Below are positions 1 through 11,637 of a stretch of DNA of 11,637 bases, in pieces. Numbering within the stretch: the first letter of the stretch is position 1; each line of letters opens with the position of its first letter. The stretch is taken from the IMG/VR virus record IMGVR_UViG_2534681675_000022; one strand, given 5' to 3'. This stretch comes from a virus (Duplodnaviria > Heunggongvirae > Uroviricota > Caudoviricetes). Under the pieces are notes generated by a model. The model saw only the letters and a list, made by a program, of their open reading frames with translations. It was not told the DNA's origin and ran no database searches. The position numbers and the translations under genes are program-made.

Positions 1-1218
1 ATGAACAAACTGAGCGATACCTTGCTAAGGAAACTTCATGGTAAGCCAGCGGAGAAAAACACGTTTTATAGCGATGGCGGAAATCTGAGCGTGAAATATT
101 TAACATCAGGGAAATTAACCTGGTATTTCACTTACAGGGCAGGAACGGGAAGAGAGACACGACCGGAACGTATTAAGCTGGGAAATTATCCTGATCTGAG
201 CCTGAAAGCAGCCAGGGAAAAAGCCGCCCAGTGTCGCGCATGGCTGGCGGAGGGGAAAAATCCACGCCATGAGATGAATTACGCCGTACAGGAAGCGTTA
301 AAGCCGGTAACGGTTGGCGATGCGCTCACCTACTGGCTTGAGTCGTATGTAAAGGAAAACCGCGTGGATTATATCGCCCTGAAAAGGCGACTTAATAATC
401 ACGTAATACAGTACATTGGCGCTATGCCGCTGGATAAATGCGAGCTACGGCACTGGCTGGCCTGTTTTGACCAGGTGGCAAAGCGAACACCTGTTACTGC
501 CGGATTCGTGCTACAGACATGCAAGCAGGCGCTTAAGTTCTGCCGGAGGCGGCGCTTTGCAATCAGCAACGTTCTCGATGATCTGAACGTGGCGGACGTT
601 GGGAAAAAACCGGATATAAGCGAACGTGTCTTAAGCACCAAAGAACTGGGCGAGTTATTGCAGGCGCTGGATAAAAAAATATTTTCTCCTTACTACGTCG
701 CGTTAATCCGCCTCCTGATTGTCTTCGGAGCCAGGACGGTAGAACTGAGGTTATCGGAGATCAGCGAGTGGGATTTTACCGAAATGCTATGGACCGTTCC
801 GAAGGAGCACAGCAAAACGAAGGTTGCAATATTCCGGCCCATACCGGAAGCGATCCTGCCGTTCGTCACGCGGCTGGTGGACCAGAACAGGCACACGGGC
901 TTATTACTGGGGGAAGTGAAACAGGAGGCTAGCGTATCGCAGTACGGCAGATTAGCGCACAGGAGGCTAAAACACCCTCAATGGTCATTGCATGACATCC
1001 GGCGCACCTTTACAACCATGCTGAACGATTTAGGCGTTGATCCTCACGTCGTGGAGCAGCTTACAGGCCACCAGATGCCAGGAATGCAACGCGTGTACAA
1101 CCATTCCCGCTATATTGATGCGAAACGCAATGCGCTTGATATGTGGGTGGAGCGGTTGGAGATACTGGCGGGAACACATGAAAACGTAACCACGCTACCA
1201 GTAACCAGAATAAAATAA
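1..1218 (+). CDS. int: Tyrosine integrase, P4-like (N-terminal arm-type DNA-binding domain plus C-terminal catalytic domain)
   Basis: 405-aa ORF. N-terminus (KLSDTLLRKL...FYSDGGNLSVKY...WYFTYR...IKLGNYPDLSLKAAREKA) fits the arm-binding domain pattern of P4-family integrases; C-terminus has H-x-x-R (LHDIRRTF) and a catalytic Tyr context (VYNHSRY). Judged by motif, not by search. Confidence 0.9.
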   Translation: MNKLSDTLLRKLHGKPAEKNTFYSDGGNLSVKYLTSGKLTWYFTYRAGTGRETRPERIKLGNYPDLSLKAAREKAAQCRAWLAEGKNPRHEMNYAVQEALKPVTVGDALTYWLESYVKENRVDYIALKRRLNNHVIQYIGAMPLDKCELRHWLACFDQVAKRTPVTAGFVLQTCKQALKFCRRRRFAISNVLDDLNVADVGKKPDISERVLSTKELGELLQALDKKIFSPYYVALIRLLIVFGARTVELRLSEISEWDFTEMLWTVPKEHSKTKVAIFRPIPEAILPFVTRLVDQNRHTGLLLGEVKQEASVSQYGRLAHRRLKHPQWSLHDIRRTFTTMLNDLGVDPHVVEQLTGHQMPGMQRVYNHSRYIDAKRNALDMWVERLEILAGTHENVTTLPVTRIK

Positions 1219-1401
1219 TTTTTTTCGTGTTTTTTCAGTATGCGCATACTGGATAAGTGCACAGATACAACGTGAAACAATGTGCAACAACGTGACACAA
1301 TCACGAACAAGAGGCCAAAAAGAATACAGATTTGTAAGTTACTGATTTTTAATGCTCAGCTGGTTTTTTATACATTAGTGAATTACGCGTTAAAGCGTGC
1401 G

Positions 1402-1438
1402 AAAAAAGGCATAAAACAAGATTTTATGCCTTTGTATT
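1402..1438. terminator. Hairpin with flanking A-run and T-run; candidate bidirectional intrinsic terminator between int and alpA
   Basis: GGCATAAAA (1408-1416) / TTTTATGCC (1422-1430) 9-bp stem with 5-nt loop, preceded by AAAAAA and followed by TTTGTATT; reads as hairpin plus U-run on both strands. Confidence 0.35.
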
Positions 1439-1592
1439 AACATGAATTTAAATGATTTTATCCTGATTATTCCTCTTTCTGTAAACCATGCGACACCAAC
1501 ATTTGCCAACTCTGAATCATCCTGACACAATCAGACACATCCCAACGCAATAGAACACGAAATAACTCTTTAAGAAACGAAAGGGGGCAATA

Positions 1593-1781
1593 GTGTTAAG
1601 CACTGATCGGTTTATACGTGAAAAAGAATGCGAAAAGCTAACAGGCCTTAGCCGCTCATGCCGCTACCGCCTGGAAAAGGCCGGACAATTCCCATCACGT
1701 CGTAAACTTGGCGGGCGTTCTGTTGGCTGGTCTTTATCTGAGGTTTTGGCCTGGAAGGATAGCTGCAAGGCAGTTCACTAA
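1593..1781 (+). CDS. alpA: AlpA-family phage transcriptional regulator (small HTH protein)
   Basis: 62-aa ORF with GTG start at 1593 and a GGGGG Shine-Dalgarno upstream. Sequence LTGLSRSCRYRLEKAGQFPSRRKLGGRSVGWSLSEVLAW matches the AlpA/prophage CP4-57 regulator signature. Position directly after int is typical of PICI and P4-like islands. Confidence 0.8.
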   Translation: MLSTDRFIREKECEKLTGLSRSCRYRLEKAGQFPSRRKLGGRSVGWSLSEVLAWKDSCKAVH

Positions 1782-1922
1782 AAAGACTGGCGGCACACAG
1801 TCGCCACACATCCACTAATACAGAGATATAACTATGAAGATTGAATATGCGCCCGAACGTGGGCGGGGATTCGTTCGCCCTGGTGAAACTGAAAAACAAC
1901 AAAATTGGGGTTTTTCAGGCAT

Positions 1923-1951
1923 AAAAAAAGCGGCCCCGATATGGAGCCGCC
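1923..1951 (-). terminator. Intrinsic terminator on minus strand, downstream of the 2025-2228 minus-strand ORF
   Basis: On the minus strand: GCGGC stem, 12-nt loop, GCCGC, then seven T residues. Confidence 0.4.
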
Positions 1952-2024
1952 TTTCTGAACAATTAACCTGCTGCGCCTTATGTGTATGTGATCCCAAACA
2001 TAAGCACGGGAATGATAGCCGCTA

Positions 2025-2228
2025 TCAGGCTGGTGGGCAATTACCTTGCTTGTTGGGGCCGTATTGTGCTGCCATTTTCATCCGTTCAGAACGTGAATAT
2101 TTTTTTAGAAACTCATCAAGGACAAAAGCGCATGGAGCGAATCTTTCTGATTCATGCTCGAGCGCCATATTTTCGTGCTCTCTGTTCGTTTTTTGCGATG
2201 GTGTATTGGTTGATTCTTTATTGGTCAT
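2025..2228 (-). CDS. Hypothetical small protein (67 aa), paralog 1 of a duplicated pair
   Basis: ORF begins MTNK, shares the motif F-x-L-[DE]-[DE]-F-[LV]-x-K-Y with the 2686-2913 ORF, is preceded by the same conserved leader and followed by a minus-strand terminator. The overlapping plus-strand ORFs are Cys/Ser/Arg-rich and look non-coding. Confidence 0.45.
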   Translation of the reverse strand: MTNKESTNTPSQKTNREHENMALEHESERFAPCAFVLDEFLKKYSRSERMKMAAQYGPNKQGNCPPA

Positions 2229-2233
2229 TGTGT

Positions 2234-2279
2234 GTACCTGTAAAGCAATGCGCCGGAGTTCCTCACGCCACGGCGCTGA
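2234..2279. repeat. Conserved ~45-bp leader element, copy 1 (5' of the minus-strand ORF 2025-2228)
   Basis: About 44 of 47 positions identical to 2923-2966. On the minus strand it reads ATCAGCGCCGTGGCGTGAGGAACTCCGGCGCATTGCTTTACAGG, containing a GCGCCG/CGGCGC 6-bp stem. Confidence 0.6.
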
Positions 2280-2521
2280 TGTTTTTTATTCTTTGGGTTC
2301 AATACCGCGTTGCTGTAATTCTTTTCGGATTATTCGTTTTATCCAAGCTGCTAAAGAGTCATCACCGTCTTGTTGTTGTGCTTTTTCCATCTTTTCCCGT
2401 AAGTCAGGATCTAAACGGAACTGGAAAGGAGGATTACCACGCCTTTCATTTTTGTGTGTTGACACGTCAATTACACCCCATATAATGTGTTTATGTGTAT
2501 ATACACATTACACACAACTAG

Positions 2522-2566
2522 CACAAAAAACAACGCCCCGCAGTGATGGGAACACATACGGGGCGT
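2522..2566 (-). terminator. Intrinsic terminator on minus strand, downstream of the 2686-2913 ORF
   Basis: ACGCCCCG / CGGGGCGT 8-bp stem with 18-nt loop; on the minus strand it is followed by TGTTTTTTGTGC. Confidence 0.4.
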
Positions 2567-2685
2567 CTAACCAAACCATTAATTGAGGTAACGATTATGG
2601 CTATAAAAGAGCATAGCTTACTCTTTATACACACACAAACGCCCCGGAAACGGAATAATCCGTTTCATAGTTCGGTTTTGTGCAC

Positions 2686-2913
2686 TCATCCTGGCGGTCG
2701 GTTTTTGCCGGATTTAAGCCGCCGTGGGTATTTATCGACAAAATCTTCAAGGGCAAATTTTTCTGGTGGCACTAAGCGCGGCGCTGGTGGTGGTATTTTT
2801 GTTCTGGTTAGTTCTTCCTCAAGTCTGGCGCAGGCTTCTGACTGCCTTTGCCGGATGATTTCATCATCTTGCGTTTGCGTGTCTTGTATTGGTGATAGTG
2901 TGTTGTTGGTCAT
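2686..2913 (-). CDS. Hypothetical small protein (75 aa), paralog 2 of a duplicated pair
   Basis: ORF begins MTNN, contains FALEDFVDKYPRR (compare FVLDEFLKKYSRS in the 2025-2228 ORF), and has the same leader immediately 5'. Confidence 0.45.
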   Translation of the reverse strand: MTNNTLSPIQDTQTQDDEIIRQRQSEACARLEEELTRTKIPPPAPRLVPPEKFALEDFVDKYPRRLKSGKNRPPG

Positions 2914-2922
2914 GTTACTGCC

Positions 2923-2966
2923 CTGTAAAGCAATGCGCCGTAGTACCTCACACCACGGCGCTGATA
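2923..2966. repeat. Conserved ~45-bp leader element, copy 2 (between RHH gene stop and ORF 2686-2913)
   Basis: Near-identical to 2234-2279. The three differences all fall in the loop of the GCGCCG/CGGCGC hairpin, so the stem is preserved. Confidence 0.6.
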
Positions 2967-2970
2967 GTGA

Positions 2971-3150
2971 TTATTCTGATTCTTTGGCCTTGCGGCGCTG
3001 GCGGCGTTTGATCTCGCCTTCAAGTGCCGAAACGATAAATTGCCCTGTACTTTCGCCATCTTCCTTTAAATTTTCTACAGCATCAGCTATTGCGTGTGGT
3101 ACTCGAGCCTCAAGCTTTTTGGATTTTGCATTAACTGCTTTTGTTGCCAT
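2971..3150 (-). CDS. Ribbon-helix-helix (Arc/MetJ/CopG-like) DNA-binding protein, 59 aa; candidate island repressor
   Basis: Internal ATG at 3148-3150 with a GAGGAAA Shine-Dalgarno; the ORF track's longer 106-aa version has a poor N-terminus. MATKAVNAKSKKLEARVPHAIADAVENLKEDGESTGQFIVSALEGEI fits the RHH strand/helix/G-x-S/helix pattern (compare Arc ...NLRWPREVLDLVRKVAEENGRSVNSEIYQRV). Divergent from the rightward operon. Confidence 0.5.
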   Translation of the reverse strand: MATKAVNAKSKKLEARVPHAIADAVENLKEDGESTGQFIVSALEGEIKRRQRRKAKESE

Positions 3151-3171
3151 ATCTGATTTCCTCGTTATTAG

Positions 3172-3251
3172 GTGGCTGACAGTATACACACAAGAAAACG
3201 GAAAAACACTATTGACGTGGCTGACACCCGTTACTAATATAGTGGCTGACA
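3172..3251. promoter_or_regulatory. Divergent control region: three direct repeats GTGGCTGACA overlapping a sigma70-like promoter
   Basis: Perfect 10-bp GTGGCTGACA at 3172-3181, 3217-3226 and 3242-3251. TTGACG (3212-3217), 17-bp spacer, TAATAT (3235-3240) faces the plus-strand operon; repeats overlap the -35 and abut the -10. Confidence 0.5.
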
Positions 3252-3344
3252 CCTTTATCAAGGTAATCGATGAAAAGACAAAGCCCCGCAAGTGTCGTTA
3301 CCACTCGCAGGGCTTCTAACCAACAACGTAAACTAGGAGCCGTT

Positions 3345-3542
3345 ATGGTTGCCGTAAATCATATACCACACCTTGTACACACACAAACTGCCTTTGTGTG
3401 GCGTTTTCTGGCCCTGAGTGCCGGAGAATCTCAAATCATCCACGTCACCGCCTGGACGGAACGCGAAGCGCGTAACCGTTGCCCGTCCGGTTGTGTTGCT
3501 GTATTTGCCGCCCGTATTCGTCAGGAGGTGCGCCATGATTAA
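3345..3542 (+). CDS. Hypothetical protein (65 aa), first gene of rightward operon
   Basis: ATG at 3345 preceded by AGGAG; the longer ORF-track version starts upstream of the RBS. Stop overlaps the start of the next ORF. Confidence 0.5.
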   Translation: MVAVNHIPHLVHTQTAFVWRFLALSAGESQIIHVTAWTEREARNRCPSGCVAVFAARIRQEVRHD

Positions 3543-3747
3543 TCTGTCACTTACTGACCTTAACCGCATTCAGTTTCGTGAGAAATTCACAGGGCAGCTA
3601 CTGGTCAATGTGGATAAAGGTCGCGTGGTGTGTAATTACCACTTACCAGATGAAGCAATTGTCGCCACAAGGGAATCATTACAGGAAATCACAAAACGTG
3701 CCGGAATGATTAACACGAATATTCAGGGGATGCTTTATGCACAATAA
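3535..3747 (+). CDS. Hypothetical protein (70 aa)
   Basis: ATG at 3535 preceded by CAGGAGGTG; translationally coupled to the flanking ORFs. Confidence 0.5.
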   Translation: MINLSLTDLNRIQFREKFTGQLLVNVDKGRVVCNYHLPDEAIVATRESLQEITKRAGMINTNIQGMLYAQ

Positions 3748-3967
3748 AACCACACCGGACGCAGCAGAAGAAGCAATGCAAATACTGATACGTGCGCTCG
3801 TTGATGTTACCCACATGGTGGAGATTATGGAGAGAAAATCACAGTCGGAGCACGACAAAAGAAAACTTAAAACAATAAAAATAATTGCCAAAAACTCGCT
3901 GATAAAAGTTACAGACATCCTTAATGAGGACATTAAAAGAATAAGGGAGAAAATTTGTGATGCATAA
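3737..3967 (+). CDS. Hypothetical protein (76 aa), AT-rich
   Basis: ATG at 3737 with upstream CAGGGGA; Lys/Ile/Glu-rich helical-looking protein; local GC is visibly lower than in neighbours. Confidence 0.5.
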   Translation: MHNKTTPDAAEEAMQILIRALVDVTHMVEIMERKSQSEHDKRKLKTIKIIAKNSLIKVTDILNEDIKRIREKICDA

Positions 3968-4187
3968 AATCCCTTTTGAAGTATTAATCCACTCTGAAAA
4001 CGCATTAATTAAAGCACGCGAAATGAATGCGTTGTTAATTAAATTAATTGAAGTGCCGGAAGGTGGTGAGGAATCAGGTGTATTAATGTTTGCAGCCATT
4101 CAGACATTACTATCGCCTGTTATTGATGAACTGGATAAGGCAATGGCAATTCACGAAAATAATAACGCGCCCCACACCGGAGAATAA
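3957..4187 (+). CDS. Hypothetical protein (76 aa), AT-rich
   Basis: GTG 3957 or ATG 3960 with AAGGGAGA upstream; overlaps the previous stop. Confidence 0.5.
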   Translation: MMHKIPFEVLIHSENALIKAREMNALLIKLIEVPEGGEESGVLMFAAIQTLLSPVIDELDKAMAIHENNNAPHTGE

Positions 4188-4192
4188 AAATA

Positions 4193-4492
4193 ATGAAACT
4201 TAAATATTCTGGCTTAACTGCCAGTGGCAACACTCACCCTAAATTTACGCGCGGTGATATTTACCGCGACCAGTACGGCGGCACGGTAATGATTAAGGGC
4301 GTGGCGGGACGGTGCGTAACTTACCGCCATGAAGGTTACGAATATGATTGCGTGATGCCTGTTTATCAGTTCCGGCGTGATTTTTCTCTGGTACAGACCG
4401 CGCCGCATAACGTGCCCACCAGCAACGCCAGGGCACGGGCAAACATCCAGAAGCTGAAAACCATGATTAACGGATTCAGGGGTAAAAAATGA
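4193..4492 (+). CDS. Hypothetical protein (99 aa), overlaps start of replication gene
   Basis: ATG 4193 with GGAGA upstream; its stop overlaps the ATG of the primase ORF (ATGA coupling). Confidence 0.55.
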   Translation: MKLKYSGLTASGNTHPKFTRGDIYRDQYGGTVMIKGVAGRCVTYRHEGYEYDCVMPVYQFRRDFSLVQTAPHNVPTSNARARANIQKLKTMINGFRGKK

Positions 4493-6237
4493 AACTGGCA
4501 CCGAACGTAAAAAAACAGCCACGCGGAATAAAACACAAAGACACAGAGGTAATTATCTTTGCGGGTAGTGATGCCTGGTCGCACGCGAAACAATGGCAGG
4601 AGCAGGATGGCCCCGCATCCGGCGATAATGTGCCGCCTGTGTGGCTTGGGCCAAAGCAGCTTGCCGAACTTGATGCGCTGAAAATTGTTCCGGATGGGAA
4701 AAAGCGCGTAAGGCTGTACCAGGCCGGAGAACTGGATTTAGTGGAGACCAAAAAGATTGGTCAGAAGCTGGCGGCGGCAGATATTCAGGACGCAAATTTT
4801 TACCACGAAGGAATGCACGTCCAGAAGTGTGAAAACTGGCGGCGCTATCTGAATGCTGAGCGTGAAAATATTGCCGCAGGGCTTACCATGCCGGAGCAGA
4901 AAAATACGCAACTGGCACAAATGGCAGACAGTGAGCGCGCACAGATGCTTGCTGGTCGATTTGATGGCGTTTGTGTGCATCCGGAAAGTGAAATCGTTCA
5001 CGTATGGCGCGGCGGGGTATGGTGTCCGGTCAGCACAATGGAACTTAGCCGCGAAATGGTGGCGATCTATTCAGAGCACAGGGCCACTTTCAGCAAACGC
5101 GTGATCAATAACGCCGTTGAAGCGTTAAAAGTTATTGCCGAACCAATGGGGGAGCCGTCCGGCGATTTGTTGCCGTTCGCCAATGGTGCGCTTGACCTGA
5201 AAACGGGGGAATTTTCCCCGTACACGCCGGAGAACTGGATCACCACGCACAACGGCATTGAGTACACGCCACCAGCACCTGGGGAGAACATCCGCGATAA
5301 CGCGCCAAACTTTCATAAATGGCTTGAGCACGCAGCCGGAAAAGACCCGCGCAAGATGATGCGTATATGTGCCGCGCTGTACATGATTATGGCGAACCGG
5401 TACGACTGGCAGATGTTTATTGAGGCCACCGGAGACGGCGGGAGCGGTAAAAGTACATTCACACACATAGCCAGCCTTCTGGCAGGGAAACAGAACACGG
5501 TAAGCGCTGAAATGACATCGCTTGATGATGCTGGTGGACGTGCGCAGGTTGTCGGGAGTCGTCTTATCGTCCTGGCAGACCAGCCGAAATATACAGGCGA
5601 AGGAACGGGCATCAAGAAAATCACGGGCGGCGACCCCGTGGAAATAAACCCGAAATATGAAAAGCGTTTCACGGCGGTAATCAGGGCGGTGGTGCTGGCG
5701 ACCAATAATAACCCGATGATATTCACCGAACGGGCCGGAGGTGTGGCACGTCGTCGCGTGATTTTCCGTTTCGACAATATTGTTAGTGAGGCCGAAAAAG
5801 ACAGGGAACTACCGGAAAAAATTGCGGCTGAAATCCCCGTTATTATCCGCCGCTTGCTGGCGAACTTTACCGACCCTGAAAAGGCGAGGGCTTTACTACT
5901 GGAACAGCGTGACGGTGATGAAGCACTGGCAATAAAGCAACAGACGGATCCGGTTATTGAGTTTTGCCAGTTCCTGAATTTTCTGGAGGAAGCGCGCGGC
6001 CTGATGATGGGTGGCGGTGGTGATTCAGTGAAGTACACGACCAGGAACAGCCTTTACCGCGTCTATCTGGCGTTTATGGCATACGCAGGCAGGAGCAAAC
6101 CGCTAAACGTGGCTGAGTTCAGCAAGGCCATGAAGCCAGCGGCGAAAGTTTACGGGCATGAATATATTACGCGAAAAGTTAAGGGAGTAACGCAGACCAA
6201 CGCAATTACAACAGACGATTGCGACGCGTTTTTATAA
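4489..6237 (+). CDS. Replication initiator: phage/plasmid primase-associated D5_N-type domain plus P-loop (SF3-helicase-like) NTPase
   Basis: 582-aa ORF. Walker A GDGGSGKST and a Walker B-like hydrophobic stretch RLIVLADQ; central region typical of the P4-family primase C-terminal/D5_N architecture; located directly upstream of an iteron array. Confidence 0.85.
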   Translation: MKLAPNVKKQPRGIKHKDTEVIIFAGSDAWSHAKQWQEQDGPASGDNVPPVWLGPKQLAELDALKIVPDGKKRVRLYQAGELDLVETKKIGQKLAAADIQDANFYHEGMHVQKCENWRRYLNAERENIAAGLTMPEQKNTQLAQMADSERAQMLAGRFDGVCVHPESEIVHVWRGGVWCPVSTMELSREMVAIYSEHRATFSKRVINNAVEALKVIAEPMGEPSGDLLPFANGALDLKTGEFSPYTPENWITTHNGIEYTPPAPGENIRDNAPNFHKWLEHAAGKDPRKMMRICAALYMIMANRYDWQMFIEATGDGGSGKSTFTHIASLLAGKQNTVSAEMTSLDDAGGRAQVVGSRLIVLADQPKYTGEGTGIKKITGGDPVEINPKYEKRFTAVIRAVVLATNNNPMIFTERAGGVARRRVIFRFDNIVSEAEKDRELPEKIAAEIPVIIRRLLANFTDPEKARALLLEQRDGDEALAIKQQTDPVIEFCQFLNFLEEARGLMMGGGGDSVKYTTRNSLYRVYLAFMAYAGRSKPLNVAEFSKAMKPAAKVYGHEYITRKVKGVTQTNAITTDDCDAFL

Positions 6238-6250
6238 TTTTTTGTAAAAG

Positions 6251-6477
6251 CCCTCTACCCCATCTACCTGAATGAAATAAACGCATATTATTCAACATGA
6301 TAAGTGGGTAGAGGGCCAGGTAGAAGGCTAATAAAAGCTCTCTACCTCTTCTACCTGATTTTATCAGTTTCAGATGGCAGGGTAGACGGCAGGTAGAGGA
6401 GCACCAAAAGCTATCTACCCGCTGAAAGCCGCGCCATTACTGACATGATGAGCATTCGGGTAGATGGGTAGAGGGGG
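6251..6477. repeat. Iteron array (candidate replication origin)
   Basis: About 11 copies of GGTAGA[GATC]GG in both orientations, arranged in pairs (CCCTCTACCCCATCTACC; GGGTAGAGGGCCAGGTAGAAGG; CTCTCTACCTCTTCTACC; GGGTAGACGGCAGGTAGAGG; CTATCTACCC; GGGTAGATGGGTAGAGGG) with AT-rich spacers, immediately 3' of the replication gene. Confidence 0.7.
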
Positions 6478-6520
6478 GGAGGCACAACTAAAAACTTTTT
6501 AAACGAGGGGGTGAAAATAA

Positions 6521-6835
6521 ATGCGCATACATCAAAATCACTTAACAAACATGCCAGCCGAAAACATGAATCAGGGGCGACAAATGACCAAAATTCGCAG
6601 AGACAGAACAGAGCCAAAATATAAAGCGTTAGACATGACTGAGCACACCTTAAAGGTGGCAATCAGAACGATAGACCGCCACACGCGGGAAGGATACGCG
6701 AAGGAACATCCCGAACTGATAAGCGCATTCATGACCACAGCGGCGGCAAACTTTGCCACGCTGACAGAACGGGAGATTGCCGAAGCGGAACAGGTAACAA
6801 CCATCAACGTTAAAACCGGAGAGGTGGAATCATGA
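6521..6835 (+). CDS. Hypothetical protein (104 aa)
   Basis: ATG 6521 preceded by GAGGGGGTG; its stop overlaps the SSB start. Confidence 0.5.
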   Translation: MRIHQNHLTNMPAENMNQGRQMTKIRRDRTEPKYKALDMTEHTLKVAIRTIDRHTREGYAKEHPELISAFMTTAAANFATLTEREIAEAEQVTTINVKTGEVES

Positions 6836-7242
6836 CAGCACAGATAGCCGCTTACGGGCGGCTGGTGGACGACCCGCAGGTAAAACAGACCAGCAAGGGC
6901 ACACCGATGACGCTGGCGCGTATGGCGGTCCCCCTTCCGTGCAGCCAGGCAGATGACGGAACGGCTACGTTATGGCTATCGGTGATGGCATTTGGTAAGC
7001 AGGCCGACTTCCTGGCTAAACATCAAAAAGGCGACGTTGCCAGCATATCTGGCGTGATGCAGATAAGCCAGTGGACCGGACTGAACGGGGAAACGCGGCA
7101 GGGTTATCAGGTTATTGCAGACAGCGTAATCAGTGCCCGTGCGGCACGTCCTGGCGGGAACAGACGCAAAACCACAGGCGCACAGGGTAATCAGCCACCA
7201 GCGGGAGACGATGACCCCTACGGTGATGATATTCCGTTCTGA
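6832..7242 (+). CDS. ssb: Single-stranded DNA-binding protein (OB fold) with acidic C-terminal tail
   Basis: 136-aa ORF. N-terminal GRLVDDPQVKQTSKG and the W...FGK...KG...G spacing fit the SSB OB fold; Gly/Gln/Pro-rich linker; C-terminal DDDPYGDDIPF is the canonical SSB tail motif. Confidence 0.75.
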   Translation: MTAQIAAYGRLVDDPQVKQTSKGTPMTLARMAVPLPCSQADDGTATLWLSVMAFGKQADFLAKHQKGDVASISGVMQISQWTGLNGETRQGYQVIADSVISARAARPGGNRRKTTGAQGNQPPAGDDDPYGDDIPF

Positions 7243-7250
7243 ACGCACAG

Positions 7251-7273
7251 GCCGGAGAAAATCCGGCTTTTTG
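7251..7273 (+). terminator. Intrinsic terminator after ssb
   Basis: GCCGGA gaaaa TCCGGC followed by TTTTT. Nearly identical to the terminator at 9517-9542. Confidence 0.7.
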
Positions 7274-7276
7274 TAC

Positions 7277-7325
7277 CCAAAAAAAGCCCGATAAGTACAG
7301 GAGGAAGCTTATCGGGCTTTTGCTT
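7277..7325. terminator. Second hairpin with flanking A/T runs; candidate bidirectional terminator
   Basis: AAGCCCGATAAG (7284-7295) / CTTATCGGGCTT (7308-7319) 12-bp stem, 12-nt loop, preceded by AAAAAAA and followed by TTTGCTT. Confidence 0.5.
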
Positions 7326-7394
7326 ACGAGGTTAACAGCATGGTGACTACTGTTGCTGTAAATCATTTCATAATTTGCAACGCAACTCAATTTT

Positions 7395-7444
7395 ATTGCG
7401 CAAAATGCAATCATGATTATAATCATAACTGGATGAACATCCAG
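7395..7444 (+). promoter_or_regulatory. Candidate late-operon promoter with embedded palindromic operators
   Basis: Perfect TATAAT (7418-7423) with a weak -35 (TTGCGC, 17-bp spacer). The -10 sits inside a perfect 14-bp palindrome ATGATTATAATCAT (7413-7426), followed by a perfect 16-bp palindrome CTGGATGAACATCCAG (7429-7444). Confidence 0.4.
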
Positions 7445-7479
7445 TTGTGATTTTTTAAGTCAAAGAGGAATTTCTGACT

Positions 7480-7686
7480 ATGGCAGAAGAGAAAAAAGGC
7501 GGTGTTTCGGTGTACATAAGCCCCGAAATCGTGGAGGTGCTCAAGCAGCGCCACAAAAAAAACTATGAGGCTGGCGTAGCGGCTGGACTGGATCCGCTGA
7601 TGACGCCGGAGCCGTCGATAGGTTCACTTGTGCGCTCTTATTTACTTGCGGCGCTTGGGATGCATAAAAATTATGGGGGTGAATAA
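7480..7686 (+). CDS. Hypothetical protein (68 aa), first gene of capsid operon
   Basis: ATG 7480 with AGAGGA upstream; its stop overlaps the ATG of the major capsid gene. Confidence 0.55.
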   Translation: MAEEKKGGVSVYISPEIVEVLKQRHKKNYEAGVAAGLDPLMTPEPSIGSLVRSYLLAALGMHKNYGGE

Positions 7687-8741
7687 TGGCAGGCAAAGCA
7701 ACGGCACTTAACACTAACCAGCTTTTTGCGTACCTGAATCGCGGGGATATTGCGGAATTTAAATTCAGTCCGCTGTTTACCACGCTGTTTTTCCCGAACG
7801 TGGCGACATTCAGCACCCAAAACATCATGCTGGATACCCTGGACATTGAAGAAGTCACCATGTCGGCGTTTTGTTCGCCTATGGTTGGCAGCCAGGTACA
7901 GCGCGATAAAGGATACGAAACCAGCACGATTAAACCTGGCTACATGAAGCCAAAGCACGAAATCGATCCAACAAAAACCATCATGCGCATGGCTGGAGAA
8001 GATCCGGCACAGCTTAACGACCCTACCTACCGACGTATGCGCCTGATTACTGGCAACATGCGCCGCCAGGTAAACGCCATTAAAGCGCGCGTGGAATGGC
8101 TGGCGGTGAATGCGATAACGACCGGAAAAAACATTATTGAGGGCGAAGGCATAGAACGCTATGAAATAGACTGGAAAATACCGGAAAACTGCATCATAGA
8201 GCAGGCCAAGGGTAAAAAATGGTCCGAGCAGGATAAAGAGATGCACGACCCAATCTATGACATCGAGCTTTATGCAGATCAGGCTGGTTGCCCCGCAAAC
8301 GTCATGATTATGGGCGCTGAGGTATGGCGCACGTTACGCAGCTTTAAAAAATTCCGTGAGCTGTACGATCTTTCCCGTGGTTCAGAATCCGCCGCAGAAC
8401 TGGCCTGTAAAAACCTGGGCGAAGTGGTGAGCTTTAAAGGCTATCTGGGCGATATTGCCCTTATCGTCTATTCCGGCAAATACGCTGACAGCGACGGCAC
8501 CGAAAAATATTTCCTTGAGCCTGATTTACTGGTCCTGGGTAACACCAACAATAAAGGCCTGGTGGCCTATGGTGCGATTATGGATCAGGAAGCGGTCAGA
8601 ACGGGCGCAACGCAAAACATGTACTACCCGAAAAACTGGATTGAGGACGGCGATCCGGCGATTGAGTACGTGCAGACACACAGCGCACCGCAGCCGGTAC
8701 CGGCAGATATTCGCAAATTTGTTACCGTCAAAATTGGTTAA
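7686..8741 (+). CDS. Major capsid protein, phage lambda gpE family
   Basis: 351-aa ORF colinear over its whole length with lambda gpE (341 aa) as I recall it: EFKFSPLF vs KFKFDPLF; PGYMKPKHEI vs PGYVKPKHEV; EDPAQLNDPTYRRMR vs EDPQNLADPAYRRRR; SRGSESAAELACKNLGEVVSFKGYLGDIALIVYSGKY vs RRGSNSELETAVKDLGKAVSYKGMYGDVAIVVYSGQY; YPKNWIEDGDPAIEY vs YPKNWVTTGDPAREF. Confidence 0.9.
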   Translation: MAGKATALNTNQLFAYLNRGDIAEFKFSPLFTTLFFPNVATFSTQNIMLDTLDIEEVTMSAFCSPMVGSQVQRDKGYETSTIKPGYMKPKHEIDPTKTIMRMAGEDPAQLNDPTYRRMRLITGNMRRQVNAIKARVEWLAVNAITTGKNIIEGEGIERYEIDWKIPENCIIEQAKGKKWSEQDKEMHDPIYDIELYADQAGCPANVMIMGAEVWRTLRSFKKFRELYDLSRGSESAAELACKNLGEVVSFKGYLGDIALIVYSGKYADSDGTEKYFLEPDLLVLGNTNNKGLVAYGAIMDQEAVRTGATQNMYYPKNWIEDGDPAIEYVQTHSAPQPVPADIRKFVTVKIG

Positions 8742-8752
8742 CGGGGGATTCT

Positions 8753-9088
8753 ATGGACACTCCATACATTGAGTTATTCGCAGGCAGTCAGCAGGTCGCC
8801 ACGACGCTGGTACATTTTGCCGCTGATGCTGGCGTTATTCAGGAATTTACCCCGCTGATGCTGGCGGACAATGGCGAGTTTAAGCCGTGGGATGGTCAGG
8901 AATCTGGCAAGGCTGTTTATCTGACTTCGTACCCCGTGGACACGTCGACGCAGAAATCAGCACAGTGTTACAAGACGGGGATATTTAATATCGCTGCCGT
9001 AAACTGGCCTGAGAGCGCCGACACTGACGCGAAAAAATGCGCTGCCTTTGCGGGGGCTGGCGTATCCGTTCAGCCGCTGGCCCGATAA
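8753..9088 (+). CDS. Head decoration protein, phage lambda gpD family
   Basis: 111-aa ORF. TPLMLADNGEFKPWDG, YKTGIF and WPESADTDAKKCAAFAGAGVSV match lambda gpD ([46 protein letters not shown]). GGGGGA Shine-Dalgarno upstream. Confidence 0.85.
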   Translation: MDTPYIELFAGSQQVATTLVHFAADAGVIQEFTPLMLADNGEFKPWDGQESGKAVYLTSYPVDTSTQKSAQCYKTGIFNIAAVNWPESADTDAKKCAAFAGAGVSVQPLAR

Positions 9089-9097
9089 GCAGGGGGA

Positions 9098-9514
9098 ATG
9101 ATGGCAACGAATGAAAGCATCATGACGCTACCGCTGGCGAGTAAATTTAAAGCCGAAGCGCGGGCAATGGCTGACAGAGGGTTATCAACCTACGAGGGCA
9201 TATATCAACTTAACAAACTGGAAGAGCAGGACAAGCCGCGCGCTGATTCGATTATGGCGCTTGATGAATCTGGCGACTATCAGCCGCTGTTACGTGCAAT
9301 GGCAAACGTGCCTTGTATCGATGTTGGTACGGCTAAAAGCATCCTTAGCATGACCATAGAGCAGGAACGTCCGAAGGTTGCGCCGGAGCTTACCGCAGCC
9401 TTTGAAAACTTTATGGACACGCACAGCCCGCAAGCCGTATCAGCTGGCATGGCATACGATGGCAGAAACCCGGGCGATGACGGCGACATCGATCGCATAC
9501 TGAAAACCATCTGA
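9098..9514 (+). CDS. Hypothetical protein (138 aa) downstream of the capsid genes
   Basis: ATG 9098 or 9101 after AGGGGG; last gene before the terminator and cos. Sits where lambda has FI, but I could not support sequence similarity to FI. Confidence 0.55.
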   Translation: MMATNESIMTLPLASKFKAEARAMADRGLSTYEGIYQLNKLEEQDKPRADSIMALDESGDYQPLLRAMANVPCIDVGTAKSILSMTIEQERPKVAPELTAAFENFMDTHSPQAVSAGMAYDGRNPGDDGDIDRILKTI

Positions 9515-9516
9515 GA

Positions 9517-9542
9517 CAGGCCGGAGAAATCCGGCTTTTTTT
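9517..9542 (+). terminator. Intrinsic terminator after the capsid operon, abutting cos
   Basis: GCCGGA gaaa TCCGGC followed by eight T residues; near-duplicate of the 7251-7273 terminator. Confidence 0.75.
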
Positions 9543-9610
9543 ACGGGTCCTTTCCGGCATATGGACCCGTTACGGGGCGGCGACCTCGCGCGTTTTCGCT
9601 ATTTATGAGC
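9543..9610 (+). other. Lambda-type cos site A: cosQ-side flank, cosN (12-nt cohesive end GGGCGGCGACCT at 9575-9586) and first ~24 bp of the cosB side
   Basis: ACGGGTCCTTTCCGG...GTTACG GGGCGGCGACCT CGCGCGTTTTCGCTATTTATGA is almost base-for-base the lambda right-end/left-end junction as I recall it; similarity ends after TTTATGA. Confidence 0.75.
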
Positions 9611-9719
9611 CTTTTCAGGGGGGTGGTGGTGGTTTTGTTGTTTGCTCTATCTTTATGAATGAAAAGGGAAAGATGCAAACAATACACCAACCTGAAGCAG
9701 TAATTAAGTTGGTGTATTA

Positions 9720-10262
9720 ATGAAATCGCACCTGATGAACAAAAAAAACATGGCGAAAAGCTGCCGTGTAAGTGCGACAGCGTTCGACAAGTGGGGAGTG
9801 ACTCCCGTTGAACGTAAAGGCCGTGAGGCGTTTTATGATGTTGCCAGCGTGATAGACAATAGGGTTAACAATGCAATTAGCCAGCTTACAAACGACAAAG
9901 GCGATATTGATGATGATGAACTCTTACGAGTCAGGATCAGATTACTGACAGCACAGGCGGAGGCGCAGGAACTTAAAAACGAGCGCGATCGCGGTGACGT
10001 GATTGATACTGAGTTTTGCCTGTACGCGCTTTCAAAGCTGGCGAGTCAGATTTCATCAATCATGGACAGCCTCCCGCTTACTATGCAAAGGAGCTTCCCA
10101 CAGATTACCCCCGCCATGCTGGACAGGCTTAAAAGGGAAGTGGTTAAAGCCTGTAATGCCAGTGCCAGAGTTGCCGACAACCTCCCACAGATACTGGCTG
10201 ATTACTTGAAAGAAACAACCGGAAACGTACCGGAAAAGTTGCTACAGAAGAAAGGCAAGTAA
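9720..10262 (+). CDS. Terminase small subunit, lambda Nu1 family
   Basis: 180-aa ORF. C-terminal two-thirds align with lambda Nu1: LLTAQAEAQELKNERD vs LTRAQADAQELKNARD; FCLYALSKLASQISSIMDSLPLTMQRSFPQ vs FCTFVLSRIAGEIASILDGLPLSVQRRFPE; LKREVVKACN vs LKRDIIKAMN. N-terminal wHTH region is recognisable (NKK..., YDVASVI vs YDSAAVI) but divergent in the recognition-helix region. Start could be 9720, 9735 or 9750. Confidence 0.85.
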   Translation: MKSHLMNKKNMAKSCRVSATAFDKWGVTPVERKGREAFYDVASVIDNRVNNAISQLTNDKGDIDDDELLRVRIRLLTAQAEAQELKNERDRGDVIDTEFCLYALSKLASQISSIMDSLPLTMQRSFPQITPAMLDRLKREVVKACNASARVADNLPQILADYLKETTGNVPEKLLQKKGK

Positions 10263-10288
10263 CAGAAGCGCAATTATTGAACAAAAAT

Positions 10289-10490
10289 GAGAAAGGATCT
10301 GATAATGGCATTTTCTGGCTAAAATGCCTCGTGTCAGATCCTTTCTTTTTTTAATATTTTCATTGTTAAACAGTCTGTTACAGAGAAGAAGAACGGATCT
10401 GACTTTTGCCGGAAAATTTTCATAAACAGATAAAAACCGCGAGGTCGCCGCCCCGTAACGGGCCATAATTCCAGGAAGGACCCGACGACA
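10289..10490 (-). other. Lambda-type cos site B in inverted orientation: cosQ-side flank, cosN (10442-10453) and a full cosB-like region with three R-like repeats
   Basis: Minus strand reads CGGGTCCTTCCTGGAATTATGGCCCGTTACG GGGCGGCGACCT CGCGGTTTTTATCTGTTTATGAAAATTTTCCGG ...CCGTTCTTCTTC..., tracking lambda cos for more than 100 bp. Core GGATCTGA/TCAGATCC at 10294-10301, 10333-10340 and 10395-10402 sits where lambda has CGTTTCC/GGAAACG, in the same orientation pattern. The inner 13-bp inverted repeat (10289-10301 / 10333-10345) plus T-run also looks like a terminator for terS. Confidence 0.75.
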
Positions 10491-10517
10491 CCAGGCTATC
10501 AGAACGATGGGGGCACA

Positions 10518-10799
10518 ATGACAGAAGCCGAACTACTGCGATTAATCCGCCGCGTTACCGGAATCAGCCAGCAGCATGACGAACAGGGCACGCAACCGGA
10601 CAGCGTGACCGCTGAAAATTATGCGCGTGTTGTTGCTGAGGTGATGCGCCGTGATGGTATTGAGCTTAACGGCGTGGATATGCGCAACATACGAACCAGA
10701 GTCCTTGAGTTGCTGGCATACCGTCGCCGCGTGGAGATGTATCGGGAGAAGGAGAAAATCACGTACCACTGGAAGAAGCCGGAACGGTTGCGGCGGTAA
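10518..10799 (+). CDS. Hypothetical protein (93 aa) just outside cos B
   Basis: ATG 10518 after GATGGGGG; Arg-rich helical-looking protein; no recognisable family. Confidence 0.4.
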   Translation: MTEAELLRLIRRVTGISQQHDEQGTQPDSVTAENYARVVAEVMRRDGIELNGVDMRNIRTRVLELLAYRRRVEMYREKEKITYHWKKPERLRR

Positions 10800-10882
10800 C
10801 TCACTGAGATTAAAGCAAAGCTCAAAATTGCGCTGGCTGAATGATCATTATGATTACTTATGTTTACGCAGATGATTAAGGC
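10789..10882. repeat. Direct repeat, copy 1 (~90 bp), overlapping the 3' end of the 93-aa ORF
   Basis: GGCGGTAACT...TTAAAGCAAAGC[TG]CAAAATTGCGCTGGCTGAAT[GA]ATCATTATGATTAC...GCAGATGATTAAGG; copy 1 has an extra TTATGTT relative to copy 2. Confidence 0.6.
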
Positions 10883-10922
10883 CTAAACCGTTGATTATTC
10901 CACAATCCCCCATTGGGGGAAG

Positions 10923-11005
10923 CTGGCGGTAACTGGTTGAACTTAAAGCAAAGCGCAAAATTGCGCTGGCTGAATAATCATTATGATTACGCAGATGATT
11001 AAGGA
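10923..11005. repeat. Direct repeat, copy 2 (~83 bp)
   Basis: Same unit as 10789-10882. Contains the AGCGCAA aa TTGCGCT hairpin and the ATCATTATGAT palindrome. Confidence 0.6.
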
Positions 11006-11022
11006 ATGACCGAAGGCGGAAA

Positions 11023-11322
11023 TTCGCCTGTGGTTGATGGGGGAGTTGCAGATCTGCAACTCGACCATGAAATTACGGAAACTACCCGTAGTTTGGGTAG
11101 TAAGAGCAACACCCAGATTTTGGGGCTTACTCGTGATACCCAAATTTGGGGTATCGGCGGCAACCATAACGACTTTCGTTACGGTTGATGCTTTTACCCC
11201 ATTGAGGGAAAGGTATTACGATAATCATAACACCTACCGAACAGGTAAAGCCCACCAGCCTGATTAACTGTTAACCGGAAAAAAATTCCGGTAGGGTTCC
11301 CGATATGGGAATCCCCATATCG
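11023..11322. other. Palindrome-dense non-coding region near the right end of the island (candidate att arm / regulatory or structured RNA region)
   Basis: Consecutive perfect or near-perfect palindromes: AGGCGGAAATTCGCCT; GTTGCAGATCTGCAAC (16 bp); AAACTACCCGTAGTTT; GATACCCAAATTTGGGGTATC; TTAACTGTTAA; CCGGAAAAAAATTCCGG; CGATATGGGAATCCCCATATCG. No convincing ORF. Confidence 0.4.
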
Positions 11323-11484
11323 ACAGCAACGCCCCCTTAAAATTACCCGCCTTTATATTTCTTGTGCCTATTTGTTCCACGTTGTTTCATACAGTGCGCC
11401 GAACGGTGTAGTCACTGGTGTAGTTATTTTGAGTTTTTTTGCACTTCGGGCTTAATTGAAAATATAATTAAATCAGTATGTTAT

Positions 11485-11637
11485 TCAAAATAAGTTATAT
11501 ATAACAGCAATAAATAATGCGAGAATAAACGGCACGAGGATCTCGGCGGCAAAACGGATACCGCAGAGAATAATGACCAGCATTCCCAACATAATGACGA
11601 TTTTTAGACCATTGAGCGTGATGATCGGCTTTGCCAT
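11485..11637 (-). CDS. Short ORF (50 aa): N-terminal fragment resembling the AI-2 exporter TqsA/YdgG (AI-2E family) membrane protein, apparently truncated at the island junction
   Basis: Minus-strand translation from the ATG at 11637: [46 protein letters not shown], then YNLF and stop. This matches the TqsA N-terminus as I recall it for ~46 residues; the downstream sequence becomes AT-rich and unrelated. Confidence 0.5.

Follow-up and report, generated by a model that had tools for sequence, protein, structure and literature searches.

A conserved terminal gene of Escherichia coli PICIs and the repeat array that begins at its stop codon

The PICIs of E. coli are well-studied satellites that move virulence and defense genes, and their integrase, AlpA, primase, Rpp, and capsid modules have been characterized. 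Two other kinds of described system bear on the locus reported here. Some RDFs have their genes at the int-distal end, for example, TorI (KplE1) and Hef (Yersinia HPI), and the RIP/RIB (BIME-1) elements of E. coli combine an IHF site with REP palindromes on its flanks at operon 3' ends. Among the PICIs, the Gram-negative prototype EcCICFT073 has two functional cosN sites, and its genes c1499 and c1500 encode homologs of a capsid protein and a decoration protein, respectively (PMC6092414). Overexpression of AlpA alone triggers int-dependent excision of this island (PMC6092414).

The DNA analyzed here (the window; 11,637 nucleotides of IMG/VR virus record IMGVR_UViG_2534681675_000022) is an EcCICFT073-type PICI satellite inserted in E. 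coli tqsA (ydgG). PICIs were recognized by an integrase, an AlpA activator, a primase/replicase with adjacent repeats, and a packaging hijack module, together with the lack of lysis and tail genes and a size of about 10 to 15 kb. The window contains Int, AlpA, a D5_N primase, SSB, a lambda-E-like capsid protein, a gpD-like decoration protein, a Nu1-like TerS, and two cos sites. It is syntenic with EcCICFT073, with identities of 91% for Int, 95% for AlpA, 90% for the primase, and 96% for the capsid protein. The two islands differ in their integration sites, as the window lies in tqsA and the CFT073 island lies in the roxA-phoQ interval. They also differ in the slot between the two cos sites, which holds a full-length Nu1-family TerS in the window and rppA in EcCICFT073; we found no similarity between the window TerS and CFT073 RppA. 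The features of the window, up to and including the ORF under study, and the DNA that follows it are as follows.

1-1218, + strand: P4-type integrase
1593-1781, + strand: AlpA (AlpA/Vis family, beside int; PF05930, 5e-18)
4193-4492, + strand: DUF4222/RgdR-type protein, with an RGD motif at residues 20-22
4489-6237, + strand: D5_N primase
6832-7242, + strand: SSB
7686-8741, + strand: lambda-E-like major capsid protein
8753-9088, + strand: gpD-like decoration protein
9098-9514, + strand: scaffold-like protein
9544-9619, + strand: cos A, paired in inverted orientation with cos B; its cosN is at 9575-9586
9720-10262, + strand: Nu1-family small terminase TerS, 180 aa (Pfam Phage_Nu1, 2.3e-23; PHROG 57)
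10263-10484, - strand: cos B, inverted, lambda type
10263-10441, - strand: lambda-like cosB side of cos B, between terS and cosN (alignment with NC_001416)
10442-10453, - strand: GGGCGGCGACCT, the cosN of cos B, with the same sequence as the lambda cohesive end
10477-10483, - strand: cosQ of cos B, the heptamer GGGTCCT, located by aligning the lambda right end
10509-10513, + strand: purine-rich run GGGGG, read from the sequence as a candidate RBS 4 nt before the ATG
10518-10799, + strand: the ORF under study, which closes the island and encodes a basic 93-aa member of PHROG 1561 (ORF list)
10800-11484: non-coding DNA, about 690 bp
11485-11637, - strand: 5' fragment of tqsA

A preliminary description of this DNA had placed a 93-aa Arg-rich ORF immediately outside cos B, and both parts of that statement held. 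The cos B site is real, with an exact lambda cosN, the cosQ heptamer, and a lambda-like cosB that aligns with NC_001416. The ORF product has 16 Arg residues, and its start codon lies 34 nt outside cosQ, with transcription directed away from cos. A large palindrome at 10284 to 10352 is present inside the cosB side of cos B.

Coding status and occurrence of the terminal ORF

The ORF begins with the ATG at 10518 on the + strand, ends with the TAA at 10797 to 10799, and has 93 codons. Its product (11.2 kDa; pI 9.97) contains 16 Arg and 4 Lys residues versus 15 acidic residues. Homologs of the ORF in other contexts have GAGG or GGAGG at a distance from the start similar to that of the candidate RBS in the window. 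A simple scan for terminators and promoters gave nothing convincing for the ORF, and an Rfam search gave no match in or after it, the best hit being the manA RNA at an E value of 0.42. E. coli RM10466 carries a right end identical to that of the window, and the RefSeq entry for the ORF is hypothetical protein WP_000133435.1. The ORF is an already annotated hypothetical protein of a known satellite and does not define a new system. Its length alone is unremarkable, as the ORF list of the window has 88 entries of 40 aa or more; it is set apart from chance frames because it is conserved, not because of its length.

ORF 10518-10799 is a real, selection-constrained gene. The PHROG 1561 profile matched residues 1 to 93 of the product over positions 1 to 93 of 93 (E value of 1.9e-56; 189 bits). 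A protein search returned 1,025 homologous clusters at 90% identity, and nearly all of the best 120 of these 1,025 are exactly 93 aa long. Nine homologs from different islands, with amino acid identities down to 42%, were compared by the Nei-Gojobori method, and dN/dS fell between 0.18 and 0.48 in 36 of 36 pairs; dS reached 0.3 to 1.4 among homolog pairs, and dN stayed between 0.03 and 0.5. Changes were in excess at third codon positions. All indels among the homologs were in frame (a gain of 1 codon, a loss of 2 codons, and a gap of 7 to 8 codons in the Citrobacter-type copy), and the reading frame was kept at 44 to 46% identity in Citrobacter. The preliminary description had allowed that the ORF could be non-coding, a view overturned by the purifying selection, the in-frame indels, and the more than 1,000 homologous clusters. 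It had also named loss of the frame in related islands as an observation that would speak against a product; the frame was conserved in every related island examined.

The gene is common in E. coli. A blastn search located it at 1,944 places in 1,564 of 5,426 complete E. coli genomes (about 29%), and the records listed for these matches annotate it as "hypothetical protein." This count exceeds those of the lambda-type capsid gene (1,080 places in E. coli genomes) and the cf-PICI terL (584 places), each taken alone. Among 50,697 phage genomes, only a single weak match to the ORF was found (E value of 1e-3), and the family is essentially absent from phages. Its range covers Escherichia, Shigella, and Citrobacter, plus one truncated 60-aa match in Salmonella. 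A scan of species-representative genomes, which depends on exact peptide patterns, matched Shigella flexneri alone.

Orthologs close islands of several types. The CFT073 ortholog (WP_000133413.1; NC_004431 positions 1388373 to 1388654, which correspond to 18374 to 18655 of our locus L009) is 84% identical to the window ORF and is the final gene of its island, located downstream of RppA, between cos2 and phoQ. By position it is probably c1504, a gene for which we found no mention in the papers searched. The gene is likewise terminal in the Nissle island. In the EcCIEDL933-type cf-PICIs, which encode an HK97-type capsid, a protease, a portal, HNH, a P27-type TerS, and TerL, the ortholog (WP_000133425.1) starts 6 to 14 bp after terL, and there is no lambda cos there. 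One lambda-type island has the gene 12 bp after terS, with no cos in between and no second cos. The Citrobacter-type islands, with ProQ, PerC, tail-like genes, and a TerS-like gene, also have it last, at 42 to 46% identity. Amino acid identity is 82 to 87% for the cf-PICIs and for the lambda-type island without a second cos.

At every locus examined, the gene is the last on the int-distal side, before attR, and is oriented like the morphogenesis and packaging genes. The upstream neighbor varies and can be RppA, a Nu1-like TerS, a P27-type TerS plus TerL, or a TerS-like gene. The spacing to this terminase-type gene is 6 to 15 bp in seven loci (including L003, L005, L006, L015, L016, and L017); in L018, one 153-aa gene lies between the terminase-type gene and the ORF homolog. 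The gene is a lineage-restricted core gene of these satellites that is always terminal, whatever the packaging system. Because the same gene closes islands without a lambda cos nearby, its adjacency to cos is a property of the cos1-terS/rpp-cos2 cassette in the lambda-type subfamily and is uninformative on function. The proximity to cos had earlier been read as a pointer to a packaging or excision accessory. This use of proximity is not supported: the gene closes cf-PICIs lacking a lambda cos, and the known packaging-redirection factor of the family, Rpp, is another gene, located between the cos sites.

The gene is also inherited independently of the integrase and terminase. The window and Nissle islands share only 24% identity in Int and 85% in the ORF, and the window and TUM20902 islands share 88% identity in TerS and 65% in the ORF. 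Despite their unrelated integrases, the islands of CFT073 and Nissle have almost the same ORF (dN of 0.039). The ORF does not covary with the integrase, the att site, or TerS; across most islands, the protein keeps 80 to 100% identity even though terminase, capsid module, integrase, and att site are exchanged. Since the protein is conserved while these modules change, its partner may be something constant, either the island's right-end DNA or RNA (the conserved box described below) or a host factor, e.g., IHF. It is less likely to pair with a packaging protein specific to one helper or with any given integrase.

Fold predictions and candidate identities

Searches based on homology and structure, which the preliminary description had put forward as a check, succeeded in part: the full-length PHROG 1561 match was obtained, and no functional relative emerged by sequence or fold. 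There was no match for the ORF in Pfam (E value of ≤0.1), NCBIfam, or PADLOC, and Pfam also gave none among 13 family members. AF2 gave a pLDDT of 63.6 with close homologs only and 72.1 after Citrobacter homologs were added, with residues 31 to 70 at 82 to 90. The predicted structure has three helices (residues 3 to 14, 28 to 45, and 52 to 79), a disordered linker (residues 15 to 27), and a basic C-terminal tail, and the third predicted helix would be Arg rich. The C-terminal motif Y-x-W-K-K-P-E-R-L-R-R scarcely varies within the family. Foldseek searches of both AF2 models against PDB and BFVD gave best E values of 1.5 and 0.4 with TM scores of <0.55 and, hence, no fold assignment. No relative with a described function was found in Pfam, NCBIfam, PADLOC, or PDB or with Foldseek.

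Several identities were considered and rejected. The only PDB matches by sequence or profile, to DARPin/ankyrin entries (residues 17 to 58; E values of 0.07 to 2), are regarded as spurious, and hits to the multirepeat proteins P0137, P0154, and P0157 are probably the same weak ankyrin-like effect. A likeness to Fis seen by eye (TQ-P-DSV...NY...LNG-D) reached only 9.8% in hhalign, and lambda Xis reached 0.1%. No match to an excisionase/RDF family (Xis, AlpA/Vis, HTH_17, or Cox) was obtained, and no winged-helix fold was predicted. An excisionase would be expected to be coinherited with its cognate integrase and att site, and near-identical ORFs were found beside unrelated integrases; the one excisionase-like trait observed was that of a small basic protein (93 aa; pI 9.97) encoded by the last gene before attR in all loci.

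The product is not an Rpp. Neither phmmer nor a profile search against PDB gave an Rpp match at an E value of ≤10; as a positive control, CFT073 RppA (144 aa, encoded between the cos sites) matched RppC (PDB 6HLK) at 5e-31. The gene also lies outside cos B rather than between the cos sites, and its product is predicted to have three helices without a beta wing. An identity as a small terminase (Nu1/P27) is disfavored by the lack of a TerS match in Pfam or PHROG, and the neighboring 180-aa gene is the Nu1 homolog. RgdR, the small regulator of OI-51 described by Flockhart et al. in 2012, corresponds in the window to the DUF4222 gene at 4193 to 4492 (PMC3378721).

Two published genetic analyses touch on genes near the orthologs. 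The cf-PICI preprint reported that mutation of "hypothetical gene 1792" reduced transfer of EcCIEDL933, the capsid gene being 1786. Counting from 1786, gene 1792 would correspond to a 60-aa gene that lies between HNH and terS, and the ORF homolog would be 1795; the ORF homolog is therefore probably not "hypothetical gene 1792." By the same count, the packaging-module mutants of the preprint would be genes 1786 to 1794. In EcCICFT073, the genes after ori were cloned, and interference with lambda was seen for c1503 only (PMC6739421). The text of that paper never names c1504; if the ortholog was among the cloned genes, then it does not block lambda.

Box-hairpin units downstream of the stop codon

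The 3' end of the ORF was noted in the preliminary description to overlap the first right-end repeat. We confirmed this overlap: the last 8 nt of the ORF fall within a direct repeat at 10792 to 10857 that is 89% identical to 10925 to 10990. An alignment of the post-stop sequences of 12 islands resolved the repeat into a smaller unit of 46 to 48 nt, present in 1 to 7 copies per island, and the right-end direct repeat corresponds to units 1 and 3 paired. Each unit consists, in order, of a box, TAAC-N3-(T/C)TGAT(A/T)TTYYCG; a spacer of 2 to 5 nt; a variable palindrome with an A/T-rich loop; and a G-rich tail. The elements in the window are as follows.

10797-10843, + strand: box-hairpin unit 1, whose first triplet is the ORF stop codon (covariance model R1, 40.6 bits, E value of 2.2e-9)
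10884-10929, + strand: box-hairpin unit 2, with palindrome TCCCCC-att-GGGGGA (covariance model)
10930-10976, + strand: box-hairpin unit 3, with palindrome AGCGCA-aaat-TGCGCT (covariance model)
10900-11325, no strand assigned: non-coding DNA dense in hairpins, lying between the ORF and attR

With a covariance model based on 27 units, we obtained 40 strong matches in 12 loci, and another three loci contributed 9. Every match was on the + strand and within about 450 nt downstream of the ORF stop. Unit 1 begins at the TAA of the ORF homolog in 13 of 13 distinct islands, including those of Citrobacter. No strong unit match occurred in 90 kb of other CFT073 DNA, and none of the 50,697 phages matched the unit array. 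A two-unit probe located the array at 1,321 unannotated places in 977 E. coli genomes, and a literature search yielded no description of it. Judged from this sequence distribution, the repeat array is PICI specific.

The palindromes vary in sequence: 26 different stems occur among 36 distinct units. Their arms covary, with 71.6% of cells paired versus 54.7% in shuffled units (a value reached by 0 of 500 shuffles) and at most 50.6% in slid controls. Mismatches were counted to see on which strand, and in DNA or RNA, the palindromes would act; the counts of 20 G·T versus 15 A·C pairs favor neither alternative. Hairpins are also enriched downstream, with 9 perfect hairpins (stem of at least 6 bp) at 10800 to 11330 versus 0.77 ± 0.80 in 300 dinucleotide shuffles (maximum of 4); a similar enrichment is found in most homologous islands.

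The box resembles a binding site for IHF. By sequence, it fits the IHF consensus WATCAANNNNTTR, present here as the reverse complement YAANNNNTTGATW, with a flanking A/T tract. The bases that never vary among the units, T1A2A3 and T9G10A11, coincide with positions that the consensus specifies. The box of unit 2, TAAACCGTTGATT (10884 to 10896), matches the reverse complement of the consensus perfectly, and units 1 and 3 of the window have 1 to 2 mismatches. Three to five perfect matches follow the ORF in L002, L003, L004, L009, and L011 (5 of 5 in L011 and 3 of 7 in L009), versus a chance expectation of about 0.6 per 11.6 kb. Integron attC sites, ops/RfaH elements, CRISPR-like repeats, type III antitoxin repeats, and partition centromeres were considered as identities for the array, and all misfit its conserved positions or the gene content.

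The coupling of the ORF to the array could be indirect, with the units as end-of-operon elements and this gene simply the last of the operon. The window shares its unit type and not its protein variant with Shigella, and it shares its protein variant and not its unit with L015. Because protein variants and first-unit types assort independently, sequence-specific recognition of the hairpins by the protein is unlikely, and the stop codon is also a recombination junction.

Possible roles and comparison with known systems

The explanation that we find best overall, and hold with moderate confidence, is that the ORF is a genuine terminal core gene of these satellites; more tentatively, its product would be a nucleic acid-binding accessory at the junction of the late operon and attP. 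The basic charge of the protein is only suggestive of nucleic acid binding. As a tentative mechanism, the product would be expressed late and act at the late operon/attP-int junction. Its partner might, equally tentatively, be a constant one, either the right-end DNA or RNA of the island (the box) or a host factor such as IHF. The protein could help to organize or insulate the island end via an IHF-bent nucleoprotein array; alternatively, it could control the 3' end of the late transcript. A broader and more doubtful proposal is that the gene and the array of IHF boxes and palindromes form one undescribed cis/trans module kept by every enterobacterial PICI of the lineage. Such a module might be an IHF-assisted nucleoprotein or RNA device at the island end, acting on attP/int read-through, excision or circle handling, or concatemer processing, or it might be a conserved landing pad for a variable accessory (defense) region.

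Gene position alone speaks for a generic packaging or excision role, which the product may have. In all loci examined, the next gene upstream on its strand is rpp, terS, or terL (a 153-aa gene intervenes in L018); the gene lies 6 to 15 bp from it in seven loci as a member of the late morphogenesis block, and adjoins cos B in the window. That it is always the cistron after a terminase-type gene would be explained if it encoded a packaging accessory that assists terminase or acts on the DNA substrate, for example, when packaging starts, when concatemers are handled, or when ends are protected. We consider this unlikely, as the preceding terminase systems are mutually unrelated, yet the protein is 80 to 87% identical; moreover, it does not covary with TerS, it is absent from phages using the same terminases, and the reduced-transfer gene "hypothetical 1792" would be the 60-aa HNH-terS gene rather than the ORF homolog. 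The other proposal of the preliminary description, an Xis-like factor, would have the protein bend the P arm together with IHF and favor excision as an RDF. The protein is small, with a pI of about 10; its gene is the last before attR, so that it and int would flank attP in the excised circle; IHF-consensus boxes begin at its stop codon; and int-distal RDFs have precedents in TorI (KplE1) and Hef (Yersinia HPI). An RDF role is nevertheless very unlikely. There is no Pfam or excisionase-family match, hhalign to lambda Xis gives 0.1%, and the prediction is all helical without a winged helix. The protein does not covary with Int or the att site, and the units lie 500 to 680 bp from the core and are common to islands with unrelated integrases. 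The island already has an AlpA/Vis-family protein adjoining int, and in EcCICFT073, overexpression of AlpA suffices for int-dependent excision (PMC6092414).

Two further explanations place the function outside the packaging and excision machinery. The protein might be a small host- or helper-directed regulator (a "moron") that acts on host or helper expression and not on island DNA. Other small basic regulators that affect host phenotypes, such as RgdR (PMC3378721) and PerC, are present in these islands, and the narrow range of the family (Escherichia, Shigella, and Citrobacter) fits a host-specific partner. Morons are usually variable, however, and the position of the ORF is fixed in every island type; the gene also lies inside the late operon directly after a terminase gene, and no DNA-binding or regulator domain was detected. 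We regard this role as quite improbable. The ORF might instead be a chance frame over conserved cis-acting DNA near cos. The window contains many chance ORFs of similar length, and the last roughly 10 nt of the ORF resemble the G-rich tail of a repeat unit. Against this, all 36 pairs have an omega of <0.5, every indel spans a multiple of three nucleotides, the frame is kept at 44 to 46% identity in Citrobacter, and the ORF is conserved in islands with no cos nearby. A chance ORF is hardly credible on these grounds and is effectively refuted.

The gene is of interest for its universality across PICI classes and for the array of IHF boxes and palindromes at its stop codon. It is the one uncharacterized gene here that is common to classical (EcCICFT073-type), capsid-forming (EcCIEDL933-type), and Citrobacter-type islands. 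Should the gene turn out to be essential, it would add a new core function to the PICI repertoire; should it be dispensable, the conserved repeat array at the variable right end of the islands would still call for an explanation. As a real gene that is not a cos-linked factor and that is physically coupled to a satellite-specific array, it is a defined target for knockout.

The closest relatives of the ORF are its orthologs in the CFT073 and EcCIEDL933-type islands, which resemble it in sequence (84 to 87% identity), length, position as the last gene before attR, and the presence of a unit at the stop codon. They differ in having RppA or TerL upstream in place of the Nu1-like TerS of the window. 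The Rpp proteins (RppA, RppB, and RppC; PDB 6HLK and 6HN7) are also small satellite proteins whose genes adjoin lambda-type cos sites. Unlike the ORF, which lies outside cos and is present in cf-PICIs, rpp is located between cos1 and cos2 and is absent from cf-PICIs. Rpp has a TerS-like winged-helix DNA-binding domain (PMC9026076), and the ORF product is predicted to have three helices. The RDFs (lambda Xis, P4 Vis/AlpA, TorI, and Hef) share with the ORF their size, charge, location beside att, and nearby IHF-type sites, but they show no homology to it and it is predicted to lack a winged helix; the ORF does not covary with the integrase, and the island already has an AlpA-family protein.

The arrangement of gene and array invites two further comparisons. 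Lambda N and nut likewise pair a small Arg-rich protein with adjacent units of a linear box followed by a short hairpin. The Arg-rich part of the ORF product, however, is C-terminal and predicted to be helical, whereas the N motif is N-terminal, and no similarity of the product to lambda N was detected, so that this is a resemblance only. The unit box also differs from boxA (CGCTCTTA) of the nut sites and fits the IHF consensus instead, its loops vary, and the units lie downstream, at the operon end. RIP/RIB elements are like the units in combining an IHF-consensus box with palindromes at the end of a transcription unit in several copies. The units differ from them in occurring only at the satellite right end and in having short palindromes of many sequences.

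Hairpin elements at the 3′ end of the ORF

The ORF (window 10518-10799, plus strand), which encodes a 93-aa Arg-rich protein, is followed by repeated elements of 46 to 48 nt within a longer stretch rich in hairpins:

10797-10976, plus strand: unit array
10800-11330: hairpin-rich stretch

The array is PICI specific, is found only on the plus strand, and comprises 1 to 7 copies per island. It also lies directly 3′ of the ORF homologue in other loci carrying one (L002 to L006 and L009 to L018), and in 13 of 13 islands the stop codon of the ORF forms the start of the first copy. Every copy consists of a putative IHF box, assigned by match to the consensus, and a palindrome whose arms covary. A search of 50,697 phage genomes did not recover the array, and our literature search found no description of it.

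The island end beyond the array

Farther to the right, a second reading frame overlies three hairpins of the hairpin-rich stretch:

11006-11188: putative 60-aa ORF

RefSeq protein WP_001364204.1 corresponds to 52 aa of this putative ORF. Partial conservation was seen in L005 and L006 (67 to 88% over 39 to 43 aa), and no family was found for it. Among the islands aligned, window 11159-11446 is matched (75 to 82%) only in L003 and L009, which sit at roxA-phoQ, and in L010. This segment probably represents the attP/attR arm specific to the integrase; the integrase comparison covered L009 (91% identical to that of the window). Close to the island end in several loci, the minus strand carries a predicted IHF site that matches the consensus.

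Internal repeats, an RgdR-family gene, and related islands

Two further pairs of direct repeats are present in the window:

2218-2292 and 2903-2977: 75-nt direct repeat, 80% identical, 685 bp apart
6245-6271 and 6332-6358: 27-nt direct repeats, 89% identical

The 75-nt repeat lies in the leftward-transcribed region and appears to reflect duplication of a two-gene module encoding a small hypothetical protein and a YlcI/YnfO-type protein (RM10466 annotation). The 27-nt repeats, directly 3′ of the primase gene, are candidate origin iterons. Window 4193-4492 encodes a 99-aa DUF4222 protein with an RGD motif at residues 20 to 22; it is a member of the RgdR family (ECs1581/C1493). RgdR activates LEE type III secretion and represses motility (PMC3378721).

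Other islands also encode an ORF homologue. L005 (E. coli TUM20902, NZ_AP025662, 1-10600) is a related island with TIR-domain and abortive-infection genes. A lambdoid prophage carries it within its major capsid gene, and the island appears to be helper embedded, like the PICIs described in PMC10111431. A third island type (L011, L012, and L018, from Citrobacter sp. S-77 and metagenome contigs) carries DUF4222, primase or RepA helicase, ProQ/FinO, and PerC genes and matches to baseplate-hub and tape-measure/transglycosylase profiles. It is without capsid genes, and a TerS-like gene followed by the ORF homologue lies at its end.

The cos pair and comparison with EcCICFT073

Two lambda-type cos sites, inverted relative to each other, flank terS:

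9544-9619: cos site A
10409-10484: cos site B

Their 76-nt arms are 79% complementary, and a lambda-like cosB is present at site B and absent from site A. The slot between them (9720-10262) encodes a full-length, 180-aa Nu1-family TerS, which the Nissle 1917 island encodes at 99% identity. This TerS has no similarity to RppA, the packaging-redirection protein of EcCICFT073. The published cos1/cos2 layout of EcCICFT073 is the same as that of the cos pair around terS in the window; in EcCICFT073, RppA (144 aa; L009 17660-18094) occupies the slot held here by the Nu1-family TerS.

Follow-up and report, generated by a model that had tools for sequence, protein, structure and literature searches.

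The minus-strand reading frame that starts at the last base of the 11,637-nt stretch of DNA analysed here (the window) raises the question of whether an integrated island has broken tqsA, the gene for the AI-2 exporter TqsA of E. coli, and, if so, whether the break is mended by the island itself, is permanent, or can be undone. In our judgement, with a probability of roughly 0.92, the window represents almost the whole of an 11.7-kb Gram-negative phage-inducible chromosomal island (GN-PICI) of the EcCI042 / EcCIK1516 / EcCICFT073 type, inserted at a core within tqsA and splitting this gene without repair.

The frame at the window's right edge occupies 11485-11637 on the minus strand, is initiated by ATG and, as listed and translated, has 50 codons. 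A preliminary description took it to be the N-terminus of TqsA, and BLASTP bears this out, with 46 of 48 amino acids identical to K-12 TqsA (b1601, 344 aa; E = 3e-27); the 50-aa peptide had no Pfam match, which is uninformative. Residues 1-46 are the same as those of E. coli K-12 TqsA at 45 of 46 positions, the sole change (I34L) being a strain polymorphism, and are followed by an island-encoded tail, YNLF, and a stop, as anticipated by the statement that the gene is interrupted after about 46 codons. At the nucleotide level, the 5' tqsA fragment runs from the start codon to the second base of codon 46 (11501-11637, minus strand) and aligns exactly to K-12 tqsA except for polymorphisms, while the native upstream region of the gene lies past the window's right edge. 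Beyond the fragment the sequence diverges into AT-rich DNA, again as described previously; the terminal spacer between the arm repeats and the core (11431-11500), which is specific to tqsA-targeting islands, has 23% G+C, against 48% for the whole window. When window positions 11200-11637 were searched by megablast against 5,426 complete E. coli genomes, 5,423 had a match at the tqsA locus. The features beneath these matches are annotated as 'pheromone autoinducer 2 transporter', and identity to pseudogene fragments so annotated reaches 99.5%.

Both junctions were resolved by comparison with the uninterrupted K-12 locus. The window comprises the island minus its left-most 187 bp, together with the 5' tqsA fragment, and the left end and attL are known from near-identical genomes. 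E. coli OkiPb01694 (NZ_AP042564.1; locus L002) is 99.9% identical to the whole window, with 7 mismatches, and window position n corresponds to position n + 4000 of this locus. Base by base against K-12, the last tqsA-identical base is window position 11501 (tqsA nt 137, codon 46). The left-hand tqsA match stops at L002 3813 and the right-hand match starts at window position 11501, and in K-12 the two overlap by exactly 9 bp, ATAACAGCA, which corresponds to tqsA nt 129-137 in codons 43-46. One copy of this repeat forms attR (11501-11509) and the other attL (L002 3805-3813, 187-195 bp left of window position 1); genomes with an empty site match up to exactly this position. On these alignments the 9-bp direct repeat is the att core, and its presence at both island ends supplies the short direct repeat that the preliminary description had proposed to look for. 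From core to core the island measures 11,696 bp in OkiPb01694, with int adjoining attL, and related islands residing between roxA and phoQ cease matching at window position 11446. The right junction had earlier been put near 11497; its placement at the tqsA fragment was correct, but its exact position was not, since the boundary falls at 11500/11501, with the core at 11501-11509, four bases away. That integration took place within a protein-coding gene rather than at a tRNA is confirmed by the position of the core in tqsA codons 43-46; an RNA target, whether tRNA or of another kind, is rejected because neither ARAGORN nor Rfam returned any match in the window.

The mechanism is the ordinary site-specific integration of a phage satellite. 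A P4-type tyrosine integrase would have recombined the island attP with a chromosomal attB sharing the 9-bp ATAACAGCA in tqsA codons 43-46. The gene is thereby divided into a 5' piece that retains the native start and encodes TqsA 1-46 plus YNLF, and a 3' piece (codons 44-344) beyond the window's left end that has neither a start codon nor a detectable promoter. The preliminary description had envisaged either inactivation of the exporter or provision of its 3' portion at the other end, and suggested a search for the remaining codons to the left of int. They are found there. In OkiPb01694 the order is pntA, pntB, the tqsA 3' part, a 60-codon hypothetical ORF, int ... TerS ..., the tqsA 5' pseudogene and ydgV-mdtJI; the 3' part (codons 44-344; L002 2907-3812, minus strand) is annotated by PGAP as 'incomplete; missing N-terminus'. 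In four loci (L001, L002, L005, which is E. coli EcPF40, and L006) the divided gene has kept its K-12 neighbours, ydgV-mdtJI beside one piece and pntB beside the other, and the 5' piece is a PGAP pseudogene 'missing C-terminus'. Comparison with the uninterrupted K-12 locus thus confirms the split. Of the two outcomes, inactivation is upheld; the original codons 44-344 are indeed present to the left of int, but they are not part of a repair supplied by the island, since TGA and TAA codons precede the core.

These stop codons bear directly on the proposal that the int-proximal end of the island provides tqsA with a new N-terminus and a promoter, much as icd- and tRNA-targeting elements replace 3' ends, so that the gene would not be inactivated at all. 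What lends this proposal some colour is the 60-codon ORF on the minus strand (L002 3819-4001), which exits the island towards the tqsA remnant in the same frame. However, translation of three frames across attL shows that it closes with TGA and then TAA right before the core (...K N T N (stop) (stop) N A V I L N P...; TGA TAA AAT, then the core); its sequence is unlike that of TqsA 1-46, and it lies across the putative Int arm sites. Direct identity between the att sites extends over only 9 bp, so that attP carries no replacement sequence. We found no promoter directed towards the 3' remnant and reject an outward promoter driving it, since L002 3600-4300 contains a single promoter-like site, which is oriented towards int. 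Moreover, both tqsA pieces are PGAP pseudogenes in every genome inspected (L001, L002, L005 and L006). Taken together, the stop codons, the lack of replacement sequence in attP and the lack of an outward promoter indicate that tqsA is inactivated and not repaired; a substitute N-terminus has next to no probability and is already refuted at the sequence level. The ORF itself is annotated by PGAP as a 60-aa hypothetical protein (WP_001364171.1); it ends at window position 1, overlaps the int start as well as the putative Int arm sites and runs outward to attL, and is probably not a real gene but a chance reading frame across the attP arm.

Split without repair, tqsA retains no intact 344-codon frame at this locus: the frame stops after 50 codons and the rest of the gene lies 11.7 kb away without a start codon. 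A second, intact copy elsewhere would have offered another way out, and the preliminary description regarded an intact tqsA with no fragment at the island's left end as evidence against its interpretation. The left fragment is present, however, and OkiPb01694 contains a single place that matches the tqsA 5' end; a second intact copy is likewise rejected by genome-wide place counts, which fit either an intact site or two halves. Judged by its reading frames, the tqsA of an island carrier is a split pseudogene that would yield no functional member of the AI-2E family, although the 50-aa N-terminal peptide could still be produced. The lesion nevertheless appears reversible in principle. When the island of OkiPb01694 was excised in silico and the tqsA fragments were joined at the core, the restored gene encoded a 344-aa TqsA identical to that of K-12, and the same operation on L001 restored the ORF with a single substitution. 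Precise excision would hence rebuild intact tqsA; it is expected to be mediated by Int and AlpA and, in GN-PICIs, to be triggered by helper phage, although the reconstruction made here is in silico only.

The structure of TqsA indicates what the break would mean for the protein. In the cryo-EM model (PDB 7nb6; PMC9475539), helix H1 (Thr7-Phe29) provides the pentamer with its main cytoplasmic contact, and H2 (Ala31-Trp57) lies horizontally, embedded in the membrane. With the chain broken after residue 46, inside H2, H1 is separated from the remaining protein, so neither fragment should give a working exporter, and we infer that TqsA is non-functional for as long as the island is resident. In a tqsA deletion mutant, intracellular AI-2, lsr expression, biofilm formation and motility are reported to be increased (Herzberg 2006, as cited in PMC9475539), and by analogy island carriers would be expected to behave in the same way.

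The content of the island identifies it as a phage satellite. At its left end, the tyrosine integrase gene (1-1218, plus strand; Pfam Arm-DNA-bind_3 and Phage_integrase, PHROG 1) has an annotated GTG start 12 nt to the left of the window, from which it encodes 409 aa. It is followed on the same strand by genes for an AlpA-family excisionase/transcriptional activator (1593-1781; Pfam Phage_AlpA 5e-18, PHROG 2790), a D5-type primase forming a pri-rep replication module (4489-6237; PHROG 864 at 9e-168, Pfam D5_N, DUF5906 and Pox_D5) and a single-strand DNA-binding protein (6832-7242; Pfam SSB, PHROG 44). Further to the right are genes for a lambda gpE-like major capsid protein (7686-8741; Pfam Phage_cap_E 4.6e-51, PHROG 29), a lambda gpD-like head decoration protein (8753-9088; Pfam HDPD 3.4e-17, PHROG 49) and a Nu1-like small terminase subunit, TerS (9720-10262; Pfam Phage_Nu1 2.3e-23, PHROG 57), all on the plus strand. 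Other island genes encode proteins of the Icd-like and DUF4222 types. Pfam returned no match for ten small ORFs, and 17 of the 21 annotated genes lie on the plus strand. No portal, protease, TerL, tail or lysis genes were found in the annotation or among the 10 largest proteins, which were scanned against Pfam and PHROG. Between the decoration and TerS genes, 9098-9514 (plus strand) encodes a 138-aa protein that is called 'hypothetical' or 'head-tail connector' depending on the genome; its match to PHROG 53 (head maturation protease) is limited to the C-terminal 70 positions, so that a scaffold-like protein (lambda Nu3-like) seems more plausible than a connector.

These features agree with those by which Fillol-Salom et al. 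(2018) recognize GN-PICIs: a length of 10-15 kb, short direct repeats at the ends with int at one of them, alpA and a pri-rep module, mostly unidirectional rightward transcription, the absence of tail, lysis, portal and large-terminase genes, which implies dependence on a helper, and a PICI-specific att site, in this case the core ATAACAGCA in tqsA. According to Tommasini et al. (PMC10111431), 21 of 29 reference GN-PICIs carry a major capsid gene. The head and packaging genes of the window are confined to those for the capsid, the decoration protein, the 138-aa protein and TerS, and classification as a capsid-forming PICI (cf-PICI) is rejected because the island is without portal, protease and TerL genes.

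Both the tqsA site and this family of elements are already known. Two islands located in tqsA with the core ATAACAGCA, EcCI042 (E. coli 042, 11 kb) and EcCIK1516 (11.4 kb), and a third, EcCICFT073, located in ycfD-phoQ with the core GGACATATTT, were tabulated by Fillol-Salom et al. (2018, ISME J, PMC6092414 Suppl. table), and the published cores are the same as those derived independently from the sequences here. EcCI042 (FN554766.1 1832521-1843554) resembles the window island in its tqsA site, 9-bp core, length of about 11 kb and split-tqsA annotation, as well as in the order int-alpA-...-rep-ssb-capsid-decoration, and its Int is 95.4% identical. The relationship is mosaic, however, with only 66% of the window aligning, at 81-97% identity: EcCI042 has a RepA-type helicase in place of the D5-type primase, lacks the Nu1-like TerS and has an annotated PerC, whereas no gene of the window island is so annotated. 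EcCICFT073, the model GN-PICI, with lambda and phi80 as helpers (Fillol-Salom 2018/2019), shares the backbone and arm-repeat architecture but sits in the ycfD(roxA)-phoQ intergenic region, at the core GGACATATTT, where no gene is disrupted. It carries a lambda E-like capsid gene (c1499) and a D-like decoration gene (c1500), and for this element PMC6092414 reports induction by helper phage, replication and high-frequency transfer. Bobay et al. (2013) listed tqsA as an integration-disrupted gene that is otherwise core. Mageeney et al. (2020, PMC7192596) described the TIGER islands Eco33.11.tqsA, Eco557.15.tqsA and Eco282.16.tqsA (11, 15 and 16 kb), which likewise disrupt the UPF0118 domain of tqsA without restoring it and are thus instances of the same phenomenon; they were mapped computationally and proposed as cases of 'regulated gene integrity' (RGI), in an account that apparently gives them no satellite class, and they probably belong to the same element families.

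How a backbone of this kind can occupy two different sites is indicated by its termini. Two tandem 11-nt repeats, GGTGTAGTCAC and GGTGTAGTTAT, lie at 11405-11427 (plus strand), and a repeat search located a co-oriented GGTGTAGTCAC/GGTGTAGTTAT pair beside int, outside the window (L002 3942-3964). The motif has four matches in the 19.6-kb OkiPb01694 locus, all at the two island ends, where 0.01 would be expected by chance, and the repeats are embedded in a 76-nt imperfect direct repeat (L002 3892-3967 and 15355-15430). By analogy with the co-oriented motif pairs that flank attP in related PICIs, they are probably arm-type integrase sites. A relative inserted between roxA and phoQ (locus L003) aligns to window positions 4-11446 at about 95% identity, but its Int (L003 2986-4215) is only 89.5% identical to that of the window, and 15 of the 43 differences fall within the first 50 residues, which form the arm-binding domain, with nine more in residues 151-200. 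The arm repeats differ correspondingly (GGTGTAGTTAA in L003, GGTGTAGTCAC in the window), as do the cores (GGACATATTT and ATAACAGCA). Immediately interior to attL the two islands share a conserved sequence (TTTTATCAATTAGTG...), whereas the last ~54 bp before attR differ. The pair illustrates how altered Int and att sequences can redirect an element to a new site, in agreement with published integrase-clade analyses. The Nu1-like TerS gene of the roxA-phoQ island (L003 12697-13239) lies on the opposite strand to its counterpart in the window (9720-10262), which suggests inversion of a module.

To assess how often tqsA is interrupted in this way, we counted sites with a 240-bp probe centred on the core in the 5,423 genomes with a tqsA match. 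The probe is contiguous, and attB therefore intact, in 5,170 genomes and split in about 253; attL-type junctions, in which the tqsA remnant adjoins the int arm seen here, occur in 247 genomes and attR-type junctions in 241. An element is thus present at the tqsA site in about 4.6% of complete E. coli genomes, such that roughly one genome in 22 has no intact tqsA owing to a phage satellite, a matter of consequence for the interpretation of AI-2 and biofilm phenotypes across strains and for the status of tqsA as a core gene. A two-piece attB match in E. coli 2 HS-C was considered as an excision scar and rejected, being an internal tandem duplication in tqsA (L007 1488-2730). The duplicated 208 bp (tqsA nt 173-380) shift the frame and inactivate the gene, and are unrelated to the att core, which occurs once.

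The occupants of the site are diverse, comprising PICIs with primase, RepA-helicase or DUF927 replication modules and a cf-PICI. The latter, a 15.3-kb element in E. coli EcPF40 (L005 2053-17324), carries genes for capsid, HK97 protease, portal, head closure, connector, HNH, TerS and TerL. It shares the tqsA site and has an Int 99% identical to that of EcCI042; in contrast, the window island is without portal, prohead protease, TerL, HNH and head-closure genes. The presence of a cf-PICI at tqsA fits the statement that four of six cf-PICI attB sites, the prototype cf-PICI being EcCIEDL933, are common to classical PICIs (Alqurainy et al., bioRxiv 10.1101/2022.09.08.507074). In EcPF40 the tqsA 3' remnant contains a nonsense codon, S298*, so excision could no longer bring back an intact gene in at least one lineage.

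Decay of a remnant in a lineage that carries another element raises the possibility that the window island is itself a decayed, immobile relic and the disruption of tqsA a fixed pseudogenisation. We consider this very unlikely. The genes int, alpA and pri, both att cores and all four arm repeats are intact, and copies 98.5-99.9% identical are found in strains from different hosts and countries, alongside mosaic relatives at the same site, which indicates recent mobility. The element of the window is accordingly best regarded as a GN-PICI that is presumably still mobile.

Mobility and in silico restorability together invite the suggestion that the insertion has been selected as a reversible on/off switch of AI-2 export, a form of regulated gene integrity comparable to 'active lysogeny' that would tie quorum sensing and biofilm formation to helper-phage induction. 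The idea is not new, since Mageeney et al. (2020, PMC7192596) included tqsA in their 19 new RGI candidates, just as the site, the core and the element family have all been published previously. The arrangement described here has the form that RGI presupposes: tqsA is disrupted, attP brings no replacement sequence, and in silico excision restores a perfect ORF in OkiPb01694 and one with a single substitution in L001. The site is reused by different elements, both PICIs with varied replication modules and a cf-PICI, and the increases in intracellular AI-2, biofilm and motility that PMC9475539 attributes, citing Herzberg (2006), to tqsA deletion would give such a switch something to act upon. On the other hand, PICI excision normally accompanies lytic growth of the helper phage, so that the cell regaining tqsA usually dies; S298* in the EcPF40 remnant shows that selection does not always keep the remnant restorable, which weighs against a universally maintained switch; and occupancy amounts to only about 4.6% of genomes. 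A selected switch therefore seems unlikely to us, and we are slightly more doubtful again of the particular version in which PICI and cf-PICI occupancy of tqsA in general operates as a reversible AI-2 export switch, with excision, possibly rare and non-lytic, restoring export. Were it correct, carriers would retain AI-2 inside the cell and shift in biofilm formation and motility, and satellite carriage would be coupled to social behaviour.

Several further features of the island deserve mention. At 2025-3150, a two-gene cassette of small ORFs occurs twice in tandem (67 + 59 aa and 75 + 59 aa), on the minus strand and against the direction in which the remaining island genes are transcribed. 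The annotation assigns one of the 59-aa genes to the YlcI/YnfO family, and none of the four has a Pfam match. A 75-nt repeat with 80% identity between the two copies lies at 2218-2292 and 2903-2977, and this zone exists in different versions in EcCI042 and in the roxA-phoQ relative. The int-alpA intergenic region contains, just 3' of int at 1267-1306, three tandem 10-nt units (ACAACGTGAA / ACAATGTGCA / ACAACGTGAC), which could be a binding array for a regulator. Near the right end, 3' of a 93-aa ORF, a direct repeat of about 90 nt (10792-10881 and 10925-11004; 89-96% identity, spacing 133) is a possible packaging or regulatory site.
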